From: Octopus vulgaris
Taxonomy: Eukaryota
Direction: 5' to 3'
DNA: 64,000 nt
Assembly (NCBI GenBank): GCA_951406725.2
Contig: OX597822.1
Location: forward strand, 35,960,001-36,024,000
Position numbers and translations under genes: made by a program. Position 1 is the stretch's first letter; the number at the start of each line of letters is the position of its first letter. Below are positions 1-64,000 of this stretch, piece after piece. Under the pieces are notes generated by a model that did no database searches, was not told the origin of the DNA, and saw only the letters and a list, made by a program, of their open reading frames with translations.

Positions 1-302
1 ATAAATATATGTGTAAAAATATATATTTCTATATATCTAAAAGAAATGCCTCTCTCTCTCTTTCTCTCTCTTACCCTATATAAATAAATATTTACGTATA
101 TACTTATATATATTATATATATCTATATATGAAATAATCTCCATCCATCCATCCACACAATTACTTTCAGAGCATCCTTTCTTTACTTTTTTTTTCTTAT
201 ACAAGGTTCATAATATTAATTTGGTAAGTCTAAGTCACAGTGTGTGTGTGTATGTATATGTGTATATATGTGTATGCATAATTGTCATTATCAACCGAAA
301 AT

Positions 303-884
303 ATGGCAAACTTACATCAGCATCATCAGCATTTACCATTTCCCCCTGAAACTAAAATCCCTTCCGATATCACCGGCACCCCAAATCTAGGCACCATTAC
401 TGCTGCTACTACTACAATTACGACGACGACAACTACTACTGCTGCTATGTCAGTAGCAGCAACAACTGGTACCATATGTACAGCTGCAGCTGGTACTCTC
501 AGCACAACTGCGACTACTGCCATTACAGCTCCTACTACTACTACTACTACTGTCACCAGTGGGAAACAGCAAACCTCTATTTTTCCTGTTGACCACAATT
601 TTTATTCGGAACCACAAAACTGCTGGGACAGTATTGAACGGTTCAAAGAAATGCAGACAAATTTCAATGAGGCTGGTACCTGTTTGGTTGATGCATTTGC
701 CAACTCACTCAAAAACACGACATACGAACACTTTAGCCATGACTGCAGCATGGTCCTTGGTGACATCTTTAACAATAATACTCTTCTTCTAACGCAAATT
801 AACGAACTGGAAAGCCTGCTGGGCAGTCTGTTAACCAACATCAGTGTATTAAATAAAGATGAGTACCAAAATTCTCAAAACCAG
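303..884 (+). CDS. Coding exon 1 of an unnamed 843-aa protein (Thr/Ala low-complexity N-terminus, then start of a helical domain)
   Basis: ATG at 303 in good context (aaatATGg) with in-frame TAA at 279-281. Open frame MANLHQ...SQNQ ends at donor CAG|GTAAGT (884/885), phase 0, matching exon 2. Confidence 0.85.
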
Positions 885-3800
885 GTAAGTAACCGCAACA
901 ATTTTATTCGTTTTTGTTTTATTGCTGTATTTTGCCATACTGGTGTGGGTTAGACAAATTGCATATTACCAAAGAATTTGTTTCATAACCGGATGTCTTT
1001 TCTGACGCTGGACAATTTGTTGACAGGAAATGTCACCAAAAATTTCTGTTTGTTTCTCAGTGTTCTTTTATGCCCTTTTTACAGACACACACATTCAACA
1101 TGCACATATTCACTCACACACATGCAATGGGAAATCACAGCCACCGTCATGTCTGAATGGAAGGAAGCAATTTGCAACGGAATGGAAGCCTACAAAAATG
1201 AAAGACATGAGTGAGCCAAGGGAGAAGTGTGTGTGGTAATGAGCTAATACAGCAGAGCGTTTCATCGTGCATCTAGTATGCAGCCACAGTTGCACATCTG
1301 ACTTTGGGCCTCAGATCTCGCATGAAAGTGCTAGGTTAGGCTTTATTGACCACAATAGTCGATTAACAATATACATGATGTAAAGACAATAAACATTACA
1401 AAGGACAGCAACAGAGAGAGGGCAAAATGTTATTAGTTGAATACTTCAATAGAGAGACAGTGTCCAAACGTTTTGGACTTCAGTTCTTCATCAAAAGAAA
1501 AGAGAAATTGTGAGAGAGGGGCGTGGGAATAGTGTATAAAAAGAAGAGGAAGGCAAATGGTTAGAAACCAAATGTTCTATGTGGGGAGAGGGAGTTAAGA
1601 AAGGAAGAAAAGGCAAGTTGTGTAGATGCATATATATCAGAATGTATCTGTGTCTGGAAGCAGATATACTGGTGGTGGGTAGATGCATGTGTTAGCGTGG
1701 TGTATGTATCTTTTATCTCTATCTCTTATTTGTTTCAGTCACAAGACTGCAGCCATGCTGGGGCATCGCCTTGAAGAATTTTTAGTCGAACAAATTGACC
1801 CCAATATTTCATTTTTTTAAAGCATGGTACTTACTCTGTCAATATCTTTTGCCAAACTGCTAAGTTGTAGGGGACGTACACACACCAACACTGGCTGTCA
1901 AATGATGGCAGGGGACAAGCACAGACACAAAGACACACACGCACACTCATAGAAATAAATATTTACAACAGGCTTCTTTCAGTTTCCATCTACCAAATCC
2001 ACTCACAAGGTTTTGGTTGGCCCGAGACTATAGTAGAAGGCAGCTGCCCAAGGTTCCACACATTGGGACTGAACATGGAACCATGTGGTTGGGAAGCAAG
2101 CTTCCTACTACATGGCCACACCTGTGCTTGTATGTGTGTAGATGTGTACAAATGTACAATGACTTGTACAAGTGTACAAGTCATTGATCAGTGGAATTGT
2201 GGGTGGGGGTATGTAATCGTTATGTAGGTAGAATGAAAACATTTATGCGAGGAAGTAAGAGCATATGTGTGTGAGAGTGGGAATAGAGGTATTGAGATGA
2301 AGCCCTTGAGATGGCAAGAACAAAATGGAAGGTGTTATTGATACATGTGCAAAAACAGTGAGGTGGGAAAACGTTTTTTTCTTCAAGTGTGCAGGTTCAG
2401 AACAAAAAAAAGGAAGTATATCTCTTGATACCAACCTACCCAAGACCAACTCTGGTTCCATGGTACAAATTTCCCATTTTAAAATGATCTAAATTAAACC
2501 TTCTATCAAAATTTCATGTTAATTTATGTTGCAAACCTCGGCTTAATGTCAGTTCTGAATTGTACTTTTGTCATTGTACTAAATTCTTCACTATTGTCAC
2601 TATTAATCAAAACAAGGGCCATGTATTTCAACAGAAATATGATAGCAAAATTTGAAAATGAGAGAAAAATGCTTAAATTCTGAAGAAAAGTCAAAGAAAT
2701 TGTTTTAAAAAAATCCATAAAATCAGAAGATATGGAAAAATTGGTAAAGTGTTTGGGGAAAGAGTACAATCCAAGATGAAATACTTAATTTAAAAGGTTA
2801 AAAGTTAGGCATTACACATGATGCAGAGGAGAAAGAAAGTGGCGACCAAAAGTGGGAAAGGAATTAAAGTGGTCGTATTTTTTTTTATTTTTATTTTAGA
2901 GTAAATGCAACGGGAAGGAAAGAGCAGGAAAATTGGTGTGTATGTGAGGTGGGGGTTATTGACAGCTAAAGAATGAGCAGCAGTCAAGCAGAAATGACAG
3001 GTGAAAGGGACGAAAGAAATTGGTGATTCAAAGCTGTCTAATACAAGGATGCCAAAGTGTAGATGAATGTGTATGCCCACCTCACCCCACATATGTTGCC
3101 AGCAGGGTTGGGGGCTCTCTGAGCTTTGCCTAGCCTGGTTTTGTTCTCGCAGTTGCACTCTCAGAGCATCTACCTCCACTGCTGGCTTGGTCACCTAGGT
3201 GGTGGAAGCTATCTACTACCTCGAGCTTGTCCCCCTGGCAGTTGATGGAGTCTATTTTTTGTGCATTTTCAGCATGCCATGTAAACGCACCCTGGTGTCA
3301 CGCAAATGGTACCCATGCTGGTGGCACATAAAAGCACCTTCTTATACTCATGGAGTGGTTGATGTTAGGAAGGGCATCCAGTTGTAGAAAACCATGCCAA
3401 ATCGTGCCAGCCCAATCAAACCATCCAACCCATGCCACCATGGACAATGGACTTTAAGTGATGATGATGATAGATTGATACATACACAGATAGATGGATA
3501 TTTAATAAACACAGGAATTAAAACTGAGCTACTATAAGGTTTCATGCTTGGATATTACAAGCTTGTATAGTGTGTTGTATGCAATCCTGCAATCATTCAG
3601 GCTCAAAATAAGTGTGGTTATGAAACTGGCAATAGTTCGTGTGTAAATCCTATGTTTATTAAATGATATCTCTCACTAGATGGAGTACTTTTCTTTTTTT
3701 TATTTTTATTTTTTTGAGCCTACCACTAACATAACGCTATTTCCTTTAGAGAAGCAGCTTTGGATTCAAACTGGTGTGAATTGCAATAAAGTAAAGAAAT

Positions 3801-4224
3801 TTAATCAATACTGTTAACACATGGCTGAGTTTGCATGAGTCACAACTTGCAGTTTGTTTACAGTCCTCAGTGGATGAGGACTGATGTAGCAATGTTTCTA
3901 CAGCTGGATACCCTTCCTAATGTCAACCAGTCTGAGGGTGTAGTGGGTGCTTTTTACATGCCACCGGCACAGGATCCAGTCAGGCAACACTGGCATCAGT
4001 CATGTTCAGCTGGTGCTTTTTACGTGCTGCTGTCACAGGAGCCAGCTGGGACAGAGGGGCTGGCATCGACTATGTTTGGATGGTACTTTTTACATGCCAC
4101 CAGCACTGGCAATAACCCATATATATATATATATATATATACCACAGGTTGAGGGAGTATGTGCAATCTGCGCATCCTCTATCAATAACAAATATGAGAT
4201 ATCTTATATATTCTGTGATTGAGA

Positions 4225-4975
4225 AGACCCGGTAAGTAAAGTGAGATCGTAACCATGGCCGATACTAGTGTCGCATAACCAGCCCATTTACAAGTACACT
4301 TGAATCATTGGGCGATACACGGTGCTTGAGAAGACCTCTTGAGCCAAGTGAAATCGTAGTCATGGCCAATGCCAGTGCCGCTTAACTGGTACCCATTCCA
4401 GTGGAACATAATAAGCACCATTCACGTGTGGGTCTATGCCAATGTCGCCTGACTGGCTCCCTGTGCAAGTGGCATATAAAAGGCACCATCTGAATGTGGT
4501 TGGTGCCAGTGCCCCCTGACTGGCTCCCATGCCAGTGGAACATAAAAGGCACCATCCGAATGTTGTCGATGCCGGTGGCCCCCTGACTGACTCCCTGTTC
4601 CAGTGGCACATAAAAGGCACCATCTGAATGAGGTTGGTGCCAGTGCCCCCCGACTAGCTCCCATGGCGGTAGCACATAAAAGGCACCATCCGAACATGGT
4701 CGATGCCAGTGCCACCTGATTGGATCCCATGTCTGTGATACATATAAATCACCTACTACACTCTCAGAGTGGTTGGTGTTAGGAAGGGCATCTAGCTGTA
4801 GAAACCTTGCCAGGTCAGATTGAAGCCTGGTGCAGCCTACTTGCTTGCCAGTCTTCAGTAGAAACCTTGCCAGGTCAGATTGAAGCCTGGTGCAGCCTAC
4901 TTGCTTGCCAATCTTCAGTCAAACCATCCAAGCCATGCCAGCATAGAAAACAGACATTAAATGATAATGATAATC
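4225..4975 (+). mobile_element. SINE-like family B with an internal ~66-bp tandem array and (GAT)n tail
   Basis: About 5 units (aaggcaccatc-type motifs at ~4413, 4480, 4545, 4614, 4680), then gagtggttggtgttaggaagggcatc...acattaaatgataatgat. A 60-bp tandem duplication at 4798-4917. Confidence 0.85.
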
Positions 4976-7900
4976 ACACACACACACACACATTTAGAAG
5001 CTCATATTCTTGTGATGGCTGGGTACAAGCGTGGTTGTGTGGTTAAGAAGTTCATATTGCAACTGTGTGGTTTCTGATTCAATCTTGTGTTCCACTTTAG
5101 GTAAGCATCTTCTCTCACATCCTTAGATTAATCAAAGAGTTTGGAGTGAAATTCAGTTGACAGAAACTGTATGTAATCCTTCAAAAAGAACCATTTCGTC
5201 CTTGGGCAGCAGACTTAATTTATTTCCCAGTTTAACATTTAACATCACCACCTGGATTTTGGGTGCTTTCAGCAGAGTCTACTCTACTATGTCACAAACA
5301 TTTGGAATTGGTGCCTCTGAGCTGTAGTAGATAATTTCTTTTTCTTCTTACAAGTCATGGAGACCTTGAAAAGAGTCATTAACATCTCTGACTAAGCTAT
5401 TGAAATATTAATGATATATATACACACATACACACATGTATATATATATATGTAAATGTCAAACAATGAGAATCAGTGCTCAACACATTGGTAAAGAGAC
5501 AGAGAGAGAGAGAGAGATACATGCATGTGCACACACGCACATGCACACCCACACGTATATATATATATATATATATACATACACACACACACACACACAC
5601 ACACATACACCTCGAGTGCTATAATGACATTGCAGAAATGAATAAGATTTGCCAAATTTATCTAATCAAGACTAACCTGAAACTGACATAGATAGGATCA
5701 AGTACCACAAGGCATATTTATTGTATTGGACTTGGTTATCTGATCTGAAAAGAAGTATCTGGTCGCCTTTGTTGTTCATTTCATTTTTACATCTGTTTTT
5801 CCATGCTAGCATGGGTTATGTGAATATATTATTGAGGTATTATTTTACAGCAAAAAGCTCTTACAGTCATCATTATCATCATTTAACATCCTTTGTCCAT
5901 GTTGGCACGGGCTGGCAAGCTGAGGAGCTGCACCAGGCTCCAGTCTGATTTGGCATGGTTTCTATGGCTGGATGCCTTTCCTGACACCAACCACTCTGAG
6001 AGTGTGACAGGTGCTTTTATATCCCTGTGGCATGGGTGCCAGTTGCGTGGCACCAGTATCTGTCACATCTACCATTTCACTTGGCTTGATGGGTCTTCTT
6101 CTCAAGCATGGCATATTGCCAAAGGTCTCAGCCATTTGTCATTGCCTCCGTGAGGCCCAACACTTGAAAGGTGCTTTAGTCTCTCATTTTATATGTCTCT
6201 TCAAAGCTACCGACCAAGCAGATGATTTATTGATGGGAGAAATTATAGCAAGAGCACTGCTCATAGCCTGGTTACTTTCATGAAGCACAAAGTAAACAAA
6301 CACACAGACACATGCCCATACACACATGTGCACACATACAGATGCAGGCAAGGCTGTCTAGTTAAGAAATTTGCTTCCCAACCACAAGGTTTCAGATTCA
6401 GTCCCATTGCATGGCACCTTGGGCAGATGTCTTCTACAATAGCCCCAGGAAAACTCACACCTTGTATGTAGATTTGGTGGACAGAAACTGAAAGCAGCCC
6501 ATCATATATATGTTTGTGTCTCCTTGTCTTGACATCATTTGATTGTTGTAAATGAACGTCAGTTAGTTCTAGTATTCTGCAAAAAGACGTTTGGCAGTTT
6601 GCTCTGCTTGAGAAGACACATCAATCTAAGTGGAAGCGTAGTCGTGGCCAGTGCCAGTGACGCGTGTATAGGACACTCAGTACACTATGTGGTGTGGTTG
6701 GTGATAGGAAGGGCATCCAGCTGTAGAAACCAAGTCAAAATGGACAGGCACCCTGTGCAGCTCTCTGGCTTACTGGCCCCATTCAAACTGTCTTGCCCAT
6801 GCTAGCATGGAAAACAGACACTAAATAATAATGAGGTCGGAGAAATATTCCCTTGCCTGAAAACAAGTGTTGGCAGCAGGAAGGGCATCCAGTCATAAAA
6901 AATCCACTTCAATAAAGTGTCTGACCCATGAAAAAGTGGGCACTAAATCAATATGCATACATCACACACACACACTATGGGTTTCTTACCATCTGCCTAA
7001 TTCATCCACATGACTATGGTTAACCCAGGACTATCTTAAAGGACATTTTCTCAAGATACCACACTGGGACTGAGTCTGAAACCGCATAATTGGAAAGCAA
7101 CCATGCCCTTCAGTGAAAGCCAAATAACTTGGATGCGGGTTGTTAAAGTTCTAGATAACTGGTTCTTGAGTTAGGAACTCATATATCATTGAAGATTATA
7201 TATTGGGGAAAACAGTGTTTAGCACTGCTTCAGTTTACTTCACTAAAGAATGTAGCCAGGACTCACCCTGGAGTAGGTTAACTCTGGTAGACTATTGTCT
7301 TATCCAGGGATAAAGCTGTCTTTCATCTGTTTATGTTTTATGAAGAGCTACATCTATATGTAGCTCTAGCTGTAAGTACCATTGTAAATTATAAAAGAAT
7401 GCCTTGAACTTACTAGAATCCTCTAGAAATAGGAGCCAAATCTCACTCAAATGACACCCTACTATGTTAAAGTAAGAGCTGACTTGGGTATAAACAACAA
7501 TTTATACTGATGTATATTTTGTTATACCCTTAGTTTCCCTGTTCAGCAGCTGTTACCTACAAATTGAACATGGTACCTGCTAAATCAACAAAGGAGCCTC
7601 TGCATAGCCACACAACTTGCTAAAACTAGCAGCTAAATCGTCCTTAAATCACACGCTATCATTATAAAAGCAGAAAGGCCTGCATTAACCAATGTGGTTC
7701 TATATAACATATCCATCAAAAAGAGGTGATGTGGTCATGACTGGAATGCCTTCAATTATTGGTCTGCTCAGTATATATTTATACAGGGTTGGCCAAAAGT
7801 CACCTGGCAGTAAATCAAAATTCCATAAATACTATCTGTAATTCTGTATTGATTCAAATGGAAAACTGTGTCCCTCAAGGACTTCAGTTTGAACAATTTT

Positions 7901-10361
7901 CACGATGTTTCCTATTTAGATGCTTTTATTAAATTCATTCAGTTGTTAAACATAAATAAATCTTGGATTTAAATGGTTTTGTTTTACTGATTGATTCCTC
8001 ATATTGAGTGTGCTTTTTTTTTTCTAACTTACGGACAACTGATAATGCACATGCGCACACACACACTCACATACAAGATAGGTTGCTTTCTGTTTCTGGT
8101 TGCCAAATGTAGTCACAGGGCTTTGGTTGGCTTGGATCTCTATTAGAAGGTGCTGTTCACAAAGAATGAACCTGAAACCACATAGTTAAGAAGCAAACTT
8201 CTTAACCATGCGGCCCTACCTGCTCTTGTTAACTATACCTGTGCCTGAACATTTGGGTATTTTTCTATTGTTGTTTTTTAATTCCTCTCCATATTTACAA
8301 ATTGTTTTTATAGCTCTGCCATTAATTCTACAGAGTGAACCATTGTGTTCTCCTGGAACCGGTTTCAAGTTCTTGGATCAATGAGTATTTCTTCTATTTT
8401 GTTTCACTTGCAGCTTTACTTCCACCACAACCTTCTCTTCACTTAATTTGTTTATTTAATAACCCTTTTAGAGATAACCGTGACAGCATACTTGATGTTG
8501 ATAGCAGCCAACCAACCAAGTTATTGTTTCATTCTTAGTTTTTCTTGTTTCCCAAATCATTGTTGTACTTCCTATGTTTCCCTTCTACCTTATACATGCT
8601 GTTGTTAGTTAATGTTGTTTGGCATTCATCATTATCACCTTGATTACATATAGATGTGTATGCACATACACACACACTTTCATGGAAACACACTTGCTCA
8701 TCCAATACTCAATCCCTTTAGGTTTGAATATTCTTTTTGCTTTTGATGTTGGGGTTAATTTTTTGTGAATTCTTTTTTTTTTTTGTCTTACATTTTGAAT
8801 GCATTGAAAGATCTTGCAATTTCTGTTTTATTTTACACTTGATAGATCACCTTGATAAACTTGCGTTTGTGTGTGTGTGTGTGTGTGTGCAATGATGACT
8901 TTGCTTGCCAAAACTTCAAAGTCATTCAGTGCTATTCTTATTAAAGAATAATAAGTTTGTACTCCACAAAACTACGGGATAATCCTTCAAATAAATGTAA
9001 AGTTGTTTCTTAATATAATATATATAAGCAAGCAGTTAGTTATCCCACTGGTGTATTACTTAATGTTTCATTCACAGGCAAACGACTGTGATCCTTCAGG
9101 TGTCTTTCATGCTAGTAGCTCATTCACCAGCTGTTTAACTATAAATATCAACCGCACACAATGTGCTGTGCTCTCTTCTTCCCTCTGTACACAAACACAC
9201 TCACATTTTTAAAATTATTTTTAATTGGAGAAAGTTTCATGCATGCCACTTAACAAATGTCATTCATGCACAAAACAACTCAATGCTTGGGTCACTTTTT
9301 TTTACCTTCCTGCCCTTGAAAAATAATTAAAAAGTATATATGTATATTTATTTATATATATATAGATTGAGAAAAATGAGGCAGTCAGAATTTTGAATAA
9401 TTCTTTAACACTTCCGTTTATTTATCAAACTCAAGACAAAATCAAAATGATAAAAACAAATTTCATTGTTCATTTATATGAATCAGGTATTTTTTTTTTG
9501 CTTTGTTTAGAAGAGGAAAAAACAATTTTTTTTTTTCTCAGAGAAAGTGGGGAAGAGAGAAAGAAAAACAAAGAAGGGTGAGAAAAATAGTGAGAGGTTT
9601 CAGGGCAAACAAGAAAGAGGGAAAAAGTTAAAGGATAGATAGATAGATATCCAATTTTTTGTGGTCAACCCATTGAAATTTCATTACAAAGCATTTTTCT
9701 TTTTTCTCTTCCTCCTCTCCCCTTCTCGTTGTATACTTATCAACATATTTGTAAATAAAGACATTTTCTCACAAGGGCTTGGTGACCTTTCAAGATGTCA
9801 ATTTTAGAAAGTAGGATGGGTAAGATAAGAAAAGAAAGGAGGGTGCAGTCATCACTGAAAAATATAAAAAAGAGTTCAAAGTCCTATGAAAATGTATATT
9901 CCTTTACACTTGTAATTCTGTATAATTCCATGTTTTGCACGAACAAACATTAAATATTCATAAATTAAGAAAATAAAGTCAGAACATAAAAATAATTTGA
10001 GTTCAGTACTGTTTATAATTCAATCTGTTCGCTATGTACATTTAATCAAGCATCATAAATGAGTTTTGTAATAACATGTATATTGTATATTTAGCTGGAA
10101 GCCACTCTGTAGGATATAAATTATATAACAAAACAAGGCCTGCTTAAATAAATTTTTGAGTATCTTTTATCCTTTTGTAGGATTTATTTTTTATTTTTCG
10201 TGCTTGCTTGGATAAGATAATTCAAAAGAGATCTTTTTCATGAATTATTTTGCCAAGTAGCTACATTAGATATCTTTACTAATCAGTGGTAAAATAATTC
10301 TAGTATTCTTTCTCGGTTATATGTAAGTTCTATAAGAACAACAGTTGTCAAAATCCCAATG

Positions 10362-10396
<35 letters not shown>

Positions 10397-11815
10397 CATT
10401 TATAGAGATGAGTATCACAACATTGGAGCCACGTTCAGGAACAATAGTAACAGTGTAATATAAATGTTTTCTCTTCATCCATCATCATTACTAAAAATAA
10501 TAATATAGTGGCAAAATGATCATGGCAGACATCAAAACCATCTAGCATACATGGATGTCACTTTACATGGTATGTGAATATTGTTAGACAGTGATATAGC
10601 ATTCATTGGAGCATTCATTTGCATTATTTCTCCCTTGTCCTATTAACTGAGCACAGTGTTTGTGTGAGCTGACCATGTAATGTTCAGTTTGTTTCGTTTG
10701 GAGGGGTGTTCATGCATATTTTCTCTGTTTCTCTTTCCAATCTTTTTGGACAAAATGTAGTTCCTCTGCTTCTCTTTCAAAATTTAATTTTGTAGAGAAT
10801 ATTTTGATGAAGTGTAGCTCCATATATATATACACACACAAGCTCTTAGTTTTTGTATTCAGTTAGCTAGCTTCTTGGTGTGAATCCATGTGTTGAAATG
10901 AATCTCGTATCTTGGGAGGGTCATAACGTACACACTGGTTCAATATCACTTCTTTATTGTTAGTCAACTAGTTAAATATCTAACCAACTAACTAATCAAT
11001 TGTTTGTTTAATGTGGTGGTTAAACAATCGATCAGTTTGTCAAAGTTCTTTCATCACTATTTGTGACCTCATGAATGACATGCTCTCTCTTTACAAGGTC
11101 TGAATCCTAGTGTTTTTTTAAATAAATACAGTTGGGATGTAGCCAGTTTTTCATCCCTACTGGAACCATCGGAAAAGATCTGACAAGGGGCACTATTAGA
11201 GTGTCAGTTATTTTTAGGATGGTCAGGATTTGGTTTTTGAAATAAAATATTTAACCTAAGTTCAATATTTATATTGCGAACACATTTAAAAAAAAAAAGT
11301 CTTTATGAGGATTAGAACATGAATCTGACAAGAAATCCTGAATGGTGATGCTCCAAGGTGAAATACAATTCCATTCTACAAGCTCTTGTGTTTTTTTCCA
11401 TAATTTCCATAAAAGTTTTGCATGGCAAGCACTAATTCATGCTCAGTAAAAAGAGGTACACATTGGATGGTAACGTCTCAGAAAATATTGATGATAAGCC
11501 ATTGCTCAACAATTGCTTTGGTTTGATTAAAATAATTTGCTTTCTTGGCTGAGGGTGGGTGGGGTGTAAGACATTAGCTGGAGATATTGGTTAAATCTCA
11601 TTTGATGTTTTAGAAATGCCATAAAAAAGTGCTCTGAATTACAAGAGACTGAGAACCACTGTTTTTTTATATATCAACATACATTGTAATAAATATTGCA
11701 TTACATTCTTTATAATATGTGTGGAATAATCTTTTCTCTTACTTTTTAAAAATCTATCAGCATTGCCCAACTATGTCATAATGCCATCCTAATTCCATTT
11801 TGCTTATATTTTCAG

Positions 11816-12569
11816 ACAATGGCAAAGTGTGTTGTCCTCTTTCTGAAGATTCAATATGATTACCATAGACATTGCTCTGAAGCTATTGCAGCTTTTCTTC
11901 AAAGAATAACCCAGCAAACAAATGCCGATGTACTTTCTTTGCTAGTTGCTCTCAATTTGACAGCAGTTAAGTTTCCTCAGAGCAGCACAGGCACTGCCAT
12001 ACCTTTATCTCAAATGAAAAATACCACTGCAGACAAGTCAAAAACTGTTCTTCAAACATCAGAGATGTCAGCAGCTCCCCCTCTGCAATGTCTGGGAAAC
12101 ATTGCAAATCTACAGAATTCTGGGTCAGTAATGAAGAGTCATGAAGTGCTGGAAGCTGTACAGCAGCACCCTTCATCTTGTCCAGCTCTGCCTTATCCTT
12201 CTTGTCCATCAATTTCTCCATATCCTCCATCATCATCATCGTCTTCCTCATCTTCTGTGTTCACTACCCCATCACTGTCATCTTCCACAGATTTGGCATT
12301 TTCTCTCTTTACCAAGACTAACAGTTTGTATGCCCCTATCGGTGCGGCTGCTGGCCAGTCCCCACAGCTTAGTAGTAATAACCCCATATTGACTCCGGTT
12401 GTCAACCAAACTGCTGCTACTCAAACTACCACAACTGCTGCCGCGGCAGCAGCACAATGTCCAGATCCAGGAGCCCCCTGGCCCAAACTTAATACAAAGC
12501 CAACCATCAGGGCTATTGGAAAGAATGAAAAGGGTGCAACTGCTTACACAAAGTCTTCTTCTACAAAAT
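11816..12569 (+). CDS. Coding exon 2 (BAR-helix-3-like segment, then Ser/Pro/Thr/Ala-rich region)
   Basis: Pyrimidine-rich acceptor ttttcag|ACA ATG GCA (phase 0). Reads TMAKCVVLFLKIQYDYHRHCSEAIAAFL...SSSTK. Donor AAAT|GTGAGT at 12569/12570, phase 1. Confidence 0.9.
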
Positions 12570-13239
12570 GTGAGTTTTTTTTTTTATTTTGAAATTTTTT
12601 GAGTTTTTTTCTTTTTTTATGATTTGCATTTCTTTAACAACAGAAAATGTTTACTGATATTGTTTGTGGTGTTTAATTACTTGAATTACATTCTTGTACT
12701 TATTATTGCAGTATATATTCTGCAACCATGTCTTTCAAAGTAAGGTACTATATGTGTCTGTTTGTGTGTGTGTATGATTGCATTTGTGTTTCCCTGTCTT
12801 GATATAGCATGACAGCTATAAATGAGTATCATTGTCATACATGCAGTGTCGTTCTTGTCCAATATTCTGCAGAAACACATCTGATCCAATACTTTTTTGT
12901 CACCAATGCTCACAATGGCAGCAAGAAGAGCATCTGGGCATAGAACATCTACCTCAATAAACTGCATTTGACCCATGGAAGCATGGAAAAGTGGATGTTA
13001 AAATGATAATGGTCATGATGACTATTATATATATGTAAGGAATGAAGCACCCACTACATTCTCGGAGTGGTTGGCATTAGGAAGGGCATCCAGCTGTAGA
13101 AACTCTGCCAGATCAGATTGGAACCTGGTGCAGCCATCTGGCTTGCCAGTCCAACCCATGCCAGCATGGAAAGCAGATGTTAAACAATGATATATATGTA
13201 TATATATGTACACACACACACTTTTCTTCTTTTTTTTTT

Positions 13240-13694
13240 TTACTTGTTTCAGTCATTTGACTGCAATCATGCTGAAGCACCGCCTTTAGTCGAACAAATT
13301 GACCCCAGGACTTATTCTTTGTAAGCCTAGCACTTATTCTATTGGCCATTTTTGCCGAACTGCTAAGTTACAGGGATATAAACACACCAACATCAGTGTC
13401 AAGTGATGGTGGGGGGACAAACACAGACACACAAATACATGCACATATATATACATATACATATGTGTATGTATATATATGTGTATATGTATGTATATAT
13501 ATATATATTTTTATGTGTATATGTATGTTTCTTCTGTCTTCCCTTCTCTGGATCTTTCCTTCTCCTATGTTTCCGACGAAGAGCTCCGCTCAAAACGTTA
13601 AACCTTCCTTTCCTTCTTTCCTGAGCGTCCAATAATACTATATTTGTTCCTCGTCCTCGTGTTGTTGTTTTTTTGTGCTTTCATGTTTGGATTA

Positions 13695-13756
<62 letters not shown>

Positions 13757-13926
13757 TATATATACATACAACGAGCTTCCTTCAGTTTCTGCCTATCAAA
13801 TCCACTCACAAGGCTTTGATTGGCCTGTGGCTATAGTAGAAGACACTTGCCCAAGGCGTCTCGCAGTGAGACTGAACCCGAAACCACGTGGTTAGGAATC
13901 ACTCTTTTTACACACAGCCACTCCTG
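13240..13926 (-). mobile_element. SINE family A, reverse, expanded by an internal insertion
   Basis: Tail at 13240, head at ~13926. Other reverse copies at ~1725-2125, 19338-19660, 26396-26760, 30686-30938, 46020-46330. Other forward copies at ~38345-38755, 38766-39330, 40225-40470, 40663-41046, 52440-52600. Confidence 0.85.
13525..13700 (+). mobile_element. Penelope-like terminal fragment with a degenerate minimal hammerhead, inserted in a SINE microsatellite
   Basis: gttt-CCGACGA-a-GAGC-tcc-GCTC-AAAAC-GTT-aaac. The 3' ~85 nt recur at 33458-33545. Flanked by TA-rich repeats. Confidence 0.55.
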
Positions 13927-15019
13927 CAATTTTATATTATCATTTTGTTTCAAGAGATATTACATCATATGTTTACCTTATGTTACACCACTATTTATGC
14001 AATAAATATTATTATATTCTTATTTATCCTGTTTTGGGTCAGCCTGACAATTTCTAGGTCATCATGACTGCAATATAATGAACTTAATGTATGAAAGAAA
14101 ATGCCTTCTTTGTCTCAACTATGAACTGTAAACCTAGAATTAATTACTCCACCATAAATTCCCTTTTGGGTCAATATTATATATATATTGTAATCAGTAC
14201 ACATAGTCTTTTGTAATTTCTAAATATATTTTGGTGGCTTTCTTTATCCTATTTTGGCATGCCTTTGTTGAGATGCCTTTGCTGAGATAGTCAGATCAAT
14301 TCTTTTATTATATATTCCAATTATGTTGATATACATTACATCACACTTCATATGACCTTTGATTGAAACATCTGTACTGTGGGTGCTTATATAAAGAAAC
14401 CTATATTAATTCTACATGTGCTTTATGTCATAGGTGTAAGTTACCGTTTATCGCAGGGAAGAGATGGTGGGGGACAAGGAAGTGCAAATCGCTTTGTCTC
14501 TTGAATGTTTGATTTCTGTGTCTTGACATCTGTTGTTTTCCATCAGGCTTGTTCCCTCAACAATTACATATCGCCACATTGGGTAGTCCTTGGCAATTGT
14601 CTCCCAGATATTTAGATCAATAGAGCAGCAGAGAAGTGTGACCTTGAGCTAGTCTCAGAAACAGAATTTGGTGGCTCCTCATGGTCTGGTGCTTGAGGCC
14701 AATTCTACAAAGAGGAGTCATAAATACCCCTGGCTTTTCTATATCACCCTTGGCCTGAACAGCCACCTCAGGCCCCAGCACCCTTTGCACCCTTCAAGAT
14801 GAAGTAGACCAATCACTGGCTACAGGTCTACTACTCAGATATGAGTTAATGCTGTCGATGATGATAAGTTATCCCCTTGGAAATGTCTACTTTGTTTACT
14901 GTTATTAGCAAGAGTGTGTAATGTTAAAAAAAATCCAAACTATGTACTTGAACTAGTTTACAGATAGTGTGTACCTTCTTTATATATAGAAGATTATATA
15001 ATATAAAAATTATATTTAG

Positions 15020-15437
15020 ATCGATGCCAGTGCTGCCTGACTGGTCTCATGCCAGTGGCACGTAAAAAGCACCATTCAAGTACGATCGTTGTCAGTGCTA
15101 CCTGACTGACTCCCATACTGGTGGCATGTAAAAAGCGCCATTCAAGTGTGGTCATTGCCAGTGCCGCCTCACTGGCTCCTGTGCTAGTGGCACATACAAA
15201 ACACCATTTGAGTGTGTTCATTGCCAGTGCTACCTGACTGGCTCCTGTGCCAGTGGAATGTAAAAAGCACCCACTACACTCTTGGAGTGGTTGGTGTTAG
15301 GAAAGGCATACAGCTGTAGAAACCTTGCCAAATCAGATTGGAGCCTAGTGCAGCCTTCTGGTTTGCCAGTCTTCAGTAAAACTGTCCAACCCATGCCAGC
15401 ATGGAAAACGAATGTTAAACGATGATGATGATGATTC
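15020..15437 (+). mobile_element. SINE-like family B (about 4 tandem units)
   Basis: Same 66-bp unit and 3' end. Other copies at ~3270-3470, 13045-13190, 23760-23958, 46430-46755, 47140-47372, 59540-59730, 63300-63562, and reverse at ~3860-4110, 5870-6160, 26140-26330, 28119-28335. Confidence 0.85.
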
Positions 15438-17736
15438 ATATAAATATCTTAATCCTTTTGTTACTAGATTTCGGTGGAGATACACTGACTTTGTTGAAAT
15501 TAAAAAACGAAAATAATAAAGAATTTAGTAAAATTAACATTTGTAAGTTTAATTGCATGGTTAAAAGGTCTGCTTCACAATGAAATTGTGGCAGCAATCA
15601 TTGTCGTCATTTAATGGGTGTTTGGGTGTTTGGAACTCAAATTAACTTGGAAAATTTAAATTCTAAGTTATGAATTTTCTATCAGAGAACAAAGTTAGGC
15701 TCAGACACTTTGGTATCAAAAGGGTTATGCTTGCATTGCATGCTTTGCTCTCATGTACAAAACACCATATAGCGGGTGGGTGACATTTGGGTGAAGAAAT
15801 CTAACTAATGGTGATAGGAATAGTCTACAGTTTTATTTATTCGCTCACCAATGCAGATAACTAACCACTTACTTGACATACAACACTCAACTAGTATTTA
15901 TTTTATTGGCCCTGAAAAAAAAACAGCTGCCAAGTAGACCTCAGTGAAATTTGAACTCAAAACGCAAAGGAAGCTCACTAAAAACTACGAGGTATTTTGT
16001 TTAGTGCCCCCACTAATTCAACCAATCCTGATAAGGACATGTGATATACATTTCACTTTTTAGCTTTTAAATAATCACTCCCATTAAATGCCCCAATTGT
16101 TACTAGCAGCAACAAAGAACTGACTGTAACTGTGATCTGGTTCCAGCTTATGTTAAAAAACTAAAATCAATGTGTTTGAATGAGATTTTCTGTGATTCAA
16201 ATATTTGTTGTTTGTTTTCCTCTTTTAGAGTCTATTTTGGTAAAAGTTTTCTTCTGTCTGCTATCCTCTCACAAGATTTTTACAAATGACAATCTGAAAA
16301 TGTTCTTTTTTTTTCTTTAAAGAAGTTTAAGGCTTTTAAATGTGGAAGACAAAATTGTTTATTGTTCACTTGTCTTCGCGTCTTTATATAAATGAATACT
16401 GCTGGAGGGTTTGCGCCAAATACTCCAGCACTGTTAATTTATATTATATTAAGCATCATCATCATCATTATCATTTTACAGCTGATTTCCATCCTGGCAT
16501 AGGATGGACAGATTGCTGCACTAAGACAGTTCTTATTCAGAGTTAGTACCCTGCTAGATGATCCCGAGAACGCGTACACCCACATATGTATATATACAGT
16601 AGGCTTCTTTCAGTTTCCATCAACCAGATCCACTCACATTGCTTTGGTTGACCCAGAGCTGTAGTAGACGATAATTTCTCATGGTGCCATGCAGTAGGCA
16701 TGAACTCAGAACAAGGTGATTGGAAAGCAAGCTTCTTCACCACACAGCCACGTCTGCACCTATGATAATAATGATGTCCTATTAAACATCATCATCGTTT
16801 TACAAATGATTTCCATTCTGACATAGGCTGGACAAGTTGTCACGCTCTAAGTCACCTCTTATTCAGTTACTGCCCTCTTAAGTTGTTCAGGGGACAATCT
16901 CTTGCTCATACATTTTGTTTTGACTAGGTTTTTACAAGTGGATGCCATTCTTAACACTGCACATAACAGAATGTTGGTACCATGATAAAATGTGAACTTT
17001 GTCATGGTACCAGCACAAAAGAGGTAGTCATACCTTGTCATATCCTCAGTCTGGTTAAAGAACCATTTTGATTTTACTCTGTTTGTCTTCATTCTACAAC
17101 CACTTGACAGTGTACTGCTTGGTGCATTTTATCTTAGCACCCACACTAATGAGATTGCTTTGTATCCTGCAAAACTAAAATATCCTCATTGAAGTATCCT
17201 CTATGTTGCCTTTGTTCGTTTAGAAGCAATGTGACCATAGTTGTAGAAAAGAATCCTGACATTTCAGAGAGGAAAAATTTTAAAAAAAGGAAAACATTTT
17301 CTCTCTCATACAAAAGGTCAACCCTGGAAACACCAGCAAACTCTTCTTCCCTCAACATACAAATTAACCCATCAAAATTTATAAACATTCCAACTAACTT
17401 TTGTTTTACTTGCAAAGTTATTCTTTTTTAAGAGACCAGTGACATATTTACCACTTGTAAAATACATGTCATAATCAGGCAACTGATTAATGAGATCTGC
17501 TTGTGGTTTTAATCTTTTAAGTTAAAAATCTTGATGTAATGTCGAAGAGAATACTGAGATTTCAGGACTGAATCAAGGAGAGAAAAAGAAAGATAAACTG
17601 TTTTTCTCTCGTACAAATGCAAAAGATGCACCCAGCTTCTTTTTATGTATAGCCTAATTTGCATATTTTTTGCTTTTGACTTGTCAACATTATCTTTTTT
17701 CTTCAATATAGGGGAACACGATTTTGCCCCAAAAAG

Positions 17737-17950
17737 GGCGATGAGCTGGCAGAATTGTTAGCACGCCGGGTGAAATGCTTAGCAGTATTTCGTCTGCCGT
17801 TACATTCTGAGTTCAAACTCCGCTGAGGTTGACTTTGCCTTTCATCCTTTCGGGGTTGGTAAATTAGGTTCCAGTTACACACTGGGGATCGATGTCTGCC
17901 CTCGTTTATCCCCTCTATGTTTAGCACCCCTGTGGGAAATAAAGAAATAA
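17737..17950 (+). mobile_element. tRNA-derived SINE family C
   Basis: Head ggcgatgagctggcagaattgttagc, B-box gagttcaaactcc, central gactttgcctttcatcctttcgggg block. Reverse copies at ~24515-24730, 30262-30475, 45437-45630, 49270-49470, 49729-49925, 63612-63835, often beside (TAA)n. Confidence 0.82.
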
Positions 17951-18094
17951 ATGTTATCTTTTACTTGTTTAAGTCATTAGACTGGCCATGCTGGGGTGCC
18001 ACCTTAAAGAACTTGTAGTCAAACGAATCAGCCCCAGTACCTATTTTGTGGGTTTTTTATACTTACTTTATCTTTCAAAATTAAGATTAACAAA

Positions 18095-18490
18095 GCAGGA
18101 GTGGCTGTGTGGTAAGTAGCTTGCTAACCAGCCACATGGTTCCGGGTTCAGTCCCACTGTGTGGCATCTTGGGCAAGTGTCCTCTGCTATAGCCCCGGGC
18201 TGACCAATGCCTTGTGAGTGGATTTGGTAGACGGAAACTGAAAGAAGCCTGTCGTATATATGTATATATAAATGTTTGTGTGTCTGTGTTTGTCCCCCTA
18301 GCATTGCTTGACAACCGATGCTGGTGTGTTTACGTCCCCGTCACTTAGCGGTTCGGCAAAAGAGACCGATAGAATAAGTACTGGGCTTACAAAGAATAAG
18401 TCCCGGGGTCGATTTGCTCGACTAAAGGCGGTGCTCCAGCATGGCCGCAGTCAAATGACTGAAACAAGTAAAAGAGTAAAAGAGAGTAAA
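18095..18490 (+). mobile_element. tRNA-derived SINE family A, full length
   Basis: A-box (gtggctgtgtggtaag) and B-box (gggttcagtccc) head, central TA/TG microsatellite, (AAAGAGT)n tail. Possible TSD AAAGCA (18092-97/18488-93). Many copies in the window. Confidence 0.9.
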
Positions 18491-18493
18491 GCA

Positions 18494-19333
18494 TTTTTTA
18501 AATCAGAAATATACCCTCCTTCATTTTCTACAATGCTCTTCCATCTATCTGGTAGAGTTGCAAGGCCTATCTTCCAAAATTCACTTGTCCATGATGAAGA
18601 CTACTCCTCTGGTACTGTTCTGACCTCGTCTACATAATTCATACTGTTCCTGTACAAATGATTTTGAAGACTGTGGAATAAACGATAATCAGATGGGGCA
18701 ATGTCCGGCGAATATGGTGGATCGGACATTGTTTTCCATTCAAACTGTTCCGGCCTTTGGAATATCATCCTCATTGTATGTGGTCGAGCATTATCCTGAT
18801 GGAAGAACACCTTTCATCTTGAAACCAAAGATGGTCATTTTTCCAACAGCATGCAGGTATCAATGAATGGTTGAATGCCCAAATCCAAGCTTCTCTGCTA
18901 GTTCCTCAACAGTCAATGGGATTTTGTTCCACCGGAGTTTGCAGCACATCTTCGTCAAGCTCTACAGATCTTCCAAGACAAGGCTCGCCTTCTAGGCTGT
19001 AGTTTCCAACTCAGAATTTCTGGAACCGCCAATGACACTGGTTTATGCTTATTGTCTAGTCCCCATATACTGCATTAATATTCCTCGCACTTTCCATTGT
19101 GTTGTTGCCTTTATTAAATTCATAAAGCAAAATATGCCGAATATTCTCCTTTGTTATTTCCATTATAGCTTTGAAAAATTAACTGCACTCTTCAAAACAT
19201 GCACTAAGAATAAGGCCACGGTAAAATTACTGCCTACTTTTATAGTAAGTTGATGCAGGCAGTTTATCCCTTCCCCCTCTGATTTTTAGTTTATGCAATT
19301 GAACAAACCGCATTATTTATGGGATGATCCAAT
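18494..19333 (-). mobile_element. Degenerate mariner (DD34D) transposon
   Basis: Minus-strand HQDNARPH...PPYSPDIAPSDYRLF and C-terminal LPDRWKSIVENEGGY. TIR-like end ccgcattatttatgggatgatccaat at ~19308-19333. The other end is interrupted by a SINE. Confidence 0.88.
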
Positions 19334-20173
19334 TTTTTTTTACTTGTTTCAGTCATTGGACTGTCGCCGTGTTGGGTCACCATCTTAAAGTGTTTAGTTG
19401 AATAAATTGACGTCAGTACTTATCTTTTTGAAGTTTGGTACTTATATTCTGTTGGTCTCTTTTGCCAAACTACTAAGTTATGAGAGTATAAACAAACCAA
19501 CACTAGTTGTGGGGGCAGTAAAACACAAATGCAAAGACACATGTATATCACCCCATCATGCACACACACACATATACATGCAATTATATATACATACATA
19601 CATATGTAGAAAGAGAGAGAGAGGATTCCACTGTTTCCATATATGAAATTCACTCACAAGGCATTCTTCATATGCATTCATGTCCATACCATCACAGTCC
19701 TCTTTTTTGTACTATACAGCAAATAAATCTGTCTAATTTTTATTGTCAGTACATTTGTGCCCTTTCTTTCATGCACATTGACATTACACATCCAGCCATG
19801 TTTCTTTGACTCATTTCTTTACAACCTTCCCATTATCCTCCACATTCATCACTTCATATCTAACATACAATTTTACACTTTATCTGCTACACCATGGGGC
19901 TATTATGGAAGACACCTGCCCAAGGTGCCACATATTAAGATCAAACTCAGATCCATATGATTGCAGCAGAACTTGCTAATCACACACAGACCTGCCTGCA
20001 CCCACACAGCCAAGTTAGCTCTGGTCGTGGCCTTTCATATGATGAATACATCAACTGAAGGTTCTTGCCAAGATTTATTGTGATATCATGTTGTTTTCTA
20101 TTTTTTTTCTTTAGTGTGGAATGGGCATGTACATAAATTTATACATAAATATTTTTCTTTCTATCTTTTGTAG

Positions 20174-20879
20174 CTAATAGCCAGATTGCTTCAGAAGAAG
20201 AATTGGACAGTGTTATCAATCTGTTGTCTGGTAGCGTAAACCTGTCCCAGCAACCAACAATGCATGTACCAAACCAACTACAGCTGTCTCCTTTACATCA
20301 ATCTTCCACTACGGGAACGAGTAACTCTATGTTTAGCTCTTTGGTCAGCTCCCCTGATATGGACGATCCACAAAAATTTTACAAAGGCAACAACGCCCAT
20401 CGGCGTTCTGAGGGTTCTTTGGATTTATCTGGAATGGCAAGTTTAGTAGGTGGCAGTAACAATGGTTGTATAGGTGGTGGTGGTGGTGGTGGTAGTAGTG
20501 GAGGTGGTGGTGGTGGTAATGGTGGTGGTAATGGTGGAGGTGGTGGTGGTGGTGTCAGAAGTGGTGGACGAAATACTTGGCCACACCCTGGTTACCACCA
20601 TCGCTCAAGTTTGCCAGCTGGCCCGTTGGGCTCCCAAAATCCTCTGAACTACGAGCAACGTGAGGATTATTCTCGGATGCTTCATTCAAACAATTCTTTG
20701 GATCAACGTAACCATATAAATGATGTTTACCTTCCGCCAGTCAGCCAGTCACAGGAGGTTCGATCAGGACTTTATTCATTGCCTGGTAGCAGTCATTTTA
20801 TATCCAATCCAGATTGGACGTTTCCTGACACAAAACTCAACAGAACTTGGCCAGTGTCAAGTATTAGTACTGGAGGCGG
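20174..20879 (+). CDS. Coding exon 3 (ASEEELDSVINLLSG helix, poly-Gly tract, two TWP motifs)
   Basis: Acceptor ttttgtag|CT AAT AGC completes the phase-1 codon (T+CT=Ser) and joins the 226-aa ORF frame. Donor GGCGG|GTAAGT at 20879/20880, phase 2. Confidence 0.9.
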
Positions 20880-21553
20880 GTAAGTTTCTCATTCTTTCTT
20901 TATATATTTATCTCTTTTTCTGCTCATATAAACTGTTGAATGTGCAATATTTACTTACTTGCATGAAAGATGGACTACAACTAAAATGAGAAAGCATCTG
21001 TTAATCTTAAGCTGTATAGCCCCAGGTTGGTCCTGACCATCAAGCCAATTATTATCAAACATGTTCTGGCTATGAGTATCTTTTGTGTTTTTTTTTTATT
21101 GCATTTTTTTTTTTCAGATAACTTATTTATCTAGGACTACATTAAGCAATGTATACTTTCATTTTTTTTTTTTTAAGATAGTAATATGTGATTTAAAGGA
21201 GATTTGGGTGTTATGTCCAGCAACATGTACATTAGGAAATTTTGGAGTACATGTATGCTGAGAAAAATAAGGTATTTTTAATGTCTGATTCATGCAGCTT
21301 GAATTAAAATAAATTAAAAATGAAAGGTTTGGCCCTTTTGTTACCATATTCCTGTGGAAAGACATTACAGTTACTGCAGTTAATTTTGAAAACAATTAAG
21401 AATTTAGTTAGATAACTTTGTTGTTATCAAACAAGTATTTAAAGCATAAATTAACATAGAATCTTTATGGAAAGCATTAATTTTGATTGCTTTGAAACAG
21501 GAAGTTTGTATCATAGGGTTGATCAGAGGTGGGTTGGTCATATTGGCTTTTAA

Positions 21554-21774
21554 CCCTTTCGTGACTGTATTTCTGTTGAGATGCTCTGTGTTTCTTTCAA
21601 TTGATTTTAAATATAACAAAGAATGTAGTAAAATAATTTAGTCATCATTAAGCTAGTGTTAGGAACATAAATTGTGGCTAAGGTTTAATAGAAGATTTTA
21701 ATTCAAATCTTATGGAAAAAGACATTTGTACTACAGAGCCAGAGCCGGTTTCAGCCGGGCTGGTAACGAAAGGG
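21554..21774. mobile_element. piggyBac-like MITE family A (~220 bp)
   Basis: TTAA|CCCTTTCGTGAC ... GTAACGAAAGGG|TTAA. Close copy at 24159-24376. Older copies at ~2420-2640, 15450-15725, 21330-21545, 55200-55600, 61125-61320. Confidence 0.8.
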
Positions 21775-24158
21775 TTAAAGCTGTTGTCAGTAGGCAGGCT
21801 CAAATTAGAAGGCAGTGAAATTTTACCAGTAGGCAAAGAATTACTCGTCTTTGGAATAAAAGTTCTTTCATTGGTTCATAGCTAAGTGTTTTAGAGATGC
21901 TGGGTTGCTGACTATTGTGGATCTCTAATATATACAAGTGAACACTGCCAGTTAAGAAAGTATTTGCTGATAACGAACAGTACTAATGACATGGGCAGAC
22001 TACGGAAGTCACAAGAAGAAATTGTGGTTTCTAACCTATGGATGTGGAAGCTCACAGGTACAATGACATAGGCACATTGAGGAGTGTTGATATGCCAAAC
22101 TGCTTTGCCAACTAGCTCTTGGTCAGCATGGCATGACACTAACACCAGAGAGGTAGTCATGTTTTCAGTGTGACTGAAGGAACTTCACAACTCTAGTCTC
22201 TACTTGCTCATTGACCTTTTTATCAGAAGAGTGGCAACAATAAATGATGTTGCCTCTGTGAGTGTGTGTATTGAAATAATGTTCATGTCCTGGAAAAATA
22301 TATTCATGAAATTCAAAGAAATATTCCTGATGAAATGAAATCATCACATTCAGCCAAATTATGTATTAATTATGTAGTTGATGGTATTTTCACCTTAGTC
22401 ATGGAAACAGCTGTAGAGCAAAACAAATGAAATTTTTGAGATATCATGGGAATCATTTGTTTTCCTTACATGCATATCATCTGTTATAATCTGAAAAGTT
22501 ATCATATAACAAGTTTTAGTGAAATAATTTTAACAATTACCTTCAAGTACAAACTAACCTATGAAGTCAGTTTGCCATGTAAAATCCAGATTATATATTC
22601 TGTTTGTAATGGGAGTGAATAGACAATCTGTATTTTCAGATCAGTTTAAGAGTTTCTTTACACTATTTTGTTGTGCTTAGTCCAAGACTCTGCCAGATCA
22701 TTCCAGGCAATGGTTCTCAAACTGTAAAATACCAAGCCCTTTCCCTACCCATATTAATGGAATTTGTTGCACCTCTTTCCCCTCCACCCCTGCCACTTTT
22801 ATTTTATTTGTGAGAAAATAAAACAGAATTTGCCTCCAAGTAATTCTTCTTTCTTTGCCATGTTGTTGGAAAAGAATTAAACAAGTTTAAAATAAAACCA
22901 CCCTTAATTAATTGTGACAGATAGTCAGAGCCCTGTCTCCTCCCTTTCCATTCCTCACAGCCCCACTCCCACCTCCCACATGGCAAATAATGATTCAAGA
23001 GACTGTAATACTTAGAAAAGTTCCTTTATTAAGCAAGTGTTACTACTATTGAGCAGTTTTGTTGCTAAGCAAGCAAATGCTGTTGCTATTCAAGCAAATA
23101 TTGTTGCAAACCAAAAGAATGTTTTTTGTTGTTGCTAAACGAGGAAATATTATTGTTGCTAAGCTAATGAATGTTTTTGTTTTTTTGTCTCTTTTGCTTT
23201 TTTTTCTTCCTGTCATTAAGCTGGGAATCATTGTGGTAAATGTTGTTGTTGTTGTTTGCGAAACTCAAAAAGAAAAAAAAATATCTAATTCTTTATGCGC
23301 TGTGGCAGTTTTTATTCATACCTCCCATGTTGGTATATTGAATGATGCACAAAAGAACTTGTCTCATTAACAAAAAGTGTTGCTGTTATTACTATCTGTT
23401 CTTTAAGATTTGCATGTTATTAAGTGCAGTGTTCTACATCTACAACAATATATATGGATTAATAGTTGATAATATGGATACACAAGGGATAAATGGTGAT
23501 ATTTGGATGAACAAAACTAATATATATAAAATACAAATTTGGGGTCATCCCTGGAAGACTTCACTATATGCACCTCCCTGTAACTTGGATGTTTGACCCT
23601 TGCTCCCTCCTTGTCCCATCTTTACCATCTTTCTTTCCTCTCTTTCTCCATCTGAGATAGCCATATTTATCTTCTAATGCAAGACACCTTTTCTTTCTCT
23701 TAGTACTACTCACTCCACCAAGGTGAAGGGGTCTTGTCCTGCAAGTTATTTGGTGACCTCACTGATGCTGGTGCCATGTAAAGAGCACCCAGTACACTCT
23801 GTAAAGTGGTTGGCATTAGTAAGGGCTGGAAGAAATGTGTCTAAGAAACCATGCCAAAACACACAGCAGAGCTAGATGCAGTCTTCTGACTTGCTAGCTT
23901 TTGTCAAACAGTCTTGCCCATGCCAGCATGGAAAACAAACATTTAAATGATGATGATGAAATAGGCTTAAAAAAAAGAAAAGAAAGAATATGAGTCTCTG
24001 GAAGCAATGTCGAAATTGAAATAAGGAAGCAAATAAACTTGCTAATTTTGGCTCTAGGTCTGCAGTTTTGAGGGGTCGGTCAATTACATTGACCCTATTT
24101 GCCCAACTAACTGACTCTGAAAGAATGAAAAACATTGCAGACCTTGGTGGAATTTTAA

Positions 24159-24376
24159 CCCTTTCGTTACTGTATTTATTTTGAGATGCTCTGTGTTTCT
24201 TTCAATTACTTTAAATATAACAAAAAATTTAGTGAAATAACTTAGTTATCATTCAGCTAGTTTTAGGAACATAAATTGTGACTAAGGTTTGGTGGAAGAT
24301 TTTAATTCAAAACTTATGAAAACAAGACATTTGTACTCAGAGCGAGCCGGTTTCAGCTGGGTTGGTGATGAACGGG
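24159..24376. mobile_element. piggyBac-like MITE family A copy inserted in a family C SINE
   Basis: TTAA|CCCTTTCGTTAC start and near-identical body to 21554-21774. SINE halves lie on either side (~24040-24155, ~24381-24440). Confidence 0.75.
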
Positions 24377-25924
24377 CTAAATTTCTAGCTTAAAGAGCTG
24401 GAAGAAATGTGTCTAAGAATTTTGTCCCATGTGCTAATAATAATAATAATAATAATAATAATGTGTTCATTCAGTTGATATTTTTAATGTAGGAAAGACC
24501 AACTAAAAATATTGTTTCAAATTTTAGTACAAGGCCAGCAATTTCATTTAAGGGTTAAGCCAATAACATCAATCCCAGTACATTACTGGTACTTTTTCTA
24601 ATCTCCCCCATCCCACCCAGAATGAAAGACAAGGTCAAGTTCAGTAGAATTTGAACTCAGACCATAAAGATGGAATAAATGGTGCTAAGCATTTTGCCCA
24701 GTGTGCCACCGATTTTGCTAGCTCACCACATTTGACCAACTAAAATTATTAACCTGTAATTTGTACACCTTTTTTGAATTTTTTTTTTTTACCACAATTG
24801 GTCATGCTCTTCTTTGTATTGTTCACAGTTTTATTGACAAAAATTGCATCTTCAGTAGCCGGATATATATTTAAATATTTTACTTTACTTTATTTACACA
24901 GTTAGTTATAAGATACATATGTGTGTATGCATGTATGAGCACATGTGTGTGTGTCCAGAGAGACAGACAGACAGACAGACATTCCAATAAACTATATGTT
25001 GATCTATGTTGTTGCTGAGTCAACGTGTTAATAAATACATTCAACGCCCACACTATGTGTTGAGTGCTATTCTCTTTCCTTTGTGCACCAACACAGACAC
25101 ACACACATGTCTTTTTTATTAATAGTCAGCAGAATCTGCTGAGTGACTCAAGTGCCAACACTGAAAACTCTTCACCCTTGAGTTATTCTGTAACTTCTGC
25201 CAATAATTAATAAAAAAAGATTTAGTATATCTTTATGTTTTGAGCTCTGTTTTCCAGTTTGCATTATCAAACACACACACATGTGTTTGTGTGTGAATGT
25301 CCTTAACATCATACACACACACACGTGCATGTGTGTGTGTGTGGTGTTAAGGACATTCAACTTTAAAAAGCATGACAAAGCAGACAGTGGAGCTTGGTGC
25401 AGTCCTGTGGTTTACCAGCTCTTGTCAAACCCTAACCGTCTAGCCGATGCCTCCATAGAAGACAGACATTAAACGATGATGATTCACATGTATGTATGTA
25501 GCAGCAGCAGTTGTGTTGTTGAGACAGTCACTTCCCAACCATGTGGTTTCAGGAGCTGTCTCACTACTGAGCACCTTGGGCAAGAGTCTTCAACTATAGC
25601 CCCAGTCAAAGCAAACCCTTTGGTCGCCAGAAAGTGAAATGTATGCATATAAAACATTTTATACATATATCAATACATACATAAGTACGTGTGTAAGTGT
25701 GTGTGTTTGTTTACATCTGCACTCACTTATACAAAAGTGCAGCAGATGGTGATTTTTGTCATCTTGTCCTGTTAACAGATATTCTGAATAGTTTGCGCCA
25801 TCAAAGCCTTGTAAAGGAATTGCATCCAGCTGTAAAACAATGTTTCAAATAACACATTTAGCCAAACCATACCAATATGGAATATAGACAAAAAAGATTA
25901 ACAAATATATATATATAAAGAGTG

Positions 25925-26125
25925 GGGGTGGGGCTGAAAAGATCCTGGCTTGAAGGGTATCTCAAACAACCTGGCTGGAGGCCCAACTTTCTGAGTTCTT
26001 TTAAAGGGCTTAGAAAAACTGAAGAACTGCTGCAATAAACGTTTGAATCTGAGAGGGGAATAATTAATTGATCCTCCTCTATTTTCTTTTACCCAAAGCC
26101 AGGAACTTTTCAGCACCCCTTCATA
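25925..26125 (+). mobile_element. Mariner-derived MITE
   Basis: Inverted ends gctgaaaagatcctggctt / aagccaggaacttttcagc. Interior reads KGLEKLKNCCNKRLNLRGE*, resembling a mariner transposase C-terminus. Confidence 0.65.
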
Positions 26126-26355
26126 TATACACACATTTATCATCATTTAATGTCTGTTTTTCATACTGGCATGGTTGGACGGTTTGACAGGAGCTGGCAC
26201 GCCAAAGAGCTGCACCAGGCTCCATTTGTCAGTTTTGGCATGGTTTCTATGGTTAAATGCCCTTCCTAACACCAACCACTTTATAAACTGTACTGGGTGC
26301 TTTTTTACATGGCACTATTACCAGTGCAGGTGCTCTATAGGTGACACTAGCATAC

Positions 26356-26393
<38 letters not shown>

Positions 26394-26549
26394 TCTTTTA
26401 CTTGTTTCAGTCATTTGACTGTGCCCATGCTGGAGCACAGCCTTTAGTCAGACAAATCGACACCATGACTTATGCTTTGTAAGCCTAGTACTTATTCTAT
26501 TGGTCCCTTTTGCCGAACTGCTAAGTTACAGGGGACGTAAACACACCAT

Positions 26550-26602
<53 letters not shown>

Positions 26603-26775
26603 CGATGGGCTTCTTTCAGTTTCTGTCTACCAAGCCCACTCACAAGGCTTTGGTTGGCCTGAGGCTATTGTAGAAGACACTTGCCCAAGGTGCCACACAG
26701 TAGTACTGAACCTAGAATTATGTGGTTGGTAAGCAAGCTACTTGCCACAGCCACTCCTGTGCATATATATGTGTG

Positions 26776-26811
<36 letters not shown>

Positions 26812-26827
26812 ACATATATGCATACAT

Positions 26828-26877
<50 letters not shown>

Positions 26878-27047
26878 ATATATATACATATATAATATAT
26901 ATATTAATGGAATTCCAAACATTAATGGAATTTGTAGTTTTGTGGTACCAGTGCCGGTGGCACATACGAAAACCATCCGAATGTGGCCGTAGCCAGTACC
27001 GCATTGACTGGCCTCCATGCCGGTGGCACGTAAAAAACACCATCCGA

Positions 27048-27081
<34 letters not shown>

Positions 27082-27939
27082 ACATGCATATATTTACATT
27101 TATATGTGTATAGATATGTGTGTGTGCATAAATATGTATCCACACAAACACACACACATATATATTATACTCAGGACATTGAGTAGTCCTTCATTTCAGT
27201 TAATGAATACAAACATTCTTGTTCTGTTTAAATTTCATGTAACAGTACAAGTTATGAAATTTGAATTTGCTGGTTATAATTTGATACACTACTTTCAATG
27301 TCAGCTACTCTCGTTCCCCTTTCTGGTCAATATGGTTTTCCTTGCTTTCAAATGTGTTCATGTGTGTGATATTAGAATTCCTAAACATACATTTAGTAAA
27401 AACTAATATCCGGTTCACTTACAGTATACCAATCCTGTTATTGCTTACTCACACATACACCTTTTGATTTACAAAAGACAAAAAAAGAACATTGTCTATT
27501 GCTAGGTTTTGTTTTTGTTTTTTGTTTGTGTCTCCTAAATATTTTCAGCAACAATAATTAAAATTTAAAGCTAATTTCTGTTAGTGACCATCTTACTAAA
27601 ATCACTGAGATCCTTCTGTAATTAAATCATAAGTTTGTTTACCTGCACCCAATTAATACTGTTCTGTTGTATATAATCCTTTAGAGCCAGTTCCAAACTT
27701 TCATTTTGATCAAAATTATTTGAAGTTTCTCAAGAACTATTAACAACTGTTCCTATTCTTGTGTGAGAGGCTTAATTTATCACCTGGTGTTTAACAATAC
27801 TACCTGGCTTTTAGGTACCTTTAACAGACTTCAATCTTTTGAATGCTTGCAACAGATTGAAGCCAGATCTCTGGTTTAAGGGTAAGACCCTCCTATCACA
27901 AAGTGAGACAACTGGACACAGCTGTTTGGACACTAGAGA

Positions 27940-28490
27940 TTTGGCACAACTGATTGGACATTGGTCATGTTTTGGCGAGAGTAGTTTTTAGCACTGGAGG
28001 CTCACACACACATGCGGAAATATACACATACAGACAGAGGAGAAAGGGACATTACAATTTATTTATTGAACATGATTGACATCAACACTTTCCCTCACCT
28101 CATCAACATCTTCATTCTTCATTTATCATCTGCTTTCCATACTGCCATACTGGTGTGAGTTGGACAGTGTGATAGGAGATGGAAACCAGATGATTGCACC
28201 AGGCTCCATTGTCTGCTTTGGCAGTTTCTACAGCTAGATGCCCTTCTTAACGCCAACCATTTTACAGGGTGCATTAAGTGCTTTTTATGTGGCACCAGCA
28301 TCTGTGGCGTCACCAAGTAAGTAGCAAGACAAAGACAGTTCAATAGGGAAGTGGTTTTGTGCCAGTTGGGAGGCTAAAGTTCCCATACACATAAGAAATA
28401 TGCTCACGCACAAACAGAGAGACTGGGGTAGGACAAGAGAAATGTTAAAATGTCAAATAATTCAGTATCAAATCAGCAATACCAAATAGG
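27940..28490 (+). repeat. Unclassified dispersed repeat, split by a family B insertion
   Basis: atttggcacaactgattggacatt and downstream blocks recur at ~46769-47090. Confidence 0.6.
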
Positions 28491-29183
28491 CAGGGCTAAA
28501 ATGACTATCAAAATATCTCATACATTCTCAAGGCCCTAAAGAAGGTCAGAGATGCTTCTCCCCTCCCCCACTAATTTAGGTTCATCTATTTAATATCTGC
28601 TTCTATACTGGCATGAGTTTGAATGAGAAATTATTTGAGGCAGGATTTTATGACTGAGTGTCTCCCTTATCAGTTTTTCAAGTAATTTGTTGGGGTTTTT
28701 GCATTTTTTTTTTATGCCAGTTGTCTTCAAATGTGCAAATCGACCAGTCATAAAGAATGCCACTTCTCTGCTCAACCAATGTCAAGCATTGATTATCAGC
28801 ACTTAGGCATGCATACACACACACACACACACACACACATACATGCATTTGTATACTCATAACATGCTCCCTGCAGTTTACATCTACCAAATCCAGTCAC
28901 AAGGCATTTGGTCATCCTGGAGCTATAGCAGAAGAAACACACTTGCCCAAGGTACCATTGTAGTGATACCCAACCTGAAACCATGTGGTTGTAAAGCTAA
29001 CTTCTTAAACTCTCAATTATATGCATTAAAGGACAATCAGATGATCATCAGACAAATACTTAAGGGTACTTGGTTACATCCCTTTACATGCAAATCCCAA
29101 CCAGAATGATAAAACAAGAACCCAATGTAACCAGCTATAAGCTAAAAGACACTATTCCAGAATACCCTACACATACACACACT

Positions 29184-29312
29184 CCTTTAGCATGCTTAGG
29201 CGTATGATGTCGCCATACGATTTTTCTCTCCTATAGCTGCAGGCACATTGCGTCACATTGAGAGGGGAGAAAACTGGCATGGCAACATGATGCGTCTACA
29301 GCATGCTAAAGG
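29184..29312. repeat. ~130-bp foldback (palindromic MITE)
   Basis: CCTTTAGCATGCT/AGCATGCTAAAGG termini. Inner arms taggcgtatgatgtcgccat/atggcaacatgatgcgtcta and ttttctctcct/aggggagaaaa. Followed by TTAA. Confidence 0.8.
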
Positions 29313-29893
29313 TTAACAGAAGACTAAAATATATACCTCCGCATTCTTTGCTGAAACTTGTTTATAAAAGTGGATAGTTTTCTTTTTAGTGTTATTTGTA
29401 ATTAATAACTTAGAAGCCAATTAATTGCCTCTCTAACTTGAATTAACCTGTAACAATATGCAAATTTCTAATACCTAACCTCCTAAAACAATTACAGATG
29501 CTAACAAAGTAGTAGTTTATTATTAATATTAACCATGTTCAAATGACTGCTTGATCATCATTGATCCTTTTCTCTCTTTCTCTGCCTCTCTCCTTCTTTC
29601 TCTCTCTCTCAATCTATGTAACTTTGAATATAAAAAAAAATACAAAGCTTCTATTGACTTTAAATTTAAAATCACTTCTCATTTCTACCCTGACTTGTGT
29701 GAATCATTATATATTCATTCACCATAACAGTCTGCTTTGAAAAAAAAAAAAAAAAGAAAATTTTAAAGAATCAGCCACTTTTCTTTTCCTTCTTTTCTCC
29801 TTTATTTTCTTCTTTTTCCACGTGGGTTTTACGGTAATGATTGATTGCTTGATAAACTTGATTTTATGGTGCTGTGTTATTTCTCTGTTCTAG

Positions 29894-30016
29894 GTCAGAT
29901 ACAATGAACAGCAGCTGGTCTGGTGTCCAAGACTCCAGTGATTTTAGTGATGATTCATCAAGTGGGGAGCAGTTCTTTGCTGTTGGTCTTCACCTGGTTA
30001 ATGCCATTGATTCTAA
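29894..30016 (+). CDS. Coding exon 4 (SDTMNSSWSGVQDSSDFSDDSSSGEQFFAVGLHLVNAIDS)
   Basis: Acceptor ttctctgttctag|G TCA GAT, phase 2. 123 nt open and protein-like. Donor TCTAA|GTACGG, phase 2, matching exon 5. This frame is absent from the ORF track. Confidence 0.8.
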
Positions 30017-30078
30017 GTACGGCCATTCTTACTAACCTTACTAACTTCTTTTTTTCTCTTTTTTACAAAGCTATTTCA

Positions 30079-30181
<103 letters not shown>

Positions 30182-33002
30182 AAATAAGTATTATTAATAC
30201 ATTTGGCTCTGTTCAACTGACAATACTTCTCTCCTGCAAAAATAATAATAATAATAATAATCCTTTCTATTGGAAGCACAAGGCCTCAAATTTGGGGGAA
30301 GGGATTAAGTCAATTACATAAACCTCAGTGCATAACTGGTACTAATTTTATCAACCCCAAAAGGATGAAAGGCAAAGTCGACCTCGGTAGAATTTGAACT
30401 CAGAACGTAACGGCAGATGAAATACTGCTAAGCATTTCACCTGGCGTGCTAACAATTCTGCCAGCTCACCACCTTGATCATCATCATAATAATAATAATA
30501 ATAGTAGTAGTAGTATTAAGAATAATGGTGGTGTGGTTAAGAAGCTTACTTTGCAACCACGTAGTTTTGGGTTCTGTCCCACAGTGCAGCACCATGGACA
30601 AGAGTCTTCAACTATAGCCCCAGGCCAACAAATACCCTGTGAATGAATTTGGTAGATGAAAACTGTGTGGCAGCCCAGTATATCTTTTACATGTTTCAGT
30701 CATTAAACTGCAGCCATGCTGGGGCAACACTTTGAGGTGTTGAATCAAACATATTGACCCTGGTACGTTTTTTTTTTTTTCTCAATCTGTTCTCTTTTGC
30801 CAAACCACTCAGTTATGGAGACATAAACTATCAAGCAGTGATGAGGGACACACACACACATGATAGGCTTCTACACAGTTTCCATCTACCACATTCACTC
30901 ACAAGGCATTGGTCAGCCTGGAACCATAGCAGAAGACATGTACATATACTTTTGTATTACAATGCAATGGAGTAGAGTTTTCATTCACAGGTACCTGAAA
31001 ACACTGTAAATCTATAATTCTGAAACATGTGGATAATAGCTTGCATTATTTGGTGGCGGCAGAGGTTTAGCGCTGTATTAGTCCTGATTGAACAGACCTA
31101 TTGCCAAATGCATATCAACCATAACCATCCTGCCATATTCTTATATGCAGAAAACTTAACACTGTATTATCAAATGCGTATTTTTCTAAGACAGTACTGG
31201 TAACTCAAGGAAGATTTGACTGCCATTTCTAAACAGTTTAGTGGTGATATAGAGGTTCCTTCCCACATTGTTAGTTTATTGCTGGTGTTAGTCAAGGCAG
31301 TGTTGTTTGTTGTTGTGTAACTGCTGTTAACTTTAACTGAACAATGTTCTAGCCTAAAGTGATTGCTGAGAAATCATTAGTCATTATTAAAATATATACC
31401 TGTAGACAGATATAAGCTCAGCAGAATGATAGTCATTTGCAAGAGGTGACTTATGAATGTCACATTAATTATTCTAATTAGAGTTTAATATGTTCATCTG
31501 TTAATCTAATATCTGTTTCTCAATGCTTGTTTGGCTTACAAAGGGGAGATATTTGAGGCAGGATTTTTATAATCAGATACTTTTACTGTTGCCAACCGTT
31601 ATCAGCTTTTCAAGTAAGGGACTGACTATTTTTTATTCCAGTGGTATTTTTAAGAAGAAAGCAAATGGCTGATTTGTTGACAAAAAATGTCAACCATTTG
31701 GAGCCTGGCCACAAATGGTGACATCCCTACCTGTAGGCATACCTCGGTGTATATTGAAAACATTCATACTGATACACATATGCACACATGCATGTGTGCA
31801 TGTAGGCACATACACACAAACAAAACAAAACTGACTTCTTTCAGTTTCTGTCTATCAAATTATTTTACAAGACCTTCATCAAATCAAAGCTACAGTAAAA
31901 TACACTTGTCCAAGGTGCTATGCAAAGGGATTGAACCCAAAACACCATGGTTGAGAAGTGAACTTCTTAACCTCATGGCCATGCCTGCACCTGTACATAT
32001 ACTGAGGTCCTGCTTGCTACAGAAATGGACATTATAAGTAACAGTCTCAGACATTGATTCTCAGATTTGCAGACTTGACTCTACAGATGTATTTATAAGA
32101 TATCATAGCACCAAAACAAACTCTAGTAATGCATCTTTGTTGGTTGTAACAACAGTTTGTTTGTTTGTTTGTTTGTTCAACATCTGTCATTTTTTTTGTT
32201 TTTTTTTTTGTGCTGACGTAGCAATTTTGACGGGGGCGGAAGGAGATCAACAATTTTATCAAATTCATTACTTAGTACTTTATTTGTCAGCTCCTAAAAT
32301 ATGAAAGGCAAAGCTTATCTTGACAAAATTTGAGCTCAGAATGTAAGTGACTTGGAAGAAATATCCCAATAATAATAATTTCCTCAAAAAAAAAATTCTC
32401 AAATTAATAACTCAATTACTAATCAGTGAGTTATGAAGGTTGGAGGGAAAAATAATTCACATTTCTGTCCCCAGAAAGATCTCATTTGTATGTTCCTGTT
32501 TCAGTCTCATTAAAAATTCTTAATCATGCTTTAATTAATTCCAGTGTAAAGAGCTTTGTTGGCCTCCATAGTATGAAACATGAAACATCAATAAATTGCA
32601 TATTTAGGCTAATTAGACTGCTGTAATCCATGATATGTTCAATTAGTACAGTTGCGACAATGTAACTTATTGTTAGGTTAAAATGAATATTCATCGTCAA
32701 GCCAATACTTTGTGTTTTCTTTTCTTCAGCACAAGTATTTTTAATTTGAATTTTCATTCTCACTACATTAGATATGAAGGTACTAAACTTGACTGGGTTT
32801 TTTTTCTTGCAAATGGCTTCTTTAAGTAACTTCTCTTTGTCATTATGATAATGTTTGACACCTAATTATACATATTATTGTATATCAATAGTGTTCTGTT
32901 ATCACTAATTTGGCAAATACAAGGAAGACTATGCTTTGTGGAAAATGTCTAATGGGATTGAAACATGTCTAGTATTGTTGCTATTATTTGTCAAGAATCT
33001 CA

Positions 33003-33034
<32 letters not shown>

Positions 33035-33456
33035 CTAGCAGCATAGCCTGGCGTTGCCCGGGTATGTAAGAGCCCCTAGTAGGCAACGACTAATCCCAAT
33101 CTAGTTATTTCCCTCTAGGGAACGAAGGCGCATGTGTAGGTTGCAATGTCTTCTCTTCACTCGAATACTTCTATGTATACGATGTTCCTAGCTGTCTCCC
33201 GATTGAAAGTTGCGAAAACTACAACAGAAAATGTGTTGCATATGAAAAGCTTAGATTCTCGACCCCATGTCGAATTTATCGATTTTTTTCAGAACTGAGG
33301 GAACTTTTCAAAATTTTCGCTGCGTTAGTTTTGAATTATGACATTGGGCTATGTGTGTGTCAAGTTTCATCAGATTCGGTTGAAAGCCGTGGTCAGGGTG
33401 AGGGTACAACCTGACAGACACACAGACAGACAAACTGCCGTTTATATAGAGAGAGA
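33035..33456 (-). mobile_element. Non-autonomous Helitron-like element
   Basis: On the minus strand it starts TC after A and ends CTAG before T. GC-rich imperfect hairpin (33047-33062) about 8 nt from the 3' end. (ACAG)n microsatellite near the 5' end. No TSD. Confidence 0.72.
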
Positions 33457-35458
33457 TTCCCTGAGCGTCCAATAACACTATACTTGTTCCACGTCCTTGC
33501 GTTGTTGTTTTCTCTTTGTGTTTTCATGTTTGGATTAACTATATATATATATATACTAGCAAACACACATGTTCTTTGGACAGTTTAAGTTGCTTTGGTG
33601 GTATTTTTTCACCAAATAATTGAACTAACAAGAAGGTTTATGAGTAACACAGCAATCTATGTTTCTGATTAACCTAGGAACAGAAAATCAAATTGAAGGC
33701 TGGTTATAGTGGAGGTTGTTGCACTTTAATGATCCTAGAACATATAAGTTTGCAAGCGATACAAAGTAGAGCTACTGAAGTGTTTTGGGAGTAGATTACA
33801 GATAATGACTACAAAATATAGTTGCCTTACATGAAAGTGAAATTTCTTGTCAGAAACAGTCACATAAATGGTGTAAGGAAATTAAAGGAAGACGTTGAAA
33901 CTTCCCCACTGCAAATTTTCTTTTTTTGACAGCAGAGGAAGCTATTTTTTCAGAGATAAGCTAACAAAAGCCCCTTTATTCTGTCTTCCTACATAGCCAG
34001 CACATAAACTAACAGCGAATGCTGCATAAAGTTAAATTGGTATGGAGCTTTCTGAAAGATACGTATAGCTTTCACTAGTGGAAGCAAAACTCTTCTTTAA
34101 AGGTTGATTCTTTGGGACGAATCATATGTGATTGTTTAAAAAGGGCTTGAATGACAATGCTAAAACATATTTGAAACGATGGACAACCGTCGAAATATCA
34201 TAATGGCTGGGTAAATAAGCATCCTTAAAGTGAAACATCGCATTGGTAGATAAACAAAGGTATCAACAAACAGAAGAGAGGGAAGGGAACGTTACCTTTC
34301 AAGTAACTCAGAATAGGTAAAGGTAAGCTTGCCAAAGTTTAATGCAGTTTAAATATGGAGATTAAGATTGTTTGGTATTGGATAGTCATCGCGTACAGTG
34401 TTCCTAGTCAATTTAATCACCGTGGCAGGTGGGCAGTCGAAATAAATAGACAGAATCCTTTTACTTTTATAAAAAGATTTTAAAAGTATGGAAGACCCTA
34501 CATACAAAAAAGCTATGTCCATTTAGGTCCATTTACGTGGGAACTCTGGGCAAAATGTTCAATGCATGACCATCCTTGGGACATAAGTAATGTGTGTGTA
34601 AAGTTTGGTGAAAATCGGTTGAGAATTGTGGAAATGTATGTGTTAGACATTACACACACACACATACTGTGATTTATATATACTGGATGGTCATATTTTT
34701 TGTCAATTAACCACACGCACTATATACCTGTTCTTCACTTCAGCTATATTGTTATCCTCCAGGAGGAGACACATGGAATGGAAAGTTGCTGAAGAGGTCA
34801 CAGGACATGTAACAAAAGATTTCAGGCAAAGGACATTAAAATAAGAATAATAATAGAGCTGAGGTGAGGAGTGTGTGTGTGGTGCATGTGGTTAGTTGGC
34901 CAGGGGTGTGACCATCCCTAAATATAAAAATATCTGTTTCAACACATGATCTCACATCAGGAGTCTTGCAAAGCAAACACATTAACATAGTATTAGTCAT
35001 TGAGATAATATTTTCTTCTCCTCAATGCATAATATAATTATGAGTGAATTTGATGGACATAAACTGAAAGAAGCCTGCCATATATATATATATACATGTG
35101 TGTGTGTGTATGTTTCTGTTATTGTCTCCTTGCCTTAACATTCTGTGATAGTTGTAACCAAATGTCACAATCATGAAAGTGATGTCCTTTGTTTCCAATC
35201 TTCTGTGAAAACGTATCTAGTCGTTGGAAAATATTTCCCAAGTTAGAAACAAGTTGGGGTTGGTAACAAGAAGGGCATCTGACTGCAGAAAATCTGCTTC
35301 AATAAACTCCATCTGACCTGTGCGCAAGCATGAAGGAAAATGATGGCGATTTTCTTTTTCTCATTATATTTATGTAACTCTCAAAATAGTATGACCATCA
35401 CACAAATATTCGCAAACATTGTTATCAGTCATAGAATGATTTTGGTTTTCGACTAGAC

Positions 35459-35757
35459 CAGTAATTCTCAACCGGGATCCATATAACACCCCTTGTAGTC
35501 TACACAAGCAAAATAGTAAACCCACAGTGATTTATTAAGGGGCTATGAAAAAAATTTTTCTTTAGATGTATTTATTGTACGAAACAGCAAGATTTCTTTC
35601 AACCTACACCAGTTACTATGTGAAAAGCAAAGTAGGAATTTTGAAAGAAGTATCTATAAAACTAATTTTTAAACATCAAATGGCTATGCAGGTCTACCAG
35701 AGTAAAGTTGTAATGAAAGGGGTCTATAAGTAAAAAAAATACGATTGAGAACCACTG
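35459..35757. mobile_element. hAT MITE, same family as 37352-38141
   Basis: Ends CAGTAATTCTCAACC / GATTGAGAACCACTG, degenerate TSD GACTAGAC/AACTAGAG, shared internal sequence. Confidence 0.75.
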
Positions 35758-36344
35758 AACTAGAGAAAAGGCCAATACTTACAAAGGAGAGAGAAGTAGT
35801 TGAGAAGACTTTCACGGTATTACTGTTGCATATCTTAGCAACCCTGTAGAAAGGCAAGGTCAACGCCAGTTGAATTTGATCTCAGAATGTTCTTTTACCT
35901 TTTGTTTTTTCTCTTCTTTTCTTTTTCCAATTAACTTGCTTTAGTCATAGAATATTTTTCAAAGGAAATTACTTTCACTAATGACTGAGCAACATTATGA
36001 TCACGCTAAAAGTTTTCATCTCAAAGACATCTTTGCTCTAACTTTTAACATGAAAGCATTTTTCCAAACAACTGATATGTGGGTTCAAGTTTTTTTTTTT
36101 TTTTCTCTTTTTTCTTTTCCCCACCCAATATTCAAATACCTACCTATTGATCACAAGCTTTCTATCTTGATTGATGCAGTTAAAATTTACATCAAGGAAT
36201 TTACTATTCAATGACTTGTGGAGGATCAATGACCAATTAATCAGAAACAGAAATAATCAATTGAAAATAAACTTCTTTTTTTCTTTTTATGCTACAACAC
36301 CACTGTCTAGTTCTTCCAGCTCTAACCTTAATGGCACTTATTTA

Positions 36345-36790
36345 TTTTCTTTGCTTCCTATGGACCATAGGCCATTGAAGACATTTTTTTTTAACAAGCT
36401 AACTGGCTAATCGTGACAGTGCCTGTTCTGGCACTGTGTTTCTACATATCTTTTCTACTTCTCCTCAGTTGCATCGCTGCTTTTCCTTTGCAGCTTCCTT
36501 TTGGATTTTGCTGCAGCAAGTTATACGATTCTTTAAAGGAAGGTTTTCTTCTCCCAGTTCTTGTTGGCTTTGAATTGCCATCAATGCTTCTGTAACTCCA
36601 CTACTTTTTCTTGGTAGGGGTATTGGTCCTATGCAAACTCATTTTTACCTCAGAAGAGGTGGTTCATGTTAGTCTGCTCTCTTTCCCTTGACTTTTCCAA
36701 CATGGGAGGCTCTACCAGAAGCTTGTGTTCCATTGGCATAGCTCTTAAGGTTACTGAGACAAACATATCACCACAAGGACTGAACCTTGT
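36345..36790 (-). mobile_element. Non-autonomous RTE-derived element (5' UTR plus 3' end)
   Basis: Reverse complement shares blocks with 58085-58372 (gctatgcc...ctggtagagcctcccatgttggaaaagtcaa...cagact; 3' ggcctatggtccatagg). The RTE assignment is from recalled motifs. Confidence 0.45.
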
Positions 36791-37351
36791 CAGGTCGCTT
36801 TGTAGCACTACTGGTAACATGAAGCATTAATAGTACTCCAAAACAGAGAGAAGTAATTGTCATTATGGGAGAGCATTGGAAAACTGTTGATACTTATAAG
36901 CAAATAGAGGAAGAGTAAAGAACTAGATGATGAAGATATATTCTGTTGCTCCCAAGTACAATGATTATGATAATAATGATAAAAATATGTCTGTTTTTAA
37001 TTATTAATTATGTTGATAATTCCAAAATTTAGCAATCGTAGTCATTTTTATAGGGTGTTGGGGTACAGGGCTTGTACTGGCATGGGTTAGACACATGTGT
37101 TTCAAAACAACATTTTGCCATTTGTCACAGTTCTCCATCATAATCGTCTGTGTTACCAAGAATCTTGAGACAAAACCTTACTTGTTTAAAAAAATTTTTT
37201 GTTTGTATGTTTTTTTTTTTGTCCGTGTGTTCCTCTGTCTTCCTCTTCCACTGGCTCTTTTTTGTTTTTGGGTTGGGGGTCAGGGTGATTGATACTTTAT
37301 TGAGCTGTCCTCTTTCTTGTCCATTACACATCTGTGCCAGCAGATCTAGAA

Positions 37352-37840
37352 CAGTGGTTCTCAACCAGGGTCCATATGGCCTCTGATTGTCCATAGAAGA
37401 CTTTTGGGGGCCCATGCAACAAATTAGTAAACTGGGGGTCCATGAGAGTATTTCAAGTGCCTCTGAAAAAATTTTGCTTTAGAAGTATGTATTGTAAGAA
37501 ACAGCTAGGTTTCTTTCTCTAAAATTTTACATAGTTTAACCTTTGCAAGTTAATGAGTGAAAAGCAAACTAAGAATTTTAAAAGAAGTTTCTATAAAACT
37601 AGTTTAGAACTAGTTTCTAAACATTGAATGGCTATAGAGGTCCACCAAAATAAAATAGCAGTCAAAGGGGTCCACAGTAGGCGTAGGAGTGGTTGTGTGG
37701 TAAGTAGCTTGCTTATGAACTACATGGTTCCGGGTTCAGTTCCACTGCATGGCACTTTGGGCAAGTGTCTTCTACTATAGCCTCGGGCCGACCAAAGCCT
37801 TGTGAGTGGATTTGGTAGACGGAAACTGAAAGAAGCCCGT

Positions 37841-37913
<73 letters not shown>

Positions 37914-38141
37914 GTGTCTGTGTTTGTCCCCCCAACATAGCTTGACAACCGATGCTGGTGTGTTTACATCCCCGTAACTTAGCGGTTCGGCAAAACAGAC
38001 TGATAGAATAAGTACTAGGCTTACAAAGAATAAGTCCTGGGGTCGATTTGCTCGACTAAAGGCCATGCTCCAGCATGGCCACAGTCAAATGACTGAAACA
38101 AGTAAAAGAGTAAGGTAAAAAAAAATGGTTGAGAACTCCTG
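37352..38141. mobile_element. hAT (Charlie-like) MITE containing a nested SINE
   Basis: Ends CAGTGGTTCTCAACC ... GGTTGAGAACTCCTG. Perfect 8-bp TSD ATCTAGAA (37344-51, 38142-49), matching the nTCTAGAn target preference of Charlie-type hATs. Confidence 0.88.
37680..38112 (+). mobile_element. SINE family A, full length, inside the hAT MITE
   Basis: Near-identical to 18095-18490 apart from microsatellite length. Confidence 0.9.
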
Positions 38142-38856
38142 ATCTAGAATATTACAGCTGACTCCTCCGATATGCCCAGTTTTCCTCTCAGCTCCCCTTT
38201 GCTCTATCATTCATGCACACCAAACCATCATTGCACATCCACTGGATTATGCTCACCACATTTCTGTCCAGCCTTCACAATTCTATATCTGTTCCATTTT
38301 TTTCTTTTTATTCATTTTGAAATTGTTAAAAGTACTTCAACATAGGCACAGGTATGGCTGTGTGATTAAGAAGCTTACTTGGCAACCCCGTAGCTTCAGG
38401 TTCAGTCCCACTGCACAGCACCTTGAATAAGTGTCTTCTACTGTAACCCCAGGGTGAACGATGCCCTGTGAGTGGATTTCGTAGATGGAAATTGCGTGAA
38501 AGCCCATTATATATGCATTGTGCATGTATCTGTATGTGTTTGCCTCTTACCCACCCAACATCACCACCACCACCATTCAACAATTAGTTTTGTTTTGTTT
38601 ATGTCCCTGTCACTTAGCAGTTCAACAAAAAGAGTCTGGTAGAATAAGCACCAGATTTTAAAAGAAGCACAAGAACTGAGAATCAATGTGTTCAACTAAA
38701 TCACTTCAAAAATGTACCCCAGCATGGGCACAGTCCATTGACTAAAACAAGTTAAAAATGATAGGCTTGTGAGTGGATTTGGTAAGCAGAAACTGAAAGA
38801 AGCCCATGTGTGTGTGTGTGTATATATATATATGTATATATATACATACATATATA

Positions 38857-39061
38857 CAGGGTGTCCCAGAAGTCACTACCATCCTGGTCTTTTAAAAGAA
38901 TACACCATTATTGATTTCAAAAACACTTTATTGAAATTAATCGTAACAAATGCTCAAATTGAGCACCCTCTACAATAAAACATGAAGAAAAAAATATAAT
39001 AAAATAAAATGCTTTATTTTAAATGAAAACCAGAATAGTGCATGACTTCTGGGACACCCTG
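38857..39061. mobile_element. Tc1/mariner-type MITE nested in the TA microsatellite of a family A SINE
   Basis: Perfect 19-bp TIR CAGGGTGTCCCAGAAGTCA / TGACTTCTGGGACACCCTG, preceded by TA. Confidence 0.85.
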
Positions 39062-39081
39062 TGTGTGTGTGTGTATGTATG

Positions 39082-39121
<40 letters not shown>

Positions 39122-39479
39122 TGTATGTATGCATATCTATGTGTGCATGTATTTGTTGGTGTGTTTACATCTGTAACTTAGCTGTTCAGCAAAAGAGACT
39201 GACAGAATAAGTACCAGGCTTTTATTTTAAAAAAAACAAAGTTCTGGTGTCGATTCATTCAACTAAAATATATTTCAAAGTAGTGCTCCAGCATGGCCAC
39301 AGTCTTCTAACTGAAACTAGTGAAAGATAAGATTCTACCTCCAACCATAGCAAAGACTGCATCTCAGTGACTGACCTTCCTCTTGAGGGCCAGAAAATGC
39401 TTCAGACTCCTTCCTTTTACCAAGCTCAGGTGAGGTCCACAATGGAGTTCTGCTCCTACACCTGGGATACTGGTACTCT

Positions 39480-39802
39480 TTTGGTTACAATGATGAGGGT
39501 TCCAGTTGATCCAATCAATGGAACAGCCTGCTTGTGAAATTAACATGCAAAAGGCTGAGCACTCCACAGACATGTATATCGTATCCTTAATGTAGTTCTC
39601 TGGAACTTTCAGTGTGACACAGAATGTGACAAGGCTGGCCCTTTAAGTTACACAGGCACAACTTATTTTTGCCAGCTGAGTGAATTGGACCAACATGAAA
39701 TAAAGTGTCTTGCTCAAGGACACCGCACACCACCACAATATTGAACTCACAACCTTACGACCATGACCCAAATACCCTAACCTCTAAGCCATATGCCTTC
39801 AC
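39480..39802 (-). mobile_element. tRNA-derived SINE family D
   Basis: Reverse complement starts gtgaaggcatatggcttagaggttagg (A-box), gtgagttcaat (B-box), then gtccttgagcaagacacttta. A partial copy at ~53745-54130 is split by a MITE. Confidence 0.7.
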
Positions 39803-41587
39803 ACATCTTGACTAGTGCTGTTGCCATACACACACACACACATCCATTCTAGACTGGATTTGGAGAAGGGCCAAATGCTGTTTACTCTCTCTCTCTCTCT
39901 CTCTCTCTGCTCTTTCTGCTGTTACTATAATGGCCCCTGCTCCTCATGACTGCTATTCTAATACCTCCTCATGTCACTCATCTCTCCTCTTCCTAACACT
40001 CTTTGTATCCGGGGCTTTATACTAACCACTATATCCAGTCTATCCTTCCCAGAATCACCCCTCTGTTTTTCTTGCAGTTGTCGAATTGCAAGTGTTCATG
40101 CAGGATGCTAATGGCATCAATCTCACTGGTCTTAGATGATCTGCAAAAACTGTGGACATAGTCACTTCCCCATGGACCTATCTAGTAAATAAAGAACAAA
40201 ACAAACTAAGGTTCCTTATATGTGCAGGCATGGTTGTGTGATAAGAAGTTTGCTTCCCAACCACGTGGTTCTGGGTTCAGTCCCACTGCGTGGCACCTTG
40301 GGCAAGTGTCTTCTACTATAACCTCAGACCAACCAAAGCCTTGTGAGTGGATTTGGTAGATGACAACTGAAAGGAGCCCATTGTATATGTATGTGTGTTT
40401 GTCCCCTACCATCACTTGCAACCAGTGTTGGTTTGTTTGTGTCCTTGTAACTTAGCAGTTCAGCAAAAGAGAATGTTGTTAGAATGGCAGAATTGTTAAA
40501 ACATTGGGGAAAATGCTTGGCAGTATTTGTGCCAACAAGTTTTGAGATCAAATCCCAAGATCAGCTCTGTCTTTCATACAGCTGACTATCAAAATTGTTG
40601 GCCTTGTGCCTAAATTAAAAACACTGTATTTCCTCAGTCACTTAGTACTACCATGATAGGCAGCACAGACATGACTATGTGGGTAACATGCTCACTTTGC
40701 AACCAACCATGTGGTTTGGGGTTCAATCTCACTGCATAGCATATTGGGCAAGTGTCTTCTATTACAGCCCTGAGACAACCAGTGTTTTGTAAAGTTTGGG
40801 ACAAAAATAGTGTGAAAGCCTGTTGTGTGTGTGTCCATGTCCATTTATGTTTAGCCCACCACTACTACCATTTGACAACCTGTGCTAGTTTGTTTACATC
40901 CCTGTAACTTAGCAGTTCAGCAAAAGGGGCTGATAGAATAAGTTATCAGTTTTAAAAAAAGTAAGTATTGGGGGTTAATATATTCAATGAAACCCTTCAA
41001 TGCAATGCTCCAGCATGGTTGCAATCCAATAACTGAAGCAAGTAAATGCTTTGCACGAACCGGTGAAGGCGCACACCTACGTCTAAAGAGCTTATCTCAA
41101 ACCAGTAAAGCTCCTCTGTAACATTACCAGGCCAGGGACTTTTGGTAATTATCCATAGGCCCACTACCTTGGCTGAGAGTACCTTTAATGGTGCCTGTAC
41201 TGAGTTTGACTAATAACATGTAGTGAAAATTTGAGAGATGAGAAGTGTCTGGAAGCTTATACAATAGAATAGTTTTCATTCTTGAGTAGAAGATTTAACA
41301 CATTACTTAGTCTAATACTACCACTTCGTTAATACTTGGATGCTTTGAGTGGAGTTTGCTCATAATACCCAGGTGACTAAAGACTTATAAGTGAACTTTG
41401 ATTGATCAGAACTTTCCTATAAAGGATTGGTTTCTATTATTGAATGATAAACTTAATATGTTTCTCAGTTTAACACCACCACCTAGTCCTTGTGTACCTT
41501 CAGTGGAATTTGCTCTGTTGCAAGCATTTGGGCCATATATCCAGTTAACTTCCTGCCATCAGTCCCAGGGGCTGTGTGAAAGAAATA

Positions 41588-42048
41588 GCCACGAGTGGCT
41601 GTGTGATAAGTAGCTTGTTTACCAACCACATGGTTCCAGGTTCAGTCCCACTGCTTGGTACCTTGGGCAAGTGTCTTCTACTATAGCCTCTGGCCAACCA
41701 AAGCCTTGTGAGTGGATTTGGTAGACGGAAACTGAAAGAAGCCCGTCGTATATATGTATATATATATATATATATATATCATGCTAGCATGGAGAACGGA
41801 CGTTAAACGATGATGATGATATATATGTGTGTGCGTGTATGTTTGTGTGTCTGTGTTTGTCACCCTAGCATTGCTTGACAACCGATGCTGGTGTGTTTAT
41901 GTCCCTGTGACTTAGTGGTTCAGCAAAAGAGACCGATAGAATAAGTACTGGGCTTACAAAGAATAAGTCCCGGGGTCGAGTTGCTCGATTAAAAAAAAGA
42001 CTGCTCCAGCATGGCTGTAGTCAAATGACTGAAACAAGTAAAAGAGTA
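41588..42048 (+). mobile_element. SINE family A carrying a family B tail in its microsatellite
   Basis: Same head, body and tail. Extra catgctagcatggagaacggacgttaaacgatgatgatgat at ~41780-41820. Confidence 0.88.
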
Positions 42049-42605
42049 AGTCCTGCAGTCTTCTCCTTGACAAAGTGATTAAAAAGTGAAAAAGAACTTG
42101 GCAGAGTACATTTTTCTTTTGAGCTACATCCATTTGAAGGAGTTCAGTTCAGTGCATTTAAGTTAACAAAACGAAGTGCTGCCGTTGCTCCTACTTAGAG
42201 CAGTAAGGTGTTTCTGTTGTACCCATTTGCTGCCAGGTGGACTTAGTCACATGGAAGTTAAGTATCTATGGTCCAAGTGACAGGATATGAAGTAACAGTT
42301 TCTACTGATTCTGCTATCAGTATTCCCATGTGTTTATGAGAAACTAATAATTTATAGAGTCACTAAATTAGACTCATAAAACAACAATGTACAAGGGGCC
42401 TGTCCCAGAAATAATAAGTGGGAGGGGCCTCCAGTCAGAAATTACTCATTGTAAATAATGAACGTGGGTGTGTGTGCTAAATGTATAATTTTCTACTGCT
42501 CTATTAATTTGCAGTTACCATTTATGTTATACTCAACCAAGTTTAGTCTTCACCAGTGTATTAGATTTGTATTAGTAGCTTAGAAGCATTTGATTAAATC
42601 ACATG

Positions 42606-42840
42606 TTGTTGTAGTTTAGCCCTAGGTCAGCTCCAGTTGAGTAGACTTATAGTCAATTGTGTCCCAGCTATGACCATCCTGTCATTTGTGTATGTGTGAG
42701 AGATCAGGGACTATAGTGTCCAACAAGTCTTACCCTTTTGGTTTTTTTTTCTTTTAATGGTAGGATGTGATTGAAGGAAAATTTTAACTGCTATTTCTAA
42801 CAGGTTTGTGCAACCATATAGAAATTCCCACATTGGTTCA
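42606..42840 (-). repeat. Old dispersed repeat family E (probable SINE with (AAC)n tail on the minus strand)
   Basis: Shared blocks gttgtttagccc...attccagc(c/t)atgaccatcc...gctatttcta at ~21015-21260, 31070-31270, 44845-45055, 47960-48160, 48390-48590, 54880-55085, and inverted at ~7480-7770. Confidence 0.6.
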
Positions 42841-43254
42841 TAAAATAGCTAGTGCAGAATGTGTCTGACATTAAAGACAGATAGATAATCAACCAAAACT
42901 AGCATGGAATTATATTTATCCCACAGATCAAAGAAAAACACATGGGTGAAATTGTAGAGTAATTTACTACTTCCCAGGAGGAAGGCTTGTTTTGTTGTTG
43001 TTGTACTTTTTTGTGTGCTCTGGTTTGGAGGAAGGGGTTACGTCTATATCCATTGCAAACTCTCCAAACCTGGGATTAATGCAGTTCCTCTTGAGTAGTT
43101 GCAAATAAAAAGCTGCAAGAAGTAAGTTCCAGAAAGCTGATATTCTTAGAAAGTGACAGATCTCTCTTCTCTCTCTCTCTCTCTCTCATTATATCTAGGG
43201 AACTGTAGAGTGTGCCTGTGTTCTTTGATTACATTCAGCCTCTTACTGTTTTCT

Positions 43255-43694
43255 CTCGGTAGTTGCCGTTGCGAAAGAGGTAGTATGGAAGACGAGAGTG
43301 AAAGGAATTGCAACTGGCATGTTTATCTCCAGTCTCGAGCTAATCGACTTTTTCGTTTTCCCCATGAAACGAAAAATAAGAAGAAATGCCTGTCGCAAAG
43401 TGTGTTTCGTAAAAGATGGAAGTCTATAGCAAGTATGTTGCGAGTGAAAGAACCTGTCTAAACGAGAATATAAAAAAGAGAAAGCAAAGTCTTCAGTGTG
43501 AGTATGTGGTTTGTGGGGTCGACCGTGTCCTCCACTTCATTTTTGTAAATCACTCATTCTCATTTAATTGTATATATTTTAATTGTTTGTTTATTCATAC
43601 GTTTCGTCTCATTCAATACCCTGACCCCAATGTTTGTTTTGTTTGTCCTCGTATCATCCCCTCTTTTTCTCAACCTCATGGTTAATAAAGAAAT
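43255..43694 (+). mobile_element. 3' fragment of an L1/Tx1-clade LINE
   Basis: Reads VAVAKEVVWKTR...(frameshift)...SVFRKRWKSIASMLRVKEPV*, matching the AK..(I/V)W..R / F...W pattern at Tx1/L1 ORF2 C-termini. Followed by ~230 nt UTR ending AATAAAGAAA. Confidence 0.6.
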
Positions 43695-46600
43695 TTACTG
43701 GGAGCTTGATCTAAATTCTTGCAACAGAACAAACTCTACTAAATGTATACGTAGGCTTGGAGAGGGTATTTAACCAGGCTGCATGCTGTATCTAGAAATT
43801 TTTAGGAATATCATCATGCTGGTTTTGTTTTGTTTTGTTATTAAGCAACAAGTATAGGGCAGAAATAATATCCTTAGGCATTTAAAGTGATCTGCATTAG
43901 CAAAAATTATGCTGTGAATTTTAAGTGTCTAGATATTTGTAGTCATGATTAGGTGACAAAATTGATGTTTTGGGGATTGTCTCTTCATCCAAAAGAGAAA
44001 ATAAGATATACTGAAGAAAACAAAAAAAAAGAAAATGTTTGGGGTTTTTTTTCTATCAGACGAAAGGACAGACCTAAAACATCAAATTCATCCTCTCTGC
44101 ATGCCATATAAACTTACCCAAACTCATAAACTTCATATATAAAACAAGTTTGCTTGACCACTTTATTCTATCATGACATCAATCATTTATTTCTTCACAT
44201 TTGGCTGTAAAAACATGTTACCATTTTCACTAACATTGCTCCATGTTCATCCACTGATTGTCAGCATCAAAAATCACTCAGACAATCCTATTTGTTCATC
44301 CAGATATCATTTATTCTCAAAGCGTGTGTGTATTCATTCTTATTTCAAGACAGATCTCATAACATCATCTGAACTTAGTTTCACAATTAGATTTACATTA
44401 CCATTCAGTTATTTAATTAAGAAGTATGCATAGAGCAGGCATAAATTTTCAGATGTTTAAGCTGGAGTTAATCACCACATCATCATCATCATCATCATCA
44501 GAGAGAATAAATACACTATCCCTCTTACTTGGAACTTAATAAAATATTTAAAGAAAAAAAAAGATACTGTGTTTCATTTCATATTTCAAAATCCACTGCT
44601 TAACATTTCTTCCTGTCATTGTACCAATTTCACCAATATGTGCATCATAAGCCATTCCCTTCCCCATCTTCAATGTACAGGGAATCTTTTTGCCATTGTA
44701 GTGGTGGGGTGGATCTTGTAGCTCATTGACCAATCATAAATATCATTGACAGTTTTGACTTCATGTAGGATATTTAGGGCAACAGAGCCTGACAGCGCCC
44801 ACCTTTATCTTGCTACTTCCAGAAAGTGAAATGTACTTAGTAATGTTGTTGTTATTTAGCCCCAGGTCAACTTGACTGAGCATATATGGTCATGATCATT
44901 CCAGTTATGACCATCACCTGTTTTATTAATCCATATTGATACCTATTTGTCCTTTTTTTCTTTTTTTTTTTAAAGGTGGCGGGGCATAATTTAGGGGAGA
45001 TTTGGCTACTAATTCTAGCAGGTCAAACAACAGCATAGAGGCCTCCATGTTGGTTCATGCAGTGTACTCTGTAATTTTGATAGAATATTTAATTTCTTTA
45101 ATCAAACAAGGCCCATTAGCTGCTTTCAGAAAACGAGTTAGGAGAAAGAGGAGAAGCAGTAATGCCACAGAAAGTCTAGATATCCATGCATATTCAAGGT
45201 AGCAAATAAAAGATGGTAATGAAATAATTCACAAAAAAATTTAATGAAATGCATTGAAATGATAAAAGAAGAGATAGTGATAAAATATAGTCAATGTGAT
45301 GGCAATAAAGGGGCTAACAGAAGGAAATAAAATGGTAATAAAAGAATATTAAAATGAAGGAAACTGCCAACATTCGGCAAGGTATTTGTGAAGCTTGAAT
45401 TTAAAGAGACCAATGTGATATTCTGCAGAAAAATAATCTTTTCTACTCTAGGCACAAGGCTCAAAATTTGCCGGGGGGGAGCCAGTTGATTAGATCAACC
45501 GCAGTACGCAAATGGTACTTAATTTATCGACACCAAAAGGATGAAAGGCAAAGTCAACCTTGGCGGAATTTGAACTTGGAACATAAAGAGAGACGAAATA
45601 TCGCTAACCATTTCACCCGGCTCGCTGCCTTATTCTGCAGTAAAAAAAAAAATGGAGAGAGAGTCTATTCCACAATTCAACTGTTCTAAGGGGAAAATGC
45701 TTTGTTCATGGAACTTGCAGCATGTCTGATTCTTTGATCTTACTGAGTTATTAGCATATGCTAGACTTCTCTAAATTTTCTGCAAATATATTGATACAAT
45801 CTTTCTATATGCAACAAAACTTCAAAGCATTGTTATACAGAGAAATATTTTTATATCAGTGCCTGTATGGCTGTGGTGTGAAGCAACTTCATTGCTGTAG
45901 GTTCTATTCTGCTGTGTGGAACCTTGAGCAATGAGTACCTTGTACAGTGCCCCATGGTTTGTCCAGTGGCTTAAGAGAGGAATTTTGGTAGACACAAACT
46001 GTGCAGATACTAGTCATTGTATCGTGGCCATGCTGGTGCACCACCTTGAAAGGTTTATGGTCAAACAAATCAACCCCAGTACTTTTTCTTTATAGTCTGG
46101 TACTTATTGGTCTCTTTTTGCAGAATCACTGAGTTACAGGGATGTAAACAAACCAACACCAGTAGTTAATTGGAGGTGGGGGACAGACATACCCACATAT
46201 ATATATGTGATGGGCTTCTTTCAGTTTCCATCTACCAAATCCACTCACAAGGAATTGGTTGGCTTAGGGTTATAGTAGAAGACACCCAAGGTGCCATGTG
46301 CTTTGGAAGCAAACTTCTTACTACACAGCCACATCATTAGGGTCCTACGTCTTTTGACAAACCTTACAAGCAAAGTTGCATATTTTCACATCCGTATGCT
46401 GGAATGAGGTAATGGAAATTGTAGTTATGATACCCATGCTGGTGGTACATAAAAAGCACCATCCGAACATAGCTGATGCCAGCACCGCCTGACTGGCTTC
46501 CGTGTTGGTGACACATAAAAAGCACCATTCGATCATGGCCGTTTGCCAGTCTCCTTTGGCCCCTGTGCCGGTGGCACGTAAAAAGCACCCACTACACTCA

Positions 46601-48998
46601 CGGAGTGGTGGGCATTAGGAAGGGCATCCAGCTGTAGAAACACTGCCAGATCAGATTGGAGCCTGGCGCAGCCTCCTGGCTTCCCAGACCCCAGTCAAAC
46701 CGTCCAACCCATGCTAGCATGGAAAACAGACATTAAACGATGATGATGATGATGTTTGCACTCAGCTGATTTGGCACAACTGATTGGACATTCAGCCTGT
46801 TTTGGCAACAATATTTTTGTGATGCTGGAGGCAAACACACAAATGCAAAAATATTAAAATAGAAAGAGAGACGCTGCAATTTATTAATTGAACATAATTA
46901 ATGTAAGCACTCTCCTTCTCCTCATACACATGAGGTGAAATATGCTCACACACATAAAGCAAAAGAAAGCGATGGAGGGAGGAAGGGAAAGAGCAAGAGA
47001 AATATTAAAACGTCCCATGATATAGAAGGAAACATTGAAACGTCTGATGTCAAAAATGTCAGCATCGAATCAGCACTACCAAATAAATGGCACCAAAACA
47101 GTTGTTTCAAAACATCTCATATCTTCAGTGTACAGTTCATCAAGCTGAGTGAAACCGTAGTCGTGGTCATTGCCAGTGTCACATCCATGAAATCATTGTC
47201 ATGGCCAATGCCGGTGTCATGTAAATGGCACCCATTACACTCTTGGAGTGGTTGGCGTTGGGAAGGGCATCCAACCATAGAAACCAAGCCAAATCAGACT
47301 TGAATCTGGTGCAGGTCTCTGGTTTACCACTTAGTCAACCCATGCCAGCATGGAAAGCAGATGTTAAATGAAGATATATATATACACACGCAGATGTCTG
47401 TGTATATACATCTTTTAATGATGTGCATCAGTCTGAAAACAAAGCAAAACGAGGACTATGCTTTGCGATTAATTACAAGAGTTCAATGTTCTAGAGTGAT
47501 GACACTAGCCAGTTACTCTTTCATGAATGCTGCCTAACCATTAAGATATTAAATTACTTCACTGCCACATACACACCCTTTAAGCAAGCATACCAGGAGG
47601 GCCACCTTGCTTCAATTTCTCTTGTCTACAGTAGCTATTGCTGCTAAAATAACATTTCATTTGTCTCATAGTTATTGCACTTTTCTCAACATGTTCAGCA
47701 GTATGTTACCTGTAAATATCTGTTCTTGAATTCTATCAGAGCCACTCCACAAAACAAAGAAAGCTAACAAGAAAATCATGCAATTTTTTGTAAACCAAGA
47801 AATGGTCTTGGAAACTTCTTCTTTGTACTCTTATTGTTAAGAGTACATATGAAGTCTAAATATGCTCTTAGATGTAAAAACTACTGTTTTTACATTTAAT
47901 GCTTTACATATCTCACTTAGTTTCACATTCTAAGCCTTTCTTGAATAGCTGTTAAAGCACTGTTGTTTATTGTTCTTTAAACCCTCGTCATACCAACCTC
48001 TGATTAAAGGCATTCCAGTAATGACCATCATGTCTTCACTTTAGATATTATGTTTCTAAGCCTACATTATCCAATGTCTCCTTCCTTTTTTAAAAAAAAC
48101 AATAGGATGTAACTATCAGGGATTTTTGGTTGCTTTTTCCAACCAGTCGAATAACTGGTTCAAATGACCAATCGAAATACAGTTGCTTAGCAATGTGTCT
48201 TTACCTTCTCATTAATATTCTTTTACATTATCGGTTTGTGCCATGTAACTGAAATTTATTACACTGTCGCTAGCAAGCCAGTAGCAGGACCTTTAGATAG
48301 TCGCTTGTCCTGCTAGAAATAGCTACCAAATTTCCATCAAATTGCACTGCCAGCTTAAGGAAAATGATGCTGTAGATGATGTTTCATCCCAAATCAACCC
48401 TGATTGAATACTTATTAAAAACATTCCAGCCATGATCCCTCTGCCTGTTTATATATGAGTAAAAGACCCAGAACTGCATTCTCCAATGTGTCCTTTCTCT
48501 TTTCCTTTAAAAGATTGTTGGATGTGAATTGAGGAAGATTGTGTGCTACTACTTGTAGTAGGTCTAGTGATATGCAGAGATTCTTTTGTTTTGTTTTGCT
48601 TTGAATGATCTGGATCTGAGCAGACTGTCTGAGAAAAAGGACATGACAGTCACAGCTTGAATGCCATTGATCATAAATGCCTTATCAAAGCTGCTCTCGG
48701 ATAAATAACAACAACAGCAACATTATTTTATACCCATTTTGCATGCTTGCACAGGTTGGACAGGTCATCACAGTCTGTGTTGGTTCTTAATTAGAGTTAC
48801 TGCCCTCCTAGATAGGTTACAAAATCATACTTCCTCATATATTCGTTTTTTGACAGTTTTTGTTTTGATGTCCTTCCTCGACCACATTACCGGGTGTTCT
48901 GGGTTCATGTTATCATTGTACTAGCAGTAGATAGATTTGTGTCTTCTGCAGGACATAGGAGTCCTCTTGATCTCATTGTCTCTGCTCATTCTCTAGAT

Positions 48999-49240
48999 CA
49001 GTGGTTCTCAACTTTTTTTTGTTTTTTTTTTTTGCCTATGGACCCCTTTGGCTTCCATTTCACTCAGGTAGACTCTCATAGATATTCAATGATTTAGAAA
49101 AATCCGAATATACTTTAAATAATTAAATGTTAATAACTGTATTTAAAAAATTGTTAAAATATTTTGTTTATTTTTAAAATAATATCCAGTTTATTGCACA
49201 TTTAACAAAATCTTATACGGACCCCAGTTGAAAACCACTG
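48999..49240. mobile_element. hAT MITE with related termini
   Basis: Ends CAGTGGTTCTCAAC / GTTGAAAACCACTG. TSD CTCTAGAT/CTGTAGGT (2 mismatches). Confidence 0.72.
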
Positions 49241-49495
49241 CTGTAGGTCTATGTAATAATAATAATAATCTTTTCTACTAAAGGCATAAGGTTTGAAATT
49301 TTGTAGGGAGGGGACTAGTTGATTACATCAACCCCAGTGTTTATTGACCCTGAAAAGATGAAAGTCAAAGTCAACCTCAGCAGAATTTTAACTCAGAATG
49401 TGATGATGGGTAAAATACCACTAAACATTTTGTCCAGCGTGCTAACGATTCTGCCAGCTTCCTGCCTTAATAGTAGTAATAATAATAATAATAAA

Positions 49496-49712
49496 GTACA
49501 TGGAACAAATAGAGGCTGCAATAAGGAGGACAGGAAACATATAGGGGCTGCAATAAGGGTGAAGCACTTGCAGAAAACAGCACTGTTTGGAACTGCTCAA
49601 ATACTCCAGATGGTGCTTGGAAAATAAGGGGTGTTACCTTAGTTCACTGGTAGTGAACAGATGACACAGTAGTTAGTACAGCTCCAGCGTTAGAAGCTGT
49701 GCAAAGACAATA
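49496..49712 (+). mobile_element. 3' fragment of a Dong/R4-like non-LTR retrotransposon
   Basis: Encodes HLQKTALFGTAQILQMVLGK*, similar to the LQK..LLGTA.ILR.VL end of R4/Dong ORFs. Flanked by (TAA)n on both sides. Confidence 0.7.
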
Positions 49713-50240
49713 AAATAATGATAATAATCTTTTCTGCTATAGATACAAGGCCTGAAATTTGGGAGACGGGGATAGTCGATTACATCGACCCCAGTACTCA
49801 ACTGGTACTTAATTTATCAATCCCGAAAGGATGAAAGGCAAAGTTAACCTAGCACAGACATAGCAGCAGACAAAATACTGCTAAGCATTTCGCCTGGCAT
49901 GCTAACAATTCTGTGAGCTCACTAATAGTAATAATAATTATTATTATTATTAATAATTTCTAATATAGGCACAAGGTCAGAAATTTGGAGAGTTGGTTGA
50001 TTAAATTAACTCCAATATTTATTTTATTGCCATATACAAAATTATTTAAAATGAAAAATAAAAATAAAATTACATGCTTTCATGGTAACAGTTTTTTTTA
50101 TTTTGTTTTGTGTGTGTGGGGGGGGGGGGGTCTTTTGTGACTGTTTTTTTTTTCCTCCCCCCAAATCTTGAGAAAATAAAATAAACATGACTTAATCTGT
50201 TTGGTGTTTGTTGAAACATTCTTTGATATTTGTATTTTAG

Positions 50241-50331
50241 AGACACCAGCAGTGATGAAGATGATGTTCCTGCCCAAAAAGAAGGCCTCTTGAGGGCTCC
50301 CATGGCAAGTCAAAGCATGGACAATCTCTAT
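50241..50331 (+). CDS. Coding exon 5 (KDTSSDEDDVPAQKEGLLRAPMASQSMDNLY)
   Basis: Acceptor tgtattttag|A GAC ACC completes AA+A=Lys. 91 nt. Donor CTAT|GTCAGT, phase 0 (an in-phase GC donor is also possible at 50304/50305). Confidence 0.75.
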
Positions 50332-50700
50332 GTCAGTATCTCCTCTTTCTCTCTCTCTCTCTCTCCCATTTATTTGTAACTGTAAACTAGATAGTGTGGT
50401 TAAGAAGTTTTCTTCACAACCACAAAGCTTTGAGTTTGGTCCTACTGCATGGCACCTTGTGTAAGTGTCTACTACTGAAACTCTGGGCTATAATAGAAGA
50501 GCTTCTTGTGTAGGAATTTGATAGAAACTGCAGGAAGCCCATCTTTGTGTGTACATGAGCATATGTGCTTCAGTGTTATTCTATGCTTGTGACTGTTGAG
50601 CAAGCCAGTGATGTTGACATTCCTTGTTGATATTAGAACCATATACTTGGCCATTTCAAAAACCTCTGGAGCAAAAAAAAAAATAAATAAAATAAACAGG

Positions 50701-51256
50701 TATTGCTTATGCCCACTTTAAGGTGTTTGTCCTCTAAGAGGCAACAATACTGTCATTTAACCCCAGGAATGCATCTCCTCCAGCTGGTTTATTCAGTGTG
50801 CAGGGGTTAAATGGCAGTATTATCATCTGTTAGAGGACAGCCACATTAAAGTGGCCATAAGCAACACTTTTTGGTTTGTATACTGCTTCTATCGTAAACA
50901 GATTTTCTAACATACTAGTTGCCTAGTTAAAAAAAATTAGTGACGGTATGACACTGTTTTCTATATATCGCAAGTAAGGTTAAATTGCTGTTATGCCTGG
51001 CGAACAAGTATCCATCACTGAGGAGATCCAGTACAAATCGAAACCACATGGTCTGATGGTCTTGAAGTCAGAGTGACAGGAGTTATCTCCCACTTGCAAT
51101 GTCGGGTGCAAGAAGTGCACTGATTAAACCTACCGGAGATGTCTTCCTGGGGTTAAATGGCAGTATCATCGTCTCTTAGAGGACAGCCACATTAGATTGG
51201 CCATAAGCAATACTTTTTGGTTCATATATTGCTTCTATCTGAAGCAGATGTTCTAA
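50701..51256 (+). mobile_element. Retrozyme/Penelope-pLTR-like non-coding element: inverted segment + 346-bp unit with hammerhead + partial tandem copy
   Basis: 50803-50910 is directly repeated at 51149-51256 (offset 346; about 13 mismatches in 108 nt by eye). 50701-50801 is the reverse complement of ~51115-51212. The hammerhead lies in the unique middle. Confidence 0.7.
51005..51064 (+). ncRNA. Type I hammerhead ribozyme, all core nucleotides intact
   Basis: Stem I CCATCA(51012-17)/TGATGG(51054-59). Core CTGAGGA (51018-24). Stem II GAT/ATC with 9-nt loop. GAAA (51040-43). Stem III ACC/GGT with ACAT loop. GUC cleavage triplet ends at 51053. Distal stem I extension CAAG(51005-08)/CTTG(51061-64) beyond a small internal loop. 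Confidence 0.88.
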
Positions 51257-51407
51257 ATTCTTAGCTCAAATAACTCTGTCCAGTCCCTGGAAAAAATGCT
51301 AAATGAACAAACAAGCATAAAAATCATGAACAACAAACAAAAAAAAAAGAACTCAATTACAAATGCGGAGTCAAATATTTTTGTTATTTTTATTGACAGT
51401 AACTTAA

Positions 51408-51627
51408 CTCTTTAGTAATTAAACCAGCCATATTCAGCATGAGTATTCTATCTGTCTTATGCTCAAACTGACCATATCCTGCCTCTCACACATAACCTAA
51501 AATGTCATTCTAAAAGTAAACAATCACCTCATTGAAATCTTGAAGCCAGAAGATAATGAATGGTTAATTCTAAATAATGCGAATAAATATGCATTACATT
51601 TGACAGAATAATTTGAATGGTAAAGGG
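51408..51627. mobile_element. piggyBac-like MITE family B (~220 bp)
   Basis: TTAA-flanked, ends TAAAGGG|TTAA. Homologous copies at 53862-54066, 57019-57237, 58955-59127 share the ctctcacacctaccctacaatgtc and tgacagaataatctgaatgctaaa blocks. Confidence 0.72.
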
Positions 51628-52221
51628 TTAAGAGTTTCAAGTCGTTGACCTCGTCAATCTGAGAATGCCAATTACTTGTGAAACTTAGATATTACTGTCA
51701 TTAAAATTATTAAAGATGTGTGGGTGTGTATGTTTATATGTTAGTTTCAGCGAGACAGACATTACATGCCTGAACTGCAGATTATTTGGACTACACACGT
51801 CAGTACCAATAGGTGCAGTCTTTTGAAAGACCAGTAGAGCAAGATTACAGTTTGACTATGTCATCCCTGCATTTCACATAAATTAACATATATAATAAGC
51901 CTCTATTCATTTCTAACATAAAGTTGTATTTGTGCAAATAAATTTTTGTACAACATAAACAAAAGCTATATATATATATATATATATATTATATTAAATT
52001 AGAGACAAAACCACTATTAGGCAAATCAAACAATGAAAAACTTAATCCAATACATAATATTATTTAATTTATATTATTTAAATATATAACAAAATTATTA
52101 AAAAAATATAATTAATATCACACTACGATCGTTTCATGCCTGCTAACATCTTCAAATTTTTGAGTCGCAGTCATTCATCTGATTTTTCCCTGTAAGTTTG
52201 GATTTATTCCTATTATATTAT

Positions 52222-52265
<44 letters not shown>

Positions 52266-53071
52266 CTTTTGAAACATTGCCAGATCAGGTTGGAGCCTGG
52301 TGCAGCCGCTGGCTTTCCACTGTCCAACCCATGCCAGCATGGAAAACAGACGTTAAACGATGATGATGATGATTTTATATATATGTATGTATGTATATAT
52401 AAATGTTTGTGTGTGTGCATACACATACACACACACAAAGGTGCAGGCATGGCTGTGTAGTTAAGTAGTTCACTTCTCAACCCCATTATTTCGAGTTAAG
52501 TCCTACTGCATGGCACCTTGGGCAAGTGTCTTCTACTGTCGCCCTAGACTGACCGATGCCTTGTGAATAAATTTGGTTAATGGAAACTATGAAGCCCATC
52601 GTATGCATATGTACATGTGTGCATGCACATATGTGTGTTTGTATGAGAGTTTTCATTCTGGGCTTCATATGGAAAAGTACTGAGTAAGAAATAGCAAAGT
52701 CTGTTGTCGATCACTCTCAAGAAATTGTCTGTGATTTGAAAGACTTGAAATATAAATTCCTTTTAAAAAATAGTTAAGGGTTCACATGGAAAAACGGGTG
52801 TAAAACAAAGGAACATTCAGACAATGTCATTCAGTTGTTGGACAGTGTCCAAGAATTTTAATCAATTATATCAATAGCTAGCATTTATCAAATGTCTAAG
52901 ATAAACGTTGGCATTAGGAAGGGCATCCAGTCATAGAAAACATGACGAGGCTGATAATGGAGCCTGGTGCAGCTCCCAACCTAACCAGCTTCAGTCAAAC
53001 TGTCTAACCCATGCCAGTATGGAAAGTAGACATTAAATGATGGTGATATATGCATATATCTGACAAACATA

Positions 53072-53461
53072 GGCGTAGGAGTGGCTGTGTGGTAAGTATC
53101 TTGCTTACAAACCACATGCGTTGCTCCTTGGGCAAGTGTCTTCTACTATAGCCTTGGGCCGACCAAAGACTTGTGAGTGGATTTGGTAGACGGAAACTGA
53201 AAGAAGACCGTCGTATATATGTATATGTGTATATATATGTGTGTACCCGTGCTAGCGCGGAAAACGGACGTTAAACGATGATGATGATGTTTGTGTGTGT
53301 GTCCCCAACATCACTTGACAACCGATGCTGGTGTGTTTACGTCCCCGTAACTTAGCGGTTCGGCAAAAGAGACCGATAGAATAAGTCCTGGGGTCAATTT
53401 GCTTGACTAAAAGCGGTGCTCCAGTATGTCCACAGTCAATGACTGAAACCAGTAAAAGAGT
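53072..53461 (+). mobile_element. SINE family A with TSD AAACAT
   Basis: ggcgtaggagtggctgtgtgg head. AAACAT at 53065-70 and 53462-67. Family B tail inside at ~53250-53290. Confidence 0.88.
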
Positions 53462-54335
53462 AAACATCCATACTGTTTGTGTTTGCTAGTTTCATTTACA
53501 AGGCTTTGGACAACCCATGCTTATAGTTTTAGCCACTTTGCCTAAGTTACTTTGTAATGGAGTCAAACTTAGAACTGCATACTTACAAAGTAAACTTTTT
53601 TAACTGTGTAACTATACACTCACACACATACATATATAGGCATCCCCTGTGTTACTGAAAGATTGCTGTCCTGAAATCTTAACATAACTTGGAATTCCAT
53701 AATGCTATACATTTTTTACCATTGTTACTTGGAAATCAATGAGCATGGTGGCAGATGTTCATCATTTGACACTGAAGATTCAGTTATCTGATCAACTGTA
53801 TGACCTACTCGCACAATAACATGTAATTGATTGAACACTCCACAGACACATGTACTGTTAACCTTTTAGCATTTAATCTGGCTTATCTAGTCCAAACATC
53901 CTACATGTTTTAAGTTCAGACCCAGCTTCTCACACCTACTCTACAATGTCGCTTCTAAAAATAAGCAATCACATCATTGAAATCTTGAAGCTATTAAATA
54001 AAGCATGATTTATTTAAAACAATAGATAAGCATCACATTTTACAGAATAACCTGAATGCTAAATGTTTAACATTTATATCTTAACAGAGCAAGTGAGACA
54101 CAGTTTGTGACAAGGTTTTACCCTTGGATCACAGGCACAATCCATCCAATGGGCTTCTATACAGTTTTCATCAACTCAGTTTTGCTCATAAAGCATGGGG
54201 TGGCCTTGGGCTATACAAAATGACAATTGTCCAAGATGCCCTGCATACATACATACTCGCATATATGTACATTGTCACTCATAAAATCTGGAAAATTCAC
54301 AGCAAAACTGGCAAGACTCCAGTATACTCTCTCTG

Positions 54336-54660
54336 TACTCTTTTACTTGTTTCAGTCATTTGACTGTGGCCATGCTGGAGCACCACCTTTAGTCAAGCAA
54401 ATCAACCCCGGGACTTATTCTTTGTAAGCCTAGTACTTATTCTATCGGCCTACTTTGCCGGACCGCTAAGTTACGGGGACATAAACACACCAGCATTGGT
54501 TGTGAAGCAATGTTGTGGGGACAAGCACAAACATACATATATACGACAGGCTTCTTTCAGTTTTCTTCTACCAAATCCACTCAAAAGGCTTTGGTCGGCC
54601 TGAGGCTATAGTAGAAGACACTTGCCCAAGGTGCCACGCAGTGGGACTGAACCCGGAGCC
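54336..54660 (-). mobile_element. SINE family A, reverse orientation, head-truncated
   Basis: Reverse complement of the family A body (tactcttttacttgtttcagtcatttgac ... cagtgggactgaacccgg). Confidence 0.88.
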
Positions 54661-56015
54661 ATAATAAAGTTTCTGACAATGGGACCGTATCATTTTGTTA
54701 CCATATACAAGTGCAGATTTGTGAATATTTTGAATAACCATCAAAGGATTTTATAAAATTTGAATAATACCAATGCTTGTACTTGTTTGCTTTCCGTGAA
54801 TGCCAACTCCTTGACATAAGGAAACCATAGTTACACAGCGACAATGTGTGTTTCAATAGATGGATAAACTGGGGTACCTGTTGTTGTTTAGCTATAGACC
54901 AGCCCTGATTGAGCAAGACCGATGATCAAATGCCTTCTAGCTATGACCATTCCATCTTCTTTTTCTATATCTAGAACTAAATACACTCTCCATTGTGTCC
55001 CTCTTTTCTCAAGACAGTGGAGTGCAATTTCAGAGAAATTGGCTGCTTTTCCTATCAGGTCAGGTGACTGTATAGAGCAGTGGCCTCAATCTGTTGAATG
55101 TGGTTCACTGGAGATTAAATAATAAAATTTACTGGTACACAGGAAATTAAGGAAAAAATTTATTGGTACACTTTACATGGGTACTTAAGCAAAACTGTTT
55201 TAACCATTTCCTTACCATATTTCTCTTGAAATATTTTGCCTTTGTTTCCATTAATGAACAATTTAGTAAACTAATCTAGTCATTATTAAGCTAGCCTTTG
55301 AAATGTGAATTAACAAGATTTTAATCTAGATCATTTAAAAATAGTCTAGGATCAGTCTCAGACAATTTAGTATTAAAAGCAATAAAGTAAAAACTTATTT
55401 AAACCCTTTTGTTACCATATTTCAATTGAAATACTTTGCCTCTATCTCAATTAAGTAATACTTTAGTAATATAATTTGGCCTTATTAAGTTGTTATGTAG
55501 AACAAACATTAACATGAAATTTCAATGGCACTTTAAAACAGGATGTTTGTATCTGAGAACTAGTTGCAGCTAGTTTCAGGCAGATTAATATCAAGAGTTA
55601 AATGTTAAAAATTAGAAAAAATATAGAAAATCATTTAGCTTGTCTTATTCATCATAATGAATTAAGAATAATATATTTTTAAAGATGCTCTGGCATTAGT
55701 TTGGTTTTCTAAAAAATGAATCATATATTTAAAAATCTACAACAAACCTAGAGACTCTATGTAGTGCATCATTTGAGGACCACTTACGCAGAGGCTCCCT
55801 GTCCTCTTTCTTTCTGGATATAGTTGGCAGTTGGCCTTCCCCTGTTAAAGGATCTTTTCTAAATTTTATTTTTAATTTATCTGCATACAGGGACCACTTT
55901 TTTCAGCAAACTCTAGACCATGAGTCAGATTGTACTAGGTTGCACCTACTAGTAGTATGTGAAACCTTTAGATGTAAACTAATTTGCATTTGAAATGATT
56001 ACAGTAGTTATTGTA

Positions 56016-56885
56016 CAGGGGTTGGACAAAATAATGGAAACACCTTAAAGTTTAAAACAAATTTATTCTAATATGGGGTAGGACTGCCTTTGGCAGTAAT
56101 TACAGCTTGAATTCTATGACATATGGACTCATACAAAGTTTGAATTGTTTCCAAAGGAATTTTTGTCAATTTTTCAGCTAAAACAGTCTCCAGTTCTTGT
56201 ATTGATGATGGTGGAGGATATTGCCTCCTTACTTGTTTTTCTAAAATGCACCATAACTGTTCAATAATATTGAGATCTGGGGACTGTGGTGGGCAGATAA
56301 GATGTTCAAATTCACTAGAATGTTCCTTGTGCCATTCAGTAACAGCTTTAGCTGTGTGAATTGGTGTATTATCATTAGTGGTTTTCTGATTGCAGTTCAC
56401 TGTGAAATCCAGCTTTGTGCAGCTCCCGGCAAACAATTTTTGTGGAAACTGGGTTCTCAAGGTGATCATTAAGACCTGCAGTAATTTTGGGAGCTGTACT
56501 TTTGTGATCCTTTCTAACAATTCGCATAAGAGTTCGACAGTCCCTATCTAAAAGTTTTGGTTTGCTTCCGGAGTTTCGTTTCGATGAGGAAGTTTTTCCC
56601 TCTTTCTCAAAGACTGTCATTACTTTTGAGACATTTCAGCTGTTTTCGTTACGTTAGCGCCTACCATACAAGCACCAACAATTTGACCTCTTTGAAAGTC
56701 CAATAGATCTGTCATTTCAATGAATTTTAATTACCTTTTTCTGATGATATCTGAAAAGAAACTGCAATTTTAGCAAAAACATATTAAGTAACACTTATAA
56801 TAAATCAATAAACAAGCTTTTGACGGTTTTATAAATATTCCAAAATTATGATGCTAGGTGTTTCCATTATTTTGTCCAACCCCTG
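56016..56885 (-). mobile_element. Internally deleted Tc1-family DNA transposon
   Basis: Perfect 30-bp TIRs (CAGGGGTTGGACAAAATAATGGAAACACCT) flanked by TA on both sides. Minus-strand frames give an HTH region (SGSKPKLLDRDCRTLMRIVRK) and catalytic motifs DNTPIH...PPQSPDLNIIEQLW. Only 870 bp and frame-disrupted. Confidence 0.93.
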
Positions 56886-57463
56886 TATATACATATGTTC
56901 CATAACAGGATACCCCTGGAAAGTCAATTTGGGTATCTTATTATTTGGGGTATTTTACTTATTCAATTTTTTTATTCATCCCATCCTGCTCCATCACAGA
57001 TCCTTGTTGCCAAATTAACCCTTTAATATACAAACTGGCCATATCCAGCCCAAATATTCCACCTGTTTTATGTTCAAATTAACCAGATCCAACCTCTCAC
57101 ACCTACCCTACAATGTCTTTTAAAAATAAACACCTACATCACTGAAATCTCAAAGCTGCAAGATAATGCATGATTAACTCAAAACAATGTCAATAAATAA
57201 GAATTACATTTGACAGAATAATCTAAATGCTAATGAGCTAAACTTGATTTCTATTTCCCAGTGTTTCATGTATATACTTAGTGCTAGATCACCAACCCAT
57301 AGATTTCTTGTTTTCCAGAAGTTGGATCAGTTGTCAAACAAGCTGTGTTATGTATCTGATTTAAGGATAAAATATCCACATTTCAAACCAGAATTAATAT
57401 TGGAAAAAATTTGATAAAAAATGTAAACATATGTGCGTGTTTGTGTATACATACACACACATG

Positions 57464-57684
57464 CTGGGATGGGCAAAAGTAGGTATATAATTGCATATAT
57501 ATATGTATATATGTAAGCATTTCAAGATGTATATAAAAATAAAAAAAGATGGCTTCCAATGAACTAGGCATCTCTCACAGATCTCTTAGTCGACTTATGA
57601 AATCACTTGGGTAAAAAAGGAATAGAGAAATGGAAAGAACATTCCACTCATTAAGCAACTTATACCTATTTTTGCCCACCCCTG
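57464..57684. mobile_element. Tc1/mariner-type MITE just upstream of exon 6
   Basis: 24-bp TIR CTGGGATGGGCAAAAGTAGGTATA / TATACCTATTTTTGCCCACCCCTG (3 mismatches), followed by TA. Confidence 0.75.
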
Positions 57685-57732
57685 TATAAACACATACACA
57701 CATATATATAAAAAAATTTTTTAATCTTTTAG

Positions 57733-57931
57733 GATTGCAAATCAACATATACTTGGCCACCGAAGCACCCATGGGCACGCCGCAGCAACCTAGTCCATAA
57801 TTCACCAGAACTTGACTGTTCGGAATCTACCCAATCAATAAGTGGTACACCTAGTGTAGGGCCGCCAATTCATTCATGTGGGCCATGGTCAGCTGACCCA
57901 CTTCACCTTCCTAGAAACATGTGGCCCACAG
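57733..57931 (+). CDS. Coding exon 6 (DCKSTYTWPPKHPWARRSN...LPRNMWPT)
   Basis: Acceptor ttaatcttttag|GAT TGC AAA, phase 0. 199 nt open, higher GC than its flanks, with the same TWP/WP motifs as exon 3. Donor ACAG|GTAAAG, phase 1. Confidence 0.82.
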
Positions 57932-58084
57932 GTAAAGTTTTGCATTTTATATTTACTGCTTTTTTTTTTTTTTTTACTTATAATTGTTACAGGATTTTGG
58001 TAACATTCCAGTCCTGGTGCAGACGACCTCTGTAGTGCCAGCAGCATGATACAACTCACCTTAGTTCATATTACAAACCACCAT

Positions 58085-58372
58085 TAGGTCCTGTCCTTTA
58101 TGCAATGTGGTGGTTTGTGTGCTATGCCAGGGAAGTAGAAAACTCCTGGTTAGGGCCTCCCATACTGGACAGATCAAAGGACAGAGGCCAGACTATGAAC
58201 TGCCTCTTCCCAGGGGTAAAAATTGGTTTGTGTTGCATCAACCCCACCTAGAAAAATCAAAGTTACAGTAGCATTGATGACACTTGAAAACCTACAAGAC
58301 CTGGGAGAGAACAGTGGAGAAAGGTCATTGATAGCTTATGATCCATGGGGAGTGAAGGACTTAAGTGAGTGA
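58085..58372 (+). mobile_element. Non-autonomous RTE-derived element, related to 36345-36790
   Basis: gctatgcc...cctggttagggcctccatactggacagatcaaagg...ccagact, and 3' end gcttatgatccatggggagtgaaggacttaagtgagt. Confidence 0.45.
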
Positions 58373-59765
58373 CATTGCAAAGTTGTTAAGAGGAAAGGTT
58401 GGTAAAAATGAAAGCAAAAGGAAAGGAAGATGGAGCATAGATGTTGACACCGTGAGCCACAATGGGAGCAGCCTGTATCAGAGAGCAGATACTCTAACAC
58501 TATATAAAAGTCTTCCATAATGCTGGTAGCACAATGAAATATGCCTAGTCCATGCTGGAAAATGGTTGGTGATAGAAATGAAAACCATACCAAAATCACA
58601 GCATACACAGCAGCAAAGATTGGTGATTTTCCTCTGTAAGAGTGTCAAATGGTCATGGCTGGAGTGCTTTGTGGCAGTTTCTTTTATCTCTGAACACTCT
58701 GAATTGAAGGAGTAAATTTTTCATTTCTTCACTCGTAGTTGATAAAAAAAATTCAGTTGTTCTAAACTTAGGTAACCATGTTTCTAATGAAATATACTGT
58801 CACAATGTTCTAATTGATTTTCTTAGTTGGTATTTGCCTTTATCTCCACATAAGTTTACTGATTGTAAATAAAGGCCTCACTTTTCATTACAGTCAGTGC
58901 CCTTTGCTTGCCGTTCACAATGAAATCATGTCCAGGCTTCCTGACATTGCTTAATCCTTTAGCATTTAAACCAATCATATCCAGCCCAGATATTCTACTT
59001 GTTTTATGTTCAAACAAACCAGATCTGGCTTTTCACACCTATCCTACAATGCCACTCTAAAAATATACCAATTACATTGTGAATAAATAAGTATTACAGG
59101 TGACAGAGTAATCTGAATGCTAAAGGCTGAACTAAAAGTTGTGCAATCTTTGTAAACTAAAGGTTCGTCCAAACAGTGCTGTTCGTTGTTCAATAGAAAG
59201 AGGGGATTGTTACCTTACTTGGAAACAGGTGAGTGTTAGCATCAGGAAGAGCATCTCGCCATAGATAACTCTTGCTTCAATATATTCTCGTCTGAGTCTT
59301 ACAAGCATGGAAAAGAAGACCTGAAAAAAATGAAATCAAGAATTTTCATGGGGTTTAGTAAAATGACTAATTTCTTCCATTATTAAATTGATATTTGGAA
59401 CATAATTTAAAAGGCTACAAACACTGACACAAACAATTTTAATGGTGAGTCAATATGTTAAAGTGTCTAGTTTTAGTATTTTATATATATAGAGAGAGAG
59501 AGAGAGATAAAACTTACTTGGGAAAGGATGTGTAGCATTCGATCGTGCCTGACTGGCCCTCGTGAAGCACCTACTTCACTCTAGGAGTGGTTGGCATTAG
59601 GAAGGGCATCCAGCTGTAGAAACTCTGCCAGATCAGATTGGAGCCTGATGCAGCCATTTGGTTCACCAGTCCTCAGTCAAATCGTCCAACCCATGCTAGC
59701 ATGAAAAGCAGACGTTAAACGATGATGATATGCATATATACATACATATATGTACATACCTACAT

Positions 59766-60144
59766 TTCTGGTTAATGACATGGGATGTTGGTAACGATCA
59801 CGCTCGAATGGTGCCCTTTTACATGCCACAGTTACTGGCTTCCATACCTGTGGCACGTAAAAGGGCACCATTCGAGCGTGATCGTTACCAATGTCGCTTC
59901 AGTGGCACGTGTAAAAAGATTCGAGCGAGGTCATTACCAGTACTGCCTGACTGGCCCCCGTGCCGGTGGCACGTAAAAAGCACCCACTACACTCTCGGAG
60001 TGGTTGGCATTAGGAAGGGCATCCAGCTGTAAAAACTCTGCCAGATCAAGATTGGAGCCTGGTGCAGTCATCTGGTTCGCCAGCCTTCAGTCAAAATCGT
60101 CCAACCCATGCTAGCATGGAAAGCAGACGTTAAATGATGATATG
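59766..60144 (+). mobile_element. SINE-like family B copy with a 21-bp flanking direct repeat
   Basis: CATATATGTACATACCTACAT at 59745-59765 and 60145-60165. Confidence 0.8.
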
Positions 60145-60355
60145 CATATATGTACATACCTACATATATATGTATATATACATGCATATACGGGTACAGG
60201 ACATCAAAAAAACGTTGAACACAATGAGAAACGAAAGCATAAAAACATAGAAAACAAACTTTTTTCGAACATATATATGTATGTATGTATGTATGTATAT
60301 GGATATACACACACACATATTCATACACATTGATATTTTGTTTTGTTTATTGCAG

Positions 60356-60432
60356 GAATACCCTCCCACACACCGAACCAGAATTCAGGTCATCAAGGCT
60401 ATGGTGCTTTACATTTGGCTAATCGAGAATAG
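60356..60432 (+). CDS. Terminal coding exon 7 (GIPSHTPNQNSGHQGYGALHLANRE*)
   Basis: Acceptor ttttgtttattgcag|GA ATA CCC completes G+GA=Gly. TAG at 60430-60432. Followed by SINE-poor, AT-rich, 3'UTR-like sequence. Confidence 0.75.
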
Positions 60433-62137
60433 ATGTTGGATGTATACAGAATCAATTATCTTGTCCCATTACCTTCCTGCCCCCTACCTCTCTCTCTCCT
60501 CCTCCTCCCATCCATCCAATTAGCAAGCAGACATTCTCCTCTCTGCCTCTATTAATTTGTTAAATACATTTCCAAAGATTTATTTTTATATACATACACA
60601 TATAAATCTACAAGTGCACACACATTTTTTTTTTTACACCTACAGTACCAATGGTCAATACACACAGACACACACCAGTTTTGTTTTTAATGAAACATAA
60701 GCTAACAGAAAGGCTCTTCAACACATTTATACCCAAATCCACACACACACACACACACTTCAAGCATACCCCAATCCTTTAAACTATAAACATTTCTAAT
60801 GGCTATAATAAACCTGTCGTTTGGGTAAGTTGTATGTAATCATTGAATGAAAGAATTTCGCCATTAGTCAGTTCACTGGTGGAAAACATTTTGGTATTTA
60901 AGCCTACAGATGAAATTTGTTTGTCTGTTTTTTGTTATTTATTTGTTTTGTTTATTCTCTCGGTCATTTAAACCTTTGTTTGATGTTATCACTGGCTAGT
61001 CATAGTAATCTAACTCTGTTTTGTTTTTTGTTTTTAATGTAGTTTTGTTAATCTTATTGAAAATATGTACCCACGTGTGCATATACACATATACAGTGAC
61101 ACAAATATTTTAATTAATGTCATTAATCCTTTTCATATGAGTCTGCCTGACACCATCCCTGGTTCTACGGTATAAGCTTCCTGTTTCAAAAGTGAGCTAA
61201 TGTTCGAAACACTAGTTGAATAATGACTATTATTTATATACTAAAGTCGTCGTTATATTTCAATATTAATTGAAATGAAAGTAGCTTAATTCAACAGAAA
61301 TCTGGTAACAAAAGGGTATAACTTGTTAATGTACATTTGCAACATACTCAAATATATATACATGGAGTCTTTCTTTTATTATTTTTGCAATTGGAACAGA
61401 AAGACAATAGCTTGGAGATACTCCTCAGATATTTTTCGATGCAGTAATGGTTTTTCATTCATTCTGTCGTAACATCTGTCACAAATTCTTCACTCTGGCG
61501 CTCTACATCCTCATATACATTAGAAGCCATTTTGTTTTGTTTTACATTAATTTTTAAATATTTGAGATAAATACCCTGCTTTACATTATGCTTTTTTCTT
61601 TTCTTGATCTTTGATCACTTTTTGTCTTAAAAACCTTTTTGTGTAGTTTTTTCAGGATATGTGAAAGAAAACTTGCTGACAAGGAAACTTTGGTTTCAAT
61701 TCTCTTCAAAATAAACTTTTGAATAATTTCTTAATATGACCATTCAGTTTTAGCAAGAGATGATACAAGCTGGCAGCATTTTTCTTTTAATTAAAACGTC
61801 AACTGTCAGTAGGTTATCTTGACAAACAATAAACTTCTGAAGAGAACAAAAAATCCTTACAATTGTGATTTATTTAGGAACTTAATCACATTACCAGCTG
61901 TTGGCACTGTATTACTTTATATTTTACTATTTTAACATTATTTCTTTTTGCACTGCACATGGATTTATTGGGCAAAAACAGCTTTGGCCTCTCTGAAACA
62001 AGGATTATTTACTATTTTGTCATACTATATCATAAAATATTCCCTAGCAAACAGACTTGTATTTCCCATTTTTCATGGCTTATACTTTGTATCATACACA
62101 GTGAGGAGTGTTTTAACAAGCTTTTTGCTTTTTTACA

Positions 62138-62171
<34 letters not shown>

Positions 62172-62260
62172 TGCTATAATCTAATGATAGTGTTCGAGTG
62201 TAGTCCTTTTCATATTCACAATTATTGCCTGCAAAAATAAATCCTAATTCTAAAAGGCTC
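60433..62260 (+). other. Probable 3' UTR of the host gene with candidate AATAAA signals
   Basis: U-rich, largely SINE-free stretch after the stop. AATAAA near 60806, 61828 and 62236. The true 3' end cannot be determined from sequence. Confidence 0.45.
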
Positions 62261-63850
62261 ATATTGGTTGCTTTCTGTATCCACCCTGTTAACATCAAGG
62301 CTAGAATGAACTCCATATCCTGATTCTTAACAAAAAAAACTACGTAATAATTTAATTACGCCATACTTATATATATATTTATATTTAATTGGGTATCTGC
62401 TTGCTTCTTTGTTTTCAGTATGTGGCAGAAGGATGCATGCAACCTTTTGTGTGTTATTTCAGCCTTTTCTGATGATATATCAAAGAAAATTTTTATTTAG
62501 AAAGATCGTTTCATGTGTGTGTGTATCACATGACTGATCAGAATATATCAGATGTTGTTACACATCACTGGTCACAGTGTACTTTGCATCATTTTAGCCT
62601 TCCAATGTGGGCAATAAAGAAATAAATATTCTCCATTTCCCACAAGGCAACTAGCAAGTACCAGTTGAGCCACCTCCCTGTAATTGTTGGCCATGTACCA
62701 AAATTTGAAACCAGTATCCACTTCCCTTGAACTGTTTTCAATTTACACACTGTTACATGAAACCATAGCATGCCATTACTGGTTTCTGCTAGTTATAGGC
62801 TTGCATGTCCATGTTAGCTAATTGCAGGTTACTCCCATCGTCAGATGATTAACCTTGAAATTACAGTGTATCATAAAAAAAAAGGCAGCCTATTAGTATT
62901 TGAATTAAGCTTTTATTGTTATTAACATTCATTCTCTGAGTTCAGTACCTTCTTGGATCAACTTTGCATTTCATTTCTCATAGGTCGATAAAGCAATTAC
63001 AAGTTACATAACATGTTGGACTAATTAACTTCATACCCTCTTCTACAAATTTATGCACTTTACTAATCTAAGAATTCATTATTAACATTCATTTTAATCA
63101 GTTTTAAAAACCCTCATTACTACACTATATTGCTGTCCAATTGAATCATCTCTTCCAGTCATATCAAGTAAAACCTTCAACTTTTCTGTATATTTTAGCA
63201 AGATTCCAGTTAGCTTTTTAGTGATGCTGATTATAAAATATTGTCCAGACATTACTATTAGACAAGCCTCTCTGTTTGGTGTTTTAGAACATGACCTTTA
63301 AGCCAAGTATTGAGAAGAAGATCCATCAAGCCAAGTAAAATCACAGTCGTGGCAGAAACTGGTGTCATGCAAATGGCACCCATGCTGGTGGCACATAAAA
63401 GTACTCATTACACTCTCAGAGTGGTTGGCATTAGGAAGGGCATCCAGCCATAAGAACCATGCCAAATCAAATTGGAGTCTGGTGCACCCTGCCAGCTTAC
63501 CAGCTCTGGTCAAACCATCCAACCCATGCCAGCATGGACTTTGGACATTAAATGATGATGACAAAAGTCATGTTTGTTTTACTCCCCTCCTTTCATCCTC
63601 TACAATAATAATTCTTTCTATAATAGGCACAAGGCCTGAAATTTTGAGAAAAGGAACTAGTCAATTACACTGACCCCCTTCCCCCTGTGTTCAACTGCTC
63701 CTTATTTTATCAACCCCAATTGGATGAAAGGCAAAGTTGACTTCAGTTGATTTTGAACTCATAATGTAAAAAGTAGGATGAAATGCTGCTAAGCATTTTG
63801 TCCAATTCACTAGCAATTCTGCTAGCTTAATGCCTTAATAATGATAATAA

Positions 63851-64000
63851 TGTGGAGGTGCAATGGCCCAGTGGTTAGGGCAGCGGACTCGCGTTCGATT
63901 GCAGTTTTAATTCCCAGACTGGGCGTTGTGTTTATTGTGCAAAAACTCCTAAAGCTCCACGAGGCTCCGGCAGATGATGGTGGCGAACCCTGCTCTACTC
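63851..64000 (+). mobile_element. 5' head of a tRNA-derived SINE, cut by the window edge
   Basis: tggcccagtggttagggcagcggactcgc A-box/anticodon-like arm with a degenerate B-box. No acceptor stem closure. Confidence 0.55.

Follow-up and report, generated by a model that had tools for sequence, protein, structure and literature searches.

The Host Gene and the Intronic Insertion

The window analysed here is a 64,000-nt stretch of Octopus vulgaris DNA (GCA_951406725.2, contig OX597822.1, positions 35,960,001 to 36,024,000 of the forward strand), and all coordinates count from its first letter. A protein labelled Octopus sinensis maps to the window exon by exon on the + strand, at 96–100% over full exon stretches (Table 1). 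The host gene is named KIAA0355-like after a member of the protein's cluster, and we take GARRE1 to be a synonym of KIAA0355. In the database, the closest protein goes by "location of vulva defective 1," a name that probably originates from low-complexity sequence, and exon 1 (303-950) shows a weak match to DUF4745 (E 0.023) that lies below the cut-off. The long isoform includes an optional 41-codon exon at ~29894-30016. Junctions to exon 5 with this exon both included and skipped occur in RNA-type contigs, that is, in the assembled contigs of two presumed-RNA runs that make up the RNA data. Exon 5 is found in spliced transcript contigs at depths of 41 and 54, and the loose ends of these contigs match both upstream exons.

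The intron that follows exon 5 carries an insertion with three parts: (i) an inverted truncated piece; (ii) a truncated unit; and (iii) one full unit of a repeat with a 346-bp period. A tRNA-derived SINE identity was rejected for the unit, as no tRNA gene was found. The insertion contains only one hammerhead motif. A first, sequence-only reading of this DNA had placed that motif on the sense strand of an intron, about 680 nt downstream of the exon 5 donor, and this position holds: the hammerhead starts 680 nt past the donor (50332) on the host strand, and the donor belongs to coding exon 5 as numbered in the long isoform. The next acceptor is 6680 nt beyond the predicted cut. The hammerhead, which is located inside the repeat element, would be transcribed together with the host intron. 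Other repeats are present in the same region, namely the remnant of a DDE_3 transposase in the same intron (56071-56547, - strand; Pfam E 2e-11), and a highly abundant short repeat, likely a SINE, of which two copies (81%) are found beside the element at 50394-50477 and 52455-52538.

Table 1. Host gene, inserted element and hammerhead motif in the window.
Feature	Position	Strand	Basis or remark
Host coding exons (approximate)	303-884, 11816-12568, 20175-20879, 50241-50331, 57733-57931, 60356-60432	+	Protein mapping
Host coding exon 5 (long isoform)	50241..50331	+	Protein mapping, transcript contigs
Host intron with the element, 7401 nt, GT-AG	50332..57732	+	Protein mapping
Host coding exon 6 (3' end approximate)	57733..57931	+	Protein mapping
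Inverted truncated piece, head to head at the 5' end	50682..50798	-	Matches 51118-51230 (78%); predicted pairing with distal arm
Truncated 3' part of preceding unit (partial tandem, pseudo-LTR-like)	50803..50910	+	88% identical to 51149-51256; lacks the hammerhead
Full 346-bp unit of dispersed non-coding repeat (putative boundaries)	50911..51256	+	No tRNA gene, no long ORF
Type I hammerhead	51012..51059	+	Sequence; Rfam HH9 18.7 bits (below cut-off); family alignment
Distal stem I extension, closing internal loop 51009-11 / 51060	51005-08/51061-64 (span 51005..51064)	+	Fold and family alignment
Stem I, 6 bp	51012-17/51054-59	+	Sequence
Catalytic core CUGAGGA	51018-24	+	Sequence
Stem II, 3 bp and a C.A mismatch	51025-27/51037-39	+	Sequence
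GAAA	51040-43	+	Sequence
Stem III, 4-nt loop	51043-45/51050-52	+	Sequence
Predicted cut after C51053	51053/51054	+	Sequence
Six A>G differences, three shared by both runs	51155..51224	+	RNA-type contigs

Structure of the Hammerhead Motif

The motif has all elements of the type I core (C3, U4, G5, A6, N7, G8, A9; G12, A13, A14; A15.1-U16.1; and H17) in type I order, G10.1-C11.1 is present, and the three stems are pairable with 6, 3, and 3 pairs. The earlier description of an intact type I hammerhead was thus right about the presence and order of the core elements, but "intact" overstates a motif whose stem II consists of three pairs and a C.A mismatch. The mismatch stems from position 51036, which is an A in the window copy and a G in the family (59 of 68 paralogs), so that stem II is one pair shorter than that of the family. 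The 9-nt loop II reported at first sight is really a 7-nt loop plus this lost pair. The distal extension of stem I, also proposed from the letters, was found and is family-wide, with copy-specific changes at 51006 and 51011. Loop 1 and loop 2 are both present, and a sequence comparison that bears on their mutual contact has 51011, 51031, and 51036 deviating from the family.

The Infernal check that had been suggested did not return the motif: a search of the window with Rfam gave zero matches at gathering score. The best Rfam hammerhead match, an alignment to HH9, reaches 18.7 bits against a cut-off of 52. Three paralogs exceed the window copy in this alignment (24.6, 23.0, and 21.9 bits), all of them below the gathering score. 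In the minimum-energy fold, stems I and III are kept and stem II is replaced by a hairpin (51017-20/51029-32) that occupies C3-U4-G5. The folding model disfavors stem II (pair probability 0.0) and assigns a probability of ~0.99 to five of the six stem I pairs. The model value for the best-preserved paralog is likewise low (0.0097 vs. 0.0016), and no known active control was folded alongside; therefore, folding is weak evidence on activity.

A Dispersed Repeat Family

A genome search with the element returned 373 first-look candidates, and the 40 that were scored gave 57 matches on many contigs. Long copies are 72–81% identical, and tandem and inverted layouts are found among them. In contrast to the single hammerhead of the window locus, tandem units that each carry one are present at three loci (L004, L013, and L020); hammerheads on opposite strands occur at three others (L008, L080, and L101). 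The same hammerhead recurs, decayed, in the 54 unique segments across the site, a few of which have partial deletions. By this alignment, the hammerhead is not locus-specific, but is part of the 346-bp dispersed repeat. Built from its commonest letters, the family hammerhead has the canonical metazoan type I form (PMC4209133): stem I is 6 bp long, stem II has 4 bp and closes a 7-nt loop, and stem III is palindromic. Upstream, family copies run into the tail of a previous unit or into an inverted piece, rather than into coding sequence.

Genome-wide, a minimal-hammerhead pattern gives 287 matches, compared to 24 for a reversed control. The family profile matches about half of 30 loci fetched from these 287; 15 of the 30 can form three or more pairs in stem II, for which several distinct sequences occur, and 10 can form five or more pairs in stem I. 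Five family hammerhead cores stand in tandem at 42-bp spacing at one further locus (G000:C21:20645311-20645508). At the level of titles and abstract openings, no paper on a hammerhead-bearing octopus family was found, and the supplements of PMC7229834 and PMC4209133 may list cephalopod motifs.

The family is old. The exact family-type core pattern has a single match in 2.8 Gb, which indicates that there are no young copies and that the family looks extinct. A tree of 69 copies is star-like, with 0 of 66 nodes at a support of at least 0.95, a mean terminal branch of 0.106, and a mean internal branch of 0.009.

Core Position 4 and CpG Decay

Many hammerheads of the family and of its sister families have a C at core position 4 (CCGA), which is a rare natural variant. 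A U4C change reduces activity in vitro, yet is tolerated in a viroid (PMC3088659). At core positions 4-5, the 68 paralogs have TG in 25, CG in 22, and CA in 14 copies; a hand count of 66 pattern matches gave CG 23, TG 22, CA 12, TA 6, and other 3. These two positions behave like the other decaying CpG sites of the family, and CpG decay either turns a C4 core into the canonical core or destroys G5. A separate U4 subfamily was considered and rejected, as the tree shows no clustering of U4 copies (20 changes vs. 20.7 when shuffled), though a star tree from 238 bp has little power. Because of the CpG-like spread and the lack of clustering, the canonical U4 of the window copy likely derives from deamination of C4, a mixed source being the other possibility.

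Age, Decay, and the Question of Retention

The intact core, set against direct repeats that differ by about 12%, had been taken as a weak hint of retention. The divergence itself is confirmed, at 88% identity between 50803-50910 and 51149-51256. It was discarded as a clock for the insertion, because departures from the commonest letters over 80 columns number 4, 6, and 16 in the three terminal pieces, which is too noisy for a date. Decay was scored against the column majorities of 49 paralogs, from which the window copy and four sister-family rows were excluded. On this baseline, the divergence of the window copy over non-CpG columns is 11.5% (24 of 209), compared to a paralog median of 10.6%, and 8 of 18 CpG columns are changed.

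The ribozyme deviates from the commonest letters as often as its surroundings (6 of 48 positions vs. 26 of 179 outside). Two of its six differences, 51015 and 51056, compensate each other by turning a C-G pair of stem I into U-A, and one compensatory pair is likewise found in 7 of 68 paralogs. The others are the C to U change at core position 4 (51019), a change in loop 2 (51031), the uncompensated loss of the stem II pair (51036), and a change that breaks the stem III palindrome (51048). Loop 1 is changed as well (51011), and 51011, 51031, 51036, and 51048 are specific to this copy.

The chance that nine non-CpG core positions stay unchanged at the rate of the window copy is 0.33. Among 37 copies that were found with flank-only queries, the U4 core is intact in two and a U4 or C4 core in five; chance survival therefore suffices to account for an intact core. 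The set of 68 paralogs, which was partly enriched through hammerhead patterns and from which five sister rows were excluded, contains seven U4 cores, three of them with no more than one broken pair. Under a strict test (U4 core with 6+3+3 pairs), 0 of 49 paralogs equal the window copy. The window copy is in the best few percent of preservation, but it was selected for its intact look from a large family. Across paralogs, non-CpG core positions are less variable than flanks (31/420 vs. 840/7227, p = 0.007); in the flank-only set the same comparison gives 26/312 vs. 604/5314 (p = 0.12). Two close orthologous DNA contigs have an unchanged core at 1 and 6 differences in ~330 nt, a comparison with almost no power, and one of them has AA>GG at 51006-07 in the distal stem with no matching change. 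These data do not bear out the hint of retention: by comparison with its paralogs, the copy decays at the usual rate of the family, inside the ribozyme as outside, with no excess conservation.

RNA over the Element

A contig of the first run (51037-51305, depth 2.9) has seven differences, six of which are A>G, and a contig of the second run (51123-51391, depth 2) has three, all A>G, at three of the sites of the first. In orthologous DNA contigs, a single difference is found over 51156-51400 and another single one over 51164-51400. All six A>G sites are inside the span of the inverted-repeat arm, which holds 31 of 77 adenosines (p = 0.003), and at four of the six the predicted fold has the adenosine paired to the upstream arm. 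The cluster is likely due to ADAR A-to-I editing of the sense intron RNA on its fold-back, in contigs that have a depth below 5 and come without matched DNA. RNA contig cover is absent over 50938-51019 in both RNA-type runs, which was not counted as evidence. The contig that crosses the cut site (X1) begins only 17 nt on its 5' side; given a bridging rule of 31 nt, it does not count as a bridge over the site.

Probable Relation to Penelope-like Elements

Penelope-like elements insert with an inverted 5'-truncated piece beside a partial tandem arrangement (PMC8557442), which is the layout seen in the window. They are reported to be abundant in octopus genomes (PMC8967140), and non-LTR retrozymes are derived from Penelope pseudo-LTRs according to a 2026 preprint (10.64898/2026.07.22.740005). 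With its non-coding sequence and one type I hammerhead, the 346-bp unit falls within the 150–450 bp of a non-LTR retrozyme. An autonomous Penelope element would have a reverse transcriptase and GIY-YIG ORF flanked by pseudo-LTRs, and the element has no ORF.

Alternatively, the unit may belong to an autonomous Penelope-like element, as its 3' stub or pseudo-LTR, and not have been amplified separately as a non-autonomous unit. This concerns its origin only, is compatible with a passenger ribozyme, and is unlikely, though worth keeping in mind. The insertion layout is the same, the genome contains 148 matches to GIY-YIG ORFs, and a GIY-YIG remnant is located ~150 nt from a family unit at one locus (L025). 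However, this remnant is on the 3' side of the unit, and in 121 family and hammerhead loci, which include many duplicates, it is the one place matched by ORF stretches of the GIY-YIG loci. None of the 30 GIY-YIG loci that were fetched from the 148 resembles the element, no autonomous partner was found among these 30 and the 121 loci, and the upstream extensions of family copies described above also argue against this origin. About 1 kb past the GIY-YIG match, the loci L126-L151 contain a young-looking family with 781-aa open frames that end in GIY-YIG; downstream of the ORF, this family has a hammerhead-like core with U3-A8 covariation, and its sequence is unrelated to the element in the window.

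A Probable Passenger Ribozyme and Its Alternatives

The evidence points with good confidence to the hammerhead as the passenger of a single old repeat copy, likely devoid of a role in the host gene. The 346-bp repeat itself is likely a retroelement of the non-LTR retrozyme type, non-autonomous and dependent on Penelope. Based on the retrozyme and Penelope papers, the hammerhead of the source element would have cut multimeric transcripts into units, which the reverse transcriptase and endonuclease of Penelope would have copied and inserted. One copy would then have landed in the host intron and drifted. This copy is predicted to cut slowly or not at all, given that its stem II is weak, that its loops are changed, that another hairpin competes, and that there is no second hammerhead for dimer folding. 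In Xenopus, 8 of 9 tested retrozyme elements were without cleavage (bioRxiv 10.64898/2026.07.22.740005). Splicing to the acceptor, 6.7 kb downstream, is expected to outpace such cutting, so that the intron would be spliced normally, and the fold-back of the element would likely be edited by ADAR.

An unselected passenger may still cut a noticeable share of nascent transcripts, tolerated through splicing rescue or as a small loss. The canonical core and a stable stem I with its distal extension would allow this, monomers of invertebrate retrozymes cleave at 0.1–0.8 per minute (PMC7229834), and some natural hammerheads tolerate a short stem II (PMC3088659). On the other hand, the alternative hairpin competes for C3-U4-G5 and stem II is weak. 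A hammerhead monomer with a 2-bp stem III and a weak stem II cleaved just 22% in an hour (PMC7229834). The start of the X1 contig before the site, not at it, is a further hint, subject to the bridging rule given above. Noticeable cutting is, on balance, improbable.

A host-retained regulator, which would cleave the nascent pre-mRNA at 680 nt past the exon 5 donor and tune exon 5-6 splicing or termination in the manner of the conserved intronic ribozymes found in amniotes, appears very improbable. Hammerheads have been domesticated in introns of amniote RECK and C10orf118, where the mark of retention is cross-species conservation (PMC6155905; PMC3088659; PMC10761166), and the Cpeb3 ribozyme is another precedent (PMC10919898). 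Slow intronic ribozymes left splicing unaffected, while fast ones affected it (Fong et al., 2009, as summarised in PMC10919898). A fully canonical core on the sense strand of a transcribed gene, the compensatory pair in stem I, the good preservation of the copy, and the core shared with both orthologues are what such a regulator would present. Against it stand the equal substitution rate in and out of the ribozyme, the uncompensated stem II loss, changes in both loops, the unmatched substitution in one orthologue, and the intact cores of unselected copies; the window copy itself was picked for its intact look. A more elaborate scenario of early domestication, with a source that had an attenuated C4 hammerhead, deamination that switched the window copy on, and a host that kept a slow cutter within an ADAR-edited fold-back to tune exon 5-6 splicing, is a long shot. 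If the host did keep the motif, a ribozyme from a transposon would have become a splicing regulator in an invertebrate.

A purely coincidental fit to the short hammerhead consensus, with which the bare core count in the window (8 vs. 4.96 expected, not beyond chance), a fold z-score of -0.66, and the Rfam result would agree, is refuted by the family alignment, in which the motif is family-wide, by the excess of genomic matches over the reversed control, and by related families that keep stem II with different sequences.

As a passenger, the motif adds an octopus family to the known hammerhead-bearing Penelope and retrozyme repeats, and it illustrates that a canonical-looking core in a single intron is weak evidence of function. 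The frequent C4 core of the family is a small point for specialists in ribozymes.

Comparison with Known Systems

Among amniote ribozymes, HH9 in RECK and HH10 in C10orf118 (PMC6155905; PMC3088659) share with the window motif a retroelement-type type I fold on the sense strand of an intron, and HH9 is its best Rfam match. In contrast, they are single-locus ribozymes conserved across mammals or amniotes, whereas the octopus motif is one of many decaying copies, at 18.7 bits against the cut-off of 52. The intronic HDV-like ribozyme of Cpeb3 (PMC10919898) resembles the functional model put forward in the sequence-only reading, in which intron cleavage races splicing over several kilobases. Unlike the octopus motif, which is known from sequence, it belongs to another ribozyme class, is conserved, and has a measured half-life and effect on mRNA.

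The pseudo-LTR hammerheads of Penelope elements (Cervera and de la Pena, 2014, PMC4209133; PMC8557442) are similar in having an inverted 5'-truncated piece beside a partial tandem, hammerheads near the 3' end, and pairs of opposite-strand motifs a few hundred bases apart. They differ in that the octopus family has the canonical form with 6, 4, and 2 bp rather than the minimal one, and has no reverse transcriptase or GIY-YIG ORF attached.

Metazoan non-LTR retrozymes (Cervera and de la Pena, 2020, PMC7229834; Li et al., 2026, 10.64898/2026.07.22.740005) match on several counts. As a class, they occur as linear and circular RNAs of unit length. The octopus unit is non-coding and 346 bp long, compared to ~350–390 bp in mussel, and contains a single type I hammerhead, in which, across the family, stems I and II have 6 and 4 bp and stem III is short and palindromic. 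Some copies are in tandem and others are dispersed monomers, some are intronic, and Penelope-like elements are present in the same genome; of the Xenopus retrozyme copies, 42–44% are intronic, with some depletion per base (bioRxiv 10.64898/2026.07.22.740005). On the other side, the octopus family is old and decayed, and is seen here with no long arrays and with many C4 copies, and the insertion in the window has only one hammerhead.
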